Origin: Myxococcota bacterium
Lineage (GTDB): Bacteria > Myxococcota_A > UBA796 > GCA-2862545
Direction of reading: 5' to 3'
Assembly: GCA_039208735.1 (NCBI GenBank)
Contig: JBCCQY010000020.1
Span: 1-64,000, forward strand
Length of the DNA: 64,000 nt
Part shown: one piece after another, positions 1-64,000 of the stretch
Position numbering within the stretch: the first letter of the stretch is position 1
Layout: each line of letters starts with the position of its first letter
Translations under genes and position numbers: made by a program
The notes under the pieces: generated by a model
What the model was told of the DNA's origin: nothing
The model's input: the letters and a program-made list of their open reading frames with translations, nothing else
The model's database searches: none

Positions 1-5
1 ACGGG

Positions 6-323
6 ATGATTCTCAACGACTCGGACGCCACTATCGTGGAGGTTCGAACGTATACTATCGAGGCAAGCGCGGACCTTGCTCCGGAGGATTGCGAAGATCA
101 ACTCCGTGCGCCAGTCGAACCAGGTGGTAGCGGCGAAATTCGTTGGCCCGCGCTAAGAGACGGTGGAGGATGGGACATCGAAGTCGTTCTCGAACCTGGC
201 GGATGCACCTACCGTGGTGCGGTTTGGCCGCACGAGGATTTCGTAGTTCCCGCAGGCGATGATCCCAAGCTTGCAGCTTGGTCTTCCGATTGCCTTTGTG
301 AAGAGCTGTCGATCGGTAAGTAG
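6..323 (+). CDS. hypothetical protein, possibly 5'-truncated at the window edge
   Basis: 105-aa acidic ORF with protein-like composition; no recognised motif. Confidence 0.5.
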   Translation: MILNDSDATIVEVRTYTIEASADLAPEDCEDQLRAPVEPGGSGEIRWPALRDGGGWDIEVVLEPGGCTYRGAVWPHEDFVVPAGDDPKLAAWSSDCLCEELSIGK

Positions 324-668
324 CCATCCCCAGGCTGGAGTTTCTGATTTCAGTGCCTTGACACGACGCGAAGTGAGGGGATGTCACCGATCCCGACCTC
401 GAGCGGATAACGGACCGAATTACGGCATCCTTCGTTAGGTCGTTGTACCGGCCGCAGAAGGCGTGGACGCCTTCGCCGCCGAGTCCATGGCTTGGGCTAG
501 CCCCGGTGGTCGGTTCGGGAGGGAAGTCCCAACCTACCGGTCTTGGAGCACAAGCCAACCTTGCGGGGTCAGGTCCGCCAGCCGAAGGCCGCGGTTCGCG
601 GGCATGGCTTCAGGCCATGACCCGATTCGGATGCCCGCTGCGGCCTGGGTGGTGAGCGCTCGATGGGC

Positions 669-2135
669 TTAAGTAGGGTCGGCCTGGGCCTTTACGTCGA
701 GTCCAAGCTTGGTTTGTAGCCCAAAATTCAGCGCGACCGCGTAGTGGGGAAACCCGGGTCGCCGGGCAGTGAGCAAACAGACTTCTCCCGGTGCGGTTTC
801 AAAGGCGGCGACGGGAACCTGGCCGCGACCGACCGGCTCGGTCACTTCGGATCCGAAGATTTCTTCGAGCTGGGCGAGGTTGGCTTCGCGAGATCGGGTG
901 GGATTCGCCAGCACCACCAGTTGAACGTTCGATCCCTGCCGCGCAAGCAGATCGAGTTCCCAGCGAACGCCCTCGCTGTCGTTCGGACAGATCACCACCA
1001 ACCGCGACGCGTCGACCAACGCAGTCACCACATCCTTCCATCCCTCTCCGGCATTCCGCACAAACACCCGAGCTGCGCCAAACGGTGGATGCGGGTCTCG
1101 GGGATCGCCAATGGCAATCACCGGACCGTAGGGCGAGGCGTGTTCGATCAAGAGTTCGTCGAGGGTTCGGGCGTTGGCGACACCCGGCGCCATGCGCACG
1201 GCGATGCCTCCGCCCCGAGCCCTTAGCCGCACTTGATCCTGGTCGAAGGCACGCAGAAAGACGATGGGGTTGCGGTCGTCCCATTCCTTGACCGCCTGGT
1301 ACCGACGCGTGGCAAGGCGATTTGCGACACCCGTCACGAGGCGGCCAGCCCCGAGGAGCTGGAGCGCGAACCCGATGGCGACCGTGATGAGTATGGCGGT
1401 CTCACCACCACTGACCCCGTCTTCCGCCTGCTGCGCCAGGATGAGGGGCAAAAACAGCATGCCGAATGGACCGAGGCCCACCAGGGCTGCGAGGAGGTAG
1501 GTGCCGGCCAGCGTCTCCGTGCCGCGGCCAAAGGACGCCAAGAACGGGGGTAAGCCCAACATTCGTCGGAGGGTCACCCCATCGAAGCCTGTGGGCGGTC
1601 GCCACCCCTTAATCGCGTTCCAGGCATCGTCTTTGAGCATGAGCATGCGCCCGTAGAGGCGAAAGGCGGCCCAGCAGAAGGTGACGCTTAGCCATCCCGA
1701 GGCCACCATCAGCGCCCATACCCAGCGAGGGCGTCCAGTGTCCTCCGGTGCGATGAGGCCAGTCAGCGCAACCAGCGTAAAGAACGCCATGAAGGGCCCA
1801 AACCAAAAGCAGGTGAACACGACGTAGAACGCTTGCCCGGCCCGCGGAACCCGGTCTTGGACCTGGGCTACGATCATGGCGAGCCCCATCAGCGCGGCGA
1901 AGCCCACGAGTCCCAGGGCCACCGTGCCGGTCCAGATCGACGGCAGCAGCAGGACCCAGAGCACCATGATGCGGCCATCGTCGCTGAGCGTCGGCGCGAC
2001 CACCATGAACGCGATCGTCAATGGTAGCCCCAGGGCCAAGGGGATGGTCCGGCTTGAGGTTTCGATCGATCGAAACAACCTCAGCCGAAGGTACGCCCGT
2101 GCCTCGGCGTTGATGGGTCGAACCGTCCACTGCAT
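669..2135 (-). CDS. multi-pass membrane protein with soluble C-terminal domain
   Basis: About 6 hydrophobic segments, then PIVFLRAFDQD...GPVIAIGDP...SEGVRWEL; start overlaps the stop of the upstream TM2 gene. Confidence 0.75.
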   Translation of the reverse strand: MQWTVRPINAEARAYLRLRLFRSIETSSRTIPLALGLPLTIAFMVVAPTLSDDGRIMVLWVLLLPSIWTGTVALGLVGFAALMGLAMIVAQVQDRVPRAGQAFYVVFTCFWFGPFMAFFTLVALTGLIAPEDTGRPRWVWALMVASGWLSVTFCWAAFRLYGRMLMLKDDAWNAIKGWRPPTGFDGVTLRRMLGLPPFLASFGRGTETLAGTYLLAALVGLGPFGMLFLPLILAQQAEDGVSGGETAILITVAIGFALQLLGAGRLVTGVANRLATRRYQAVKEWDDRNPIVFLRAFDQDQVRLRARGGGIAVRMAPGVANARTLDELLIEHASPYGPVIAIGDPRDPHPPFGAARVFVRNAGEGWKDVVTALVDASRLVVICPNDSEGVRWELDLLARQGSNVQLVVLANPTRSREANLAQLEEIFGSEVTEPVGRGQVPVAAFETAPGEVCLLTARRPGFPHYAVALNFGLQTKLGLDVKAQADPT

Positions 2136-2407
2136 CAGAACCAGCCTCGTCTGTGGACCGCGTAGGCCTCATGAAACGCTTCGTCGCTCATCGTGAGGTA
2201 CCGAACGCCCTCGGCAAAGCCGATGAGCCATGTGAACGGGGCGCCCAGCAGACAACTGCCGAACGTCAGCAGAAGCAGAACGCCCGCACCCCCGTATTGA
2301 CCTACGATGAGCTTGTGAATCCCAAGTGCCCCTACCAGGATGCCGCACAGACCCGCGGCGACCCGCTTCCCGGCAAACTCCGACACCGTCCATGGTGGTT
2401 CGCTCAC
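2135..2407 (-). CDS. TM2 domain protein
   Basis: KRVAAGLCGILVGALGIHKLIVG...EGVRYLTMSDEAF...RRGWF, typical of small TM2 proteins. Confidence 0.85.
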   Translation of the reverse strand: MSEPPWTVSEFAGKRVAAGLCGILVGALGIHKLIVGQYGGAGVLLLLTFGSCLLGAPFTWLIGFAEGVRYLTMSDEAFHEAYAVHRRGWF

Positions 2408-2614
2408 GTCGCTCTCCTCAAAACATCAGCCGAAGGCGTCGGACCACGCGCTCGGGATCGAACGGCACGCGTTGGGCGTCGTAGGACACGCCCTCTCCCC
2501 TGAGTTCGGATTCCTCGTTTGTAGTCAGGAGTGTGCGTCGCGTCAGAGCGCTATTCGCTCATTGTCTCGGTTGTAGAGATCACGAAAGGACGCTTGGCGT
2601 CTATCTTGGAGCCG

Positions 2615-3136
2615 ATGATGACTGCTGTCGAATTGCCAGATGTGTTGCGTCTGCCTCGTGATCAATGGGCAGAGCATCCACACTATCCGAGTCAGGTCCT
2701 TTTGATGGGGTCGCATGAGCACTTTCGGCACACCAGTCGTTCGCTTGTTGAACGCGCGCGCAAAGGTGGGGACATGGCCGCCATCGGCTGGGTGTTTGCG
2801 GCCTGGAAGTCGGCGATGGCGGGGCACGAGCACTACGAAGAAGGCAAGCTGTACCCGTACCTCGAGGCGCGTTGGGGATTGTCGTGCGACGCCCTGCGGG
2901 CCGGCCATCACACGCTTTCCGAACTGGAAGCAGGGGTACATGCCGCCATCGAACGCGAGGACCGTGAGGCGCTTCACGCCACCTTAGGGGCTCATCATGA
3001 CGCATTGATGGAGCACCTGGAGATCGAGGAAACCTTTGTCATTCCAGCGCTGCTTGCGCTTAGCCCCGATGAGTTTCGCCGCTACGCCAACAGCGGCATT
3101 CGTTCGTTGCTCGCCGACCTACATGAACGAGGCTGA
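2615..3136 (+). CDS. hemerythrin/HHE domain protein
   Basis: H...HEHYEEGKLYP...H...HLEIEETFVIP pattern; start placed at ATG 2615. Confidence 0.8.
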   Translation: MMTAVELPDVLRLPRDQWAEHPHYPSQVLLMGSHEHFRHTSRSLVERARKGGDMAAIGWVFAAWKSAMAGHEHYEEGKLYPYLEARWGLSCDALRAGHHTLSELEAGVHAAIEREDREALHATLGAHHDALMEHLEIEETFVIPALLALSPDEFRRYANSGIRSLLADLHERG

Positions 3137-3173
3137 ACCTTCGTGACCCGGATGGCCCTTTCATTGAAATGGG

Positions 3174-5105
3174 TCACGCGAGCCTCGAGGGCACGTCCGC
3201 CTCTGCCGAGTTGAGCAATCCGTCCTGACCTTCGTCGTTCAACAATCGAGCGCTGTTGCCCACGACGAAGAACGCCCCGAGATTGTGGAGGATGGCGCCC
3301 CATAGCGGTGGGATGATGCCCAGACTCGCCAGGCCGACCATGACCACCGAAAAGCCGACGCCCACTGCGGCGTTGGTGGTGGTGGTCCACCGAGTTCGGT
3401 CGGCGAGCTGAACCATCTCGGGCAGTCGGCGCAGGTCTTCGGTCATCAAGGCCACGTCGGCTCCACCGAGGGCGACCTCGTTCATACGAGCGCCAATGGC
3501 AACGCCGACGTCCGCTCCCGACAAAGCCAACGCGTCGTTGACGCCATCACCGACCATCAACACCACCCGACCGGTGGCCTGCTCCTTTCGCACGATGTCG
3601 AGCTTGCCCTCTGGCAAGACTTCGGCCACCACTTCATCCACCCCGAGCTGGGCGCCGACCTCCGCCGCGACCTCCTGGCGGTCTCCGGTGAGCAAGACGG
3701 TTCGGTCGAGCCCCAGTTCACGCATCGCGGCTACGACCTCCGGGCCTTCCGGCCTCGGTTGGTCGTAAAGGTCGATTCGGGCGATCAGCGTGTCGTCCCT
3801 CGCGACCCAAGCGCCGCTCCCCTCGCCTTGTATGGTACCGGTCACGCCGAGGGCGCGAAGCCAGTCCAGGTTGCCGAGCCGGATGATGTGGTTGCCAAGT
3901 TGCGCCTCCACGCCTTTCCCAGCGTGTTCGGTGGTTTCTAAGGCGCGAGGGATCGTGAGGGCTTGGGCTTCCGCGGCCGCCACGACTGCGCGCGATACGG
4001 GATGCAGCGAGCCTTGACCCGCGGCCGCTGCGAGGCGTAGGGCTTCGTCGGGGGCCACGTCAGACACGCGAATCTGGCGCACCACTTGGCGCCCCAGCGT
4101 CACGGTGCCGGTCTTGTCGAGAATCAAGGTGTCGACGTGAGCGATGCGCTCGAGGAATGCGGCACTCTTGACCAAGATCGAGCGTCGGGTGGCCACCGTC
4201 ATTGCGGCAACCATCGCGGCAGGGCCAGCGAGGACCAGCGCGGTGGGGGTGCTCACGACGAGGATGGCGATGGCACGTTCCACGTCTTCGGTCCAAAACC
4301 AGACGGTGGCGGCTATCGCAAGCACCACGGGAAGGTAGGCGGCGCCGTAGCGTTCAAGCAGACGTAGTGCGGGGGTCTTTGATGCTTCCACTTCCCGAAG
4401 CAAATCCACCACCCGACCGAGCACGGTGGCTTCGCCGACACGCTCCACAGAGACTTCGAGCAAACCGTCGAGATTGAGGGTACCCGCGAACACCGAGCTT
4501 CCCACCGTTACCGTCTCGTAGCGGGACTCGCCGGTCACTGGGGACTGGTCGACCGAGGACCGTCCGACCTGTACGGTGCCGTCGACGGGCAACAGGTCAC
4601 CGGGTCTGACGACCACGACGTCGCCAACGCCAATCGCCGATAGCGCGACCTCCTCCTCCCCATCGTCGACCCGCCGACGAGCCGTGTGAGCCCGCAGCCC
4701 ACGAATGCCTTCGATGGCCGCTTGGGCGCCGAGGGCACTTCGTTCCTCGAACAGTCGACCCACCTCGAGCAACACCGGCACGAGGGTGGCGGTGATGAAT
4801 TGGCCGGACGCCATTGCCGCGAGAACCGCGAGTGCGACGAGCTGATCGGTATGGTCGAGGGCGGTCGGACGCGCCAGCCCCCGCGCTGCGCGAATCCACA
4901 CCGGCGTGGCCACCACGATCGCGGCCAGCGCTTGCACGATCGCTGCGACTTGGGCCTGGCTCGGGGACCAGACCGCCATCCCTACCCCGACGGTAAGGAG
5001 TCCCAGGCCGACCAGGTCTGCGCCGAGGCGTACCGAGATTCGTCGGCCTTCCTCTGGAGTCAGGGGAACCTCGAGCAAAGTCGACCAGTTTGAAGAGGTG
5101 CTCAT
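3174..5105 (-). CDS. P1B-type (heavy-metal) P-type ATPase with atypical STPTA transmembrane motif
   Basis: TGES, DKTGT, HP, TGD and MVGDGVND motifs; VVSTPTALVLAGP at the CPC position; late-TM HN motif; no N-terminal metal-binding domain. Confidence 0.95.
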   Translation of the reverse strand: MSTSSNWSTLLEVPLTPEEGRRISVRLGADLVGLGLLTVGVGMAVWSPSQAQVAAIVQALAAIVVATPVWIRAARGLARPTALDHTDQLVALAVLAAMASGQFITATLVPVLLEVGRLFEERSALGAQAAIEGIRGLRAHTARRRVDDGEEEVALSAIGVGDVVVVRPGDLLPVDGTVQVGRSSVDQSPVTGESRYETVTVGSSVFAGTLNLDGLLEVSVERVGEATVLGRVVDLLREVEASKTPALRLLERYGAAYLPVVLAIAATVWFWTEDVERAIAILVVSTPTALVLAGPAAMVAAMTVATRRSILVKSAAFLERIAHVDTLILDKTGTVTLGRQVVRQIRVSDVAPDEALRLAAAAGQGSLHPVSRAVVAAAEAQALTIPRALETTEHAGKGVEAQLGNHIIRLGNLDWLRALGVTGTIQGEGSGAWVARDDTLIARIDLYDQPRPEGPEVVAAMRELGLDRTVLLTGDRQEVAAEVGAQLGVDEVVAEVLPEGKLDIVRKEQATGRVVLMVGDGVNDALALSGADVGVAIGARMNEVALGGADVALMTEDLRRLPEMVQLADRTRWTTTTNAAVGVGFSVVMVGLASLGIIPPLWGAILHNLGAFFVVGNSARLLNDEGQDGLLNSAEADVPSRLA

Positions 5106-6115
5106 TTGACCGTGATCCGAAACCCGCTGTAGCGGGAGCCCACTGGGGGTGGAATGAACTGCACTTCACCGGCTCGTTGGAGGGACTTTCCGATCCGCTC
5201 ACGGTACAGACGCTCGCGTGCGACGCGCGGATTCTGTTGGACTTCGAGCGCCAACGCGCGGAAGGCGTCGGCCTCCCCTCGAGCTGCCGCGGTCACCGAT
5301 GCCGCATCGGCCTTCGCGTCGCTAATCAGCTTCTCGCGCCAGCTCTGGGCGGCAGGGAGCGTCTGCGCCTCGACCTCGCGGGCCTCCTGCAACAACGTTT
5401 CCGCGTAGATGGCCGCGCTCTGGACCTCTGCGAACTCGTCCTTCACCTGGGGCGGAGGGGAGAGATCGATCAGTTCGATGCTCACCAATGACAGCCCCAC
5501 GCCGAGAGCATCGAGCCGGGTCTGCGCGGCTTCGAGGACGGTGTCGCCCAAGTCGGCTCGAGCGTCCGTCAGAACGGAGTCGACGTTGCGGGCGCCGATC
5601 GCCCGGCCCATTTCGTCGACCACGATCGTACCGAGGACCTCTTCGGGTTCCGTGACGCCGAACGTGTAGGCGACGGGGTCCTGAATCTGGTACCGGGCGA
5701 TCATGGCCGCGTGGATGAGGTTGCGGTCGCCGGTCACCGCGTACCCGACCTTGCGCGGATCCACGCCGGGACCGTCTGACCGGATGTCCGTCGGGGAGGC
5801 CGGGTAGTGCAGGTTGCGAAGCTCCACCTCGAACACCTTACGGACAGGGACTCGAATCACCTCTCCGAGGGGGCGTGGGGGCACCATCAATAGGCCTGGC
5901 TCATGCACCGCCTGGGCCGTGCCAGCGTTGACCAGGGCCCCGAAACGAAGGATGAGCGCCACCTCGTCGGCGCGGACGATGGTGATGCCTGACACCAGCC
6001 ATGCCGAGAACAACAAGCCCAGCCAGACCGGAAGCAGACGAAAGAGCCGGTTGGCGATGGGCTCAAGCGGCGCCATCAACCGTTGAAACTCCGTCGGGGA
6101 GCCGCGGCGCCTCAT
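5102..6115 (-). CDS. SPFH/HflK-like protein
   Basis: N-terminal TM, LRFG, VTGDRNLIH, LSPPPQVKDEF, ARGEADAF coiled coil. Confidence 0.9.
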   Translation of the reverse strand: MRRRGSPTEFQRLMAPLEPIANRLFRLLPVWLGLLFSAWLVSGITIVRADEVALILRFGALVNAGTAQAVHEPGLLMVPPRPLGEVIRVPVRKVFEVELRNLHYPASPTDIRSDGPGVDPRKVGYAVTGDRNLIHAAMIARYQIQDPVAYTFGVTEPEEVLGTIVVDEMGRAIGARNVDSVLTDARADLGDTVLEAAQTRLDALGVGLSLVSIELIDLSPPPQVKDEFAEVQSAAIYAETLLQEAREVEAQTLPAAQSWREKLISDAKADAASVTAAARGEADAFRALALEVQQNPRVARERLYRERIGKSLQRAGEVQFIPPPVGSRYSGFRITVK

Positions 6116-7011
6116 TGGGAACGTTCCAACAGTCGGAAGGGTTCACTGTCGGTCCGCAGGATGACCGTCGTCTGGTCTCCGACGACCTCGTCGATCGTCT
6201 CGAGGGAACGGAGAAACCGGTAGAGTTCAGGGTCGACGTTGTGGGCTTCGGCGTAGATTCGAGCGGCCTCGGCTTCGGCTTGGCCCTGGATCTTGGCCGC
6301 CTCCTCGGCCCCTTCCGCTCGTATGCGAGCGGCTTCCAAGTTGGCCGCCGACTTGATCTCGGCCGCCCGTCGTTCGCCCTCGGCCGTAAACTCGGCGGCG
6401 AACTGGCGGCGTTCGGCACGCATCTGTTCGAACACACTCGCCGTGTTTTCTTCAGGCAGCGATACCCGTTCGAATGCCACACGTTCAATCGTGACGCCGT
6501 AGCGCTCGGATGCGAGGCCCACCGTCTTATCGAGGAGTTCGTCTTGGATGGTGTCAAGCCGCAAGGTAGCCGGATCGGTCGAGACAATGGCCGAAAGATC
6601 GTAGCGACCCAGTACACCGATCGCTGCGTTCGTAATCAGGCCGTCGAGCTTAACTTCGGCAGATTCCACCGAACCAACCGCTTGGTGGAACAGCAGCGGG
6701 TCCGTGACTTTCCACACCGCATACGACAGCATCACAATGTTCTTCTTGTCGCGCGTGAGCATTTCGCTGTAGCCGCCTCGAAACACTCGACGTCGGAGGT
6801 CGATGGGGACCGCTTCATCGATGGGCCATGGAAGCTTCCAGTGCAGCCCCGCGTCCTGCATCACCGCCAAGGGGCGGCCCACCCGGGTCACGAGTGCGGC
6901 TTGGCCTTCTCGTACAACAAATGTGGTCGCGGACAACACGAGGACGAGCACGGCCACGATTCCTACGAAGAGCCTCACGCGATGAGGCCACCCGGTCACC
7001 TGAGCATCCAC
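6112..7011 (-). CDS. SPFH/HflC-like protein
   Basis: AGLHWKLPWP, MLTRDKK, VFEQMRAER, GQAEAEAARIYAEA, LYRFLRSLE. Confidence 0.9.
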   Translation of the reverse strand: MDAQVTGWPHRVRLFVGIVAVLVLVLSATTFVVREGQAALVTRVGRPLAVMQDAGLHWKLPWPIDEAVPIDLRRRVFRGGYSEMLTRDKKNIVMLSYAVWKVTDPLLFHQAVGSVESAEVKLDGLITNAAIGVLGRYDLSAIVSTDPATLRLDTIQDELLDKTVGLASERYGVTIERVAFERVSLPEENTASVFEQMRAERRQFAAEFTAEGERRAAEIKSAANLEAARIRAEGAEEAAKIQGQAEAEAARIYAEAHNVDPELYRFLRSLETIDEVVGDQTTVILRTDSEPFRLLERSQ

Positions 7012-8678
7012 AACTCGCCTCCCTGAGCTTCGAATCGCCGGTCCAAAATAGTGAGTTCGCGAAACGCTAGATTTGCCTGGAGAGTCTGCATCCGGCGTCG
7101 GTACCGAAACAACGCTGGAGCGGCCCGATACCGATCGACCAATGCCCGAAACGCCTCCGCTTCGCCGATGGCTTCGGCCAGACGGGTTGCTTCGGCCGCT
7201 CGAGCCTCATCAACGGCGAGTTGGGCGTTCGCTTTTGCTTTGGGCACGCGTTGCAGTCGCTCCGCCTGGGCCCGGATCACAGAAGTCTTCTGCTTGATTT
7301 GGGCGCTAACCACGGCTTGGTAGTCCAAAGCAACCGCAAACGGAGGATGAAGACCCTTCAGCGTAAAGGACACCGGTTCGAGGCCAAGGTCGAGTTCGGT
7401 GGCGCGTTTGCGGATATCCGCCACCACCTCGTCTGCGAACACGGACAAGTTTTCAGAAAGCACGGCGTCGAGGGACCGCCCCACCGTGCGGCGGGTGAGA
7501 GCCTCGTAAGCGGCCGCCCGCAGTCCTTCCTCGGGGTTCTGCGCTCCGTAGAGGTACGTGTAGGGGTCCGAGACGCGGTAGTGGAGCAAACCATCCAGCG
7601 TGACCAGGTCGCGGCCATTGCCGAGGAGCAAGGTGTATTCTTCGTCGGCGTGCATCCGGGCCCAAAGCGTATTCTCCGGGCCCTCGTGGTGCTCCTCACC
7701 CTCTTCTTCTTCTTCTTCCTCTTCGCCGTGCTCGGCTCCGATCATCATCGTGATGACCCGACGGACGGGCACGCGTCGCAGTCTGTCGAGCGGCCACGGC
7801 GCAACGACATGTAGGCCCGGTCCCAGGGGTTGAACCGATACGGGCTGACCGAGGCGCTCGTGGATGGCGACTTCTTCTGGTCCCACCTGGACGAGGCCGG
7901 TGCATAGCCATCCCAGCACCGCCACGCCGACCGCCATGGGCTCGACCGCGGCGCGTAGGAATTGGATGGCCCAAGTGGTGCGCAGATCGACGCCGAGGTT
8001 CATCTGCACCGCATCGCCCACGCTTGCGAGGGGGTTCCAGCGGCGAAAGAACCAACGCAGGACAAGGGGATCGATGCCGCGCAGTGGGGCGGTTGGCGGA
8101 TTCAGTTGCCATGAATTCACCAGGATTTCGACACCCATGCCCACCACGAGCAAATGCATGATCCGCGCAACGGTATTGACCGCCCACGGTTGGGCCCAGC
8201 CGGCCATCTCGAGTACGGCTTCGACCGCCACGAGGCCCACCGCCCATAAGGTGAGGCGCGTCCAACGCTGGAGTGCTTCGCCCTCCGGTAATTCGTCGGT
8301 GCCCGCTGCATATCGGCCACCGACGTACGCGGCCAAGCCGCCCACCCCAATGAGGAGCCACCATGGTCCCGGGAGCGCCCCGTTCGAAAGCGGGGGGGTC
8401 AACAGGCCCCATAGACCACCGAGAATCGCGACAAAGCCTGACCAAGCCTCGAGTGAACTCGCGAGGCCCTTGGGGCGTTCCGGATCGTCGGCGGCGTGGG
8501 ACACGGCGGCCGTCACGCGCGCAAGGGCGAACGTATGAAGTGCCGCGACGAGACCCACGAGCGCCCATGTCGGCCGCACGAACGACAGCCCTAGCAACAG
8601 TCCGGTTAGCGCAAGGGCCCCCAACGGAAACCCGAGCAGGGTGAGGATGCCGCGTAGACCAAGAGGGAGCGGGGTCAT
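6996..8678 (-). CDS. multi-TM membrane domain fused to HflK-like SPFH domain, with a His/Glu-rich loop
   Basis: About 7 TM segments, then PGLHVVAPWP, GLHPP, AIGEAEAF; insert EHGEEEEEEEEGEEHHEG. Confidence 0.85.
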   Translation of the reverse strand: MTPLPLGLRGILTLLGFPLGALALTGLLLGLSFVRPTWALVGLVAALHTFALARVTAAVSHAADDPERPKGLASSLEAWSGFVAILGGLWGLLTPPLSNGALPGPWWLLIGVGGLAAYVGGRYAAGTDELPEGEALQRWTRLTLWAVGLVAVEAVLEMAGWAQPWAVNTVARIMHLLVVGMGVEILVNSWQLNPPTAPLRGIDPLVLRWFFRRWNPLASVGDAVQMNLGVDLRTTWAIQFLRAAVEPMAVGVAVLGWLCTGLVQVGPEEVAIHERLGQPVSVQPLGPGLHVVAPWPLDRLRRVPVRRVITMMIGAEHGEEEEEEEEGEEHHEGPENTLWARMHADEEYTLLLGNGRDLVTLDGLLHYRVSDPYTYLYGAQNPEEGLRAAAYEALTRRTVGRSLDAVLSENLSVFADEVVADIRKRATELDLGLEPVSFTLKGLHPPFAVALDYQAVVSAQIKQKTSVIRAQAERLQRVPKAKANAQLAVDEARAAEATRLAEAIGEAEAFRALVDRYRAAPALFRYRRRMQTLQANLAFRELTILDRRFEAQGGELWMLR

Positions 8679-9739
8679 GGCGCGCCGCCTTTACCGATGG
8701 CCAACGGATAGCCTTGCGCTGCCCAGTGCAAGACGCCCTCATCAAGGATTCGGGCTGCCGCAAAACCGTGCTCCTTCAGGGCGTCGACGACCCTTCCGGA
8801 TGCCGCGTGCGGGCAGGCGCAGTAGGCAACGATGGGCGTGCCATCTGTAGGAAGATGCTGTCGAATCGCATCGACGCCATCGTAAAACGGAACCGGAAGC
8901 GCTCCTGGAAGGTGGGAGCGTTGCCAGTCGGACATGGGGCGCGCGTCTAGGAGCACAATTCGTTCTCCCCGTTTGAGGGCCAAGGCCACGCTCGCGGCGC
9001 TGACAAAGCGATCCTCGCGGTGGTCGAGTTGGGCTGGCGGGGCATTGGGATGAAGCACGGCATCCGCGGGTTCCGGAGGGCGCACGCGAACGGGGGGTGG
9101 CGCGTCCCATCCCACGGACCGCGAGCGTAGGAATGCGACTACCCCGTTGACTTCGTCTTCGCTCAAACGGTCGGCGAACCCAAGCATCGGCGTTCCGCTC
9201 CGGCCATGAACGACCGTATGTCGGATGAACGTGTCGCTCGCGGTTGCGAGAAATACTTGGTTGGCCAGGGCCGTTCCCGTGCCACCGGCTCCGTCTTCCC
9301 CATGGCAAGCGGCGCAATGCGATTGGTAGACGGCGGCGCCGAGTTCTGGATTGCCCTCGATCGTGGCGTCCTCGACGGGTTCGCGCGGCACGTCTGACGC
9401 ATCGAGGAGCCACTCGTACAACGTCCGTTGGTTGTCCTGCGTCAACGGGCCGCCCTGTTGCTCGGCGAAAGCCGCCATGGCGGTCCCAGGTCGACCATAA
9501 GAAATGGCTGTCCACAAGTACCCTTGAGGTGCGGCCCCCAACAGTTCGGGAGAGCGCAACGAGGGTGCGTAGTCGGCCGCATATCCCTCGCGGTCTTCGC
9601 CGTGACAGAGGGCGCAATAGCGGGCGTAGAGTCGTGCTCCTTCCTCGATGACTGGCGCTTCGGAAGGATTGGCCAGTTGAGGGGGTTTGTTGCACGCTCC
9701 GGCCAATAAGCACAGGAAGCTCAACAAGAACGGCTTCAT
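8675..9739 (-). CDS. diheme cytochrome c - rhodanese fusion lipoprotein
   Basis: Lipobox LAGAC; CALCH and CAACH heme motifs, each followed by a GT(A/P)M distal Met; LDARP...HLPGA...YCACPH rhodanese domain; start placed at ATG 9739. Confidence 0.9.
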   Translation of the reverse strand: MKPFLLSFLCLLAGACNKPPQLANPSEAPVIEEGARLYARYCALCHGEDREGYAADYAPSLRSPELLGAAPQGYLWTAISYGRPGTAMAAFAEQQGGPLTQDNQRTLYEWLLDASDVPREPVEDATIEGNPELGAAVYQSHCAACHGEDGAGGTGTALANQVFLATASDTFIRHTVVHGRSGTPMLGFADRLSEDEVNGVVAFLRSRSVGWDAPPPVRVRPPEPADAVLHPNAPPAQLDHREDRFVSAASVALALKRGERIVLLDARPMSDWQRSHLPGALPVPFYDGVDAIRQHLPTDGTPIVAYCACPHAASGRVVDALKEHGFAAARILDEGVLHWAAQGYPLAIGKGGAP

Positions 9740-9749
9740 AAGCCCTTCG

Positions 9750-9998
9750 TCAGTCATTTGGTTGAGGCCAGGGGAACGGGTGAGGCAACTCACCCCGTCG
9801 GTCGGGGTTTGCAAGCTCGTCTTCGTCGAGCAGGCAGCCTTCGAGGCGATTGCGAAGCGTGGATGCGTCATTATCGAGGCAGACAAATGCGATCTCTTGG
9901 GTCCGGTCTCCGTAGGCCGGGTACCACCCTTTGAACGTCCTGGTGTGACCTCCGACGGTGTCCAGGTTGCCCCGTGCCGTGACGGGCAGCTGCGACAT
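9750..9998 (-). pseudogene. internally deleted COG0523 (CobW/ZigA/YciC) zinc-chaperone GTPase remnant
   Basis: GAGGAGG RBS; N-terminus MSQLPVT resembles family starts (LPVTVLSGFLGAGKT) but has no P-loop; continues into a CobW_C-like tail W.PAYGDRTQEIAFV...LEGCLL...LPHPFPW. Confidence 0.7.
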
Positions 9999-10035
9999 CG
10001 ACCCTCCTCGCGAACGAACTAGTGTCGCCGAGGTT

Positions 10036-10058
10036 CAAACGCAACCCAGTTGCATTTG
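10036..10058. promoter_or_regulatory. palindromic operator, putative Zur (Fur-family) box
   Basis: CAAACGCAAC-CCA-GTTGCATTTG (10-bp arms, one mismatch), about 40 bp upstream of the COG0523 remnant. Confidence 0.65.
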
Positions 10059-10289
10059 CCGTTGCGGATCACCATCGCAGCGAGCAGGAAGCACTCCTGG
10101 GCGGAGCGAGGCACGAGCTTCGGCCCGGGTCGAGCGGAGTCGATGTCCATGGCACGGAGGGCTGCGCTTCTGTCCAGTTCAACGCTCCCCTTTCCGACCC
10201 TACCACCGTGTGGAATCGCTTGAGCGAGGTGTTCCATTTCCTATCGATGTATAGTAAGATGTTTGGACACACGGAAAAGCGGAGGAACC

Positions 10290-11981
10290 ATGGCTCCACG
10301 GAACGGGTGGTTTGGGCTGCTGCTCGTCGTGCTCGCGCTCTCGGCGTGCCGCCGTAACGAGGCGGCCGACGGACGAACATGGTGGGAGCGTCCGGGGCTC
10401 GGCATCATGTACATGACGGAGTGGCGGGAGGGCTGGGGTTGGGCTCGTAACTTCGATGATTTCAACGCCAGTATTTCGGATGACGAGGGCAACCTGGACT
10501 TCCAGGGTCCGTTCCCTCAGACCGACGATTGGGTGGCTCTTAGCCGTGATCTCAAGATTGACTATCACTTGATTTGGGCGAAGTGGCACGATGGCATCTG
10601 CTACTGGGACACCGAACAGACGGACTGGAAGACCGAGGTCGACTATATGGCTCCCTTCGCCAAGAAGAGCCGCCGAGCCCGCATCCCCTTCATGTTCTAC
10701 TACTCGACGATCTTCGACCATAATCCCCAGTTTGACGACATCCAACCAAGTCCGAATACCTGGTCGGTGATCCTCAGTACTGAACAGCCAATCTACGAGG
10801 ACTATCTGCGGGCCCAGTTTGCGGAACTCGTAGAGACCTACGAGCCAGATGGCCTATGGTTGGATTGGTACTCGGCGGACCGCTCGACTTCGGTGAGTAT
10901 CGAGTGGTTTGAGGACAATGCACCGGACACCCTGCTGACGTTCAACCAATCGAGCTATCAGGCCTCAGAGTCTGCAGACCTGTTGTCGTTTACCTCCGGG
11001 GAGTCGCACTATGTTCGCCGTCCCGAAGCGGGCGTTGAAGACTTGGTGGGCGTTCTGTACGGGGGGGCGTGGGAGCAAGCCAATCGCAATCGTGCGGAGT
11101 TCGACCACCCTTGGGAGTTGGTCGGTCCGTTGGGCGAGTTTTGGCAAACTCCGGAGATTCGGAGTGACCGCGACGAACTCGTTCGGATCGTTGCGATCAC
11201 CTTGGCCAGTGGGGGACGCTACGCCATGGGCGCGATCGCGCAAGCCGACGGCAGCATTCGCCCCGATCATGTAGAGCAAGCCCGTTGGGTGGCGGATTGG
11301 TACGAACCCCGACGCGATCTGTTCCAACCCGCGCGAGCGTTGCCGTACCCAGGAGATCGCCCGCCTGGGGTCGACGTACCGAAAGGCTATCAGGCGATCG
11401 CGAGCCAGCTTGGCGCCGACACGTTGCTCCACGTCATCAACATGGACGGCCAGTCCGGACCGGTTCTCCTGACGCTCGATGCGGACCGATGGGGGACTGG
11501 CGAAGGGCTGTACCTCGAGCCCCAACACACCTCGGTGACCGCAGAACAGATGGATGGTCAGCTCCGGTTGACCCTCGATCCTGCGGAACGGGTCGACACC
11601 ATCGTTCGGGTCGAAGGCTTGACCTTGGATCCAGCTACGTTTGAGGCCCCTGACGGGAATGACGGTTGGATCCCCGATCCCAAATCCGTCACGACCTGCA
11701 TCGATGGGACGGGTCCGTACGGTCCCATCTGCCCGGAAATTGCGTCTTGCACTTGTTCAGCGTGTGCCCAGGAGCTGGAGGAGTGTGAGACCGATGCGGC
11801 TTGTGTAGCCATCGTGCGTTGCGCGCTCGAAACCAATTGCCGAGGTGCGCTTTGCTACGCGGCCGACACCTGCCAAGCGGTCATCGATGAGCATGGAGGA
11901 CTCACGAGTCCCTCGCTTATCCAGGCCGCCGCGGTGTCGACCTGTAGTGATGAGGCCTGCGGCATCTGCGATGAACCCTGA
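10290..11981 (+). CDS. alpha-L-fucosidase-like (GH29) lipoprotein with Cys-rich C-terminal domain
   Basis: Lipobox LSAC; AKWHDGICYWDT, ELVETYEPDGLWLD; Cys-rich tail; GGAGG RBS before ATG 10290. Confidence 0.85.
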   Translation: MAPRNGWFGLLLVVLALSACRRNEAADGRTWWERPGLGIMYMTEWREGWGWARNFDDFNASISDDEGNLDFQGPFPQTDDWVALSRDLKIDYHLIWAKWHDGICYWDTEQTDWKTEVDYMAPFAKKSRRARIPFMFYYSTIFDHNPQFDDIQPSPNTWSVILSTEQPIYEDYLRAQFAELVETYEPDGLWLDWYSADRSTSVSIEWFEDNAPDTLLTFNQSSYQASESADLLSFTSGESHYVRRPEAGVEDLVGVLYGGAWEQANRNRAEFDHPWELVGPLGEFWQTPEIRSDRDELVRIVAITLASGGRYAMGAIAQADGSIRPDHVEQARWVADWYEPRRDLFQPARALPYPGDRPPGVDVPKGYQAIASQLGADTLLHVINMDGQSGPVLLTLDADRWGTGEGLYLEPQHTSVTAEQMDGQLRLTLDPAERVDTIVRVEGLTLDPATFEAPDGNDGWIPDPKSVTTCIDGTGPYGPICPEIASCTCSACAQELEECETDAACVAIVRCALETNCRGALCYAADTCQAVIDEHGGLTSPSLIQAAAVSTCSDEACGICDEP

Positions 11982-11995
11982 TTGGAGGCTGCAGG

Positions 11996-13180
11996 ATGCG
12001 ATGGACATTCCAAGGGCCGATGCTCTCCGCCCTTTTTGCTTGCGCTGGGGAGGTGGAACCGGCGGACATCGAGGTCAATCCGTTTGCGGCGGACACGAGC
12101 CCCATCTACGAAGCGGCTTCGGCCTGGCTTTGTCACCCGGACCTTGAGGGCCCTGCGGATGCGTGTGCCGCCAACCTGGATACCACCGTCGTCTATGCGG
12201 ATGCAAGCATCGAGATCGTGCCGTTTGAGCGGGACCCATCCCCCACCATTGACTGCTTTTACGTCTACCCCACCATCAGTCTTGATTTGCAGGGCAATAG
12301 CGACCTTACGCCGGGTGAGGAGGAGTTCTTCGTCATTGCCACCCAGGCCGCTCGTTACGGCGCGGCATGCCAGGTCTTTGCGCCTGTCTACCCGCAGACG
12401 ACCCTCGCTGCGTTGGAGCTGGGCATCGGAGATCCAGATCCCGACGTCGCCTACGCGGGGGTGGCCGAAGCATTCCGACACTATCTCGCCCAGGACAATG
12501 AGGGTCGCGGCTTCCTTTTGGTGGGACACTCTCAGGGCGCTGAACACCTTACGCGGCTCGTTCGAGAGGTCATTGAGCCCGAACCCTACGCACAGCGGCG
12601 GATGGTGGCGGCGCATCTGCTGGGTGCGTCGGTCGACGTGCCGGTGGGCGCCGTCGTTGGGGCGGCGCTGAAGGAAACCCCTCTTTGCTCGAACACCGAT
12701 CCGACCGGATGCGTTGTCACCTACGCCAGTTTCCGCGCCAACGCGCCGCCGGTGGCGGGTGACCCCTTTGGCGCTTCGACATCGCCTGGCACCGTGCCGG
12801 GGTGTGTCAACCCGGCTTCCCTCTCGGGTGAGGCGGGTGAACTCCTCAACCACTCAACGACCATCACACTGCCTGCCTTCGCGATGGAACTTGGGCAGCC
12901 CCCAAGCCCGTTCTCCGACCCCGATGCCCATCCGCCTATCACCACCCCGTTCGTACAAATGCCGGGCTTGTTGTCGGCCAGGTGTGTCAGCGACGAGGTG
13001 CGGTCGTACCTGGCCATCGAAGTCCTTGCCGATCCGCTTGACCCCAGAGCCGACGACATCGGTGGGGATTCCGATGAGGGATGGGGCCTCCATCTTGGCG
13101 ACGTCGCGTTGGCGCAGGGAAATCTCGTACAGCTTGCGCTGGAACAGGGAAAGCAGTGGAGGAGTGCTCATCGACTGTGA
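11996..13180 (+). CDS. DUF3089-family alpha/beta hydrolase lipoprotein
   Basis: WLCHP, DCFYVYPT, VFAPVYPQ, GHSQG, WGLHLGD. Confidence 0.88.
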   Translation: MRWTFQGPMLSALFACAGEVEPADIEVNPFAADTSPIYEAASAWLCHPDLEGPADACAANLDTTVVYADASIEIVPFERDPSPTIDCFYVYPTISLDLQGNSDLTPGEEEFFVIATQAARYGAACQVFAPVYPQTTLAALELGIGDPDPDVAYAGVAEAFRHYLAQDNEGRGFLLVGHSQGAEHLTRLVREVIEPEPYAQRRMVAAHLLGASVDVPVGAVVGAALKETPLCSNTDPTGCVVTYASFRANAPPVAGDPFGASTSPGTVPGCVNPASLSGEAGELLNHSTTITLPAFAMELGQPPSPFSDPDAHPPITTPFVQMPGLLSARCVSDEVRSYLAIEVLADPLDPRADDIGGDSDEGWGLHLGDVALAQGNLVQLALEQGKQWRSAHRL

Positions 13181-13223
13181 TCAGACTCGCGCAAGCGTTG
13201 CTTGCTGCTGATCTACCTATGGG

Positions 13224-13239
13224 CCTATATTAATATAGG
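13224..13239. promoter_or_regulatory. perfect 16-bp AT-rich palindrome (candidate operator)
   Basis: CCTATATTAATATAGG, 20 bp upstream of the SDR start. Confidence 0.5.
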
Positions 13240-13259
13240 ACTTTAGCAGAATCGGAGTC

Positions 13260-14084
13260 ATGAAGATGAGGGACCTGAGGGATCGAGTAGCGGTCGTGAC
13301 CGGTGCGGGATCGGGCCTAGGCCGTGCACTGGCCTTGCGCCTCGCCGAGGAGGGATGTCACCTTGCACTTACCGACGTCGTGGCTGAGCGGCTCGCCGAT
13401 GTGGCTCAACAGGTCGAGGGGTTGGGATGTCGAGCCACCACGCACGTTTTCGATGTCGCGAAGCGAGGTGCCTGGCCCGACGTAGTGGCCGATGTACGGT
13501 CTGCCCACGGTGGCGTTCAGCTCTTGATCAACAACGCTGGGGTGTCGCTTGCCGGTCCGTTCTCTTCGTGTTCCCTCGATGACCTGGAGTGGCAGCTTGG
13601 CATCAACCTCTATGGAGTGCTCTACGGCTGCCATGCCTTCCTTCCTCATCTCCTTCAACAACAAGAAGCTCGAATCGTCAATGTCTCGAGCATCTTCGGC
13701 ATCGTCAGCGTGCCGGACAACAGCGCCTATTGCATGGCAAAGCACGCGGTGAGGTCACTTAGCGAGTCGTTGTGGCTCGAACTGGCGGACACGTCGGTAG
13801 GCGTCACGTGGGTGCATCCCGGAGCCATCGCAACTCGCATTGTCGAGGATGGTCGAAGATCGGGGGCTCGCATGACCAAAGAGGCTTCGCGGCAGCTGAT
13901 CGCCTCTGGGTGGTCTCCGGATCGCGCCGCTAACGTAATCGTGGCTGGCATTCGACGAGGTCGCCGACGGATCATTGTGGGCCCGGGAGCATCGCGCCTT
14001 GCGATGCTGCAGCAGTTCTTTCCGGTTGGCTACCTCGACACCGTTCTTCGGACGTGGCGCGGAAGATTTACCGCCACCTCTTGA
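13260..14084 (+). CDS. classical short-chain dehydrogenase/reductase
   Basis: TGAGSGLG, NNAG, VSS, YCMAK, HPG. Confidence 0.95.
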   Translation: MKMRDLRDRVAVVTGAGSGLGRALALRLAEEGCHLALTDVVAERLADVAQQVEGLGCRATTHVFDVAKRGAWPDVVADVRSAHGGVQLLINNAGVSLAGPFSSCSLDDLEWQLGINLYGVLYGCHAFLPHLLQQQEARIVNVSSIFGIVSVPDNSAYCMAKHAVRSLSESLWLELADTSVGVTWVHPGAIATRIVEDGRRSGARMTKEASRQLIASGWSPDRAANVIVAGIRRGRRRIIVGPGASRLAMLQQFFPVGYLDTVLRTWRGRFTATS

Positions 14085-14195
14085 CGTCGCGGTTCGGTGC
14101 CTCTACCATCGCAAAGCTTATCGATATATAGGTTTGGGTGTTTACCTCTTCGAGCTGCATGCGCTGGCTGGAGGAGCGTCCACAAGGAGGTTGCG

Positions 14196-17000
14196 ATGGA
14201 TTCGTTGCGTACGACTCGTCGGCAAGGGGGTCAACCGATGACTCTGACTGCGCTCACGGCACTGTTGGGCTGCCTGCTGGGGCCAGTGGGGGCGCAGGCC
14301 CAGACCTACCGCACGGACGTGGAGTTGGGGAATCCGGTTGAGGTCACGGCCGGCGACGTGACCCTGCGGGTCGACGCGGGCTCCTGGGTGGGGTGGGCCA
14401 CCTACGACATTCACTACTTTCGGGCCACCTGCACGGAGGGAAACCAGGACTGCTCGGATAAGGTGGATTGGTCGACGACCTACGGGCACTTCGAGCACGT
14501 GAGGACCGCCGCAAACGATGGCCTTGAACTCACCGAGCTTCGGGTCTACTCGCCAGTCTACCGTCCACAGAACCGGTTCAATCGGTCCGTCGTCATGTGG
14601 TCCTCGGATTTGGACGCACGCAGAGATCGTCAGGCGGTAAAGAACAACCCCACCACGGGAGTGCTGACGCTGTCGTATCGGGGTGTATCGATCGAGGTAC
14701 CGCTTACGGCGTACTCGATCCTCGATGAAGACAATCCGCTTCCGGTCGCTTGGAATCAACCGGCGAACTTGAAGACGCTCTTCGGCGTGGGCTTCGGGGA
14801 CCCGGGTTCCGATAGCTACCTGGGATTGACCGAATTCATCCAGGGCGACTACCTGAATGACTTGACCTACCAGCAGGGCCAACTGCAGGCCATGAAGTCC
14901 GTGTCAGACCGATTGAAGGCCGAGATTATTGCTTGGCATCAGGGAAATCAAGAGCCCTACATCCTTCCCGAAAGCGTCTTTGACTACACCAAGCCGGCCA
15001 CCGCCCGCCCCTCGTTCACCTCACGCTCGTTGTCGGGGCCGCGCCAACGGTGGAAACTCGTCCGTTGGACGGACGTGGATGCCGAATCGATGGCTCGGGC
15101 GCTTGAGACGCGTCCCGCCGACCCCTATGAGAACGTGCGCCAAGTGGGGGGACGCGGTCTCTTCCCCGACGCGAATGCGACCTACATTCGCTACAATTAT
15201 GTCGCGCCGTTCGACTCGACCCTGATTATCAAGGGCCAGTTCCCACACGCGCGATTCATGAGTTTCGAGAATAGCCAGCCCCCCATTCCCTCGCAGCCCA
15301 CGGGAACTGCGGGCTCCGGTGGACCGGAGGTGCCGATTACCGACGCGGACATTTTGCCCGACCCTGGAAGCATCAACCCGTTTGTGGCGGGTGCAGACCG
15401 GACGGCCACCCAGCGCGACTACACCGTCGCGTTCCACCATCCGCTGACGATGATCACGGATGCCAGCGGTAATCTCGTGGATGATCCACGAAAGGGCATC
15501 GATCTGAACGAGCAAAACTGCCCGGGTTCGTTTCAGGAGAGCCGTCCGGCGTATCGGTGCCACGAGCCTGCCCTTTTCATGCCGGGGATTCCGCGGTCGA
15601 ACGTGCGCATTGCAGGGAACATGCGTACGGGAGGTGGCATGACGGATGGGGAGCTTCTTCCTGCTTAGTTGTGGCTCCGCTATTATGCGCCCGATGCACC
15701 TACTGGCGTCGTTAACTACGATCCCTACGGTGGCGTGGAGATTCCCATCGCCTACTTTGAGGCCACCTGGAACGGACAGACGTACCGTTGGGGGCTTGAG
15801 CTGGTTCGGGGGCCCGGTTCGGCCATCAATGCAGAGGATGACGGCGAACAACGGGACCGAATCGTGCGTTTTCTCTCGTCCCCGGTGTCACCCAACGATC
15901 CTCCTCTGACTGTGACGCCGGCTTCTGTTGGCGCGGGCAGTGCCGTTGGTTTCACGAAAGGCTTTCACATTCCGCGGGCGTTCGCGGTGGCGGCGGCGAA
16001 GGTTGCCGAAGCTCAGGGGGGCTTGCTCGCCTTGCTTCTGACCGACGAGAGCCTGCGAACCATCGACGCGAAGGCTTTCGGCAAGGGGTACGCGAAGCTC
16101 AACGGAAAGAAGAAGTTGGGGGGAAATGCGACCGGAGGGGTGTTGCCCGTGGCAGGGCCCGGAACGTACGAGTCGCACTCGACGGCCTCGAATTCGATCC
16201 ACTACACGGGCCGTACAATGGCGGTGGAGCAAGGCTACGTGGTCGTCGTGACGGGTCGAGCCCCGACCACGCCGACGACCCTAGGCGGTGATGCGACCAT
16301 GGGGGCGGGCACTGACATGCGCTACTGGTCGTTCACGCACTACTGCACAGGCCCTGTGCTGGACGATGCCACCACCATCTTGCGGACGTCACCCTTCAGC
16401 GGGTTGAACTGTGGCTCGTTGCAAGACGAGCAAGTCACGACCGTGAGCCGAGGCGATGAGGAATGGTACGCCATCGTCTTGTCCCAGCCCGAGGATCGGC
16501 CGAGCCTGGCCACCAGGGGACGAGGATTCACCTGGCAAGATTGGGGCCCGACGCCCGTGCAGCCTACCGGCTTCCGATGGATGGCGATTGGCGAGCGCCC
16601 GGGCGTAGACCAGCCTGGTGAGGCGTGGGCGAATTACGGCACGCTCGGTGACACAGTGGCCAACAGTAGCGTGATTGTGCCAGACATTGAGAACCTTCCC
16701 TTCGTCACCTCATTTGGCGAGGGCAGCTGTGGCAATGATTGGCGGGAATTGTGCGCGAAAAGCGCCGATCCTTTGGCACCGCGTGGGTATCAGGACCTCG
16801 ACACCAGCTGGAGCGCCCGCACGCGGACCGATGAAAATGATGCGTTCACCTTTATCGGCAAGAATGAGCGCACGGAGTCCGTAATGAAGGACTACCATCC
16901 CGAGTATCACTATCTGACGAAAGAGCAGTTTGATGCTTTATCGTCTGCGGAGCGTCGTCCATGGGACTTTGGTGGTGGACAGTATAAGACGGGGTGGTAA
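14196..17000 (+). pseudogene. large secreted hypothetical protein interrupted by a single in-frame TAG (15666-15668)
   Basis: ORFs ending at 15668 and starting at 15669 abut in the same frame (GELLPA*LWLRYYAPD); RBS and signal peptide only on the first part. Confidence 0.7.
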
Positions 17001-17033
17001 CCAGCTTGCCGTCGCTGAGCGACGGCAAGCTGG
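17001..17033. repeat. perfect 16-bp inverted repeat immediately after the stop codon
   Basis: CCAGCTTGCCGTCGCT-G-AGCGACGGCAAGCTGG. Confidence 0.9.
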
Positions 17034-17339
17034 CCCGCGTAGGCCTGCAGGCGCAGAGCGCCGAAGGCCAGCGGGTGTCCGTCCTTTGCACACCTTTGGT
17101 GCGGAGCGACGGCAAGCTGGCCCGCGTAGGCCTGCAGGCGCAGAGCGCCGAAGGCCAGCGGGTGTCCGTCCTTTGCACACCTTTGGTGCGGAGCGACGGC
17201 AAGCTGGCCCGCGTAGGTCTGCCGGCGCAGAGCGCCGAAGGCCAGCGGGTGTCCGTCCTTTGCACACCTTTGGTGCAGAGCGACGGCAAGCTGGCCCACG
17301 AGGTCTGCCGGCGCAGAGCGCCGGAGGCCAGCGGGTGTC
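17017..17339. repeat. tandem array of an 87-bp structured unit (about 3.7 copies)
   Basis: GAGCGACGGCAAGCTGG recurs at 17017, 17104, 17191 and 17278; the intervening sequence is nearly identical. Confidence 0.95.
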
Positions 17340-17384
17340 TAAACAAATCTGATCAAAACTAAAAATAAGGCATTTGGAGGACCC

Positions 17385-18269
17385 ATGGTTCGATGGTCGG
17401 TCCTAGGGACCCTGGTTGCGTGTGCTCCCCCTGACGCGGAAGACGTGCCCGCCGAAATCGGCGAGGCTACCGAGTTTCTGTTTGCGCACTTGGATGATGA
17501 GGATCCGACGGCCATCCAGCGGGTCATTGCGGAAACCGTCCTGCCGTTTGTCCTCCAGAAGCTCGACGCCATTGACGATCCGTCCGATCCGATGGATCCC
17601 GGCTACTACACCGATCTGCAGCCCTTGCCTGAAGGGAGCTTGGGTGACCTGTCGATGCCCGAGGGCACGACCTCGGCGGATCAGCGCGTTCCCGTGGCTC
17701 GGGTTCGGAGAACCACGAACCGCGCGGCGGACTTTCGGGAGTTGGCGGCGGTTACGGACCGCACGTGCATTGAGTCCGAGACGACGCATTGGGCGGAGCG
17801 GTCGTTTCTGACGGACGCGGATTGCTATGCTCGAGGGGATTGCGATTGGCTGTCCGCCGTCCAGCCCACCTTGAAGGTCAACCCGTTGGCGTCCATTTGG
17901 TACGACCAACATCTCGAACAACGCGAGCTGCAAGTCGAGGTGGATGGTGCATCATTCGATGCGACGTTGGCCCGTAGTTTTCTGACCGAGCGTTGGTTTT
18001 CGCGCAATGGAAACAACCAATGGGATCAGCTTTGGACGTTGGACGTAACGGTCGACCGGCCTGACGGGGCCGTGACCTGGAACGCCTACTGGAGTGCGCT
18101 GCAAGTCACCTTGCTTAGCGATGCCATTTTGGCATCGAGCATTCGTGCAGGGATGGTCGAGGCGGGGGCGTGGGCGGATCATTTTGTCGAGCAAGGGGTC
18201 GCCCATCCTGACTGCCCTCATGAGCGAGGACAGCCGATGCCGGAACGGTGGTCCAATGAACCGGGGTAA
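17385..18269 (+). CDS. hypothetical lipoprotein
   Basis: GGAGG RBS, lipobox LVAC, 294 aa. Confidence 0.8.
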   Translation: MVRWSVLGTLVACAPPDAEDVPAEIGEATEFLFAHLDDEDPTAIQRVIAETVLPFVLQKLDAIDDPSDPMDPGYYTDLQPLPEGSLGDLSMPEGTTSADQRVPVARVRRTTNRAADFRELAAVTDRTCIESETTHWAERSFLTDADCYARGDCDWLSAVQPTLKVNPLASIWYDQHLEQRELQVEVDGASFDATLARSFLTERWFSRNGNNQWDQLWTLDVTVDRPDGAVTWNAYWSALQVTLLSDAILASSIRAGMVEAGAWADHFVEQGVAHPDCPHERGQPMPERWSNEPG

Positions 18270-18334
18270 CGGCAGGCTTCGTAGCCTCATCGTGGAGCAG
18301 GGGCCCGGTCAGGACCTTCGAGAGGACGATGTCG

Positions 18335-19303
18335 TTAAGGCCTTGACCGGAGCCACGTGATGGTGTCCCGCAACGTGGTGTCCCCATCGGGCGGGCTCCA
18401 CCCTAGGCGATCGGCGAAGCGCGTCCGAAGACCCCACCAGTGGCGTCCCATTTCAACGAGCACGGGATCGGGAATCCCGATGGGCAGCGCCAATCGGCGC
18501 TGGACCCGGGCGGCGGTGTGCACGACACGCCAGGGCAAGACCCATTGGGGGGCTCGAACCCCGCCGATGCGAGCGATGCGATCGGCGAACTCCCGAAGCG
18601 AACAGGCCGTCCCCGGGAGGTGAACGACCGGGGGTGGAGCGGGGTCTGAGGCCAGGGTGACGAGGGCCTCCGCTGCCGCCCGGACGTCGACCCAGTGCAC
18701 GCCACCTTCCACCAGGGCCGGAAGTCGTCCGTCCAAGATTCGGGTCACGTGGCGAGCGGAGCGGCCCGTCGGATCGTCGGGCCCCAGCAGAATCGGGGGT
18801 CGAACGATGATCAAGGGCACGCCAAGCTCGTCGGCCCGAGCGCGCGCCTGCCGTTCGGCCCTCACCTTCGACGCATAGTAGGGCCAATGCTGGACGCGGT
18901 GCCAGACGTAGGGGCTTTGTTCATCCGCCCAACCGTCGGGGTCGTCGAACACCCCGACCGTGCCCGAGGTGCTCACGAACACGACCCGCGCTCCGAGACG
19001 CGCCGCAAGTTCGACGATGGCTACCGTGCCGTCGACGTTCACGCGGTGGGTTTCCTGGGCCTGGCCTCGGGAATGGTCGACCTTGGCGGCAAGATGCAGG
19101 ATGGTGTCCACGCCATCGAGCTTGGGATGCCCGGCCCAGGCTTGTGGACGCTCGATCGCGCCCGGAATCTGAAACACGCCGTCTACAGGTTCCGGACGAC
19201 GGCACAATCCCACGAGCTGGGTGTCCGGAACGCGTCGTTGCAACGCCCGGACCGTGTGTCGACCAAGCAATCCGGTGACGCCGGTGATCAACACTCGGTT
19301 CAT
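18335..19303 (-). CDS. extended SDR (NAD-dependent epimerase/dehydratase, DFR-like)
   Basis: ITGVTGLLG, HLAA, VSTS, YYASK, RPPILLGP; ATG 19303 overlaps the upstream TGA. Confidence 0.9.
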   Translation of the reverse strand: MNRVLITGVTGLLGRHTVRALQRRVPDTQLVGLCRRPEPVDGVFQIPGAIERPQAWAGHPKLDGVDTILHLAAKVDHSRGQAQETHRVNVDGTVAIVELAARLGARVVFVSTSGTVGVFDDPDGWADEQSPYVWHRVQHWPYYASKVRAERQARARADELGVPLIIVRPPILLGPDDPTGRSARHVTRILDGRLPALVEGGVHWVDVRAAAEALVTLASDPAPPPVVHLPGTACSLREFADRIARIGGVRAPQWVLPWRVVHTAARVQRRLALPIGIPDPVLVEMGRHWWGLRTRFADRLGWSPPDGDTTLRDTITWLRSRP

Positions 19304-21843
19304 TTGGCGGCATCTTCCGGAGAGAACATCGATACGCTCGCTCGATCCGCCTTGGGATGAAGGACCCCGTCGCGTTGCTCGAGATTGCCACGGGCGATCA
19401 TCCAATCGATGGCGGCGTTGACTTCGTCGGGCCAAGCATTGCTGGCGAGCCGCACCACGTTTTGGCGTTCGATGGGTCCCTGCATGACGATGGCTTCGGT
19501 CTGGCTCCAGTCGTCGACCACGGAGCGTGCGAGGGCTCGTGCGGCTTCGCGCATGGTGGGATCGACATCGATGGGAGCGTTGGTGGACGCACTGAACGAC
19601 GTGCGACGTAGATGATCCGCAATGGCCGGATGAGAGTCCGCCATCGCAGCAAGTTCACGCGCCGCGTGGTGCTGCCAATGGGGCCGCATCCAGCGCTCCT
19701 CGGCGTCGCTGACGGTCGCGGTGGTGGAGGATTCCAGCACATGCGCGCCGCGGGCTTCGAGACTTCGGCGAAGCGCCGCCGCAGAGACCCCTGACCGCTT
19801 CTCGAACGCGTCGAGGTGGTAGGTCGTGGTGACCATAGCTTGTTGCTGGCGTTCTTGGGTTTGGGCCACGACCTCGGCCACGTCCGACTCGACGTCGAGT
19901 CGCAGTGGCTCCCCGGCGGCAAGGTGCATGCGGCCTAGATCGACGTCGCCGCGGTAGGCCTTTTTGAGCCAGCCGCCCAACCCCTGCAGCGTCATGGCTT
20001 CCTTGTCTCCACCACGCAATTCCTGTAGCAGCGGTCCCGCGTCGGGAATGCGGTCGTACGAAAGGGCAAGCGGCAGCACCATGAACGGCTCCCGCGTGGC
20101 CTGGAGGCTTCGCAAGACCCCACGACGAGCCTTTAGGAAAGCCCCACTGCGGCTGCGTTGTCCTTCGATGAAGACCTGAATGACCGGGTTGCGGGCCACC
20201 TGCTCGGCAATCATCCGGGTGAGGTTGGCGTCGGCCGCACCCTGACCGCGGTGGAGATAGAACGCCCCCATGTTGGCAAACGCCGTTCCCAAAATGGGAA
20301 TGCGGGAGAATGCAGCCGCCGCTGCGATGGCGGGCAGCGGCAGATGGACTTCGGGCAGCGCGTGCAAGGCGTAGCTGATGAGGAGAAAGTCGACGTAGCT
20401 TCTATGATTGGGGCAAATCAGGATGTTGCTTTCGGGCGGAATGGCTTCGATCGCGGCTTCAAGGCTGTCCACATCGACGGTGGCTTGTTCCACGCATTGA
20501 CGTGCCGTCGTCCGCAGGAGCAGCCCGAATCCCCGTTGCAGTGTCGATGCAGCCCCAGGACGCAGGGCCCATCGGGCGTCGGACCCCGAGCTGCGGCGTC
20601 CGGCAATCGGAACGGCACGGCTGTTTCCCCGCAGGAGGTGTTCGTGAACCCCTGCCGCCACTTGATCGAGGTAGACCTGTCGGTCGAAGTCGGGAGGCAG
20701 CACACCGCCCTCGAAGTGCCACGACTCCGACATGAAGGTCCGGAAGGTCTCGTCGAGGCCCCGAACGCGTTGCCGAGCCCGCATCGCTCGCCTTGCCCGG
20801 CCCGATTGACCTGACAACCGGGCAAGCCCCTCCTCGTAGTAGAGCGGCGCTTGCTGGAAGATGTGTCGAACGACGCCGCGTGACAGGCCCGCAGGGAGTG
20901 CGACGAGCTTCGGGGTGGAGCGAACGGGCCGGTTGCGAAGACGACGAATCGTCCACTGCTGGTGTTCTTCGATGCTTGGGCTGTTGGCCGGGCCCGCGAC
21001 CACCTGAACGATGCGATCGGGCGTATCGAGCGCGGCCACGACCTGTTCCGCCACGATGTCGACCGGGATCAGATCGAGCCTCGTGGCTGGGGAACCCTCG
21101 AGCACCCGGTACAGGCCCGCACCGATCGCCGCGACCATTCCAGCGTGGGCGGCCGCGCTGTCGACCCAACCAGGGATGGGCCAGCGCCACGCCACACTCA
21201 CGATGCTGGGACGGACGAGCACCAGCGCGGCATGTTGCTGCCGCTCGTCCAACCGATGTTCCGCCAGGCACTTCGTGAGGGTGTAGGAGTTTGGATGCCC
21301 GGTCTTTGCCGATGCGGCTTTCGCGTCGACGCGCGCTTCCTCACAGAGCGCCTTGGCGGAAGCGGGAAGCGCCACCAACTCTGGTCCATGCCGTTCCGTC
21401 AGCGGCGGGTGGACGTAGGCGGTCGACACACTGACGAGCCGTTCCGCGCGTGCCGCCTCTGCGAGATCTTGAACCCGCAAGGCACCGTCGACGTTGATGG
21501 CCATCGCTTGGTCGCCCGGGAGGTCGAAGCGCACCGAGGCCGCGAGGTGAACCACATGCGTGACGTCTCGCTCAAGGGCTCGTCGAAGGTCAGGCGGAAT
21601 GGCGAGGTCCGAGGCGCGCAAGTCTCCAGGGACGGCGTGCACACGTTCGCGACGCTCTCGGGGGAGATCTCGAAGGGGCAACGTGCGAAGCAGCCGCTCG
21701 ATGCGCGACTGGGCCCGCGCTGGCTGGTCGGCGGGCCGGACGAGGGCGTACACCCGACTTACCGAGTCATCTTCAAGCAGCCTACGGAGCACCAGCTTGC
21801 CGATGAAGCCGGTGGCTCCGGTCAAAAACACGACGCGTTTCAT
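19300..21843 (-). CDS. fatty acyl-CoA reductase - DHAP/G3P acyltransferase fusion (FARAT-like)
   Basis: FAR: TGATGFIGK, HLAASVRFD, PNSYTLTKCLAE, VRPSIV...PGWVD, DLIPVD; acyltransferase: PNHRSYVDFLL, GAFYLHR, FIEGQRSRSG, PLALSYDRI. Confidence 0.92.
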   Translation of the reverse strand: MKRVVFLTGATGFIGKLVLRRLLEDDSVSRVYALVRPADQPARAQSRIERLLRTLPLRDLPRERRERVHAVPGDLRASDLAIPPDLRRALERDVTHVVHLAASVRFDLPGDQAMAINVDGALRVQDLAEAARAERLVSVSTAYVHPPLTERHGPELVALPASAKALCEEARVDAKAASAKTGHPNSYTLTKCLAEHRLDERQQHAALVLVRPSIVSVAWRWPIPGWVDSAAAHAGMVAAIGAGLYRVLEGSPATRLDLIPVDIVAEQVVAALDTPDRIVQVVAGPANSPSIEEHQQWTIRRLRNRPVRSTPKLVALPAGLSRGVVRHIFQQAPLYYEEGLARLSGQSGRARRAMRARQRVRGLDETFRTFMSESWHFEGGVLPPDFDRQVYLDQVAAGVHEHLLRGNSRAVPIAGRRSSGSDARWALRPGAASTLQRGFGLLLRTTARQCVEQATVDVDSLEAAIEAIPPESNILICPNHRSYVDFLLISYALHALPEVHLPLPAIAAAAAFSRIPILGTAFANMGAFYLHRGQGAADANLTRMIAEQVARNPVIQVFIEGQRSRSGAFLKARRGVLRSLQATREPFMVLPLALSYDRIPDAGPLLQELRGGDKEAMTLQGLGGWLKKAYRGDVDLGRMHLAAGEPLRLDVESDVAEVVAQTQERQQQAMVTTTYHLDAFEKRSGVSAAALRRSLEARGAHVLESSTTATVSDAEERWMRPHWQHHAARELAAMADSHPAIADHLRRTSFSASTNAPIDVDPTMREAARALARSVVDDWSQTEAIVMQGPIERQNVVRLASNAWPDEVNAAIDWMIARGNLEQRDGVLHPKADRASVSMFSPEDAAK

Positions 21844-23702
21844 GAGCGCTCACTCAACCCTTGGTTTCCAACACCGAAGATGTCGTGTGGGTCGACAGCC
21901 TGCTTCAATTTGCGGCGCAGGGTCGTGCGCCCGTCGTCCTCTGCGCGATGGAGCCACGGGGTCCGCGTCTGACCGATTCCATGATGGTGGGAAACCGCGG
22001 CTCCATGGGTCAGCATGGCTTCTCGCGCGGCCCCTTCGAGGGCATGCCAGGCGGCGGACGGATCCTCGACCTGCTTGTAGACGAAGCCCACGTAGAAGTA
22101 CGTGCACACGCCTTCTGGGTAGATTTGGGAGATTCGCGAGGTCACGAAAGGGCGCCCCGGGAGCCCCAGTTCGGCATGCCGATCGCGAATGGCCTGCTTG
22201 ACGGCGGCGATCATGGGCATCGCGTTGCGCCAGCTCACCGAGGTTTCGAACGACTCGCCCCACACCCAGTGCTCGAGCATGTAGTCGCGGATGTAGGCGA
22301 TGGCGAAGGTCAGTCGATAGCCATCGGCCCCTCGGCTGCTACCTCCGTCGATGCCGCCAAACTGTTCGGCGATCGCTCGGACCGTCTTTTGCTGACGTTC
22401 AACCAGTTCTTGCGAACCCTCGTAGACCACCGTTGCGGCGGACACCTCGGAAAGGTCGAAGCCGTGCCACCGCTGCAGGACTTGTTGTTGGAGCCACTTG
22501 AGGGGAAGGTCGCGTCGCCGAGGGGCCGGTTTTAGGGCCTGGGCGAAGGCCAGCTGGTCGTTGTCGACAAGGCGAACGCTCGCCGGAACATCGCCGTGTT
22601 GCGTCAAGGCGTACAGAAAGCCAACCCCGGCCGCGAAGTCAGGGAACGCGATGGATCCGTAGCGCTGGACCTCCGGCAATCGGTGCAACCGGACCTTCGC
22701 CTCGGTGATCACGCCCAACGTGCCTTCAGAGCCGAACCAGAGGGTCTCGGGGTCGATCCCATGCGACGTTCGGGGTACCCCGGTGAAGGCGCCGACCTCG
22801 CCCGCTGCAGTCACGCCATCGGCTTGGAGCACGACCTGCTCGATGTTGCCGTAACGATTGCGCTTCATGCCACTCGCCCGCGTCGCGACCCAACCGCCCA
22901 GCGTCGAGAACTCGATGCTGTCGGGCTCGTGGCCTAGCGTAAAGCCGTGTTCGGCGAGCTGTTCGGCGATGACGCGTCCCACCGCTCCCGCTTGGATGCA
23001 GGCCACCGCGTCGACCGGATCGATCCATCGAACCCGGCTCATCCGTGCAAGATCGATCGAGATGATGATCCGAGACTCGACGTCGTGGCACTGCAACGCA
23101 CCGGTCACGCTCGTTCCCCCGCCGAAGGGGATGCACGTGGCTTCGTGGTGGGCGGCCGTGCGAACGATCGCGGCGACCTCCTCCGTCGACTCGGGCATCA
23201 CCACGATGTCGGGGGCTCGGGCCAGTCGACCGTAGTTGACGGTGTAGATCTCGGATGCCGTGTGGCCGTGACCATGTCGGACGCGGGTTGGGCCATCCGT
23301 GAACATCCGGTCGCCTACGATCTGCTCAAGAGCTCGTTCTAGCGCCGGATCCGACCGACGCTCTGGAGCGTGAGGCTCGGCAAGGGGGACGTGGCGGTCT
23401 TCGGCGGACAGCTCGAAGCCAAGCACGTCGCGAGCAAACTTGGTCAGGGCGGGCAGCGCCACCCCACACAGCGGATACCGATTGCCTTGCAGACGCGGGG
23501 CGCCAGAACGATCCCAGACGAACCGCGTGTCGTCGAAACCCCAACGCCGGGCCGCGGGGGCATCCGCACGAGGAATCGCGGTGGGCGGCGGGTAGATCCG
23601 GTGGGCGCCAAGGGTCTCGGCCACGGTGGAGGTGAATGTGCGTCCGAGCCACTGCCGAAAGCGGCTTCGAAAAGAGGGTTTCGTTGGTGTGGGACGGACC
23701 AC
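21840..23702 (-). CDS. agps: alkyldihydroxyacetonephosphate synthase (AGPS), FAD-dependent
   Basis: PFGGGTSV, GHEPDSIEFSTLGGWVATRASGMKRNRYGNIE, GSEGTLGVITEA, LTFAIAYIRD, ESFETS, SHHHGIG; GGAGG RBS before GTG 23702. Confidence 0.93.
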   Translation of the reverse strand: MVRPTPTKPSFRSRFRQWLGRTFTSTVAETLGAHRIYPPPTAIPRADAPAARRWGFDDTRFVWDRSGAPRLQGNRYPLCGVALPALTKFARDVLGFELSAEDRHVPLAEPHAPERRSDPALERALEQIVGDRMFTDGPTRVRHGHGHTASEIYTVNYGRLARAPDIVVMPESTEEVAAIVRTAAHHEATCIPFGGGTSVTGALQCHDVESRIIISIDLARMSRVRWIDPVDAVACIQAGAVGRVIAEQLAEHGFTLGHEPDSIEFSTLGGWVATRASGMKRNRYGNIEQVVLQADGVTAAGEVGAFTGVPRTSHGIDPETLWFGSEGTLGVITEAKVRLHRLPEVQRYGSIAFPDFAAGVGFLYALTQHGDVPASVRLVDNDQLAFAQALKPAPRRRDLPLKWLQQQVLQRWHGFDLSEVSAATVVYEGSQELVERQQKTVRAIAEQFGGIDGGSSRGADGYRLTFAIAYIRDYMLEHWVWGESFETSVSWRNAMPMIAAVKQAIRDRHAELGLPGRPFVTSRISQIYPEGVCTYFYVGFVYKQVEDPSAAWHALEGAAREAMLTHGAAVSHHHGIGQTRTPWLHRAEDDGRTTLRRKLKQAVDPHDIFGVGNQGLSERS

Positions 23703-23915
23703 GGGGCCTCCGAGAGCCAGGTCGATCGACCAAATCACGAGGGACCGTCATTACACGGCCAACGATGGGTTGTGCGAGCAACGAACGGGCGCACCACCGA
23801 AGATGCACCGATAAGGTGGACTTGTGGGAAAAAAAGAGAATCCGCCGCGGTCGTTCTAAATCGACATCAAAGTGCACCGCATGTCGGGCCAAGGACACTG
23901 GCCGATCGTCGAGCG

Positions 23916-24752
23916 TCAGCCCTCTGTTCCCTCGAACAAGGGGGTGAGTTCTCGAAGCGCACCGGCGAGATGCTGCAGGAGTGTGCGGACGCGCGCCGAA
24001 CGCCGCAGGTCGGCGTGGGTCAGCACCCACAGTGACGAGTTGGTCGCCGCGAGAGTCCCCGGGACGCGCTCGATCCCAGGTGTCCGATCCCCGACGAAGC
24101 AGGGGAGGATGCAGCGGCCGACCCCCGATGCGACGGCTCGGGCCTGCAGGGCGGCCGAGTCGAAGCGGGCCACGACGGGCACATCGTCTGGGGTGACGTC
24201 GAGACGCCTCATGAAACCAGACCACCCGATCCAGTGCGAAGGGCGGGTGCCGATCGCGACATACTGAGCGCCCCAGATCTCGCAGATTCTTCGCCCCACC
24301 GCGCTTCCTGGAGGACCGGGGCTGCCGCGAACCGAGAGATCGGCCTCATTGCGGTCGAGGTTCCGCACTTCGTTTGCTGCGAAGACCTCGAGTTCGATCC
24401 GCGGATGTTCGTTTATGAACGCTTGGAGAGGTTCGATCAGGCAATCGGCGAGGACATCGGCCGTGGCGATCCGCACGGTACCTTCGAGTTCAAGGTCCTC
24501 TCCGGACGCTCGACGGGAGAGCAAGGCGACTTCGGCCTCCACACGCTCGGCGTGGAGTCGCACCGCCTCGGCGGCCTCAGACTGGACGAGGCCCCGAGCG
24601 CTCCGGACGAACAGCGGGGTGCCGAGTTCGTCCTCGAGGGCGCGGATGCGACGGCTTACCGTCGACTGGTTGACACCAAGGTCGGCGGCGGCCGAGGTCA
24701 ACGAACCAGCTCTCACCGCAGCCAGAAAGTAGCGAATGTCGTCCCAGTCCAC
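23916..24752 (-). CDS. LysR-family transcriptional regulator
   Basis: MDWDDIRYFLA...GSLTSAA..LGVNQSTVSRRIRALE HTH plus substrate-binding domain. Confidence 0.95.
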   Translation of the reverse strand: MDWDDIRYFLAAVRAGSLTSAAADLGVNQSTVSRRIRALEDELGTPLFVRSARGLVQSEAAEAVRLHAERVEAEVALLSRRASGEDLELEGTVRIATADVLADCLIEPLQAFINEHPRIELEVFAANEVRNLDRNEADLSVRGSPGPPGSAVGRRICEIWGAQYVAIGTRPSHWIGWSGFMRRLDVTPDDVPVVARFDSAALQARAVASGVGRCILPCFVGDRTPGIERVPGTLAATNSSLWVLTHADLRRSARVRTLLQHLAGALRELTPLFEGTEG

Positions 24753-24869
24753 TCAGGTCCCCAAGCCATGCGTGTATGCATGACTCTAATGCAAATTGGG
24801 TCGTGGATCCGCATCTGTGCATTGGTCATGAAGCTTCGGGAGCTCGAATGCTTCCGAGGAGGATTTCCG

Positions 24870-25826
24870 ATGAGTCGATTCATGCTTGTGTCGTTGACGC
24901 TGGCCCTAGGGGCATGCGCAAACGTCGCGTCCATTCCACTGCTCGGCAACGCCACATACCCCGAGGGCATTGCGGCTCACGCGCACACCCAAGAACTCTT
25001 CGTTGGGGGAGTGGCCAATGGCGATATCCAGCGCGTCGATGCCCAGGGAGAGGTCACCTTCTTCAAGGAGGCCCATGAGGATGGCTTGGCCAACGTGATT
25101 GGGCTGGCCGTCGACCCCGAACGGAACCGGCTGTTCGTGTGCTCGACTTCGTTCTTCGATCCAACCGTGGCACCTTCCCTCGTGGTATTCGATACGGTGA
25201 CGGGAGATCGTCTCGCATCGCTGTCTGCACCCGACGACGGTTTGCCGCACTTCTTCAACGATGTCGCCGTAGATAGCGCAGGTCGCGCCTACGTCACCGA
25301 CTCGTTTGCCCCCATTGTGTACACCGTGGGCGTCGAACTCGAGAGCCTCGACGTTCTCGCGACCGACCCCGCCTTCGTGCTCGACCCGCAGGGCTTCAAC
25401 CTCAACGGCATTGCCATCACGACGGACGACCGCTTCGCGATTGCTTCGGTGGCAACCCTGGCCGGAATCGGGCAGCTGTTTCGGATCGGCCTCGATGATG
25501 GCTCCGTGCAGCCGCTCTCCACGCCAGCATCGTTCTCTGGGGTGGATGGTCTTCTCACGCTAAACGCTCGTACGATGGTTGGAATCGGGGGAAGTTCTTC
25601 GGTCCAGCGCTTCGACTTCAACGACAACTTCGACACCGTCAACGTGACGAGCGTCCCTGAGGCCGACGAGTTCCTCGACTTTCCGACCACGGCAGCGCGG
25701 CTTGGCGCGCGGATTTTCGTCGTCAACAGCCAGTTGGACCATTTTGTGCCCGGCCAGCCAGCCTTCGGAACAGACCCGGAACTTCCGTTCGAAGTAGTTG
25801 GCTTTTCCAGCTGGTGGCTTCGTTAG
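24870..25826 (+). CDS. SMP-30/gluconolactonase-like beta-propeller lipoprotein
   Basis: Lipobox LGAC; YPEGIA, FFNDVAVD, NLNGIA, DGL, PTT...NSQ; divergent from the LysR gene. Confidence 0.85.
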   Translation: MSRFMLVSLTLALGACANVASIPLLGNATYPEGIAAHAHTQELFVGGVANGDIQRVDAQGEVTFFKEAHEDGLANVIGLAVDPERNRLFVCSTSFFDPTVAPSLVVFDTVTGDRLASLSAPDDGLPHFFNDVAVDSAGRAYVTDSFAPIVYTVGVELESLDVLATDPAFVLDPQGFNLNGIAITTDDRFAIASVATLAGIGQLFRIGLDDGSVQPLSTPASFSGVDGLLTLNARTMVGIGGSSSVQRFDFNDNFDTVNVTSVPEADEFLDFPTTAARLGARIFVVNSQLDHFVPGQPAFGTDPELPFEVVGFSSWWLR

Positions 25827-25922
25827 CGCTCGGAACGTTTCACAACCCTTGCAAACGGTTCCGAGGCAAAGAGGGGCGCGTTACCTCACTGACGAATCGA
25901 CAATAACGTCAAGAGAGGAACG

Positions 25923-26246
25923 ATGAAAACGGTATCCCTGGCTTGCTTTTTCGGACTATCCCTCGTCGCGTGCGGAGAACAGACCTTCGTTTGCGTAGAT
26001 TCCATTGAGCAAGGGGACGCCGATGGCCAGCTCGACGACTTTGTCGGACTCGAGGTTTGCTACGAGGTCGTAGGCACGCGGAGTGTGTGCACCGACGATG
26101 GTGGGAACGCGGTGGCCTACGACAACAATGAGCAAACCAGCGATGAAGCCTGCCTGGCGGAGGGCTTCCGCTTCCGGTGTGGCCAGGCCGCCGCGGTGGG
26201 CACCGCAGAGGGGTGTCCCGAAGGGTTCGACGTCGTAGAGCTGTGA
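25923..26246 (+). CDS. small Cys-containing lipoprotein
   Basis: GAGG RBS, lipobox LVAC, 6 further Cys. Confidence 0.75.
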   Translation: MKTVSLACFFGLSLVACGEQTFVCVDSIEQGDADGQLDDFVGLEVCYEVVGTRSVCTDDGGNAVAYDNNEQTSDEACLAEGFRFRCGQAAAVGTAEGCPEGFDVVEL

Positions 26247-26248
26247 GC

Positions 26249-26638
26249 CTACGAACGCGAGGCACCCCAGGCCCCTACCCCCGCAAGCCCAACCACGTAG
26301 AGGCTCCAGCCCACGACGATGATTCCGGCCGCAAGCCCCGGGTCTCGGTAAAACATCAGGACCGACAACGTGGTCACCCAGCTCATAACGAACGCGCCTG
26401 GCACGCCGAAGGCGAAGGCCGATGCGGGACTTCCGCTGGCTGGGTGGACGACGGGCTTGGTGGACGTGACGGGAGGAATCTTATTGGCGACCATGTCTGC
26501 CTCCGTTTCTCGAAGGTAGAGCATGAAACGTGCCAGTCTCCTTAGTTCTTGAAAAAGCTGGACTTTCGACGGATTCGCCGTCGGTTCAGGGGGCGGTCTT
26601 GTGGCAACCGGCACATCTAGGTGTGTGGTGTGCCCCAC
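26249..26638 (-). CDS. small membrane protein (start uncertain)
   Basis: Two hydrophobic segments at the C-terminus. Confidence 0.45.
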   Translation of the reverse strand: MGHTTHLDVPVATRPPPEPTANPSKVQLFQELRRLARFMLYLRETEADMVANKIPPVTSTKPVVHPASGSPASAFAFGVPGAFVMSWVTTLSVLMFYRDPGLAAGIIVVGWSLYVVGLAGVGAWGASRS

Positions 26639-26666
26639 CCGCTGTCGGCCTGCGAATGTCGTTTTG

Positions 26667-28421
26667 CTACAGCGATTTCAGGTAGTCGATCAGGGCGTTG
26701 AGCTCCTCGTCCTGGAGCTGTGATGTGACTCCGTGTGAGTCGCCACCGCCACACTCGGGATCGAGGAACCGGTCCCGCAGGGTTGGAGCGCACCCATCAG
26801 ACATGTAGGGCGCCCGGGCTCCCACGGCGATGAGGCTGGGGGTCTTGGTCGGCACGGTTTGGCCTGGCCGCACGAGATGGCGTTGCGCGTCACTCATCTG
26901 GGGCCCCCGATGGCAATCGGCACAGCCCAACGCTGGGCTTTCGAACAGCATCTGGCCTGCGTAGATTTGCTCATCATCGCCTAGGTTCGGTTGGGTCGGC
27001 GGAAGCCTGTCCATCCATTCACCAAGGGCGGGAACATCGGGCACCTCGCTGACCCCCATACGGCCGAGGAAGACGTCTTCCATGAGCTGGTCGAGTCGGG
27101 TGAACTCGCCATCCCAATGGAAGGGAGCACGTTGCATGACGCCCCCGGCCAGATTCTGGGTACGTCGAGGCCCGAGATCTTCGAAGAGCCAGACGTGGCC
27201 ATCATCTTGGCCTTCGGGATGACACGTCGCACACGCCAGTCCCGACGGCGTCAGCTCGTGAAAGGCGTCGAAGGCTTCGTTTGAAGAATACGTGTCTCCA
27301 AGGTCGATCTGGACATCGAGGGAGGACAGGTGTGATGGCTCACGTCGAAACACCACCGTTCGCCCATCGATGCGTACGATCGAAGTGGCGGGCATGGGCA
27401 TTTCGAAGGCGTCCACCTCTGCAAAGTCAAGACAAGGCCCTTCGAACGGGTAGATGAAGGTGAAGGGAATGTAGGCGGCGGTGGTAAACGACAGCGGCGC
27501 ACCCAGCAGCGGTGGGGCCAGATTGGGCACCCAGACCCCATCTGCTTCTACCCAAAAATCGTAGGCTGGACTGACGAACGGAAGGGCGGCGCTGGTCTCG
27601 ATATCGTCTTCGTGAAGCCAGGTGAGGTGGGTGGTGCTCACCGTCTCACCGGTGCACACGTTGCCTCCTCCGTAGGCCGGGGTCGCCTCCTCCTTCCCTG
27701 GGTCCAGCTCGATCGGGCGATTGGATTGGGCGGAATGCAAGACGAGAACGCCCCCGTCAGGGTGGGGGTGCATGCGCCACGCCACGCGGCCGGTCGATTC
27801 GGATTGCACGGTGGGCGAAAGGTCAGGAAGGGCTCGGTATTCCACCTCCAACGTCGTGCGATCAAGCCGCATCACCTCGGAGCTTCGGAAGGACGAGACC
27901 CAGACCACGGCACCCTCGATCACCACATCGCGGAGGTCTGGACCGGGTTGGGCCGACCGCTGGATCACAAGGTCTCGATCCAGTTCGACCAGATCGCCCG
28001 ATGCGCAAGCGACGACCAGGCCATTTGCGTCTGTGTCGATCCCTCGGGGCTCGACACAGACGTTGGCGGTCGTGACCGTGAAATCGAGCAGGTTGAGCTT
28101 GGCCACCTGGCCGGTTCCTCGAAGCACCACGTAGGCCGAGTTTCCGTCGATGTGACTCCGAAAAGGAGCCGCACCTTCTTCGAACTGGAAGCGATGGACC
28201 AGTGCAAGGTCTGGGGTGGTGAGCGTGATGCGGTCGAGGCCAGGATCGGCCACGAGAATCCGCTGCTGATCCACGCTCATGGTGCCGCCATAGATCGGGG
28301 TGGTCCTCGAGGTCGCGACGGGCGGCTCCACCTCGGGTGGCGCATCGGTGCGGTCCGGAGACGCGACCTGCACGGGTGCCTGGCAGCCGATTCCCACTCC
28401 GACCCACAGCGCGACCCTCAT
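26667..28421 (-). CDS. beta-propeller plus diheme cytochrome c peroxidase-like lipoprotein
   Basis: CATCH...RRTQ...PFHWDG and CADCH...TPSL...APYMSDG; N-terminal propeller-like repeats. Confidence 0.85.
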   Translation of the reverse strand: MRVALWVGVGIGCQAPVQVASPDRTDAPPEVEPPVATSRTTPIYGGTMSVDQQRILVADPGLDRITLTTPDLALVHRFQFEEGAAPFRSHIDGNSAYVVLRGTGQVAKLNLLDFTVTTANVCVEPRGIDTDANGLVVACASGDLVELDRDLVIQRSAQPGPDLRDVVIEGAVVWVSSFRSSEVMRLDRTTLEVEYRALPDLSPTVQSESTGRVAWRMHPHPDGGVLVLHSAQSNRPIELDPGKEEATPAYGGGNVCTGETVSTTHLTWLHEDDIETSAALPFVSPAYDFWVEADGVWVPNLAPPLLGAPLSFTTAAYIPFTFIYPFEGPCLDFAEVDAFEMPMPATSIVRIDGRTVVFRREPSHLSSLDVQIDLGDTYSSNEAFDAFHELTPSGLACATCHPEGQDDGHVWLFEDLGPRRTQNLAGGVMQRAPFHWDGEFTRLDQLMEDVFLGRMGVSEVPDVPALGEWMDRLPPTQPNLGDDEQIYAGQMLFESPALGCADCHRGPQMSDAQRHLVRPGQTVPTKTPSLIAVGARAPYMSDGCAPTLRDRFLDPECGGGDSHGVTSQLQDEELNALIDYLKSL

Positions 28422-28453
28422 ATGCCCTCCCGACGATGCGCGATGAGGCGATT

Positions 28454-31102
28454 CTACCGCTCGCTACCCCTCGCGTTCGAGAGTCGCTGGTGCGCCCGCT
28501 GCAGCGTGTGCCCCAATAGGCCCGTGCGAGGGACGTGACCTCTTCGGAGTTGGTCATCCGTTTCGTCTAGCCGCTGTTGTGCGGCCTCCCAGTTCCCAAG
28601 TCGCCATTGAAGTTCCGCCTCGGCGCACCCAAGCTGAATGACCGCTGAAAAGTCATGGTTCTGTGGTTGAAGAGCGGCCAGGTTCTGAATCTCGACGGTG
28701 GCGCGGTCCACCCAACCCAACGCCAACGCGGCGTGGGCGCGTTCCCACTGAAGCGCCAGTGCTTCATACGTGGAGCAACGTTCGATCAGCCCCTGGTCTT
28801 CCATGAGGAGGAACCATGCCTTTTCCGGCTCAGACATCGCGCGATAGACGCCTGCGAGAACGCTTGTGGCGTTGGCTCGGGCATCCTCAGGCCCATTGGT
28901 GGCATTCGCAAAGTCGTCTTGCGCGATGGACAGGGCTTCGGTGAGCCGACCCAGGGCCTGGAGCACGAAGACCTTGGCGCAGCGGCTCTTTGTCCATGCC
29001 GGCTCCTCGACCTGCTGGCCAAGCCTTGCCGCTTGTTGGGACTCCTGGAGCGAGTTGTCGAACGACCCGACACAGGCCAACGCGTGTGCGATGTGTCGCC
29101 GTATCGAGACTTCCCCGCTTCGATCACCCCGGGTCTCGTTGACGGCTAGCGCACGCTGGTGGGCATGCAGGGCGGGAGCGAACCAGCCCTGTCGTTGGAG
29201 CACCACGCCAAGACTGTCCAGGGCGAGTTCCTCGAGAAAGCTGGAACGGGCCACCTGAGCCGCGCGTACCATGCGTTCGAATTTGCGTTTTGCGTTGGGG
29301 AGGTCGCCTCGATCGATGGCATTCATGCCCAAGCGTTGAGTGGCCACGGCATGCCCGTACGCGTCGTGATGTTCGAGTTGGATCAGGGCTTCTTCTGTGG
29401 CTTGTTCCGCCAATTCCGGTTCGTTTCGGTAGGCGTAAATGAGGCTTAGGCGCATGAGCGCATACCCAAGTCCCACGGAATCACCGGCCGCTCTGCACAA
29501 TTCGGTTGCTTCGTGGGCGTAGGCGAACGCCACGTCGAGTTCTTGTTCCAACAGATAGAGCCAGGCGCGGAACCCAAGTGCGATGGCCCGTTCTCGAGGT
29601 TTTGCGAGGGGCAACACCCGATCGAGGAGTTCGGACAACAGGGAATGGGGCCCATTCAACCGAAGGGCCACATAGACCCCACAGGCGGTGGCGACCGCGA
29701 CGTGCCGATCTTCTCGTTGGACGGCTCTTCGGCAAGCCACCACCATGTCGTCGACGACCGCCAACAGGTCGTGGAACGGGAGGCTTCGCTCATCCCGATG
29801 GGCGCGGCGCAGGCGTGGTTCGGTCGCCAGCGACGCCAGGAGTTCTCCGTGGCGACGGTGCCCCGGGAGGCGCAGGGATTCCGGGACTGCCTCGGCCACA
29901 AATCGACGAATTAGCGGTGCAACGCGTAGCCGTGCGCCGTCTCGGCGCACCAACGCCACGCGTTGGAGGGCTTGAATGTCATCGATGACCTCCTCGAGCG
30001 ACCCCTCGACCGTGCGCGCAGCCTGTTCCAGGGTAAACGGTCTGACCCATGCGGTGAGATCGACGAGGACTCGCTGGGCGGAGGGGGAAAGGCGTCCCCA
30101 GGTCGCTTCGAGGACGGCTTGAAGGCTGCGATGTCGCTCGTGGACGTCTCGAGCATGCCGATTTCCCAGGAACGACAGGCGCCGCTGGACCAAGGCCAAC
30201 ACCTCATCCGCGGGCAATGATTGAAGACGATACGCGGCGAGTTCTAGCGCCAAGGGAATTCCGTCGAGTTCTTGCGCAAACTGCGAGCGAATCTTGTGGT
30301 CGATCGACAAGCCTGAGCGATCCTCAAGCAGCTGTTCGGCCACCGACGTTCCCAGCCCGTCGATCCAATGAAGTTGCTCGATGGACAAGCCAATGGGCTC
30401 GCGGCTGGTCACGACAAAGAACGTCGTTGGGGCGGCGGTTGCCCACACAGGAAGCAGTTCCGTCAAGGCTTCGAGCGCATCTTCGGCATTGTCAAGGACG
30501 AGGACCGAGATGTGGGCCGCAGCAATCGCATGGCCCAAGGCCGCTGGCGAATCCGACCCTCTGCGAGCGCTGACCGCCCGCATGACGCGAACGAGGACGT
30601 CATCGACCGAAGAGGCTTCCGCGAGATTGACGAAACGTCCGGACTGCTGACCCAAGAACTCCTGGGCGATGCGCGTTTTTCCAACGCCCGCGAGCCCGAC
30701 CAACGTGACGATGCGGGTGCCCCTCGCCATGCGTGAGCTGAGCGCGCGAAGCTCTGCCTCGCGACCCAAGAAACTTGACTCCGGGGCGCGATGGCGCGGT
30801 ATCTCGCGCACGGCCGGATCGCGGAGCCGATAGCCGCGTTTGGGTACGGTCTGAATGACGTTGCCCAACCGCTTGCGAAGCCGGCTCACGACCTTTGTGA
30901 GCGTCTCATCGCTGATCTCGGGCTCTTCGGGCCACAGGGCATCAAGCAAATCGTCCCGACTAAACAGCTGTCGAGGATGACGGACGAGCAGCAGGAGCAA
31001 ACGCCACGGCAACGGTGGCAACGTCTTGGTTTGTTCTCCGACCACGACGAGGCCGGCTGACACGTCGACCATTGCGCCGTTGCCGAGTCGATACCGTTCC
31101 AT
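28454..31102 (-). CDS. wHTH (OmpR-type) - STAND NTPase - TPR regulator
   Basis: SRDDLLDALW...TVPKRGYRL; GLAGVGKT; VLDNAE; TSRE; LDGIPLALELAA; TPR-like C-terminus. Confidence 0.92.
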   Translation of the reverse strand: MERYRLGNGAMVDVSAGLVVVGEQTKTLPPLPWRLLLLLVRHPRQLFSRDDLLDALWPEEPEISDETLTKVVSRLRKRLGNVIQTVPKRGYRLRDPAVREIPRHRAPESSFLGREAELRALSSRMARGTRIVTLVGLAGVGKTRIAQEFLGQQSGRFVNLAEASSVDDVLVRVMRAVSARRGSDSPAALGHAIAAAHISVLVLDNAEDALEALTELLPVWATAAPTTFFVVTSREPIGLSIEQLHWIDGLGTSVAEQLLEDRSGLSIDHKIRSQFAQELDGIPLALELAAYRLQSLPADEVLALVQRRLSFLGNRHARDVHERHRSLQAVLEATWGRLSPSAQRVLVDLTAWVRPFTLEQAARTVEGSLEEVIDDIQALQRVALVRRDGARLRVAPLIRRFVAEAVPESLRLPGHRRHGELLASLATEPRLRRAHRDERSLPFHDLLAVVDDMVVACRRAVQREDRHVAVATACGVYVALRLNGPHSLLSELLDRVLPLAKPRERAIALGFRAWLYLLEQELDVAFAYAHEATELCRAAGDSVGLGYALMRLSLIYAYRNEPELAEQATEEALIQLEHHDAYGHAVATQRLGMNAIDRGDLPNAKRKFERMVRAAQVARSSFLEELALDSLGVVLQRQGWFAPALHAHQRALAVNETRGDRSGEVSIRRHIAHALACVGSFDNSLQESQQAARLGQQVEEPAWTKSRCAKVFVLQALGRLTEALSIAQDDFANATNGPEDARANATSVLAGVYRAMSEPEKAWFLLMEDQGLIERCSTYEALALQWERAHAALALGWVDRATVEIQNLAALQPQNHDFSAVIQLGCAEAELQWRLGNWEAAQQRLDETDDQLRRGHVPRTGLLGHTLQRAHQRLSNARGSER

Positions 31103-31179
31103 CACGGCCGAGACATACCATGGACGCGCGATGGAGACGGTCAAGGTTCCCGCAAGAACGTCATCTTGCGGCAGAGGGA

Positions 31180-32553
31180 TCAGTGGGCGATGGTCGGGTC
31201 GATTCCTCGTTCCCGAAGGATGTCAAGGACGATCGACAGTGGCGTCGGACCGTCGACATTGGGCGTCCGGTCGTTGACGATGTTGTCGTTTTCTCCGTGG
31301 AGGTCCACCTCGGGCAGAGGGATGCCTCCCTCCGAACCGAAACACCAGATCATCGCCTGATCCGCTTCACCAGGAACGACCAGGCACCCTCCGGGAAGGG
31401 CTGCGCCCGCTCCAAGCACACGTGCATAGCAGTCCGGACCTTGTCCGATGCAGCTTCGAACCGCTTCAGCGTCCGTAGCCGGCCCACAAAGAGGACCCAG
31501 GACACCGCTTCCACCACCGTCACCCAGACCCGTACGATCCTTCGGGGAGATCATAGGGCCTCGATCGGGGACCGAGATCGCATTCCGAATTCGTTCGGCG
31601 CGGCTGCCGTCTCGGTTTCCGTCGGGCAGCTTGATTTTGATTTCGATGTAGACCTCGTCGGGAGACAAGCTGCCATCGATGGCGTCGGCGGTTTCCTGTA
31701 CGTTTTCGGGAATGATGTCTGGGTAGTTCCGCGGCGTTTCCCGCTCCGGGAAGCCTTCGGGGGGGTCGGGTTCCGGGGGGATGGTGGCCCGGTTCGGGTC
31801 ATCGTCGTCCGGCCCGGGGAGGGGCCTCGATTCGCCTTCGGCGGGACCTCCATTGTTTTCCGGCGTGAGCGACTCTTCGACCTCCCGCTCGGCGCGTTCT
31901 TCGTCGGTCTCCAGCGGTTCGGCATCCGGTTGGGGCATCAGCCGACGGCGGCGCTCTTCCATTTCTTCGATCAACGCATCGACGAGGCTGCTCGTTCCCG
32001 AATCGCTCTCGCCATCGGCCACGGGATTGATCTCTCCGCAGTCTGGCAGGAGTAGCGAAGCGAAATCGTCGAGCAGGGACTCCGAGGGAGCGCCGCCCGA
32101 GCCGCCGGAGAAACCGCCGCCGCCTCCTCCGCCGCCGCTTGTGAACCCGCCGCACGGACCGAGATTGGCGAGCATGTCGTCGATGGCGTCCACATCTCGC
32201 AGCCCTTCGCTTCCCAGGCAGTCGCCGGCCAAGGCGGCCATGCCATCGGTGCTCACCATGATCGATTCGCGGAGGAATCCATTGATCTCGGCCACGGACC
32301 AGTTGAGCGACGTCTCGTCGGGTCCGATCGCTGCAACAACGATCGAGTGATCCGCTTCGCTTACAATGGCCGCGAGCGTCCAATCCCCGACTTGGGTGTC
32401 GGCAATGTAGATGTCGTCGGTGAGGGGCTCGAGAACCGTTCCACTGAAGTGGGTCTCGAGCAGATGATCTGCGGTCAACTCATCGGCATGAGCGATGCTC
32501 GCGGTGGTGAGTGCCAACAGCGAGGCGGCACCCAACTGAACAACGTTCTTCAA
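31180..32553 (-). CDS. secreted acidic Pro/Gly-rich hypothetical protein
   Basis: AAGGAG RBS then TTG; signal peptide ending AHA; poly-Gly linker. Confidence 0.7.
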   Translation of the reverse strand: MKNVVQLGAASLLALTTASIAHADELTADHLLETHFSGTVLEPLTDDIYIADTQVGDWTLAAIVSEADHSIVVAAIGPDETSLNWSVAEINGFLRESIMVSTDGMAALAGDCLGSEGLRDVDAIDDMLANLGPCGGFTSGGGGGGGGFSGGSGGAPSESLLDDFASLLLPDCGEINPVADGESDSGTSSLVDALIEEMEERRRRLMPQPDAEPLETDEERAEREVEESLTPENNGGPAEGESRPLPGPDDDDPNRATIPPEPDPPEGFPERETPRNYPDIIPENVQETADAIDGSLSPDEVYIEIKIKLPDGNRDGSRAERIRNAISVPDRGPMISPKDRTGLGDGGGSGVLGPLCGPATDAEAVRSCIGQGPDCYARVLGAGAALPGGCLVVPGEADQAMIWCFGSEGGIPLPEVDLHGENDNIVNDRTPNVDGPTPLSIVLDILRERGIDPTIAH

Positions 32554-32771
32554 GTCGGTCTCCTTCAAGCGTGATTGGGACCATCAGCGGGGGGGAGCTG
32601 CGGCCTGGTCGATGTTCGGTTGGGTTCGCGAACGGCACCTGACGAAAACCTGACTGCTCCGATTTCTCCTCTTCGAGTTGGATCTTTTGCCCTCCGGGGG
32701 CACGGCCCGCCGCCGGGAGTGGACGCATCTTGCTGTGAACCCACGTTCGGTAGGCTCGGGGGGGAGAGTTC

Positions 32772-34914
32772 ATGGACGAGTTTCACTATGTGCGCATCCC
32801 GGGCGTCGACGGCGGCGTCGATTGCTGTGCCGGACCTGCCGTTGGCATCGAACTCGAGACGGTGCTCGCCGCGGGCGTACCCCCTTGGAAGGTCGGTCTC
32901 GAGCTGGTGGCGGCCCTGTGTGAGATCCTCGACATTGCGGACGCGGATGAGGTGACTCACGGCCTCGTCGAGCCGCAATTCATCTTCCTGGATGAGAAAG
33001 GAGCGCTCTGCCTCGAGGGCTTTGGCGTTCCTCGCGCATCCAACGCACCGAACGCCAAACCGGGGCAGCGTGCCTCCGATCGGTATGGCCTGGGCTACAC
33101 GGCCCTACGAATCTTGTCGGCCCGCCCGGTTGCGTTCCCCCTTTCCTCAGACATCGGCCAAAGACCACGATGATGCCGCCATCGACGCGGTACTCGAGAT
33201 GGATCTTGCCGGGCTGGATCAGGCGATGCAGGAGGACGTACAGTGGTTTTTGGCCAAGTTGATGTCGTTTGAGCCGTCCGAACGTCCGAGCGCTCTGGAT
33301 GCATGGAGGACGTTCATCGCCTTTGCCGCCACAACGGCTGGCCCGGAGTTGGCCAGTTGGGCATCCGACGTCGTGGCGGGAGGCGGGGAGCGAAGGGCGG
33401 TTGGACGTCAACCGACCATCGCCCCCGAACCCCTCGGCAACCCCACTCGGCTCCCGGGCCCCATGCCTACTCCGATGGCCTTCTCAGAGACCAATGAGGT
33501 CCTCTTTCAGCCTTACAACACGCTCTCTTCGTCGAAACCTCCGCGCGGCGTCGGTGGAGGAACGGCGACGGCGTACTGGAAACCCGAACAACTCGCCGCC
33601 ATGTCGCAGGGCCGTGAGGATGCTCCCAAGCCAAGTCGCAAGGAGCCAGAGCCTTCCGCGCCCCTCGAATTCGAGGAAGTGCAAACGCCGTTGGCGGTCC
33701 CGACTGCCACGCTCTCTGCAGATGAGAAAGGTGGTCTATTCCTGGAATATGTTGTGGCGGGAGCTTCGGTGGATCAGCTGGACTTCTCCAGGGCCAACCT
33801 TCGCGGGGCTCGGCTTGACGGAGCCGATCTCTCGGGCGCCACGCTCGACCGGGCTGACTTGCGGGAGGCCTCGTTGCGCGGAGCGAGCCTGACGGGAACG
33901 GTCCTTGCCCGGAGCAACCTCGTGCGGGCAGATCTACGACGAGCCAGCTTGGAGAAGGCGGATCTGCACAACGCGCACTTGCTCGAAGCCAACCTCGAGG
34001 AGGCCAGTCTGTACCAGGCGAACCTCAGCCGCGCCGACGTGGTCGGGGCCAATCTTTCCGCCACAAATCTCCGGGGTGTGGATCTATCCACGACGCAGGT
34101 CAGGTTCGCCCAAATCACCCCGGAGACCTATCGCAAGAGCAAGTGGACGTTCGAAGAACTGGCCGAGCTGCACGAGCGGGGAGCCTCGATTGGAGGCCTT
34201 GCCGACGAATTGGCACGCGCCGCGAAGCCCGGGCTCACCCTTTATTTCCGGACGGGCCTATCCGATCTTGATCACGCCGCCGTGCTCGTCTTGCTGCATG
34301 AATTCAAGGTCCTCCATCCAGATAGCGACCTCCGTCTGGCCGAGTTCGAAAACACGGGAACTCGGGCCCGATTGAACATCCGAGGATCGAACGAGGACCA
34401 CCTCGCCCTCGTTGCGGAGTGGCTGCAACAGCGACCTTGGGAACCCCCATCCCAGACCCGCCCGTCTTCGAGCAACGAACTCGTTCCCCTCGACACGCGG
34501 CCCTTTGCAGGTCCCAATGCCGAACAGATTTCGTTTGTGTGGGACCGGACGGGCCGCATGGAGCTTTGGCGTCGTGTGTCGAACCGCCTTGTCAGGCTGA
34601 AGACCTACAACAACGACCCGCCATCTGCCTTGTTGCTTCACTACCGACTTCTTGTCACCGCGTTTACGCCTTCTGAACTGGAGCGGCTCGTTCCACTCCA
34701 TCGTGCGGATGTGGCGCTGGAGGTCAACTTCAGCGGTTCGAGCAAGGCTGTGGCGAGCCAGGTCGCATCCGTCATGGAGCGGTGCGTCGTGTCACTGGAT
34801 TGGTTTCGTGTGCTCATGACGGAACGGCCCTTGCTTGCTGGCCAGATCGCGTTCGTGGCCGCGACGTACGGCTTTCAGGACATGGGTTTGATCGAGACCG
34901 CCCAAGCGAGATGA
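32772..34914 (+). pseudogene. frameshifted pseudokinase - pentapeptide repeat - EAD-like protein
   Basis: First frame: HGLVEPQFIFLDEKGALCLEGFG...SDRYGLG; +1 frame: LMSFEPSERPSA (kinase subdomain XI-like), A(D/N)LxxA repeats and a helical C-terminus; frames join near 33137-33144. Confidence 0.7.
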
Positions 34915-35089
34915 GCGCTCCGGAAAAGCCGTGGAGCCAGACGAATCGCGGATGGCCGGGCGCGCCCCATTCGAGCCAATGCAGTCGCCGACCCCCAGGA
35001 GCGAGACGAACGTGCGCCGAGGCACCGATGCGTCTTCGTTGCCACCATCGGGTCGCGTTCAGCGTCCATTCCCCGAGCCAGGCGAGCAT
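34912..35089 (-). pseudogene. N-terminal fragment of an alpha/beta hydrolase
   Basis: RLHWLEWGAPGHPRFVWLHGFSG, after which similarity stops where the convergent gene ends; start overlaps the upstream stop. Confidence 0.65.
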
Positions 35090-35586
35090 CAGGGGCGAGC
35101 CTGGGTCGATGCCCGCACGTAGGGAACGGTCCAGGTCATGTCTACGGGCAGCTTCTTGCTTTGGACAAGGTGGGTGACGGACATTCCATTCGCAGAGAAG
35201 ACGTAGGTGAACAGCTTTCCACCTTCCTCTTCTCGAAAGTCGAGGAGCAGGTCATCACCTCGGCGAGAGAGTTGCGTCTTGAGTGGGCCCGTGTCCCCTT
35301 CGTACATCCCCTCACGGCCTACTTGCCAGCGGAATACTGGCTCATCTTGGCATTGGACCATGAAGTCCACGCCGGCAAGCTCCACCTTGAGTTCAGGGCA
35401 GGCTTTGAAGAGCGCTTCGAGCCGACGACGTGCAAACGGACGGGTGAAGGGACCAAACGGCTCGAGCGAACGTTCGACCGCTTCGCGCTTGAGCGCTGCG
35501 ATGGCTTCGGGACCCAGGCTGATGCGATAGGTGGTCGAGACCGTCGGGGGCGCAGCGAGAGCCGAGGTCATCAGGGTAAAAATCAC
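35089..35586 (-). CDS. secreted hypothetical protein
   Basis: GAGG RBS, short signal peptide, 165 aa. Confidence 0.75.
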   Translation of the reverse strand: MIFTLMTSALAAPPTVSTTYRISLGPEAIAALKREAVERSLEPFGPFTRPFARRRLEALFKACPELKVELAGVDFMVQCQDEPVFRWQVGREGMYEGDTGPLKTQLSRRGDDLLLDFREEEGGKLFTYVFSANGMSVTHLVQSKKLPVDMTWTVPYVRASTQARP

Positions 35587-35779
35587 ATCCTCTCCAGAGC
35601 CGGACGACCGAAATCTATACCCGTATTGGTGAAGGGTCGAGTGGATCGCCGACGGGATCTTGTTGAGCCGATAGAAGCAGCGTCGAAGTTTGCAGGTTCA
35701 CCAATCTAAAGATTGGAATTGTGACGCGGAGGTCGACGGATCGTCGGTGTAGGCGCACCGGAAGACGTTACACCGCAGC

Positions 35780-36385
35780 ATGCCGAGGCGCACCAACACT
35801 CGTGAAGCCATTCTTGAGGCAGCAAGCACATTGTTGCGCGAGAAGGGCGAGCATGCGGTCACGACCCGCGCCGTCACGAAGATCGTCGGCATCTCCCAGC
35901 CCACGTTCTATGCTCACTTCGAGAGCGTTGATGAGCTGATCGTCGAACTTGCGTCCCGGGTTGCCGCCAACCTCATCCGGCTCTTGAGGGAGTCGCAGGC
36001 TTGGTTGCGGACCAATGGGCCCAAGGATCCCGAACGACTCGTTGAACACTACGAGGGCGTGCTCCAAAGAGCCCTTGCACAGCGCAGTCTCATCGAGGTC
36101 TATCTACGTCACCGTTGGCTGGACTCGAGCGTCGGTGAGTTCTGTCGGGAGGTCGATCGGACCGTCGAGTCCAGTATTATCGACCACGTCATCACCACCT
36201 CGGACGGGGAAGGGCCGACGAGCGACTACCACGAGGTTCGGCAGTTCGCGCGGGTGGTGAGCCACGGGTTCTTCAGTGCCCTGGCCGTGCAGTTGGAGAT
36301 GGACATCAATGCCCGTCGAATGGCTCGGCTCCTCGCTCTTCAGACGCTAGCCGCCGTCGACGTGTTCTTTGGACCGCAGGCGTAG
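35780..36385 (+). CDS. TetR-family regulator
   Basis: TREAILEAA...TTRAVTKIVGISQPTFYAHF. Confidence 0.92.
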   Translation: MPRRTNTREAILEAASTLLREKGEHAVTTRAVTKIVGISQPTFYAHFESVDELIVELASRVAANLIRLLRESQAWLRTNGPKDPERLVEHYEGVLQRALAQRSLIEVYLRHRWLDSSVGEFCREVDRTVESSIIDHVITTSDGEGPTSDYHEVRQFARVVSHGFFSALAVQLEMDINARRMARLLALQTLAAVDVFFGPQA

Positions 36386-36392
36386 GCCTGGT

Positions 36393-37196
36393 TCAGCGCT
36401 GAAGCGCGGCGATGACCTCTGGGCAGACCGACTCGAGACAGGCGGTGTAGAATTCGTCACGCGCCAGCGTCTTCGCCAGAGCTTTCAGCGCGAATGAGTT
36501 CCCGAGGAACTCCGCATAGGTGCTGCACTCCAGTTCCAGCACGAACTGCGGCGGACACTCCTGCTTCAGGAGGTCCAGAAACTCATTGTAGGCGTTGCCC
36601 GTTCCGCCGCCACATTCGAGGGTACGCAGGATGGGCCAGTAGTACCCGACGTGCAGATCGGTGTTGGGCGTCGTCGTAGGTCCGAGTTGCCGGGCCAAAG
36701 GCTCGTTGCAGCTGACGAACGGGTCGCGGCGCACCACGTTGTACCCAGGCTGTAGGTCGAGCAGATCAAGGCCCAGAGCTGGCGGCGGGTCGTTAGGGTC
36801 GACCCACACAAGAGCCGCCTCAAAGGCCCCGCCGAGAATGGGCTCTTCCCCACCCCACCGAGCATCTCCATCTTGGTCGTCGAACAAAACGATGTCCCCC
36901 ACCGCGGCTTCGACGCCTGCCGTGCCAGACAGAGGCTGCACCGCGGACGGATCCGGCGGCGCGAAGACATCGAGGGTGTATCGGGCGGGAAACGAGGTTT
37001 GGACCAACACAGGCTGGGACCGGACCTCGGGGGAGGCCGCCTGGGTCCACACGATGGCCACGCTCACTTCGACCGTGGACGCATCGAGTTCGTCCTCGAA
37101 GACGTTTCCGTCCAACCGAAACAGCGGCTCACCCAAATAGGCCCCGTCGACCACACTTCCGCAGCCGAACGCAAAGAACCACCACTCAACGAACAT
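36393..37196 (-). CDS. hypothetical lipoprotein
   Basis: AFGC lipobox-like, YLGEPLF, FPARYTLDVF; overlaps the end of the caspase gene. Confidence 0.75.
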   Translation of the reverse strand: MFVEWWFFAFGCGSVVDGAYLGEPLFRLDGNVFEDELDASTVEVSVAIVWTQAASPEVRSQPVLVQTSFPARYTLDVFAPPDPSAVQPLSGTAGVEAAVGDIVLFDDQDGDARWGGEEPILGGAFEAALVWVDPNDPPPALGLDLLDLQPGYNVVRRDPFVSCNEPLARQLGPTTTPNTDLHVGYYWPILRTLECGGGTGNAYNEFLDLLKQECPPQFVLELECSTYAEFLGNSFALKALAKTLARDEFYTACLESVCPEVIAALQR

Positions 37197-38715
37197 AGTG
37201 AACCCACTCGAGCGAGAAGACAGGCAGCACGTTTGATTCGAGTGCCTCGGTGCGCGCCGTGGCATCGAACCGGCGGTAGAGTTGGACGTCGGGGCCGCCC
37301 GACAGCGCGATGACCGAACGCCCAACCGGAACGTCCAACCCCAGCACCGGGCCCACCCGTCCGGTCAAGGCCTGCCGGGGAGGCGCATCCCCGGACGAGT
37401 CAAACCACTGGGCAATCCCATGTCCTCCGAGTCGCACCCCGAGCCCAAAGGCCACTGGCCCCGCGTCGATCTTTTTGATGCCCGCAAACTCTACGCCCGC
37501 GAGGGCCTGCGTCAGCACGAGCCCCGGAGCGGCGTCGCGAAAGCCCGCCCCCGTCAAGCGAAGTTGGAGCGTGATGGGTTCCAGATCGACGAGCACGCCG
37601 AGATGCCCCGCCAGCGAAGGCGGCAGGCCCGGGGCGGTGGGACCGAGAAGCCCGGGGCCTAAGGTGACGGCCCACGCCGCTCGCTCTTCCTCCAACCCCT
37701 TGCGCACGGTCCGACCGGGAGACACCGTGGGCATCCGTGACGCCACCATCCGATGGCTCTCGCGGCGCGAAAACGTTGCCCGCGTCTCGCGTACGCCCCC
37801 GTCCTCGCGCAACCTCACCAGGTACGACCCAGGAGGCACCGAGAGCATCGCCTCGGTTTCTACGTCGACCTCGAGCAGCAGTGTCTCGGCCTCTCCCGAG
37901 AACAGCCACCACTGACCGGGCCCGTCAAGCACCACGCTGGCCGTTCGGTGGGGCTCCGCCACTTGGGTGAGCACCAAGTCCGAACGTCCCGAGAGCGTAA
38001 AGCCGAAGCTCGGGCGCTGGACGAATCGCGCCGTGCTCGTGGACTTCACCGTTTCCGAGTACCCGTATTGGTAGGCCTCGGTCAGCGTGATCCGCTGGTC
38101 TCCGCTCGCATCGGCCGCGCCCATCAGCCCAGCCACGAAGTGATGGGTGAAGATGCCGCCCTTCAAGCGGTCCGACTCCTGCGCGTCTTCGCCAACCGCA
38201 CTGCTCGTGATGATGGCCATGCCTTCGGTATCGAGTCGATCGTCGGCCCGAATCACAAAGGGCTCGGCCGGGGTGGCCCCTTTAAGCCGCGTGAGTTCCC
38301 CCGATTGACAGGCATCAACGACCAGCACCCGTACATCGACATCGACAGCCTGCAAGGCGGCGGTAAGCGTGGAGAACGGTAATTGCGAGTTGGATAGCCG
38401 CAACCCATCCTCTCCGCCGTGGCCCGAGTAGTAGAAGAACAGCAGGTCTTCTTCGTCTTCCGCGCCCCGTCGACGGACCCGTTCCGCAAGATGGGACAGC
38501 GCGGAGAGCACCCGGTCGGCGTCGGCATTTCGAAGGTCGACGATGTCTTCGGACCGAACGCCCCCGAGTTCCTCGAGCACCCACGCCACGCGGGACGCGT
38601 CGCGCTCGGCGTAGTGCAGGGGCTCGTCGGACCGCCCCCCGTCATTTGCTCCAACGACCACCGCGTAACGATGCACATCGGCGGCCCAGGCCATGGACGC
38701 AAGGGTCAGAATCAC
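37186..38715 (-). CDS. secreted caspase-family (peptidase C14) protein with C-terminal beta-strand-rich domain
   Basis: RYAVVVGANDG, LHYAERDA, YYSGHG, DACQSG, ESDRLKGGIFTH. Confidence 0.92.
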   Translation of the reverse strand: MILTLASMAWAADVHRYAVVVGANDGGRSDEPLHYAERDASRVAWVLEELGGVRSEDIVDLRNADADRVLSALSHLAERVRRRGAEDEEDLLFFYYSGHGGEDGLRLSNSQLPFSTLTAALQAVDVDVRVLVVDACQSGELTRLKGATPAEPFVIRADDRLDTEGMAIITSSAVGEDAQESDRLKGGIFTHHFVAGLMGAADASGDQRITLTEAYQYGYSETVKSTSTARFVQRPSFGFTLSGRSDLVLTQVAEPHRTASVVLDGPGQWWLFSGEAETLLLEVDVETEAMLSVPPGSYLVRLREDGGVRETRATFSRRESHRMVASRMPTVSPGRTVRKGLEEERAAWAVTLGPGLLGPTAPGLPPSLAGHLGVLVDLEPITLQLRLTGAGFRDAAPGLVLTQALAGVEFAGIKKIDAGPVAFGLGVRLGGHGIAQWFDSSGDAPPRQALTGRVGPVLGLDVPVGRSVIALSGGPDVQLYRRFDATARTEALESNVLPVFSLEWVHYVR

Positions 38716-39362
38716 CGCTTCTCCAGCTCGACCACGTCAACCATGCAACCCGGCGGAACCGTGTCGTCCATCGCCACGCGCTCGGCAACGTCCAGCTCGA
38801 AGGAGGTTTCACACCACAGGAGCACGAGCCGTTCGGTCCCAAGTGCGTCATCGAGTCGAATCGCGGAGTCGAGATCGACCGCGTGATCCGTGGCGGCAAA
38901 CGGCACGGAGGCTTCGGCGTCTTGGGGGTAGCTTAGGTAGGGAGGCTGTTGTCCGTCGGTGCCGACCACCATGATGTGGCCCTCCTCGCGGACCCGAACG
39001 CGGAAGCCCAGTCGGTCCCCCGGGGCGACCTCATCCCCGGGAGCCAGGCGGCGGCTCTTGGGCCCTTCGTCCCGGAACACCTGAAGCTCGACCCCGCCTC
39101 CCTTGACGCGAATCCCGTCGGGGCTACTCGATAGCACCAAGAGGGCCGTCGCGGCCATGGCAAGCGGTGCGGCGGCGTACCACCACCTTGGCGGACGCCG
39201 GACCCGTCGGGGCGGAACCACCACGCCCCCGGCGGCCCGAAGGCGAGCTGAGCACATGTCGCAGTGCTCGAGGTGTTCGGTCGTCCCCTCCAGCGGCTCG
39301 CCGTCAAGTGCATACTCGATCGCGAGATCGGAGAGATGGCCGTCCCGTCGAAGGCCCGTCAT
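38712..39362 (-). CDS. zinc-finger anti-sigma factor with DUF4384-like extracytoplasmic domain
   Basis: HLSD...HLEHCDMC, TM segment, RVKGG, PGDRLGF, LDDALGTER. Confidence 0.85.
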   Translation of the reverse strand: MTGLRRDGHLSDLAIEYALDGEPLEGTTEHLEHCDMCSARLRAAGGVVVPPRRVRRPPRWWYAAAPLAMAATALLVLSSSPDGIRVKGGGVELQVFRDEGPKSRRLAPGDEVAPGDRLGFRVRVREEGHIMVVGTDGQQPPYLSYPQDAEASVPFAATDHAVDLDSAIRLDDALGTERLVLLWCETSFELDVAERVAMDDTVPPGCMVDVVELEKR

Positions 39363-39865
39363 GGCGATGCTCCAGGGGTGGCGGCGGCTGCGGCCAACGC
39401 GGTGAGGTGGTGGAGTCGCGTGGAGATCGTTCGGCCGCTGACCCCAAGCAGCGCGCCGATATCCGCCTGCGACAGTTGATCGACGTAGTAGTAAACCCCA
39501 ATTTGGGCGAGTTCAGGGTCCACGGTGCGCCACAGCTGCGAGAGGAACACCCGCGCTTCGGTGCCTTCAGCGGAGGTCACCGGGCAGCTCCAGGGCACTT
39601 CACCCATCTCTTCGAGGAGTTCACGGCGACGCTTTTCGTTGCGCAAGCGAGCAAGGCAATGCCTCGTGGCGATGCCGTAGAGCCAGGCCCGCGGCGGCGC
39701 CTCTCCCCGGTAGGTGTGCCGCTTTTCGAGGGCGGCCAAGAAGACCTCCTGCAGCACATCATGGGCTTGCTCCCCTCGATAGAACCGACGGATCCGTCTC
39801 AACAGCAACGGCGCGAACCGCGCGTACAGCTGGTCGATGTTGAGGGACTCGGGATCGAAGGGCAT
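39359..39865 (-). CDS. ECF sigma-70 factor
   Basis: DVLQEVFL, WLYGIATRHCL, LSQADIGALLGVS HTH. Confidence 0.92.
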   Translation of the reverse strand: MPFDPESLNIDQLYARFAPLLLRRIRRFYRGEQAHDVLQEVFLAALEKRHTYRGEAPPRAWLYGIATRHCLARLRNEKRRRELLEEMGEVPWSCPVTSAEGTEARVFLSQLWRTVDPELAQIGVYYYVDQLSQADIGALLGVSGRTISTRLHHLTALAAAAATPGASP

Positions 39866-39879
39866 CAAGACCGCGGGGC

Positions 39880-40851
39880 TTAGAAGAATGCGGCGCAGCA
39901 ACCGTTGGTGAGGTCACACACGTTGTCGGCACAGATTCCGACTTCGATGCCGTCTTCGGTGCAGGTGCAGTCTCCATCTTGGCAGGCCATGCTGATGGTG
40001 CGCGTTCCATCTGACGAGGAGGAGGAGCACGCGCTCGACGAGCTACCCTTACCGTTGCCGCCCTTGCCAGAGCCCGGGTTGAAGGACCACGAGACGCGGG
40101 TGGCGGGGATCGAGAAGTCCGCCTGGCGCTGGACGGGCTTGCCGCCGAACCAGTCTTCCGCCGTCACATCCAGTTCGCCGTCGAGCGTGCCTTCCGACAC
40201 CGTGCAATCGAGGTTGCCGCCCCACGGATGGGACGGGTCGAAGCAGTCGTCTTCGGTGGCGAATGCGATCGAGGTGATTTCGAAGGTGCCGGATTCGGCG
40301 ATGTAGGTTTCCTGGGCGACCTGATCCCAAATGATCGCGATGCCGTCGTCGATTCCAAAGCCGCCCACGTCCACCGTACCTGCGTCCACCAGTCCGTTCA
40401 CCAAGATGAGAATCACCTCGTCGACGGTCTGGGCCTTCACGTCGAGCCCGGTCCAGGCAAGCACGCCGGTATGCAGGAAGTCGTTGCCCTTGCCAAACGT
40501 GACTTCATACTGAATCCCGGTGCCGTCGTAGAGGGCTGGCTTCTTGAATGCGATGGGTCCGACGGTCCGGATCTCAGCCGATGCATCCTGAGCGGTTCCG
40601 GCCATGGGGTTCATGACGCCGAGATCTTCAAGGGCGACCCCCAGAGCGTCTCGTTCTTCATCGGAGAGCGCTCGGAACTGGGAGCTTGGGCCATCGTTGG
40701 GGCTTGTCGGGTCACTCACACTTGGCGTTGTCGGGTCCGAGACGACGGGGGCGGCCGGGTCGTTGGCGAGGTCGGCTGGGGCGGTCTCGACCGGGGCGTT
40801 GCAGCCCCACAGCCCCAATGCGAGGGCGCCAAACAGGTGCACGCGGTTCAT
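39880..40851 (-). CDS. lipoprotein with Cys-rich C-terminus
   Basis: Lipobox LWGC; Pro-rich linker; CQDGDCTC...NGCCAAFF. Confidence 0.8.
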   Translation of the reverse strand: MNRVHLFGALALGLWGCNAPVETAPADLANDPAAPVVSDPTTPSVSDPTSPNDGPSSQFRALSDEERDALGVALEDLGVMNPMAGTAQDASAEIRTVGPIAFKKPALYDGTGIQYEVTFGKGNDFLHTGVLAWTGLDVKAQTVDEVILILVNGLVDAGTVDVGGFGIDDGIAIIWDQVAQETYIAESGTFEITSIAFATEDDCFDPSHPWGGNLDCTVSEGTLDGELDVTAEDWFGGKPVQRQADFSIPATRVSWSFNPGSGKGGNGKGSSSSACSSSSSDGTRTISMACQDGDCTCTEDGIEVGICADNVCDLTNGCCAAFF

Positions 40852-41196
40852 GTGATCTCCAAGTCGCAGCACGTCGGTGCCGCTCGTGAATGGAGATGCG
40901 TGAGCCGGCCCGGCTGGAAGCACCGATCGGGAATTTTTTGATTTGTGGCCATGAAGACTGACATCCCATGGCAGGCTGAAATCGGAGGGAGGAACTGGGG
41001 CAACCTGGCTACACCGTCGACCTCGTGAAGATGGAAGTTCTGGCGTTTAGTGCCGCAACGAATCGGATGGCGTTCCGGCGGACGATCGTTGGACGACCGT
41101 GTACGGACGTTAATCCTTGCGGTGGTTCCCAAGACTGGCTAGGCGGGGTGTCGAACTTTCACGGTTCGAACCTGCCTAATTAGGAGGTGAGCCACC

Positions 41197-42789
41197 TTGT
41201 TTAAACATCATAACACCCAGTTGGTTCGACTTCTAAGTTCAGAAGACTCAGCCACGCGACAACAAGGTCGCCTTCTGATTGAAAGCCTCGGTCTTGAAGT
41301 GTTGCGAGGCCATGACCTCCGATCGGCCTTTCTCCTTGGGGCTGACCTCTCGGGAATGGACCTTCGAGGAGTGAATCTCTCCCAAGCGGAGCTACGAGGC
41401 GTCGACCTTTCCGATACCGACCTGCGGGGAGCGCATGTACTCGGCGCATCCCTGCGCGACGCGCAGATGACGCGGGCACGGTTCGAGGGAGCGGTCGCCA
41501 ATCCTCACACCCATTGGGGAGGACGGGTTCCCAATGGACTGCGGCAGATTCCTGCGAACGCGCCGCTTGTTTGGCTGGCTCCGGACGTCGTTCCGGCGCC
41601 GCACCTAAACCTTCGCCATGCCGATCTTCGTGGGCGAAGCTGGACGAACGCCCGACTTCGCGGTGCGAGGCTCGTTCGCGCATGGTTGGAAGGCGCTTGT
41701 CTGATCGGCGCCGACCTACGAGACGCCGATCTTGAGCAGGCCAACCTGAGGGGGGCTGACCTAAGAGGAGCGCGCACCCAGGGGGCACGCTTCGACCACG
41801 CGGTTGCGGATGCGTCCACCCGATGGCCCCACGCGGTTCCGGAGTGCGTAACCGTCCTTGGACCTGGCGCTTGGGCGAGAGGGGCGCAGCTCGCCGGCCA
41901 TGACTTGTCGCAAATGTGGCTTCGGAACATCGATTTGTCCCACGCCGACCTTCGGGGCACGGTGTTGTTCCAAGGCGATTTGGAAGGCGCGTCGCTTCGC
42001 AGTGCGGACCTTCGACGCGCCAAATTCAACGGCGTATCCTTGCGGGGCGCCGATCTTTCGATGGCGGACCTGCGTGAAGCCGACCTCAGCGATGCGGACC
42101 TTGAAGGGGCCTGTCTCGATGGGGCGCTGTTGGGCCGATGTGTTCTGCATGGGGCCAATCTCGACCGCGCATCACTGCGAGACGTGGATGCCACCGGGGT
42201 TCATGCAACTGAGGCCACGTTTCTCCATGCGGTGCTCGATGGTGCCACGTTCGATGAGGGCGCACTGGATGGCGCGATCTTGGCCGAGGGTTCCCTGCGG
42301 TTTGCGAGGTTGCACGATGCGGATCTGGGAGGGGCGGAGCTCGACGAGGCCGAGATGACCTACGCCGACCTCATGGGCTCCTCGCTCGTGGGGGCATCCC
42401 TGCGTGAGGTGCACGCCCCCAGCGTGGTCCTCGCAGGGTGTGACTTGGAGCATGCGACGCTGGAAGGGGGCTGCTTCGACCACGCAGATCTCCGCGACGT
42501 GCGCATCGAGCGGGCCCGAATCTGTGTCGGGGGGCAGGAGGTGCTTGTGGCCGAGCGAACGTTCACGGGCTGGTGGTTATCCACTCCGCGACTGGCTCCC
42601 TATTCGACGGCTTCTTCCTCTTCTTCCTCGATGGGCTCGCAGCACGACATAGCTCCCCAGGTCGTGCAGACCATCTCGGGCGAAGTGTCCTCGGCCGGTG
42701 CTTCGGGCTTCGACTCGGCGGGGGATTCGTTGGTTGAATCACCGGAAACGACGTCGGCCATGCAGCAGGTGTGGGGAGCCACCTCGTAG
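41197..42789 (+). CDS. pentapeptide repeat protein
   Basis: AGGAGG RBS; many A(D/N)LxxA repeats; the last ~60 codons overlap an antisense ORF. Confidence 0.88.
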   Translation: MFKHHNTQLVRLLSSEDSATRQQGRLLIESLGLEVLRGHDLRSAFLLGADLSGMDLRGVNLSQAELRGVDLSDTDLRGAHVLGASLRDAQMTRARFEGAVANPHTHWGGRVPNGLRQIPANAPLVWLAPDVVPAPHLNLRHADLRGRSWTNARLRGARLVRAWLEGACLIGADLRDADLEQANLRGADLRGARTQGARFDHAVADASTRWPHAVPECVTVLGPGAWARGAQLAGHDLSQMWLRNIDLSHADLRGTVLFQGDLEGASLRSADLRRAKFNGVSLRGADLSMADLREADLSDADLEGACLDGALLGRCVLHGANLDRASLRDVDATGVHATEATFLHAVLDGATFDEGALDGAILAEGSLRFARLHDADLGGAELDEAEMTYADLMGSSLVGASLREVHAPSVVLAGCDLEHATLEGGCFDHADLRDVRIERARICVGGQEVLVAERTFTGWWLSTPRLAPYSTASSSSSSMGSQHDIAPQVVQTISGEVSSAGASGFDSAGDSLVESPETTSAMQQVWGATS

Positions 42790-43074
42790 CAGGTCCCTAG
42801 GGCCGCCGAGGGCACGGTGAGGGTGCGCCGCATCGCGGCTTCCCGATCGAGGAGCCTGGCCATCCGATTGTAGTAGGTACCTGAGCGTGCATTGAGGGTC
42901 GCGTCCATCCCCGCTTTGGCCCCCGCCTCATCGCCCGCGACCCACTTGGCCTTGGCGAGTTCGAACAGGGACTTGTGCTTGCCGGGCAAAGGGAAAGAAG
43001 AAGGTTCCCACTGCGTCGAAGGCGGCCTCCTGCAGACAGGCCACTTCGGACTCGGGACCCTTCTTGCGGCCCAT
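42600..43074 (-). pseudogene. gene fragment with acidic, Cys-rich C-terminus; possible frameshift near 42990
   Basis: ORF 42600-42989 has protein-like composition; a plausible upstream segment (KKGPESEVACLQEAAF) lies in the neighbouring frame. Confidence 0.4.
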
Positions 43075-43429
43075 GTGCCCGTCCGAGGCGGTGCTCCCCG
43101 GCACCTCGCGCTCCACGGCCGCGTTCACCAAGGTCAAGACCGAGCGTCGAGTGGTAGCGCAAGAGTCGGTCACGACGCCCTCGGGTTCGCACGATGCCCT
43201 GCTCATCGAACAGATGGATCGGACCACGATCCACGGCAGCGAGCCCACCGAGCGCGAATTCAAAGAGCGGCTTTGGTATGTCCCGGGGATTGGTGTCGTG
43301 AAGACCCAGTTCCAACGCCTCAACGGCAAGGTGGTGGGTACGATCGAGATGACGTCGTTCAAAGATGGCGAAGCTCCGGTTGAGGTCGAAACGTCGGCGG
43401 CGACCGATGAACCGGAAGCCGCGGAGTAG
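43073..43429 (+). pseudogene. C-terminal fragment of a DUF3108/TapB-like secreted protein
   Basis: ESVTTPSG...WYVPGIGVVK motif, without N-terminus or signal peptide. Confidence 0.55.
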
Positions 43430-43430
43430 C

Positions 43431-44876
43431 TCACTCGCAGGTGCAGCCTGCTCCGGCCTCGAGCTGACTGGCGGCCGCTTCGGGCAAACATGCACTCTCT
43501 TCGAAGGGGAGCATCGAGGCGATGTCGGGGTTGCAGTCCCCACAACAGGAGTAGCTGTCGCCGCACGCGTTGGGCTCGCAGCCCTCGATGGTGCAAAAAC
43601 CGTCGTCCGTACCCAGACTCAAGCACAAGCTGGCCGTCAGTCCGCTGCAGTCGTCGTCACTGGTGCATGGGGTTCCCGTGCCGTCCTCGGTGATGGGCAG
43701 CATGGGGTCGTCATCCCCATCGCAATCCGCGACGTACTCCGCCGGAACCACCTCACCGTTAAAGAAGTCGACCAAGCGTCCTGCAATCTCAACGCCTTGG
43801 TCGTCCTGCAGGAAGTGGCTGGCTTCGGCCAGGCGAACATGACCCTGGCCCGCCGCGCCGACCACGTTGCACACCAGGGCATCCTGGGTCCCGCACTGGC
43901 CAAGATTCCCTGGGTCGTTGCCCCCCCAAATGGTGAGGAAGGGCCTGTCAAACGCTTCGAGTCCGGCTCGGGCGTCGCTGTTGAGTCCTGGCAGATCGTT
44001 GACGTGGGACGGAAACGTGCGCGGTCCGCTCATGTAGATTCGGCTTGGGTAGGGCGCATCGTAGGCCGCTTCCACGTCACTTGGCAGATCGAACCAGGTC
44101 AATGCTTCCAGTACCTCGGAAGCGGTAAACACCGAGGCCGTCATTGAATATTCGATCCAGCCTCCAAAGTTGAAGTTAGGCCCGTCGCCGCCTGCGGTCA
44201 GCAACGAGTCGCAGCCGTCATAGAAGGGAGTTTGCTGCTCGGGAATACTCGTGAACAATGACTCTAAGTCGTCGTTGGGGACCTCGGGGTTTTCGGGTTC
44301 CGGCCATGGAGGAGGGCCGGCTGGACTGTCCGGCAAGTCGCCATTGCCCACCGCGATGGCGGCGAACTTATCAGGATTAAGCCCTGCATACCGAAGCCCG
44401 AGGAGACTGCCCCAGTCCTGTACAAACAGATGGATATCGGTCAGTTCGAGTTCTTCGATGAAGGCACCGAGCCTATCGTAGTGCACCAGGAAGGTGTAGT
44501 CATCGAGGTTGGTGGGCTTGTCAGAGCGCCCCATGCCCAGGTGATCCATGGCAATGACCCGGAATCCGGCATCGGAAAGTACGGGAATCATCTTTCGGTA
44601 CAGGTACGACCACGAGGGCTGTCCGTGAAGCAACAAGACCACAGGGCCATCGTTAGGCCCCTCCTCGACGTAGGCCTGACGCAAACCATCGATGGTGACG
44701 TATTGTGCCTTGAAGTCCCACTCCGGGAGGTCTTCGAAGCACGCCTCCGGCGTCCGAACAAACTCGATGTCTTCGTCGGTGGTGCGAAGGTCGGGTTCGC
44801 TGTCGCAAGGGGGACTGGAGCAGGCGGCAAGCAGCGCACCACAAGCCAGGGAAACAAACCGAGAGAGTCGGGTCAT
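43431..44876 (-). CDS. haloalkane dehalogenase-family lipoprotein with Cys-rich tail
   Basis: Lipobox LAAC; VRTP, HGQPSWSYLYRKMIP, GMGRSDKP, QDWG, YDAPYP, SHFLQDD. Confidence 0.92.
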   Translation of the reverse strand: MTRLSRFVSLACGALLAACSSPPCDSEPDLRTTDEDIEFVRTPEACFEDLPEWDFKAQYVTIDGLRQAYVEEGPNDGPVVLLLHGQPSWSYLYRKMIPVLSDAGFRVIAMDHLGMGRSDKPTNLDDYTFLVHYDRLGAFIEELELTDIHLFVQDWGSLLGLRYAGLNPDKFAAIAVGNGDLPDSPAGPPPWPEPENPEVPNDDLESLFTSIPEQQTPFYDGCDSLLTAGGDGPNFNFGGWIEYSMTASVFTASEVLEALTWFDLPSDVEAAYDAPYPSRIYMSGPRTFPSHVNDLPGLNSDARAGLEAFDRPFLTIWGGNDPGNLGQCGTQDALVCNVVGAAGQGHVRLAEASHFLQDDQGVEIAGRLVDFFNGEVVPAEYVADCDGDDDPMLPITEDGTGTPCTSDDDCSGLTASLCLSLGTDDGFCTIEGCEPNACGDSYSCCGDCNPDIASMLPFEESACLPEAAASQLEAGAGCTCE

Positions 44877-44930
44877 CGCATCCTCCTGGGTGGAACCTAC
44901 TGGAGGTACGTTGAGCGACTGTGCAGGTCG

Positions 44931-45458
44931 CTAGAGCCCCTCTGTGTCGATGGAGACTCCTCCGTCTGTAATGGTGGAAGTACCGTCCATGTTGCCCATG
45001 CCGTCATACAAGATCGTGGGCGCCGCAGTTCCTTCCGCGGACGGTGAGAAGCTCTCTGTGCCCCCAAGCTCGACCGGGGCAGAGCCGGTGTCCACCACGG
45101 CTTCCGCTACGCCAGCGACGACGACACTGGCAACGACGGCGCGACCAACGTGTAGGACATCACCGGCATCGACGTTGAGCCCGGTTTGCCTTTGAACCGC
45201 ATCGGCGACACGTTCCGCGAATGCTTCCTCTTGTTTGGCAAGCGCCGCGTTCGTCCGTCGGGCACGGGCCTCAAGGTCGTCAAGCACTTCGGGCTCGATG
45301 AAGTTCTCAGCTAGATCGCGCGCGGACGTCATCGCCTTTCGGGCGGTGGCTTCGACCGCCCCCGATGCCTTGGCTTCCAGGTCCCGAACGGGCTTGACGA
45401 CGGCCTGAAGGGTCTCGTTTTCCGCGAGCGTACGTCGGATCTTATCGAAGAAGCCCAT
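44931..45458 (-). CDS. hypothetical protein
   Basis: GGAGG RBS, MGFFDK start, helical N-terminus. Confidence 0.75.
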   Translation of the reverse strand: MGFFDKIRRTLAENETLQAVVKPVRDLEAKASGAVEATARKAMTSARDLAENFIEPEVLDDLEARARRTNAALAKQEEAFAERVADAVQRQTGLNVDAGDVLHVGRAVVASVVVAGVAEAVVDTGSAPVELGGTESFSPSAEGTAAPTILYDGMGNMDGTSTITDGGVSIDTEGL

Positions 45459-45534
45459 CGTTCACCTCCGATACGCTCCCTATTGGTGGGGATGACGTAG
45501 GCTCGGAACGCTTTGCTACGGCATGCGACAACCC

Positions 45535-46310
45535 CTACCGCGGGGAGGTGATGCGTAGGTCCTTGGGACGAGTGCGAAGTTGCAACCCCAGATCGAGTTG
45601 AGCTGCGAGCAGGTCGAGCTGCAGATCGTTGACGTGGAACGTCAGTCCTGCGACGAATGCAAATTGGTCCGAGACGGGCAATTCGGCTCGAGGTGATAGA
45701 GACCACCACAGTGCATTGACGGCATCGATGTTCTCGGGGGGGCGTAGATGTCGTCGTTGTCGTATCCGTACGGGTTTGGTGGGGTTGCCGCGGGATTTGG
45801 AATGGACCAATTGGTGGGCGTGACCAGGTATTCGGCGCCGAACGTAACGCCGAGTCGGGGCGCTTTGGTCTGACCGGTCACCGGGGCGGTGACCTGCAGA
45901 TGGGCGGTTGGGCCTCCATAGGGAAGTCGAAAGTCGCTGATTCCCGTCAGGTCTCCGAGTCCCGCTGCGATCCCGAGTCGAAGTCCAAACGTACCGTGGT
46001 TGAGGCTTGGAATACGGGTTCGAATCCAGACTCCCGGTGAGCCTGCGACCGAGTTCCCCGGTCGCGTCAGGGCCCGAAATTCAAGCACCACCGCCCGTCC
46101 TACCGAATGGGCCCCCGAGAGGCTTGCCGCCCAATCCGTGTCGAGTATCGGCTCTTCGATCCCGGCCACCAAAGGTCCGGTGCCGCCAAGTTCAACCCCC
46201 GTCGCTTTTATGCCACTATTGAGTGGCATACCGCTCATGAACGTGGGGGGAGGCACCGCGGTTGTGCAGGCGGTTCCAATGAATCCCGCGATCATGATGG
46301 CAATGCGCAT
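45535..46310 (-). pseudogene. beta-strand-rich (outer-membrane-like) lipoprotein, frameshifted at a C7 run
   Basis: Lipobox GTAC; after YAPP the -1 frame continues ENIDAVNALWWSLSPRAEL...LDLGLQL; G7 at 45736-45742 on the plus strand. Confidence 0.6.
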
Positions 46311-46379
46311 GAGGCTCCCGTCTACGGGGCCAGCGTAGCGTACCGATGTGGCAATCCACAGGCTCATTTCGTGTTTGGC

Positions 46380-46979
46380 TCACCACCACGGGGTCAGAAC
46401 GCCGGTTTGGCGATGATAGTTGTGCCACTGTGCGCCGAACCGCTCCTGTAGCGACCGTTCTTCTTGCGGGAGTCGCCAGCCCAGCACCCAGAGTTGCGAA
46501 GCCAGCCATAGGCCACCCAGAAGCACGTTGCTGGTAAGCAAGGTCAATCCTCCAAAGATGAGGAGGAACGAGGTATACATCGGGTGGCGAATCCGCGCGT
46601 AGGGGCCCCGGCGAACCAATCGATGGTCGTCGCGAAGGTGCAAGGTGCCCGAGAAGTGGACGCCAAGGGCAAGATGGACCCAGACCAAAAGCAGAATGCC
46701 GGTCTCGAGAAGGACAAGGCCGACCCCGTGACCCCAGGGGGGAATGGCGACGGAACCTGGCACGAGGCTTGGCGACACAACCCAGGCAGCGAGACCCACG
46801 AGACCGCCGATAAGGAACACGACGCGCACCATGATTCCGATGAACCAGCCACCCTCTCGGCGAAGTCCGTCGGATTGATCGCGGAAAAGCCCTCCGGCCT
46901 CTCGATGCGCCAGCAGACGAATTCCCAGCACGATGGCGAAGAGGGCTCCAACCAAGAGTTGGCGTTCGAATTCGGTCAT
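46380..46979 (-). CDS. isoprenylcysteine carboxyl methyltransferase (ICMT/Ste14)-family membrane protein
   Basis: HRLVRRGPYARIRHPMY, EERSL.ERFG..W..Y. Confidence 0.92.
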   Translation of the reverse strand: MTEFERQLLVGALFAIVLGIRLLAHREAGGLFRDQSDGLRREGGWFIGIMVRVVFLIGGLVGLAAWVVSPSLVPGSVAIPPWGHGVGLVLLETGILLLVWVHLALGVHFSGTLHLRDDHRLVRRGPYARIRHPMYTSFLLIFGGLTLLTSNVLLGGLWLASQLWVLGWRLPQEERSLQERFGAQWHNYHRQTGVLTPWW

Positions 46980-47548
46980 GTTCGCTCCACGATGGCGTGT
47001 ACGAGCCGTTGGACGAGGCGTTTTCCATCGACTGGCACGGGTGAGGTGGCGAGGTGGGTAAGAATGCCCAGCATGCCCACTTGAAAGAATCGAGCTTCTA
47101 AAGCGGGATCTTCGGCGCCCAGCTCAACAAAGAACGCCTCGAATGCGGTTCGATCAACCCTGGTGGCAACGTCGGTCATCGCATGGCGAAGTGCAGGGTC
47201 GGTAAGCGCCCGAAGATAAAGGTGAAACGTATTGGACTTGCCCTGCCCGGCTTCCAGGAGGGCGGTTCCTGCGGCGAGCAGTCGATCTGCGGGTGAGCCG
47301 TGGTCCGGCAGTGCAGCCATGGCCGATGCAACAACCTCGATTCGCTGTTGCACCACGGCCTCGACGAGGGCCTGTTTGCTCGGGAAGTAGTGGTACGCGA
47401 GCCCTTTCGACACCCCGGCCCGAGATGCCAGGGCCGCCATGGAGGTACCCGAGAACCCTCGTTCCGCGAACAGCTCAAGGGCAGCGTCAAGCAGCTGAGA
47501 CCTGGTCTGAGCCCGCGCTCGGGCGTTGGCATCGGCATCTCGTCCCAT
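46976..47548 (-). CDS. TetR-family regulator
   Basis: LLDAALELFAERGF...AGVSKGLAYHYFPSK; overlaps the ICMT start. Confidence 0.95.
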   Translation of the reverse strand: MGRDADANARARAQTRSQLLDAALELFAERGFSGTSMAALASRAGVSKGLAYHYFPSKQALVEAVVQQRIEVVASAMAALPDHGSPADRLLAAGTALLEAGQGKSNTFHLYLRALTDPALRHAMTDVATRVDRTAFEAFFVELGAEDPALEARFFQVGMLGILTHLATSPVPVDGKRLVQRLVHAIVERT

Positions 47549-47560
47549 GCTGTGCGATTA

Positions 47561-47582
47561 TGATCGACCAAACGGTCAGTCA
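47561..47582. promoter_or_regulatory. candidate TetR operator
   Basis: Imperfect palindrome TGATCGACC-AAAC-GGTCAGTCA just upstream of the tetR start. Confidence 0.5.
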
Positions 47583-47697
47583 ATCAAAATATGGAACCGA
47601 ACGCCCGCGGCGCACAACGGGGGCAGGTGGAACCACTGCGATGGTAAGCCAAGGACCAGCCTACACCGCCGACCCACCCGGGGGATAGCGGGCGGGA

Positions 47698-47868
47698 TTG
47701 GCGAGAGACCGGGAATGCCGCGAACTTCGCGTGGAAACCCAGAACACCAACGTCGCGGCTTGCCAGTTTTATGCGAACCGAGGCTGCGAGCTGGTCCTGG
47801 TCGAGCGAGGGGCCTACGGCGACCTTCCCGATGAGGTCAAGCTCGTCTGGGCGATGACCCTCGAATGA
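47698..47868 (+). pseudogene. C-terminal remnant of a GNAT acetyltransferase (streptothricin acetyltransferase-like)
   Basis: Manual translation: LARDRECRELRVETQNTNVAACQFYANRGCEL...AYGDLPDEVKLVW; not in the ORF track (<60 aa). Confidence 0.75.
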
Positions 47869-47916
47869 GGAGGTACAGGGTCAGGGCCCCTCGATACGCC
47901 GACGCATGGAGGAGTC

Positions 47917-48831
47917 ATGCGGGACGAATGGGCCAAGGCTTTCTCGGCCACCGCGCAAGAGTGGTGGACCGAAGCTCGGACCAAGGCGGTACTGGGCGAC
48001 AAGCGGCTTGCCTTCCCACCCGCGGAGGCGGCGGTTCTGCTACGCGCGCTAGGGCTGATGAACGGGGATGCGACGATGCCTCCCGATCGGATCCGGAAGT
48101 ACCGCCAGATCAACCACATGCTTCGCGTTTTGCGTCCTTCGCTCGAAGCGTTGGCCGACACGTGCGACCGGCCCTGCATCGTGGACGCAGGCTGCGGACG
48201 CTCCTACCTCACGATGCTCATCGCCTGGTGGTTTGCGCATACCCGTCTTCAGTCGGTTCAAATCCTCGGTATTGACCGCAGTCCAGCCCTCGTTCAGACG
48301 TGTCGTGAACGGGCGGAGCGGGCGGGATTGCAGGCGAGCCTTCGATTCCTCGCCGCACCGCTCGCCGACTTGGATTTGGAGGAGGCCTGGCGCGCGGAGT
48401 TTGGTGAGCCCTGGGCCGGCCTGGACGCACTGGTTTCGCTGCACGCATGCGACACTGCGACCGATGACGCCTTGGTGTTGGCGGTCGAGCACCAGGCTCG
48501 TTTCGTTGCCGTGGCCCCCTGCTGTCAACGTGAGCTTTCGGCCGCATGGAAGCACCGTCCAGAACTGGGGCCTTGGGCGGCATCTCCCCACCTGCGCCGC
48601 ACCGCAGCCGCCACCACCACCGACACGTACCGCATGCTGTTGCTCCAAACCCAGGGCTACGAGACGAGTGCGGTGGAATTCGTCGAGGCCCTTCATACCC
48701 CCAAGAACACCCTGATCCGAGGTCTGCTCCGCCCGCCCGCCAAACCGGAGGCTCGGCTCCGATATTGCCAGTTTCGCGATCGAACAGGCGGCGTGGATAT
48801 CGCCTTGGCCCGTCGATGGGGTGTGGTGTGA
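47917..48831 (+). CDS. SAM-dependent methyltransferase (Methyltransf_32-like)
   Basis: KYRQINH, VDAGCGRSYLT, SLHACDTATDDAL, APCC, HTPKN. Confidence 0.9.
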   Translation: MRDEWAKAFSATAQEWWTEARTKAVLGDKRLAFPPAEAAVLLRALGLMNGDATMPPDRIRKYRQINHMLRVLRPSLEALADTCDRPCIVDAGCGRSYLTMLIAWWFAHTRLQSVQILGIDRSPALVQTCRERAERAGLQASLRFLAAPLADLDLEEAWRAEFGEPWAGLDALVSLHACDTATDDALVLAVEHQARFVAVAPCCQRELSAAWKHRPELGPWAASPHLRRTAAATTTDTYRMLLLQTQGYETSAVEFVEALHTPKNTLIRGLLRPPAKPEARLRYCQFRDRTGGVDIALARRWGVV

Positions 48832-48873
48832 CCCCACCTCGGACCCGACAATAGCTTGGCAACAGGAGGGTGC

Positions 48874-49446
48874 ATGGACTGGAGAGTCGCCGCGGCGGGC
48901 AGTGGGCTTTTGGGGCTGATCTTGGGTGGAGTAGGCGGACAATTCCTCGGTGAACCGGAGGACGACTCGGCCTCCGAAGATTGTGAGGAACAGCTCGTTC
49001 AGCTTCGGAGCGAAGCCGAGCAGTTGCAGGTCCAGCTCGAGATCGTGGGTGGCCTGCCGACGCCGTGGCCCGAAGAGGACATGGGCCCGTTCGAGGCCGA
49101 TGCCGTCAAGGCCTGGCTCGACGCTGCTCCGTCGAGGTTCGATGCATTCGCCAGCGTCGCGATGCTCGATTGTGAAGAGTTTCCTTGCTTGTTGGTGCTG
49201 AACTATCTGCCCGACGTCCCAGGGGGAGCGGAAACCCTCGAGCCGGTGCACGATGCTCTCGACGCCCATACCGAAGGACGAATCGGAATGGAGAGCCTCG
49301 TATCGGATGGCCCAAGCGGGACGACAGCCGCTGTGCCTGTCGCGCCAGACGATGCCCTGGCCGACCCCGCAATTCACGCTCGAATCGATGTTCGATTTGA
49401 GGAGCTCTTGAAGGGAAGTCCGGCCGAACCCGTCGACGACCCGTAG
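48874..49446 (+). CDS. membrane-anchored hypothetical protein
   Basis: GGAGG RBS, N-terminal TM, coiled coil, DCEEFPC. Confidence 0.75.
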   Translation: MDWRVAAAGSGLLGLILGGVGGQFLGEPEDDSASEDCEEQLVQLRSEAEQLQVQLEIVGGLPTPWPEEDMGPFEADAVKAWLDAAPSRFDAFASVAMLDCEEFPCLLVLNYLPDVPGGAETLEPVHDALDAHTEGRIGMESLVSDGPSGTTAAVPVAPDDALADPAIHARIDVRFEELLKGSPAEPVDDP

Positions 49447-49457
49447 CGTTTCGTTAG

Positions 49458-49868
49458 CTACTCGGTGACCTCGAAGGCGACCTCGAGCGTCACCTGCGGT
49501 TCGATGATGCGATGCGTAGCGTCGTGGAGGCGAGCGATGATCGTATGCTCGCCAATCTCGGTGTCTGCAGGGATGGTGAACCGTTCCACCTCGGTGACCT
49601 GCTGGAGGACTGGGTTCGTCATGAGGTCATCGAGGTAGATGTGGACGTGGCCGGTCATCCCTTTGGATTTGCCGTTTTCGTGGTCGTGGTCGTGGCCATC
49701 GTCTTTGTCGTCGAGGTGTCCAGTAAGCTGAAAGTGCTGGACGGCCACCTCGCTGGTCACCTCGGTCCCTGCGGTTCCTACGCCGGGTGACAGCTCGAAA
49801 CGCAGCAGCTCAGGTGCCTCCGCTTCGGCCCCACATCCAATTGCGATCAACATCCACCAACCGCGCAT
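49458..49868 (-). CDS. small His-rich lipoprotein
   Basis: IGC lipobox-like; GHDHDHE, GHVHIYLD, GEHTI, LHDATH. Confidence 0.75.
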   Translation of the reverse strand: MRGWWMLIAIGCGAEAEAPELLRFELSPGVGTAGTEVTSEVAVQHFQLTGHLDDKDDGHDHDHENGKSKGMTGHVHIYLDDLMTNPVLQQVTEVERFTIPADTEIGEHTIIARLHDATHRIIEPQVTLEVAFEVTE

Positions 49869-49966
49869 GTTCTTTCCTCCATCAGAGGCGCGGTCCTTCA
49901 CGCTCCTGAATCGTTACGCAAGCAACGAAACACATGGGGTAATCAACATTTTGGGAGGCTAGGCGT

Positions 49967-50587
49967 TCAGGGACAGACCGCAGCCCAAGGATTCGCACCC
50001 ACATCGTCCAGGATCCAGATGCGGACGAAGTCCTCGTCGATTTCGATCCAAGGTTGGGCGGTGGCGCGTGAGATGACGGTGGAGCAGTGGGGACCGACCT
50101 CGGATCCCAAGATGCTCAATTCGGCCCAGTGGGTGTTCGCGCTCACAATCGTGTCGATTGCCCCGCGACGGTATTGATGCACGATGGCGCCGGACGGGTA
50201 GTGAATGGCAGCGTCGACGAGGTCGGCGGTCGGCAAGAGTTGCCCATTGATGCTCGCTGGCAGGCCGATGTGCGTTCCTGCCCAAGGCCCGATCGGGTCG
50301 TTGTATGGAAAGGCGAGCGAGGGAGGCACGTCGCTGGGTTGGGGGAAGGGGTCGCCCTGGATGTTGGACCAGCGTACGCCATCAAAGACCGGCGCGGCAG
50401 GCATCGGGCTGGGCGGGAGCCAGGCGCCAAGGACGGGTTCGAAACGGAGCCCTGGGGCAGAGGGCATAGGAGAGGGTGGCAACCACTCGGACGGCAGCGG
50501 GCTGGGCAACACCGCGTTGGCCGGCATCGGGACCGGGGGGATGGCAAAGGCCGGTTGGGCAAACAGGACCCACGACAAAACGCTCAT
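49967..50587 (-). CDS. secreted Pro-rich protein with repeated WLPPSPMP motif
   Basis: AGGAG RBS, signal peptide ending AFA; WLPPSPMP twice, plus PSPLP and PVPMP variants. Confidence 0.7.
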   Translation of the reverse strand: MSVLSWVLFAQPAFAIPPVPMPANAVLPSPLPSEWLPPSPMPSAPGLRFEPVLGAWLPPSPMPAAPVFDGVRWSNIQGDPFPQPSDVPPSLAFPYNDPIGPWAGTHIGLPASINGQLLPTADLVDAAIHYPSGAIVHQYRRGAIDTIVSANTHWAELSILGSEVGPHCSTVISRATAQPWIEIDEDFVRIWILDDVGANPWAAVCP

Positions 50588-50767
50588 GATTACTCCTGGC
50601 GGACATGCTCCCGAAGCTTGACGGGATCCACCCGGTTTTGCCTGACGGCAACTGGACCATCGGAGGTCCCGAAGTGGTCCCGTTGCGGTCAGGTTCGCCA
50701 GGTTCGGCAGAACTAGTGTGCACGGGTCCGGCGACCCTGACGTCCCGGTGCACAATGAGGATGTGAC

Positions 50768-51289
50768 ATGCACAAGATCGCGTGGATGCTGGCACTTTGG
50801 GGCCTGACGACGCCCGCGTTTGCCATGGACTCGGATGACGATGGCATTGATGACAGCACCGACAATTGCGACACCGTGGCCAATCCCCTCCAGTTGGACA
50901 CCGACCTCGATGGGGCAGGTGACCTTTGTGACTGCGCCCGGCACAACCCGGCAGTGTGGGACTGGGGCGATTGCCTCGCCATGGCGGACATTGCCGACGA
51001 GATTGCGGGCTTCGCCGATGTCTGTCGCACGCTGCCCGTCAATCCATGGTGGGGCACCTACTGGGAGCCCGTGATCATCCAATGCTCGGGGATTGGCTGC
51101 GCGCCTCCAGTGTCATTGGCTGGTGTGGTTGATGTGTCGATGCTGCTGGGGGTCACCGTGGTCCGTCGAGACCAATTCATCGACGCGTTTGACCAGAACT
51201 TCCCCCTCGATCAGGTTGGGCTCGATCGGGACGGATTTGGCCTGATTCTCGATGGGATGGTCGACTCCTGCTACGGCTATTGCCCCTAA
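50768..51289 (+). CDS. thrombospondin type-3 repeat secreted protein
   Basis: Signal peptide; DSDDDGIDDSTDNC..VANPLQLDTDLDGAGDLCD. Confidence 0.85.
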   Translation: MHKIAWMLALWGLTTPAFAMDSDDDGIDDSTDNCDTVANPLQLDTDLDGAGDLCDCARHNPAVWDWGDCLAMADIADEIAGFADVCRTLPVNPWWGTYWEPVIIQCSGIGCAPPVSLAGVVDVSMLLGVTVVRRDQFIDAFDQNFPLDQVGLDRDGFGLILDGMVDSCYGYCP

Positions 51290-53889
51290 GCCCGGACGCG
51301 GTTGGAGGTGGCGGCGACCTCGCGACCAAGTTGGCCATCGGGGCCTTGGTCGCTCTTCGCGAGGGTTTGTTCTGCCTCATTCAACCACCGTCGTGCGGCA
51401 AGAGGGTCGCCAAGCTGCGCACAGGCCGTGGCCAAAAGGCAGCTTCGCCGTAGTGCGGTGTTGAACATGAGGCCCTGGGGTTGGACCTCGATCGACCGTT
51501 CCGCAAAGCGCCGCGCATCGGCCCAGCGTTCGGCGTACGCGGCGGCTTCAGCCTTGCAATCCCACCAATACGCGTGGACCCCGCTCGGGAGCTTCAAGAG
51601 GAGGGGTTCGGACCGCTCGAGTTGTCCAGATGCAGAGACCAGATCTCCGGCTTGCAGCATGGCCCGCGCCCCCAAGGTTCGAATCAGAAGTTCGTAGTAA
51701 GGAAGTCGGCGAATCCGTTCGTCCTTGAGCGCTTGAGCCACATGGGGCTGGGCCTGCTCGGGCAGGCCGGCCTCAATTTCGAGCGTGGCGAAGTTTGCAA
51801 GAGCGAAGAGAGCCATCCGGCCATGGCCGCCGTGGGTCGCGAGGTGGAGCGCGGCTCGAAGCTCCGCCCGTCCCTCGTCCCAAGCTTCATCAAGGATCAG
51901 GGCGATCGCGAGGTGGTTTCGAGCGTCAGGCTCCTGCTGGACCCGGCCCATGTCCACTTGGTAGTCAAGATACTCGCGCAGTTGCTGTGTCGCGACGGCG
52001 ATTCTGCCCCGTTGTAGGTTGCTTAGGCCAAGACCCCGAACCGCCATGCTTGCGGATTCAGGTTGGCGATGGTGGGTGGCCAGTTCATAGACGGTTCCGA
52101 ACCAGTGCTGTGTCGCGGCAAAGTCACTGTGGCGAATGCCGTACCAGCCGAGCGTGGTGTTGGCGTGAATGGCCGCCAAGGGGTCGAGGTTGGGCTCTTC
52201 AAGCAGTTCGAGCGCGAGCTTCCGCCCTTCCTGCCAATGTCCAGCTCGGTAGGTGTATTGCGCGAGTTTCGAGCGCTGGAGCTGGAGGATCTGTGGGTCT
52301 CCGAGCGCCTCCGCATGGCGAACCGCCTCTTCGATCATCGACAGGGACTGTTGGGCTTCGTCGTACCAAATGAGGATGTTAGCGAGGCCTGCGTAGAGCG
52401 AGGGCAGGTCGCGCAGCGGCGCGATGGCGAGGGTCGTCTCCAACAGCGTCCGGAGCAGTGGAGCCGGACCCCTTTCGATCAGCACACACTGCGCGGCACG
52501 GACGCACCCCGCGGCCAGGGCGCCATCGTCGATTGCAAGGGCGCGCCGTGTCGCGGCAATCAGGTCGTCGAGATGTTCGACCAAGGTGCGGAATATTGTG
52601 CTGCGCGGTGGAATGACCCCTCCGTGTTGGTCAAGCGCGTCCGAAAAGAGGGTGACGAACCAGGCTCCGTGGAGCTGGCTGCCTGCGTGAACCTCGGTCG
52701 GATTCGCGTGATCCAGAACGAACTTCCGAATCGAAGGCAGCATGCGGAAACGGCCATCCATCTCCCGGATCAGCCAAGACTGATCCCGAAGCGACTGCAG
52801 GACGTCACCGGCGGGTCGTTTGGCCGGGAGCACCACGTTCGCCTGACGCAAATCAAAGCTAGCCACCCAGGCTGACAATCGGCCGAGTGCGTGCCGGTCG
52901 TCGCGGTGGGTCAGACGCCAGGAACGCGAAAGCGACTCCGAAAGCGTGCGGGTGACGGGGTGAGGGCCTTCGGTGGCGATTTCGTCGAGAAACGACTGGG
53001 GGCCCAGCGCGCGGAGTCGTGCGATCGCTACGACGAGCGAGAGCGGCAGGCCGTCGACGGAGCGGGCGACTTTTTCCAACTCCTGATCCCCCACCGTCGT
53101 GGTCAGTCGATCCCGGATCAGCTGAACGCACGATGCAAGGCCGAGAGGTGCAAGTTCAAGGACGTGTTCGCCATCTTCGGAAAGCGTCAAGCGGCTTGTG
53201 AGCAAGAACCGGGCGTGGGGTACAGCGTCTTGGATTTGCCCGATGAGGGGACGAATCGCATCGATCACCTGCTCCGCATTGTCCAGCACGATCAAGACGT
53301 CTTCGAGCGAGGCCAACGTTTGGGTGATGCTCTTGAGGGTGGCCTTGCCCCCCAACGACGCCGCCATCCCGATCACGAGACCATGATGGTCCTCGGCCGC
53401 CCGAAGGTCGACCCAAATGGCGTCGATTTGGCTCGGGATCAAAGCCTGCGCCAGACGGGTCTTGCCGACTCCCGCCGGACCAAGAATGGTGATCAACGGT
53501 CGCCGCTCCTGAACCCACGTCCGGAGTTGCTGCAGCTCGTGTTCTCGCCCCCGCATCGGCAGCGCGGACATCGCAACGCTGGTCACGACAGGCTGGACGT
53601 CCGCGTCAAGGCGATAGCCTCGGCCGCGGATGGTCCGTACGACCGGTTCGTCCAGCACCGTGCGGAGTCGACTGACGACCTTTGAAAGCGCCTCATCGGC
53701 AACGACCACCTGACCTGGCCAAAGGAGGTCCATCAGCCGTTCGCGATCGAAGAGTTCACGCGGAGCCTCGACCATCGCAACGAGCAACTTCCATGGCAGG
53801 GGCTGCACATGCTGGGGTTCACCATCGATGAACAGCACGCCCTGGGTCACGTCCACCACGTGCTTTCCAAAACGGAACCGGCTGGGCAT
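51286..53889 (-). CDS. wHTH - STAND NTPase - TPR regulator
   Basis: FRFG...TIRGRGYRL; GPAGVGKT; VLDNAE; TSR; DGLPL; TPR-like C-terminus; start placed at ATG 53889. Confidence 0.92.
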   Translation of the reverse strand: MPSRFRFGKHVVDVTQGVLFIDGEPQHVQPLPWKLLVAMVEAPRELFDRERLMDLLWPGQVVVADEALSKVVSRLRTVLDEPVVRTIRGRGYRLDADVQPVVTSVAMSALPMRGREHELQQLRTWVQERRPLITILGPAGVGKTRLAQALIPSQIDAIWVDLRAAEDHHGLVIGMAASLGGKATLKSITQTLASLEDVLIVLDNAEQVIDAIRPLIGQIQDAVPHARFLLTSRLTLSEDGEHVLELAPLGLASCVQLIRDRLTTTVGDQELEKVARSVDGLPLSLVVAIARLRALGPQSFLDEIATEGPHPVTRTLSESLSRSWRLTHRDDRHALGRLSAWVASFDLRQANVVLPAKRPAGDVLQSLRDQSWLIREMDGRFRMLPSIRKFVLDHANPTEVHAGSQLHGAWFVTLFSDALDQHGGVIPPRSTIFRTLVEHLDDLIAATRRALAIDDGALAAGCVRAAQCVLIERGPAPLLRTLLETTLAIAPLRDLPSLYAGLANILIWYDEAQQSLSMIEEAVRHAEALGDPQILQLQRSKLAQYTYRAGHWQEGRKLALELLEEPNLDPLAAIHANTTLGWYGIRHSDFAATQHWFGTVYELATHHRQPESASMAVRGLGLSNLQRGRIAVATQQLREYLDYQVDMGRVQQEPDARNHLAIALILDEAWDEGRAELRAALHLATHGGHGRMALFALANFATLEIEAGLPEQAQPHVAQALKDERIRRLPYYELLIRTLGARAMLQAGDLVSASGQLERSEPLLLKLPSGVHAYWWDCKAEAAAYAERWADARRFAERSIEVQPQGLMFNTALRRSCLLATACAQLGDPLAARRWLNEAEQTLAKSDQGPDGQLGREVAATSNRVRA

Positions 53890-54024
53890 GCAGGGGGATA
53901 ACGTCACGGCGGCAGAGGACCATCGGTTGGGCTGTGGCGAGCCGTTCCATTCTGTAGCGAGCGGAATGAGACGAGCCTGGGCACTCGAAGGGTATCGCTC
54001 GACGATGGCGATGCAGGAGGTACC

Positions 54025-54648
54025 ATGCTCACCCGTCTCATCTTGCTTTGCTCGGCGCTCACGGCCTGCACCGACGCTGGCGACCCGGTGGATACAGGGA
54101 CGGATCCCGTTGGTGATGCGGACACGGACGCCGACACCGATGCGGACGCCGACGCCGACGCCGACACCGATGCGGACACGGACGCCGACACCGATGCGGA
54201 CACGGACGCCGACACCGATGCGGACACGGATGCCGATACCGACACCGACCCGGGACCCGTGGACACGACGTTCGAGGATGTCAACTTCTTGGTGGAACTC
54301 GAGTCCTACGATGCCGACGAGGGACCGGGCACGGGCACCCCAGACACCTGCACGGGCGCGGCCACGCTGACCATCGATGCGATGGACCAGCTGACCGGGA
54401 GCGCTTCGTGCACGTCGGTGAACTTCAAGACCGTGTGGACCTTCGTGTTCGACGGTTCGGTGTCGAACGGAGACGTGACCGGACAGGTCGAGGTCACGCA
54501 CTTCAGTGGGACCACCGAAGATCTGCCGTTGACGGGGGCTCGCGTCGACGCCAATACACTGTCCGTTGGCTTTGACGAAACCTGGATGTTCACAGCTCAG
54601 CTCAACGTTGATCTCGAAAGTGCCATCCTTGCGACGGTGGTGCCCTAA
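54025..54648 (+). CDS. lipoprotein with Asp-rich DADT repeat linker
   Basis: AGGAGG RBS, lipobox LTAC, (DADT)n. Confidence 0.88.
54115..54249 (+). repeat. coding low-complexity tandem repeat (12/24-bp period)
   Basis: GATGCGGACACGGACGCCGACACC units encoding DADTDADT. Confidence 0.9.
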
Positions 54649-54685
54649 CCGATGGTGTCGGCGAGGAACCGGTTAACCACTCGCC

Positions 54686-56200
54686 GTGTCGCTGATCCAA
54701 CCATCTTGGGCCCCGCGAGACCATTACGGCGCAGCGCTTGCCGTGGTGGCGTTCGCCTTGCTTGCATTGTCCTTCCTCGGTGCCGATCCGCCGACGGAGC
54801 CCCCTTGGTTGATGGCGAAAGAGGAACTCATCGAGTTCGTGGTCGAGGGGCCCGCCAAGGCACATGAAGCCCGCAATTGGGCCTTGTTTGGCGAGTGGCA
54901 TCGCAACCCCGTCGACAACTACCAGTTTTGGCGCATCCAATCGCCTCTCTGGGTGTACCCGCTCGCCGGAGCGTTCCGGTGGTTTGGTACGGGCTATGCG
55001 ACCTTGCAGGCGTTTGCCGTCGGCTTCGCGTTGGTCGGAATGATCGGACTCTGGCGGCTGCTGCGTGATGTCGCGCCTGGTCCACTCGGGGTGGCCGCCA
55101 TGTGGCTTTACGGCACCTCGCTGCTGGTCACGCTGCTCAGTCGGTCTGGGATGACCGAAGTGGTGCTCAATGCCGCTGCCGTGTGGATGATGTGGACACT
55201 GGTACGAGGCCGAAACCACCCCGGTTACCTCGTCGCTTCGCAGATCATCTTCGCCCTTGCGTTCTTTACGAAGCAAGGCATCATCTACCTGTTTCCGCTG
55301 CTCGTCGTTGCCAACGTCGCGGCCTTTCTTGCGTGGCGCCGAGAGGAGCGGTTCACCCTTGGTCGCTGGATTCCCGTGGCCACGGCCGTCGTGATCGCAG
55401 CCTTCACCACGGTCTATGTGGTGCAGCCCGAGTACCTTCGCACGGTGGGCTGGAACACGACCCACATGGTCACCGGTGGAGGAACGGGCTCGGCACGGTC
55501 GGTCGGGTTGCTCGAGCGCATCTCGGTGCGGCGATTCGGCCTCGCGATGTGGCGATTTCTACCCTTCGTCGGCCTCTTCAGCCTTCCTGCGCTTGGGTTC
55601 ATGGGGCTTCGAGCCTACCGAGACCGCGACGACCGGTCGTGGGTACTTGCTGGCTGGGGCGCGAGCGCGTGGTTTGCCGTTCTGTTGCTGCGGGAGTGGA
55701 CCCTACGCCACGGCAGCATTCTGGTCTTTCCCACGCTCGTGCTCGGAGCCGCCGCGGCCGCATCGTTGTTGCAGGGGACCCGTCTCCCGTTGCGCCTTCG
55801 CCAAGGGTTCGTCGTCGTTGTGGTCGCATGTGGTCTGGCGTCATCGATCTACGAACAGGGGCGGCGCCTAAGCGATGCGCGGTACACCTACGACCGCTTT
55901 GTCGAACAGGCCGAAGCTCACATTGGCCAGGAAGCACCGGTCGCGATTGGCCGGTTCGCGATGCCCTTTTTGCTAGGAAGCCGGTTCGACCTCTTCTATG
56001 TGAAGGAGTCGTTCAATCGTACTGCCCGAGCGGTTCGCGCTCTCGCCCCGACGCACTTCGTCCTTTTGAAACCTCGCGACGATGTCGAGGTTCAGCTTAG
56101 GCGCATGCGACTCAAATCCATCGTTGGGGATTGCCCAGTTCAGATGAGGGTCTGGGAAATGCCCATGCGGCTTTGCGTTCGCGACACGCCCTCCAATTAA
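54686..56200 (+). CDS. GT-C fold (ArnT/PMT-like) membrane glycosyltransferase
   Basis: Many TMs; VEG...ARN, SPL, SRSGMTE, LAFFTKQ. Confidence 0.75.
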   Translation: MSLIQPSWAPRDHYGAALAVVAFALLALSFLGADPPTEPPWLMAKEELIEFVVEGPAKAHEARNWALFGEWHRNPVDNYQFWRIQSPLWVYPLAGAFRWFGTGYATLQAFAVGFALVGMIGLWRLLRDVAPGPLGVAAMWLYGTSLLVTLLSRSGMTEVVLNAAAVWMMWTLVRGRNHPGYLVASQIIFALAFFTKQGIIYLFPLLVVANVAAFLAWRREERFTLGRWIPVATAVVIAAFTTVYVVQPEYLRTVGWNTTHMVTGGGTGSARSVGLLERISVRRFGLAMWRFLPFVGLFSLPALGFMGLRAYRDRDDRSWVLAGWGASAWFAVLLLREWTLRHGSILVFPTLVLGAAAAASLLQGTRLPLRLRQGFVVVVVACGLASSIYEQGRRLSDARYTYDRFVEQAEAHIGQEAPVAIGRFAMPFLLGSRFDLFYVKESFNRTARAVRALAPTHFVLLKPRDDVEVQLRRMRLKSIVGDCPVQMRVWEMPMRLCVRDTPSN

Positions 56201-56277
56201 GGCGACGCGGGCGGGAACTGTTGACACTCCGACATGTCTGACCACCGAAGTCGATGCAACGACCTCCGGAGGCGAGG

Positions 56278-57177
56278 ATGAACTGGGGATTTCGTGGGGG
56301 CGTGGTCGCCCTTGCGTTTGGGATTGGCGTGGCGCAGGCTGCACCTCCGGACTTGCAAGGGCCTGCGTCGGCCTGGGTGCTTGCCGACCAAGCGTCTCGG
56401 GACGCGGGGTTGGTCCTGGAGGTCTCGGGCCAATCGATCGATGCGACGATGCCAGTGGAAGTCGAGCAAGACCTGGAGCTTGCCGTCATCGACGGGCCCC
56501 GCAGCCGCCGGGCATGGATGCAAGGACAGCTGCTGTACTTGGTCACGGGTCGCCAAGGTACGCTCCGTGCGACTCGGCCAGGGATTGACGTAGAAACCGA
56601 CATCGTGGCCATCTACGCCGACGAGGTCACCGCGCAGGCGCTTGCCGACGATGTGGGGGCGGTGCTCGAACGCGACCGGCGCCGGTGGCTGCTGCATGGA
56701 GATGACCTGCTGTTCGAGCTTGCCTATGTGGCGGTGCCGGATGCAACGATCGATGTCACGCCGGTAGCGGTGGTGCCTGACGGCAAGTCCGACGCCCAAC
56801 GGCCGAAGCGGATTGCCTCGCGGCGTTTACCGGTGAAGCGGACGAAGAAGACGCGCCGAAAGCGGATTGCGCGGCGTGCGCGAGTTCATGCCCCTCTCGC
56901 TGGGGCGGAAGGGGCCAAACCGTGGACGTTGTCGGTGAGCGACCAAACCGCAGAACCTGTCTCGGATGCAGAGCGGTCGGCGGGTCTGGTGGGTTGGTAT
57001 TGCCACGCGACCACCTGCATCGTGCTTGGGATCGATGGTCGGGCTCGCCGCTGCAACGAACAGCGCTGCGTGGACATGGGACCTTGGGCCGAGCGGCCCG
57101 ATGGAATCGAGGTAGGGAACCGGCCCTACATTTGGAAGTCTGGCTACCTGGTGCCCGCGCCGGAGGTGAAGCAATGA
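56278..57177 (+). CDS. secreted hypothetical protein
   Basis: Signal peptide ending AQA; basic linker; C-terminal 4-Cys domain; stop overlaps the next ATG. Confidence 0.7.
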   Translation: MNWGFRGGVVALAFGIGVAQAAPPDLQGPASAWVLADQASRDAGLVLEVSGQSIDATMPVEVEQDLELAVIDGPRSRRAWMQGQLLYLVTGRQGTLRATRPGIDVETDIVAIYADEVTAQALADDVGAVLERDRRRWLLHGDDLLFELAYVAVPDATIDVTPVAVVPDGKSDAQRPKRIASRRLPVKRTKKTRRKRIARRARVHAPLAGAEGAKPWTLSVSDQTAEPVSDAERSAGLVGWYCHATTCIVLGIDGRARRCNEQRCVDMGPWAERPDGIEVGNRPYIWKSGYLVPAPEVKQ

Positions 57178-57875
57178 GCGACTCCAATCCCTCTCGACGG
57201 AGACTCCTCGGGGGGCTCGCGGCGGCGGCCTCCGCACCGGCTTGGGTGGCGGCAGCGTTTGCCGCAGAGCCTCCCGAGCGGCAAATGGAGCTGTTCTCGA
57301 CGTGGCACAACGCGCGCCGCATGGGCGTTCCGTTATTGGCCATTGTCACTCCCACCGATCGCACCGCGTGGGAACGTGGCCGCGTCGTCGGGGCGATGTT
57401 GGCGGAGGCCGACGACAAGCTGATGGCCACCCTCCAGGGGTATGCGCCGGTCTGTGCAACGGCGCTCGACCTACATCTGCTGGGCGTCGTCGTTCCGCCG
57501 GACGCTTGGTTTGCCGTGATCGGCACAAAGCAAGTGCCCGCCCGCACGGTTCCCATTGCCGGACCCCAGGTCGAGGTGACTTTCGAGGGCCGCGTCGGGC
57601 TTGCCACCCGGGCCCTACGGAAGGGACTCGCTGCGTTCACCCCGCTGTACGAGGAACCCAAACGTCGGACCGTGCTGAAGCGAGCGGCCCATGACGCTCG
57701 AGAAGTGTGGCTTCGTTCTCGCCTTCCCGGTAGCTACTGGGCGAACGAGACAGGATGTGGGCTGCACATCGAGGAATACGAGGATGGCGTCAGTTGGGCG
57801 TGTGGCATGGGTTCTGTGCCAGCCCGTGCGGCGCGTTTCTTGTACTTCGCTGACGCAGACCTATGGCCTTGGTAG
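57174..57875 (+). CDS. Tat-exported hypothetical protein with GCG...CGMG C-terminal motif
   Basis: SRRRLL twin-arginine signal ending AFA; PGSYWANETGCG...ACGMGSVP...RFLYF. Confidence 0.8.
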   Translation: MSDSNPSRRRLLGGLAAAASAPAWVAAAFAAEPPERQMELFSTWHNARRMGVPLLAIVTPTDRTAWERGRVVGAMLAEADDKLMATLQGYAPVCATALDLHLLGVVVPPDAWFAVIGTKQVPARTVPIAGPQVEVTFEGRVGLATRALRKGLAAFTPLYEEPKRRTVLKRAAHDAREVWLRSRLPGSYWANETGCGLHIEEYEDGVSWACGMGSVPARAARFLYFADADLWPW

Positions 57876-59149
57876 GGTTCACCGTTCCCGCAAACCGGGT
57901 GGACCACCAACGGTGCGCCCAGGTCTTTGAGGCCGTGGACTACCTTGAGGTGGTGCCCGAGTCGCTGGTGGAGCCGCGCGACCTGCCTGTGTTTGCGCCG
58001 AACGGCTACTTCCGGCGTGTCCTTGACCTTCAACAGCGGCTTGGCGTGCCGGTGGTGGCCCATGGCACCGGGCTCTCGGTTTGCTCGAACCATCCCTTGG
58101 ATGGACCTCGGTTTGGACGATGGATCGAACGCGCTGCAGCGATGGCGGACCGGCTTGATTTGCAGTGGTACACCGACCATGCGGGGGTCACGGCTCCGGC
58201 CGGGCTCAATCTCACCCTGCCGCTGGACGTGCCTCACAGTCGGGCGGCTCAAAACGCGGCTCGGGCCAGACTTTCGGCCCTGGCCGAGGCGGTTGGCGTC
58301 CCGGTTGGGATCGAGAACAGCGTGTATTATGCGCCGATGGCGGACCCCAAGGATGAACCGCGTTGGTTGCGTACCCTCCTCGGTGAGGCCCACGTCTTGG
58401 TGTTGGATGTGCACAACCTGTGGACCCATGCGGTCAACTTTGGCATCGACATCGACGACTGGCTGGCCGAGGCTCCCCTCGACCGAGTCATCGAGGTGCA
58501 CGTGTCGGGAGGAACCCTTGCGGACGCGCGATGGACGAATGGTGCCCCATGGCGACTCGACAGCCACGATGACGCGGTGCCTGAACCGGTCTGGGCGTTG
58601 CTCCAACGGGTGATTCCGAGGTGCCCCGCCCTGCGCGGAGTGACGTTGGAGCGTCTCGAGGGGACCATCGCGGAGGCCGACGTGCCGGGGTTGCTCGAAG
58701 AGGTCGACCGCATTCGATCCATCCTCTTGGCCGCGCCGCCACCGTCGAGGGGTCCTGAATCGGTCCACCCCGAGTGTTCACTACCGGGCAACGACGATGA
58801 AGGGGCTGTCGAACTTCGCCTTGCGGACGCCTGGAGTTCCCGGGATCCGCAGGCCGCATTGCAGCAAATCGCAGACGATCCCGAGGCCCCGGGCTGGGTG
58901 CGCCAGGCTGTCGGGTTCGCCTTGGCCCACCCCGCCGGAGTGGGGATCTGCCGGCGACTGATCTTGCGGCAACGTTTCGAGCGTCTCATCCATGGCAGCG
59001 CGGAAGCCGAGCGGTGGTTTGAAACCGACCCTGCGAGCTTTGCCCGCGCGTTTATCGGCTACGCGGCCGCGACGCCACCCGTGGCCTACTTGCCCGTCGA
59101 CGAAGCGATGCTCTTCGAACGCTGGGTCCATCAGGACGCACCGGGTTGA
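57863..59149 (+). CDS. DUF692 multinuclear non-heme iron oxidative enzyme (MNIO) with C-terminal extension
   Basis: EVVPE, HGTGLS, TDH, IEN, LDVHNL, EVHVSGG, DSHD..VPEPVW, VTLER. Confidence 0.92.
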   Translation: MALVGFTVPANRVDHQRCAQVFEAVDYLEVVPESLVEPRDLPVFAPNGYFRRVLDLQQRLGVPVVAHGTGLSVCSNHPLDGPRFGRWIERAAAMADRLDLQWYTDHAGVTAPAGLNLTLPLDVPHSRAAQNAARARLSALAEAVGVPVGIENSVYYAPMADPKDEPRWLRTLLGEAHVLVLDVHNLWTHAVNFGIDIDDWLAEAPLDRVIEVHVSGGTLADARWTNGAPWRLDSHDDAVPEPVWALLQRVIPRCPALRGVTLERLEGTIAEADVPGLLEEVDRIRSILLAAPPPSRGPESVHPECSLPGNDDEGAVELRLADAWSSRDPQAALQQIADDPEAPGWVRQAVGFALAHPAGVGICRRLILRQRFERLIHGSAEAERWFETDPASFARAFIGYAAATPPVAYLPVDEAMLFERWVHQDAPG

Positions 59150-59688
59150 TCATGCGCCTTCGTTTCGCTCTTTTGGTTGGGTTTGGCCTCCTCTTCATCG
59201 TGGCGTGGTGGGCGTTTCGAACGCCTCCGCCGGCCGAGCCGGTCGTTTTCGAGGCCCCCCCTGCCCCGGCTCCGAACCGTCGGGCTCGCGTTGGACCGCG
59301 CCATCCCCCACGGCCCGAGGTGGTGGACGCCGAGCCGGCGGAAGAGCCGAAAGGGGCGCCCGCCGTCGCCATTTCATCCACGTCGAAGTCGGCTCAGGAA
59401 CACGTAATGGCGGGAGAGCGCGCGTTTGATGAAGGCGATCTCGAAGGCGCCTACGCCAACTTCCTCGCGGTGATCGAGTCCGAGCCGGATGACCCATTAG
59501 CAGCGTTTGCTCTCTATAAGCTGGCTTGGGTCGAGTACAACATTGGTGAGGTGGATTCGGCCATCAGCGACATGACGTTGTTGGGCGAGTGGTTGGCCGA
59601 GCCCGTGTCAAACGCGGACCGCATGCTCCAGGGCGAGGTCGAAAAGGACCTCGCACGATTCAAGGACGAGGTGGCCGAGGAGGAGTAG
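59146..59688 (+). CDS. membrane-anchored TPR protein
   Basis: TM, Pro-rich linker, P.DPLAAFALYKLAW TPR. Confidence 0.8.
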   Translation: MIMRLRFALLVGFGLLFIVAWWAFRTPPPAEPVVFEAPPAPAPNRRARVGPRHPPRPEVVDAEPAEEPKGAPAVAISSTSKSAQEHVMAGERAFDEGDLEGAYANFLAVIESEPDDPLAAFALYKLAWVEYNIGEVDSAISDMTLLGEWLAEPVSNADRMLQGEVEKDLARFKDEVAEEE

Positions 59689-60406
59689 TCTCACTCCCGG
59701 GGGCTCCAAGGCGGGATCCGAGTTCATTCAGGAGCGCCCCTCCGTCCCCTTCCAGCGTGGAGCCGTGCATGCACGCCAGTCGTCGGGGAGCCAGTTCGGC
59801 CAGGCGTTGGAGCATGGCCAAGGTTTGGGGCGCGTGCGAGAAGTAGTCCATCTCCCGACGAAACGCCTCGCAGGCCTCCAGCGTGGATGCGCCATCGGCG
59901 TGGGGAGCGTCTCCGGAACCGGGCTGGCTGAACAGATCGCCACACAGCAGGGTCTGGGTACGTTCGTCGAACAGAACGCCGTTGTCCCAGCCGTGAGGGA
60001 CGTGCGGCGCGTCGATCCAGCGTAGTGGGCGGTTGCCGATCGCGATGGTGGCATCGTCGTGAGCGGCGTGAGGGGTTCGGCCATCGGCGAAGTCCGCAAG
60101 TCCCGTCATGGCCCCGATGCGGCTGCAAAGGGGTTGGGCATTGGGGGCTTGCGCCAAGATGGCGGCGAGGCCGCCACACTCGTCGGACTCCACGTGGCCC
60201 ACGCCGATGTAGCGCAGCTGATGCAACGGAATCACGCGGCGTATCGCATGGAGGACGTCGCTCGCCATCGCCGCCATGCCGGTGTGAAACAGCAACGCTT
60301 CGTCATCCACGACGAGGTACTGGTTGAACGAAAATCCGCCAGGGAGGGCGTCCAAGACGTGGTGGATGCGAAATACGCCGTCTGCGACTTCATCGACACG
60401 GGCCAT
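59660..60406 (-). CDS. MBL-fold di-iron protein (FprA N-terminal/ODP-like)
   Basis: FSFNQYL, HVESDECG, APHVPHGWD, GDLF, CMHG. Confidence 0.88.
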   Translation of the reverse strand: MARVDEVADGVFRIHHVLDALPGGFSFNQYLVVDDEALLFHTGMAAMASDVLHAIRRVIPLHQLRYIGVGHVESDECGGLAAILAQAPNAQPLCSRIGAMTGLADFADGRTPHAAHDDATIAIGNRPLRWIDAPHVPHGWDNGVLFDERTQTLLCGDLFSQPGSGDAPHADGASTLEACEAFRREMDYFSHAPQTLAMLQRLAELAPRRLACMHGSTLEGDGGALLNELGSRLGAPGSETTPPRPPRP

Positions 60407-60645
60407 GAGCGTTCTCCAATGAAGGGGACATCAGGCTCCTACGGGCGTTGGGGTCGCGGGGTTGTGGCAGGTTGTGCCAACGCTTGCCACGTCGTCACTG
60501 GCGGTTCGCCACGCCATGCTCGTCTCCACGGGTTCAGTTAGGCTTCCGATAGATGGGCAATGACCGAGGCGAAAGCTGCTTTAACGACGCTCACGGTTTT
60601 CAATGCCTCGCTCGACCGTGTCATGATCGCGGCGTGCAGGCTCCG

Positions 60646-63108
60646 ATGCTCCATGGCCGCGACGCCCTCCTGAACGCTCTCCGTGAGATGATTCGGCCGG
60701 GTTGCCGGGTGACGCTGATGGGCCCGGGAGGGGTGGGCAAGACGAGGTTAGCCCAGGCGATCGCAGCCGAGGAGGGCCGCTTTGTGGCCCTGGCCGAAGT
60801 CCGAACCGTCGATGAGACCCGACGCGCGCTCGCCTACGAACTCGATTTGGACGGCGACCGCCTCGACGAGGCGCTTCGCGCGGCGGCGCCTACACGGCTG
60901 ATTCTCGACAACTGTGAGCAGTTGGAACCCGAGGCCCTGGTCTGGCTGGAAGAGGTGTTGCCCGAGACCTGGCCCATCGTGGTGACCTCCCGCAGGTCAC
61001 TGGACTGGGGGCGCGAATTTTGCTTCGAGGTACCTCCACTGTCGGGCGACGCAGCCCTTCAAGTGTTCCTGGATGCGGCACCGCGGCCGTTTGCCGACAT
61101 GGGACACCCGGAGGCCCTTCTGCGGATCTTGGACCGCCTCGAGGGGTTGCCGCTGGCCCTTCGTCTGGCCGCGGGTCGCCTCGATGTCGTAGACCTGGCG
61201 ACACTTGAACGGTTCCTCGATGAAGACTACCTCACGGTGCTCGCTGATCCCGATAACGGAGGCCGCCACGGGTCGATCGACCGGACCGTCGCGTGGTCGT
61301 GGGACCCGCTGGACCCGCGACATCAACGCGCGCTGCTGGCGTGCGTCGCTCTTGGGGGGCCCTTCGACCTCGAAGCGGCCCACGCCTTGCTCGAGCGTCC
61401 CTTGGATGACCTACACGCCCTCACCCGGCGGCACCTTGTTGAGGTTGGGGAGGGTCGCTACCGCGTTCCAGAGCCGGTCCGGCAGTTTGCGCTCGGTCGA
61501 CTCGTATCCTCTCCAGGTGCGGACTCCATTTACGCTCGGGTGGATGACTGGTGGGCGACCTGTGTGGCGGGGTGGCTCCAGCGACTTCACGGCCCGCACC
61601 ACGCGGCGACCCTTGCGGCAGCCACGAGGTCCTTCGGAGGGTTGACCCGGCTTGTTGGTCATGGAACTCCCGATCGCGCTCGAAACGCCTTTGCGGTGCT
61701 CGCCGAGGTTGTGGAGGTGCGAGGGCCCGCCACCGAAGGGCTGCGCTGGGCGAGCTGCCTGATCTCGCGTACGCCCTCGGCCGATGCCCGAGCCGAGGCG
61801 CTCGCCTGGCGGAGCCGGTGGCATCGTCGGCTCGGGGCGGTCGAAGAAGCGACCGCCGACGCCGATGCCGCGATAGAAACCGCATCTGAGGGGGATGCGG
61901 GGGCTCGGTCGCGGATGGAACGGGCGGCTCTTCGTTTGCAGCGAGGACTCTCGGATGCGGGCCTTCGTCGAGCAGAACTCGAAGGCGCGTTGGCGATGGC
62001 CCAGTCGCCTGCATTGCGTGCGACCTTGCTCGCTCACCGCGCGTTGGCGTTGCACGACACGCTGTCCATCGGTGAGGCGGGTCTTGTCGATGCGACGTTA
62101 GCCCAAGCGCTCGCCATTGCGACCGAACTGGGCTGTCCGGCGGTGCAGCTTCAGGTGCACGCCCAGGCCGGCACGATTCACCTCGAGCGCGCCGTCGATC
62201 CCGTTCCTACACAGCGCCACTTGACCCGGGCCCTCGAACTCGCCACGACCCTCGGTCGACGGAGAAAGCAGGGCTTTCTCTTTGGTCAACTGGCCCTCGC
62301 CATCGAGGCCAGCGACCCGGATGTTGCATTATCCAAGTACGACAAAGCCATTCAGCGACTCCGGGAAGCCGGCGACCCGGTCAGTGCCGCGACGTGGATG
62401 GGCATGCGTTCGCGGACCGAGCTGCTCACGGGGGATCCCGCTCGGGCTCGTCGAGACCTGCGACAGAGCCTGGGTTGGCTCGAACGCGCGGGGGACGCGC
62501 GCATCGGTTGGTATCTGCGGCTGCTCCTGGCGGCCGAGTCGATGGCCCGCGGGAACCCTGCCCCCTTCGTCGACTTCGTGGACCGAGCGCCACCGGTCCG
62601 TGACAAGGAAGGGTTCTGCTGTGACGTGGTGGCCGCGCTTGACGAGGGGCTAAGTGCGGCGGAGGCTCACGATGAAGGCGGCCGTCAGACCGCCCTCGCG
62701 AAGGTGGCAGAGTTCGCGGCGATGTCGCACCTACACGAGGTTCACACGTTGGCCGGCTGGGTGATGCAGCGGCTTGAAGAGGCTCCTCGGTGGTGGCGAA
62801 TCGAGGTGAGGGGGCGGTGGCATATGCCGCCTGGTGCCTCCCGCCAGCCTGTCAAAGGAGCCGCCAACCAACGGGTGCTTGCCTATCTGGCTACCTTACG
62901 GCAGGACGAACCGGGAGCCGAAGCCGACACCGAAGCGCTGGCTGCTGCGGGCTGGCCGGGGGAGCGGCTTGTGGCCAAGGCGGCGGGAAACCGGGTGCGC
63001 GTCGCGCTATCGACCTTGCGCCGGGCCGGGCTGACGGCATGGATCGAGCGTGGTGACCAGGGTTGGTATCTCGCGATGACCCACCCCATTCGACGCATTC
63101 AGGAATAG
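60646..63108 (+). CDS. STAND NTPase - TPR regulator with C-terminal wHTH-like domain
   Basis: GPGGVGKT, LDNCE, TSR, LEGLPLAL; C-terminal WPGE...NRVRVALSTLRRAGL; start uncertain. Confidence 0.9.
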   Translation: MLHGRDALLNALREMIRPGCRVTLMGPGGVGKTRLAQAIAAEEGRFVALAEVRTVDETRRALAYELDLDGDRLDEALRAAAPTRLILDNCEQLEPEALVWLEEVLPETWPIVVTSRRSLDWGREFCFEVPPLSGDAALQVFLDAAPRPFADMGHPEALLRILDRLEGLPLALRLAAGRLDVVDLATLERFLDEDYLTVLADPDNGGRHGSIDRTVAWSWDPLDPRHQRALLACVALGGPFDLEAAHALLERPLDDLHALTRRHLVEVGEGRYRVPEPVRQFALGRLVSSPGADSIYARVDDWWATCVAGWLQRLHGPHHAATLAAATRSFGGLTRLVGHGTPDRARNAFAVLAEVVEVRGPATEGLRWASCLISRTPSADARAEALAWRSRWHRRLGAVEEATADADAAIETASEGDAGARSRMERAALRLQRGLSDAGLRRAELEGALAMAQSPALRATLLAHRALALHDTLSIGEAGLVDATLAQALAIATELGCPAVQLQVHAQAGTIHLERAVDPVPTQRHLTRALELATTLGRRRKQGFLFGQLALAIEASDPDVALSKYDKAIQRLREAGDPVSAATWMGMRSRTELLTGDPARARRDLRQSLGWLERAGDARIGWYLRLLLAAESMARGNPAPFVDFVDRAPPVRDKEGFCCDVVAALDEGLSAAEAHDEGGRQTALAKVAEFAAMSHLHEVHTLAGWVMQRLEEAPRWWRIEVRGRWHMPPGASRQPVKGAANQRVLAYLATLRQDEPGAEADTEALAAAGWPGERLVAKAAGNRVRVALSTLRRAGLTAWIERGDQGWYLAMTHPIRRIQE

Positions 63109-63220
63109 CGTGACGCGTATTCAGCTCTGCAACCTCTGGTTTTTCCAGAGTCGCAACGTCGATGGCGGGGGCGGCTCCGATCGTGCATACTCCTAGGCTT
63201 GCGAGGGGCAACCGAGGTCC

Positions 63221-64000
63221 ATGGTGGGATGGCTTGTCGCGGTACTGATCGCGTCTGGATGGTCGGCGCCGTTGGTGGAACTCCCGCCACAGGCCGACGC
63301 ATCCTTGTGGCGTGTCCCGCTTGAGGACGCTGGCCTCGACTTGGCCCTTGACGGTGATGAAGCGGAGATCGTTCTTTGGGCGGCCCCCGAGACGTGGAAG
63401 GTGGAGGTGCGCCCTCGGGATGGCTCGTCGCGGCTCACGACCGTGCCCGCCCCAAGAACCCGCGCGGACCGCGCCGGAATCGCGTGGCTCGCCGCGTCGT
63501 TGCTCGACGACGTCGTGCGAGCGCCCCTGCTCCCTACGTCGGCGGTTTCGAACGTGCCGGTGGCCCCACCGGCCCCTCGCCGGACGCCGGAGGTGGCGCC
63601 CGAGCGTCCATCCGTGCCGAAGAGGGCGGTGACGGCCGCTCCCCCGCCGCCCCGGCCGCCTCCGCCTCCGCCGGCCCCGGTTCCTTCTCGCTCGACGGTC
63701 CCGTCTTCGCGGCCGACGGTCGAGCCGAGGGAACCGACCCGACTTGCGACTTCGGAAGCTACGCCACGGCCTGAAGACGCCCCAGAACGGTCTACCGCAC
63801 GCAGGAAACTGAAGGTTCGGCGTCCGAAGCGACAGAAGCCAAACCAGGATGAGGACCCACCCCCGGGGCCACGCCGGTCTCCGGTACGATCGACCGTCGC
63901 GGGCACGCTCGGAGCGGTAGGTCGGGCTGAAGCAGGCTGGGTGCCTAGGGCCGAACTGGCTTTCGGCGCCCAACTCCCCAGCCGGTGGCATTTCCTTGGC
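63221..64000 (+). CDS. secreted Pro-rich hypothetical protein, runs off the window end
   Basis: Manual translation MVGWLVAVLIASGWSAPLVELPP..., open to 64000; GAGG RBS. Confidence 0.7.
   Translation, partial: MVGWLVAVLIASGWSAPLVELPPQADASLWRVPLEDAGLDLALDGDEAEIVLWAAPETWKVEVRPRDGSSRLTTVPAPRTRADRAGIAWLAASLLDDVVRAPLLPTSAVSNVPVAPPAPRRTPEVAPERPSVPKRAVTAAPPPPRPPPPPPAPVPSRSTVPSSRPTVEPREPTRLATSEATPRPEDAPERSTARRKLKVRRPKRQKPNQDEDPPPGPRRSPVRSTVAGTLGAVGRAEAGWVPRAELAFGAQLPSRWHFLG

Follow-up and report, generated by a model that had tools for sequence, protein, structure and literature searches.

The question raised by this locus is whether three adjacent genes of a Myxococcota bacterium encode a self-contained pathway for ether-lipid synthesis, and whether such an operon bears on the origin of the eukaryotic pathway. 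The peroxisomal ether-lipid pathway consists of FAR1, GNPAT, AGPS and an acyl/alkyl-DHAP reductase. The genes are located in the window, i.e. the whole 64,000-nucleotide stretch of contig sequence that was analyzed. The genome under study (G000) has an assembly that is 92.7% complete and 6% contaminated, and for this reason genes missing from it are described here as not found. The features of the locus are listed below.

23916..24752, minus strand: LysR regulator gene, upstream of the operon; orthologue in the same-genus genome G002, 89% identical
23707..23711, minus strand: GGAGG, 4 nt ahead of the gene 1 GTG (23702) and probably its ribosome-binding site
21840..23702, minus strand: gene 1, predicted AGPS (alkyl-DHAP synthase), 620 aa from GTG
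21840..21843, minus strand: ATGA overlap, gene 1 stop and gene 2 start, context GCTC-ATGA-AA
19300..21843, minus strand: gene 2, FAR-acyltransferase fusion of the MXAN_1675 type, 847 aa
20629..21843, minus strand: FAR domain of gene 2, approximately residues 1–405, with TGATGFIG at 8–15 and YTLTK at 187–191
19774..20595, minus strand: acyltransferase domain of gene 2, residues 417–690, with HRSYVDF, F512, FIEGQR and the gapless block 505–516
19300..19303, minus strand: ATGA overlap, gene 2 stop and gene 3 start, context CAA-ATGA-AC
18335..19303, minus strand: gene 3, extended SDR of the ElbE family, 322 aa

The open reading frames and the junction sequences confirm the arrangement given in the initial annotation, i.e. 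three minus-strand genes joined by ATGA stop/start overlaps. A second in-frame GTG is present for gene 1 at position 23738; the GGAGG is placed for the GTG at 23702. A scan for promoters and terminators showed no signal above that of shuffled sequences. The LysR gene is probably outside of the operon unit, since its G002 orthologue has other genes, and no operon, on that side. By tetranucleotide distance, the operon ranks at the 29th percentile of 1173 genome windows. Contamination by a foreign contig is ruled out by the composition of the operon contig (C20, rank 29 of 109 large contigs) together with the 89% identity of LysR to the same-genus gene.

Gene 1 displays FAD_binding_4 and FAD-oxidase_C domains. 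Its top solved relative is guinea-pig AGPS (4bby; E-value = 4e-135, 455 bits, residues 47–612), whereas other FAD oxidases score 88 bits or less. The sequence matches the AGPS family, and its alignment to eukaryotic AGPS extends from end to end. R377, Y535 and H572-H573-H574 align with guinea-pig R419, Y578 and H615–617, the Arg, Tyr and His-His-His that we take to be the catalytic residues, and the active-site set is present; 4bca and 4bby differ at the Tyr position in the alignment. A distant paralogue in G000 (contig C33, 30% identity) also carries the Arg/Tyr/His set, thus the set is necessary but not diagnostic alone. Literature searches for papers on the AGPS residues found none. In trees gene 1 groups with AGPS, separate from the distant paralogues. 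On these sequence grounds gene 1 is assigned as AGPS, with acyl-for-alkyl exchange as the predicted reaction.

Gene 2 has matches to PF07993 (E-value = 1.5e-54), of which it is the sole strong match in G000, and to PF01553 (E-value = 4e-19); the GPAT_C (PF19277) and Sterile domains were not found in it by Pfam. The predicted model has a pLDDT of 91 and its nearest folds are rice FAR (7eoz) and human GPAT1 (8e4y). Gene 2 and the fusion protein of Myxococcaceae are of one family: the Melittangium protein (P0065) is 38% identical to gene 2, with 99% of the 700-residue query aligned, and falls in a 100/100 clade with it. The PMC13012113 supplement has an 868 aa FAR + acyltransferase protein of M. 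xanthus_A numbered beside a 631 aa AGPS, and the N-terminal 400 residues shown resemble gene 2 in a comparison made by eye only.

The acyltransferase motif of gene 2 is H480-x4-D485. A sequence signature that distinguishes GNPAT/FARAT from PlsB/GPAT1 was derived in this analysis, and gene 2 displays the GNPAT-type state, i.e. D-F with F486, no gap at 505–516, F512 and a residue other than Gly at 562. The D-F that follows HxxxxD is found in 10/10 animal GNPAT/protist FARAT rows and 20/22 operon/fungal rows but only 2/17 PlsB rows; a one-residue gap is present in all 17 PlsB rows and in none of the 43 others. Human GPAT1 shows the PlsB state. Gene 2 scores 77 bits with the PlsB model TIGR03703, whose cut-off is 618, which places it outside the PlsB family, and in the acyltransferase tree PlsB is a separate 100/100 side in which gene 2 is not nested. 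By its motifs the gene 2 acyltransferase is of the GNPAT type and not of the PlsB/GPAT1 type, with DHAP the predicted substrate.

Gene 3 matches PF01370 (E-value = 3e-27) and shows TGxxGxxG, S111/S113 and Y142xxxK146. It has 34% identity to ElbE over 326 columns, with STSGTV, WPYYxSK and LLGPxD in common. Thus the gene identities proposed initially are borne out: an AGPS at 455 bits, a PF07993 + PF01553 fusion and a PF01370 extended SDR.

Gene neighborhoods were surveyed at the best 80 of 120 confirmed AGPS loci, all from other genomes. At least one partner gene is found at 56 of the 80, and all three genes at 20, with the order the same in 19 of the 20; the clustering is therefore not due to chance. 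All three are present at 16 of the 52 loci whose downstream sequence extends for at least 4.5 kb. The bacterial distribution is patchy, across many phyla. In the order to which G000 belongs, 2 of 152 genomes have a match to gene 1 at E ≤ 1e-100 (1 of 151 besides G000). The operon is rare in the order. It probably arrived by lateral transfer, at a time remote enough for its composition to have come to match that of the genome.

We assign a probability of about 0.85 to the reading that the locus is orthologous to MXAN_1676-1675-1674 of M. xanthus and uses the DHAP route to make precursors of 1-O-alkyl glycerolipids. Within gene 2, the N-terminal domain would reduce acyl-CoA or acyl-ACP with NADPH towards a fatty alcohol, as suggested by its family, and the C-terminal domain would acylate DHAP, as suggested by its motifs. 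Gene 1 would then exchange the acyl group for the fatty alcohol to give alkyl-DHAP, consistent with its family and residues. Gene 3 would supply the remaining NAD(P)H step, which may be reduction of alkyl-DHAP or of a fatty aldehyde, and housekeeping PlsC-type enzymes would complete the lipid. The alkyl-ether function proposed in the initial annotation draws support from the AGPS match and residues, the GNPAT-type signature and the conserved gene order.

The step of gene 3 has two live readings. Reduction of alkyl-DHAP to alkyl lysophosphatidate, as initially proposed, is somewhat favored. Eukaryotic acyl/alkyl-DHAP reductases (Ayr1/DHRS7B type) are classical SDRs. Gene 3 matches extended-SDR models and not adh_short, and falls outside the Ayr1/DHRS7B type; judged from its sequence, the class lowers such a membership but leaves the same reaction possible. 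The other reading, less probable though a serious contender, is that gene 3 finishes the alcohol by reducing fatty aldehyde (or acyl-CoA), with alkyl-DHAP reduced by GpsA, a classical SDR or the like. The difference in SDR class fits this, as do the closest solved folds, i.e. Gox2253 (TM 0.82), which presumably reduces medium-chain aldehydes, and cinnamoyl-CoA reductases. Two GpsA-like genes are kept in G000, and a loss of gpsA is not seen. In addition ElbE, of the gene 3 family, accompanies ElbD, which has the FAR domain in common with the operon but no AGPS, and an aldehyde, not an alcohol, has been tied to ElbD (PMC9131029). However, a gene-3-type SDR is found beside AGPS with no nearby FAR at 9 of the 80 loci, and a classical SDR occupies the gene 3 slot at 5 others; thus the slot is tied to AGPS. 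A gene-3-type SDR is missing at 13 loci with ample flank that have FAR and AGPS, therefore gene 3 is not obligatory.

In M. xanthus, loss of the gene 1 orthologue lowers ether lipids slightly, according to a review, and inactivation of elbE reduced them (PMC9131029 section 6). ElbD assayed in vitro gave no detectable fatty alcohol and no detectable acyltransferase activity (PMC9131029). Since ElbD masks the operon in M. xanthus, none of the three activities is established in the literature examined, which holds no demonstrated activity for MXAN_1675, MXAN_1674 or the G000 operon. Searches of G000 for ElbD (a FAR-ACS-ACP-AT multidomain protein), ElbC and CarF/PEDS1 gave no match, and the independence from ElbD that had been proposed is upheld for this genome. 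The CarF family search was positive in 12 of 44 unrelated genomes and in none of 10 (G000 and nine kin). A relative of the same order (G037) carries the elbB-elbE cluster. As no ElbD was found, the operon is probably the sole aerobic ether-lipid route in G000; as no CarF/PEDS1 was found, alkyl (plasmanyl) lipids are expected and plasmalogens are not.

It is rather unlikely that, in place of membrane phospholipids, the genes yield neutral lipids for storage or signaling (wax esters, or alkyl-diacylglycerols like TG-1). Neutral ether lipids do accumulate in M. xanthus development (PMC9131029). Most family relatives also have a different trio, HAD-FAR-reductase, which was not found in G000, therefore the operon may stand in for alcohol supply. 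Yet AGPS with a DHAP-type acyltransferase points to formation of the ether bond, needed by neutral and polar ether lipids alike, and the proposal touches the end product only. In a separate protein-level comparison, tatD is found in G000 without the trio; its neighbors are rearranged, which makes the comparison weak, and tblastx of the tatD neighborhood gave only noise.

A more far-reaching proposal, which we consider improbable, is that the operon is the main glycerolipid entry in G000 and has replaced PlsB and PlsY, giving a membrane that is largely built from acyl/alkyl-DHAP and rich in ether lipids. PlsB (PF19277) was not found anywhere in G000 and is present in 39/40 relatives, and PlsY was likewise not found and is present in 35/40. 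On contig C226 the genes that flank plsB in the relatives are 850 bp apart with no N, and yaaA lies between them; the yaaA-lipoprotein junction is bridged by contig pieces in runs X2 and X3, from two other studies, and the other junction by contig pieces in run X4. Other genes occupy the plsY slot on C130, and on C187 the neighbor of the second PlsB-type gene known from G001 and G003 is found without it. For the PlsB of five relatives, the top G000 match is the gene 2 acyltransferase domain. However, on C35 of G000 a PlsB-like acyltransferase of 554 aa immediately precedes a gpsA-like gene, and it is conserved in 30/40 relatives; G000 also retains two PlsX and ten further PF01553 proteins. Genome G010 has no operon match although neither PlsB nor PlsY was found there, and G128 has the operon genes together with PlsB. 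PlsB is kept in 26 of the 51 AGPS-bearing genomes tested, and a general anti-correlation with the operon is not seen. Literature searches on plsB2 found no paper.

The initial annotation also saw a bearing on the eukaryotic origin of the pathway. This is an active question, but a myxobacterial origin is already the thesis of a 2026 paper (PMC13012113), and in the sequence trees the operon does not come out as the donor from which animals received the pathway. Near-duplicates, long branches (L144, P0097, P0093 and the ElbD acyltransferases) and the misaligned P0369 were dropped from the trees. The free FAR tree joins eukaryotic FAR with the ElbD type, and the alternative is not rejected (AU p = 0.53); the proposal from a quick tree that eukaryotic FAR is related to ElbD and not to operon FAR was dropped for lack of support in the AU test. 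The operon acyltransferase is a clade of its own with a stem of 1.6 changes per site, and its attachment among eukaryotic GNPAT/FARAT varies with the root. Rooted on PlsB, it falls inside the animal/protist GNPAT-FARAT rows in 200/200 bootstrap trees. A distant root puts it outside PlsB plus eukaryotes, a placement that was dropped since it depends on a root so far removed. In the AGPS tree rooted on distant paralogues, the bacterial operon AGPS sequences group together with a support of 99 and lie among the free eukaryotic AGPS rows.

The PlsB-rooted tree, the AGPS clade and the patchy occurrence over many phyla would be in keeping with an uptake by bacteria of an AGPS + FARAT pair from early eukaryotes, from which the operon descends, the operon not being ancestral to the eukaryotic pathway. 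We regard this as doubtful: a monophyletic grouping of the eukaryotic rows stands up to testing (AU p = 0.41 for the acyltransferase; p = 0.46 for AGPS, with four rows), the acyltransferase stem is long, the distant root gave a different placement, and PMC13012113 argues the reverse direction for PEDS1 and FARAT. Two operon-type orthologues were looked for in the input of that published tree and neither is present.

The operon-type acyltransferase clade includes FAR-acyltransferase-AGPS polyproteins of 1,400–2,700 residues, two of them named from diatoms. Its clear eukaryotic kin are fungal copies and diatom-type polyproteins; literature searches, judged mostly by title and abstract, found no paper that describes the diatom polyprotein. 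We lean towards the reading that the operon family is the bacterial counterpart of a second, unrecognised eukaryotic system, i.e. a single-chain synthase in diatoms, and probably other algae, with an origin separate from the animal/amoebozoan GNPAT-FARAT line. The chain would join acyl-CoA-binding, PLP-enzyme-like, FAR, acyltransferase and AGPS parts in ~2,200–2,700 aa. The AGPS models of 554–564 aa in Fragilariopsis, Phaeodactylum and Pseudo-nitzschia may be incomplete versions. If true, the second system sits in organisms now scored without an ether-lipid pathway, and the argument published for a FARAT donor among myxobacteria is built on PlsB proteins that have no FAR and should be repeated with operon-type fusions.

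A categorically new system is ruled out, and with it the novelty initially implied for the operon, since the same three genes are drawn and discussed for M. xanthus (PMC9131029; PMC13012113). What seems new is that the operon is apparently the only such route in G000, and that the same enzymes are, by sequence, joined in one giant protein in diatoms, which predicts ether-lipid synthesis by a single enzyme there. The G000 copy, with no ElbD or CarF found, offers a clean unit to show that three bacterial genes suffice for alkyl ether lipids and to name the reductase common to the operon and the elb cluster. Judging from the side results, tests of where the eukaryotic pathway came from appear so far to have left out the fusion protein of the operon itself.

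The MXAN_1676-1675-1674 operon (PMC9131029; PMC13012113 Fig. 1B) has the same genes, order and domain layout, i.e. AGPS, a FAR + GNPAT-like fusion of ~850–900 aa and an SDR of the NAD-dependent epimerase/dehydratase family, and G000 has the AGPS, fusion and extended SDR coupled in this order. The M. xanthus operon plays a minor part alongside ElbD and supplies CarF, whereas ElbD, CarF, PlsB and PlsY were not found in G000, which belongs to a different, uncultured lineage. The elbB-elbE cluster, not found in G000, resembles the operon in its FAR-like domain, acyltransferase and ElbE, but ElbD has an acyl-CoA synthetase, an ACP and a PlsC-like acyltransferase, and the cluster is without AGPS.

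The peroxisomal pathway and the protist FARAT of Tetrahymena and Dictyostelium would share their chemistry with the G000 operon. FARAT is a FAR-acyltransferase fusion like gene 2, with GNPAT-type motifs in both, but it has Sterile and GPAT_C domains that gene 2 is without; identity to FARAT-type matches is 24%–29% in local alignments, gene 2 lies on a separate long branch, and gene 3 differs from the peroxisomal reductase as an extended SDR. The closest named eukaryotic relatives of gene 2 are the fungal copies of Clonostachys and Paramyrothecium (33%–34% identity), which fall within the operon-type acyltransferase clade but are ~690 aa and without the C-terminal region of gene 2. Fungal AGPS/FARAT in Trichoderma and Thozetella occur with PEDS1 and have been judged a separate recent transfer (PMC13012113).

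The three minus-strand open reading frames and both ATGA overlaps are found in the sequence as the initial annotation described them, and its gene identities are borne out.

Minus strand, 21840–23702: gene 1, AGPS, 620 aa
Minus strand, 19300–21843: gene 2, FAR-acyltransferase fusion, 847 aa
Minus strand, 18335–19303: gene 3, extended SDR, 322 aa
Plus strand, 14097–18269: three open reading frames (523, 443 and 294 aa) with no Pfam hits, convergent with the operon end; the last starts lipoprotein-like

Gene 1 scores 455 bits against guinea-pig AGPS and at most 88 bits against other FAD oxidases; its score against Dictyostelium AGPS is 296 bits. Alignment places R377, Y535 and H572–574 of gene 1 at guinea-pig R419, Y578 and H615–617, residues with catalytic roles in AGPS. 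Gene 2 displays PF07993 and PF01553, and its predicted structure consists of a FAR domain and a GPAT-like domain. Gene 3 has intact cofactor and YxxxK motifs. The operon is real, correctly annotated and a further example of a known operon type.

A scan for AGPS, with one genome per species, confirmed 120 relatives, and the best 80 of these were retained. Among these 80 loci the complete trio is present at 20, with identical order in 19, and at least one partner gene lies beside AGPS at 56. At the 52 loci with at least 4.5 kb of downstream sequence, the trio is found in 16, the fusion in 23 and the SDR in 25. The record titles name Myxococcota, Gammaproteobacteria, Sericytochromatia, Gemmatimonadota, Binatota, Spirochaetota and further groups; mislabelling is possible for several, which are metagenome bins. 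Operon genes are also on contigs labelled Thermoplasmatota/Poseidoniales (L014 and L033), which are either misbinned or represent a bacterial-type alkyl-ether route in archaea. In a record titled Poribacteria (L091:3713–10538), an ElbD-type protein is followed directly by AGPS and a classical SDR, and this arrangement ties together two routes regarded as independent in M. xanthus. In Xenobia and Planctomycetota records (L058:13–9722 and L083:7872–17581), the neighbour of AGPS is a type I polyketide synthase with a terminal thioester reductase, which suggests polyketide-derived alcohols for ether lipids. P0090 (Kofleriaceae record) is a single FAR-acyltransferase-SDR open reading frame whose middle looks frameshifted, and P0369 (Gammaproteobacteria record) joins a PlsC-like acyltransferase to AGPS.

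Reduction of the AGPS product is the favored step for gene 3 (probability approximately 0.55), since a gene-3-type SDR lies beside AGPS without FAR at 9 of the best 80 loci, and a classical SDR occupies the gene 3 slot in five further loci of the 80. Reduction of an aldehyde is a possible but more doubtful role; it is favored by the nearest folds of gene 3, Gox2253 and cinnamoyl-CoA reductase, and by ElbE, which accompanies FAR without AGPS. Gene 3 is 34% identical to ElbE of a relative (G037) and is the best match of that protein in the source genome. Thus both myxobacterial ether clusters carry one SDR family.

In this analysis we derived a four-position signature that distinguishes PlsB from animal GNPAT and protist FARAT. 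D-F after the catalytic motif is found in 10 of 10 GNPAT/FARAT sequences, in 2 of 17 PlsB sequences and in gene 2. A gap in block 505–516 is present in all 17 PlsB sequences and in none of 43 others, and gene 2 is ungapped; F512 and a non-glycine at 562 are further GNPAT states. Human GPAT1, which acylates G3P, shows D-Y together with the gap. Because gene 2 shares the GNPAT state at all four positions, this correlation-based signature supports DHAP as the predicted acceptor.

FAR, acyltransferase and AGPS are fused in a single chain in 16 of 25 long AGPS relatives scanned, which supports their belonging to one pathway. Ten of the 16 have an N-terminal acyl-CoA-binding domain and ten a DegT-like PLP domain.

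Polyproteins of 1,900–2,700 aa: P0375, P0380–P0382, P0385, P0391, P0393, P0396, P0402, P0404, P0410, P0413, P0414

In most of these the acyl-CoA-binding and/or DegT-like PLP domain is ahead of FAR-acyltransferase-AGPS. Two of ten proteins looked up are from named diatoms, Nitzschia inconspicua and Thalassiosira profunda. In 19 of 19 cases gene 2 outscores an amoebozoan FARAT as a match to the polyprotein acyltransferase, but for the polyprotein FAR the amoebozoan protein gives the better score in 13 of 16. Grouping of polyprotein acyltransferases with animal/protist GNPAT-FARAT is rejected (p 3e-7); for polyprotein AGPS, a grouping with the free eukaryotic sequences meets weak rejection (p 0.03). 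PMC13012113 gives three diatom AGPS only as stand-alone models of 554–564 aa, and PF00887 is absent from its 15 data files. Literature searches listed no paper on a diatom-type FAR-acyltransferase-AGPS polyprotein.

Full-length RpoB of the source genome (G000) shares 64–65% identity with genomes carrying Myxococcota, Deltaproteobacteria or Binatota labels, and 57% with one labelled Proteobacteria. Taken with the elb genes of same-order relatives and the Pfa-type synthase of G000, this makes a place in Myxococcota likely. Close AGPS is found in none of 40 relatives, where two 33% matches are of a distant paralogue type; at E ≤ 1e-100 gene 1 is matched in G000 and one other of the 152 genomes in the order. 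The same-genus orthologue of the LysR gene upstream of the operon has unrelated neighbours, yet operon composition is ordinary for G000. This pattern probably reflects an old lateral gain or wide loss among kin. A second, distant AGPS-like gene (C33:32897–34630, L142:7898–9631; 30% identity) has the same Arg/Tyr/His set, with no lipid genes recognised beside it. Pfa-type PUFA synthase genes are located at C13:67762–77981 (L141:9763–19982), one ending in a C-terminal acyltransferase domain.

The search for CarF/TMEM189 and elbD proposed with the initial annotation found neither in the G000 assembly, which fits ElbD-independence in this genome; ElbC was likewise not found, and the CarF/PEDS1 search was positive in 12 of 44 unrelated genomes. 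Same-order relatives have elbB-C-D-E. A trio of HAD phosphatase, stand-alone FAR (Sterile domain) and second PF07993 reductase is present in family relatives (L125–L129, from G013, G003, G002, G004 and G016) and not in G000 or G001. It often adjoins tatD, its FAR groups with ElbD FAR, and it is possibly a reduced elb cluster.

PlsB and PlsY, present in 39 and 35 of 40 relatives, were not found in G000. The usual plsB flanking genes are 850 bp apart with yaaA between them (C226:2801–4311, L192), and contig pieces of other runs bridge the junctions, the right in two other studies and the left in another sample; plsB loss at this site thus looks genuine. Also missing are plsY (C130) and a second PlsB-type gene (C187). 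Caution is warranted, however, because G000 retains two GpsA-like and two PlsX genes and a 554-aa divergent PlsB-like protein (C35:30920–32581, L144:3918–5582) directly upstream of a gpsA-like gene, one relative without PlsB and PlsY also lacks the operon, and PlsB persists in 26 of the 51 AGPS-bearing genomes tested. The C35 arrangement is conserved in 30 of 40 relatives, and its 554-aa protein is a candidate unannotated sn-1 acyltransferase.

A 36-row acyltransferase tree unites operon acyltransferases with a fungal copy and the polyproteins in a single long-stemmed clade (100/100), and sets PlsB apart on a side of its own (100/100). The operon-type clade joins among animal/protist rows, but the AU test does not reject animal/protist monophyly (p 0.41), a distant root gave a different placement, and the FAR tree does not separate the alternatives (AU p 0.53). 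The trees thus favor no particular donor or direction.

The implied novelty of the operon does not hold, as the same operon is known in M. xanthus (PMC9131029, PMC13012113). According to PMC13012113, which also draws the operon, Myxococcota are the source of eukaryotic PEDS1 and likely of FAR/GNPAT, and AGPS has too little signal. Its FAR and AGPS tables hold adjacent 868-aa and 631-aa genes of M. xanthus_A; by visual comparison, the parts given there are similar to genes 2 and 1. In its GNPAT table the 11 rows with FAR Pfam are all eukaryotic, and the 14 Myxococcia rows inspected, out of 40 matches, are all FAR-less PlsB-type proteins. In its clustering table the single row of the searched M. 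xanthus_A record is not the 868-aa fusion. This row and the single Melittangium row belong to a cluster whose lead sequence is a PlsB-type protein of 851 aa, so the fusion is missing from the tree input at least for these two genomes. Other bacterial agps homologues are mentioned in PMC13159169 and bioRxiv 10.64898/2026.06.23.733905. As described in PMC9131029, the operon is MXAN_1676-MXAN_1675-MXAN_1674, where MXAN_1676 shares about 42% identity with human AGPS, MXAN_1675 is FAR plus GNPAT-like, and MXAN_1674 is of the NAD-dependent epimerase/dehydratase family; disruption of MXAN_1676 gives a minor ether-lipid loss, and inactivation of elbE a decrease.

Follow-up and report, generated by a model that had tools for sequence, protein, structure and literature searches.

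Eukaryotic FARAT enzymes, TtFARAT of Tetrahymena and FatA of Dictyostelium, carry a fatty acyl-CoA reductase (FAR) followed by an acyltransferase (AT). A gene with the same domain order lies in the window, a stretch of 64,000 nucleotides from contig JBCCQY010000020.1 of a Myxococcota bacterium (assembly GCA_039208735.1), and it raises the question of how a bacterium came by such a fusion and what the fusion does there. A sequence-only reading had called the protein FARAT-like and had left three origins side by side: an ancestral bacterial FARAT, a transfer from a eukaryote to a bacterium, or a convergent fusion. We consider it probable that the gene belongs to an operon of three genes that makes alkyl ether lipids along the DHAP route and is orthologous to MXAN_1676-1675-1674 of Myxococcus xanthus, and that the fusion has one origin with eukaryotic FARAT, of which it would be a shortened, derived sister (Table 1).

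Table 1. Coordinates of the operon, its neighbour and the parts of the fusion within the window
Feature	Position	Strand	Description
FARAT-type fusion, MXAN_1675-family orthologue	19300..21843	-	847 aa, single unbroken ORF
FAR domain, residues 1 to ~405	20629..21843	-	Rossmann TGATGFIG, S140, YxxxK 187-191, shortened Sterile-like C-terminal part
Acyltransferase core, residues ~436-650	19894..20538	-	H480-x4-D485, GAFYLHR, FIEGQRSR, LPLALSY
Shortened GPAT_C-like C-terminal region, residues 610-847	19303..20016	-	below Pfam detection
Alkyl-DHAP synthase (AGPS), 632 aa	21840..23738	-	E 4e-135 to PDB 4bby
Extended SDR / NAD-dependent epimerase-family reductase, 322 aa	18335..19303	-	candidate acyl/alkyl-DHAP reductase
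LysR-type regulator, upstream, same strand	23916..24752	-	

The four motifs that the earlier reading had quoted, PNHRSYVDFLL, GAFYLHR, FIEGQRSRSG and SYDRI, are present at residues 478, 526, 558 and 595 in the AT half, and the FAR half has TGATGFIG, VSTAYV and YTLTK at residues 8, 139 and 187. By Pfam, residues 7-267 match PF07993 (E 1.5e-54), residues 466-594 match PF01553 (E 4.3e-19), and no AMP-binding or ACP domain is matched in the 847-aa protein, in agreement with the claim that it has no acyl-CoA synthetase or ACP domain. The FAR domain also matches the fatty acyl-CoA reductase structure PDB 7eoz (E 6e-21). The proposed order, FAR then AT as in eukaryotic FARAT, holds within one chain with intact catalytic motifs, and since all four catalytic motif patterns are intact in 43 of the 46 full-length homologues, those of the fusion are not due to chance. 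Run X1, possibly the source sample, has a contig identical to positions 18447-25980 with zero differences; contigs of the independent study X2 cover a large part of the ORF with no indel listed within it, no single listed piece spanning the whole FAR-AT junction. Canonical FARAT has in addition the Sterile (PF03015) and GPAT_C (PF19277) domains, which Pfam did not detect in the 847-aa protein. In Atlas model comparisons, with both sides predicted, the GPAT_C-like region reached a feature score of 0.91 to GPAT_C clusters and, over 235 residues, a TM of 0.76 to the model of a PlsB cluster; these comparisons, together with the profile match to canonical FARAT, suggest that shortened homologues of the missing Sterile and GPAT_C parts are present.

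The fusion lies between the other two genes of an AGPS - FARAT - NAD(P) reductase operon with translational coupling, in which the AGPS stop overlaps the FARAT start, and the FARAT stop the reductase start, each time as ATGA. The AGPS and reductase flanks had been missed at first reading; the proposed FARAT-like function is itself well supported, by the AGPS gene overlapping the start codon and by the grouping of both domains with eukaryotic FARAT/FAR/GNPAT. AGPS probably starts at GTG 23702, after GGAGG, which gives 620 aa. It has the FAD-linked fold and keeps SHHHG, CTYFY and the aligned Arg, as well as a Tyr where PDB 4bca has Phe; the His triad, the Tyr and the Arg are taken as active-site residues. 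The nearest solved relatives of the third gene product are generic carbonyl reductases and epimerases, and in protein P0133 the reductase is fused onto FARAT. The LysR-type regulator was not matched beside related operons, and synteny does not support its membership. No sigma-70-like promoter was found at the operon, and terminator-like sites were not above chance. By tetranucleotide distance the contig ranks 28 of 173, and the operon lies at the 34th percentile of 439 sequence windows by tetranucleotide composition; these ranks do not support contamination or recent foreign DNA.

Related loci came from an alignment-based scan of genome contigs; a scan with the single sequence gave no match, and a metagenome scan gave one, of 54 residues. 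Synteny was counted on the best 33 named loci (L016-L048) of the 80 kept, the other 47 being distant FAR matches. AGPS lies directly upstream in 29 of these 33, and AT follows FAR in 22 of the 30 with sufficient flank. Among the 21 fused loci with sufficient flank, the reductase follows the fusion in 14 and is absent directly downstream in 7. The family is patchily distributed over many phyla. No full-length fusion orthologue was found in 40 relatives, which had distant AGPS-like genes only, and within the order the full fusion was found in just one other genome, G443.

We propose that the FAR domain would reduce a long-chain acyl thioester with NADPH to a fatty alcohol, that the AT domain would acylate DHAP and perhaps G3P too, and that AGPS would swap the acyl group for the fatty alcohol to give alkyl-DHAP. 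The third gene product, the most conjectural of these assignments, might then reduce the keto group to yield alkyl-G3P, which would enter ordinary phospholipid synthesis. The CarF/PEDS1 desaturase (PF10520) had no match in this genome (92.7% complete, 6.2% contamination), in a search able to detect it, as the match in 1 of the 41 genomes searched indicates, so the product would be a plasmanyl lipid and not a plasmalogen. Pairs of FAR and acyltransferase can make wax esters, and some relatives keep AGPS and FAR with a degenerate AT. That this operon makes wax esters or another neutral lipid, with AGPS used for salvage, is nevertheless highly improbable, as its AT belongs with the GPAT/GNPAT enzymes and not with WS/DGAT, and the coupling to AGPS across the loci fits a supply of both AGPS substrates. 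Sequence motifs do not distinguish acylation of DHAP from that of G3P.

The novelty implied for a bacterial FARAT does not hold, because the same fusion is described in an operon of M. xanthus. The arrangement of MXAN_1676-1675-1674 has been published since 2006, with gene order and domains as here, and a paper in PNAS 2026 treats this operon alongside FARAT. Taken by itself, the gene adds one more copy of a myxobacterial operon already known. Both operons have the same three genes in the same order, and the fusions are alike in length (847 vs 868 aa) and in having PF07993 and PF01553, the only two domains of MXAN_1675, which is numbered beside AGPS. Its first 400 residues, a stretch compared by eye, agree with the family consensus, and the Cystobacter operon protein (L018) shows 37% identity over 816 columns; the fusion described here is a divergent sub-lineage of the family. 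A review treats the role of MXAN_1675 as proposed, not established, and disruption of MXAN_1676 lowered ether lipids only slightly. M. xanthus ElbD likewise joins FAR and acyltransferase in one ether-lipid protein, but it has ACP and acyl-CoA synthetase domains, which the fusion lacks, and in the FAR tree the ElbD-length proteins sampled, presumed to be ElbD by their length and N-terminal FAR, lie in a different clade. Both ElbD and CarF are present in M. xanthus, as is a separate GNPAT-table protein, whereas no ElbD-type FAR, CarF match, PlsB1 or PlsY was found in our genome. A genome with the operon and apparently without ElbD, PlsB1 and PlsY would allow a cleaner test of the operon's role, which ElbD masks in M. 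xanthus.

The lack of plsB1 and plsY at the syntenic loci and of a CarF match indicates that alkyl ether lipids are the likely product of the operon, which may also initiate ester lipids. It is possible, although we incline against it, that the operon has in addition become responsible for the initial acylation in all glycerophospholipid synthesis, its AT acting on G3P, or on DHAP with subsequent reduction, because plsB1 and plsY would have been lost. Acylation of G3P is feasible in that GpsA is present. A PlsB1-type gene occurs in 140 of 151 genomes of the phylum and in 19/19 sampled genomes of the order, GPAT_C in 4/4 congeners and PlsY in 35 of the 41 genomes searched, and none of them was found here; yet G443 retains plsB1 and plsY beside its full fusion, PlsB1 is retained in FARAT-bearing genomes elsewhere in the phylum, and congener G001 has neither plsY nor the operon. 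The genes that flank the plsB1 and plsY loci lie inside N-free contigs, with a yaaA gene at the plsB1 position of three congeners (contig C226) and unrelated genes at the plsY position (contig C130), but the assembly is incomplete, has two plsX genes and, on contig C35, encodes a PlsB-like protein of 554 aa that has HxxxxD and whose gene immediately precedes a gpsA-like one. The name of MXAN_1675, plsB2, would fit such a takeover. In 2006 Curtis is said to have found that MXAN_1675 supports ester PE synthesis. The stricter idea of FARAT as the only possible sn-1 acyltransferase is weakened by the C35 protein and by G443.

Separate trees of the two domains, the check suggested at first reading, place both with eukaryotic FARAT/FAR/GNPAT and neither with ElbD-type reductases or PlsB. 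The AT tree unites the family with canonical FARAT and GNPAT (98/93*), also when 31 PlsB1-type rows and E. coli PlsB are included (95/91*), and the FAR tree unites it with eukaryotic FAR/FARAT (100/99*), leaving ElbD-length and other bacterial FARs outside. Cystobacter and other Myxococcota rows fall in the same starred clade as the fusion; M. xanthus itself is absent from the trees. From the careful AT tree 16 of 74 rows were dropped as long or redundant, and from the FAR tree 18 of 68 as fragments or redundant; the AT stem is long (~1.2), and the trees are without mitochondrial GPAT and most plant FARs. A test of affinity to canonical FARAT/GNPAT versus ElbD/PlsB gave p-AU 0.033, for a group picked after the tree was seen. 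PlsB equivalog scores of the fusion are 86 bits (cut-off 610) and 77 (cut-off 618.5), and it does not have the PlsB_N/GPAT_C architecture. As the separate trees pair both domains with their eukaryotic counterparts, the fusion is probably homologous with eukaryotic FARAT rather than convergent. Split forms and stand-alone FAR genes of the family exist, FAR and AT are unfused in animals, so that the fusion state is changeable, and two separate segments that align pairwise with Dictyostelium FARAT are no more than 28% and 31% identical to it. Independent joining of related FAR and AT domains in bacteria and protists is all the same quite improbable, and by both domain trees the least likely of the three origins first considered, as each of the two domains would then have had to come from the sister of its eukaryotic counterpart. 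Also against it is a D-x-x-W/F-A linker motif that precedes the AT core, occurring in 27/43 family, 23/26 canonical and 8/20 GNPAT rows versus 3/64 PlsB rows, in these at a different distance, with the alignment across the deletion being ambiguous.

A common origin also agrees with the profile-profile match to canonical FARAT, which is colinear over 845 columns (E 3e-132). Eukaryotic FARAT shares with the fusion its domain order and, for both domains, one supported clade, but at 1,100-1,400 aa with PF07993, PF03015, PF01553 and PF19277 it is 300-430 aa longer and has the full domain set; the Dictyostelium enzyme ends in the peroxisomal targeting signal SKL, the bacterial one in EDAAK. The family also lacks a segment of about 57 aa before the AT core that PlsB, GNPAT and canonical FARAT have in common. 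Because of these derived deletions it is a sister of eukaryotic FARAT and not its living ancestor, and the proposed ancestral bacterial FARAT has to be qualified on account of the missing segment. By sequence comparison the two are probably of one origin, the bacterial lineage being the shortened, derived sister. The missing segment and the reduced GPAT_C could also be explained if canonical FARAT was acquired early from a eukaryote, shortened and spread sideways among bacteria, which would suit the patchy occurrence over many phyla. In 401 genomes of the phylum no full-length FARAT of canonical architecture was found, 13/13 matches being to the PlsB part only (2 candidates scored per genome), and both careful AT trees leave the family in an unresolved polytomy with eukaryotes. 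We nevertheless regard this direction as unlikely, since for AT the test does not reject eukaryotes being monophyletic to the exclusion of the family (p-AU 0.26), for FAR the tree recovers this grouping (90/96, unstarred), a PlsB labelled Myxococcales is the closest outgroup to the AT clade (100/99*), and AGPS has a second bacterial lineage outside the clade of the operon. The PNAS 2026 paper (PMC13012113) argues for the opposite direction, from bacteria to eukaryotes. The published argument that FARAT came from myxobacteria depends on a GNPAT tree, and the data files of that tree are without this fusion family; once the family is added, both domains have a sister in bacteria, and the direction of transfer and the history of the fusion can be tested.

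What seems new, on comparison of sequences, is the kinship of both domains with the eukaryotic fusion enzyme and the occurrence of the same operon in one giant diatom protein. The closest eukaryotic relatives are ACBP-DegT-FAR-AT-AGPS proteins of 1.7-2.7 kaa, known as database entries only, from Thalassiosira profunda (KAL9182467.1), Seminavis robusta (CAB9514315.1), Chaetoceros debilis (UniRef100_A0A7S3VH94) and Stephanodiscus triporus (KAL3775736.1). They fall in the operon family clade for FAR (100/99*), AT (100/100*) and AGPS (99/95*, in a tree without animal or amoebozoan rows), and they share with the bacterial family intact motifs and the short spacing from linker motif to AT core. They differ in being one polypeptide with AGPS last, in having extra ACBP and PLP-enzyme-like domains, and in having no separate epimerase-family reductase domain besides FAR. 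Apart from one weak generic match, no homologue of the DegT-like or ACBP domain was found beside the bacterial operons or in our genome, and the Atlas annotation of the DegT-like domain goes no further than DegT family. The diatom proteins are a probable second transfer of the family into eukaryotes, one that we did not find in the literature searched. We give slightly better than even chances to the wider view that, in both domains, eukaryotic FARAT has its nearest bacterial kin in the MXAN_1675-type operon family, which entered eukaryotes a second time, that diatoms, thought to be without the pathway, carry the operon as a single enzyme of 2.2-2.7 kaa making alkyl-DHAP or a nitrogen-bearing derivative, and that in our bacterium the operon may also have displaced plsB1 and plsY. 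From the five-domain protein one would expect ether-lipid chemistry in diatoms, a major group of phytoplankton, and such a one-chain AGPS pathway could be expressed and solved. Bacterial and diatom AGPS score 432-586 bits against PDB 4bby and 232-305 bits against 2uuu, which we take to be the guinea pig and Dictyostelium AGPS structures, respectively.

The fusion gene is real. The stretch 18447-25980 is identical to a contig of sequencing run X1, possibly from the source sample, and much of the fusion ORF is also covered by X2, an independent study, without a listed indel. The composition of the operon is unremarkable compared with the rest of the source genome (G000). As the sequence-only reading had it, the motifs quoted for the protein are all intact and in the order given, and a domain search of the protein found no synthetase or ACP domain. 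Its PlsB equivalog scores are far under the cut-off. ATGA overlaps join the fusion gene to both of its neighbors, and the AGPS protein retains SHHHG and CTYFY, with the next-best family reaching only E 5e-24. The three genes most likely make up an operon for alkyl ether lipids, of the kind formed by MXAN_1676-1674 in M. xanthus.

Features of the window, of other contigs of the source genome (G000) and of one viral contig
Feature	Position	Strand	Remarks
FARAT fusion ORF	19300-21843	-	847 aa; PF07993 at 7-267, PF01553 at 466-594
AGPS gene	21840-23738	-	upstream of fusion; E 4e-135 to PDB 4bby, 8e-87 to 2uuu
Extended SDR, epimerase family	18335-19303	-	downstream of fusion; carbonyl reductases among nearest solved relatives
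plsB1 syntenic position without plsB1	G000:C226:2801-4275		yaaA there
plsY syntenic position without plsY	G000:C130:15271-19138		TadE-like pair (labeled by eye) and others there
PlsB-like acyltransferase	G000:C35:30018-32581		554 aa; immediately upstream of gpsA-like gene
Distant AGPS-like paralogue	G000:C33:32939-34438		28-35% identity; common to congeners
Family-like FAR with degenerate AT	L155:3755-5860		701-aa gene, no HxxxxD in AT; IMG/VR giant-virus MAG contig, 28% GC
Two long adjoining ORFs	14097-17000	+	523 and 443 aa, one stop codon between
Tandem repeat	17017-17339		87-bp unit, 3.7 copies, 97% matches; intergenic between two genes

Both the fusion architecture and the operon are already known from M. 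xanthus. In the available text of Padmanabhan 2022 (PMC9131029), MXAN_1676 is AGPS, MXAN_1675 is FAR1-like plus GNPAT-like, and MXAN_1674 belongs to the epimerase family; the operon was pointed out by Curtis 2006, its role not being established, and disruption of MXAN_1676 had a minor effect. MXAN_1675 is named plsB2 in PMC4320627 and was the motive for the FARAT search of Trinidad-Barnech 2026 (PMC13012113), where transfer from myxobacteria is argued. The FAR table of that paper contains an M. xanthus protein of 868 aa with PF07993 and PF01553, whose numbering adjoins AGPS. Because this operon and this protein are in print, our fusion belongs to a known type, and since the architecture is known, the gene itself is less novel than the sequence-only reading implied. 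Across 15 data files of PMC13012113, the three M. xanthus fusion ids appear in the FAR table only; the GNPAT phylogeny table, as available, has no 'xanthus' row, and its 11 PF07993 rows are all eukaryotic. The accessible parts of a sponge preprint and of PMC9244630 yielded nothing on the FAR-AT fusion family. Kappelt 2020 (PMC7375469) and PMC13256971 describe what FARAT does in Dictyostelium and report alkyl-DHAP reductases to be SDR proteins. Beyond the known gene type, interest is added by the congruent FAR and AT trees, the one-chain diatom version and the possible loss of plsB1 and plsY.

Loci found with an alignment of 46 full-length fusion homologues carry the labels Myxococcota, Gemmatimonadota, Spirochaetota, Binatia, Bacteroidetes and others. 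Among the best 33 of 80 loci, AGPS is immediately upstream of FAR in 29; where these have enough flank, AT comes after FAR in 22 of 30, and 14 of 21 fused loci have the reductase after the fusion. One protein (P0133) joins FAR, AT and reductase in a single chain. The family was matched in 33 of 301 genomes of the phylum (full length in 23) and in only 6 of 154 genomes of the order (full length in 2). Three loci labeled Spirochaetaceae (L026, L042 and L044) show AGPS and then a FAR with an eroded acyltransferase half (620-690 aa), and that half is similarly eroded in the protein P0047; these loci are possibly a salvage version drawing acyl-DHAP from another source. L049, L051, L056 and L078 (Latescibacterota and Wenzhouxiangella labels) carry FAR ... 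AGPS clusters of a second type, in which the FAR falls on the ElbD side and the AGPS belongs to a clade of its own.

Separate domain trees, the check that the sequence-only reading had proposed, place both halves with eukaryotic FARAT, FAR or GNPAT, and ElbD-length FARs and PlsB1-type rows fall outside. The AT trees (LG+C20; 58 rows, or 63 including 31 PlsB1-type rows and E. coli PlsB) unite the family and the diatom proteins on a long stem (100/100, starred) and join them to canonical FARAT and animal GNPAT (98/93 and 95/91, respectively, both starred); the next sister is a Myxococcales-labeled PlsB with its close relative (100/99, starred). In AU tests on the 58-row tree, a clade of canonical eukaryotes was not rejected (p 0.26), a grouping of these with the Myxococcales-labeled PlsB without the family, picked after tree inspection, was weakly rejected (p 0.033), and a clade of all eukaryotes including diatoms was rejected (p 3e-6). 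The FAR tree (50 rows) unites family and diatoms (100/99, starred) and joins them to eukaryotic FAR/FARAT (100/99, starred), with the remaining bacterial FARs, ElbD-length and FAR-HAD among them, falling outside; canonical FARAT groups with animal-type FAR at 90/96, unstarred. These trees comprise about 210 AT columns with a long stem, no mitochondrial GPAT and few algal or plant FARs. Profile-profile alignment of the family with 26 canonical FARATs is colinear across 845 columns, and the C-terminal 240 residues of the fusion are GPAT_C-like by features and predicted fold. A linker motif is common to the family and eukaryotes and almost lacking in PlsB. This motif precedes the catalytic His motif by 56 residues in the family versus 113 in eukaryotes: the family has lost a helical segment still present in PlsB. 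We infer a single fusion event, with the bacterial family as the probable derived sister of eukaryotic FARAT. Of the origins offered earlier, an ancestral bacterial FARAT would have to be qualified, the family being derived, and a convergent fusion is the least likely. Transfer from an early eukaryote to a bacterium is kept as a rival; we consider it rather unlikely, and it stays in play because a search of 401 genomes of the phylum found no canonical-length FAR-AT fusion. Canonical-architecture FARAT was among the matches listed for oomycetes (Phytophthora, Saprolegnia, Aphanomyces and Pythium), whereas the available text of PMC13012113 treats ciliates as the sole Diaphoretickes with FARAT.

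In a profile search, family-type FAR and AT were recovered together in 13 proteins of 1.5-2.7 kaa (P0237, P0239, P0266, P0253 and nine more); 11 of these have a complete AGPS, 10 an ACBP and 9 a DegT-like domain, which resembles PLP enzymes. The diatom ACBP-DegT-FAR-AT-AGPS type measures 1.7-2.7 kaa. The named members are all diatoms: Thalassiosira profunda, Seminavis robusta, Chaetoceros debilis (a transcriptome entry) and Stephanodiscus triporus. YxxxK, HxxxxD and EGxRSR are retained in all 14 proteins checked and SHHHG in 12. Aligned with the Seminavis protein, our fusion protein reaches 248 bits in a single alignment, versus 114 and 103 against Dictyostelium, and diatom AGPS is nested within operon AGPS (99/95, starred; tree without animal rows). 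Titles and abstract openings, a scope with subscription papers mostly outside it, gave no published account of a diatom ACBP-DegT-FAR-AT-AGPS protein. The diatom names tried do not occur in the AGPS and FAR tables of PMC13012113, as available; Thalassiosira oceanica is present in the PEDS1/FAD4 table of that paper. The P0051 cluster (10 members) joins FAR-AT-AGPS(start) in a chain of about 1,395 aa; the FAR tree makes it sister to the diatom proteins, and it may be another algal group.

A by-eye resemblance between the PlsB of relatives and labeled rows of a published supplement points to Myxococcota, probably the class UBA796, for the host. The source genome has one strong FAR only, and its assembly (92.7% complete) gave no match to the CarF family. 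It also yielded no PlsB1 and no PlsY, two proteins that nearly all relatives have, and their syntenic positions lie within N-free contigs and are occupied by other genes. Loss of plsB1 and plsY is thus possible, and the fusion might then be the sole acyltransferase. This idea is weakened, however, by the incompleteness of the assembly and by what the genome retains, namely GpsA, two PlsX and the 554-aa PlsB-like protein, a candidate G3P acyltransferase. Moreover, another genome of the order has the same fusion sub-lineage (49% identity) with plsB1 and plsY intact. Matches of similar size to the 554-aa protein occur in many relatives. Elsewhere in the window, the two adjoining ORFs are possibly one split secreted protein, and the raised summed contig depth at the 87-bp repeat points to more copies elsewhere.
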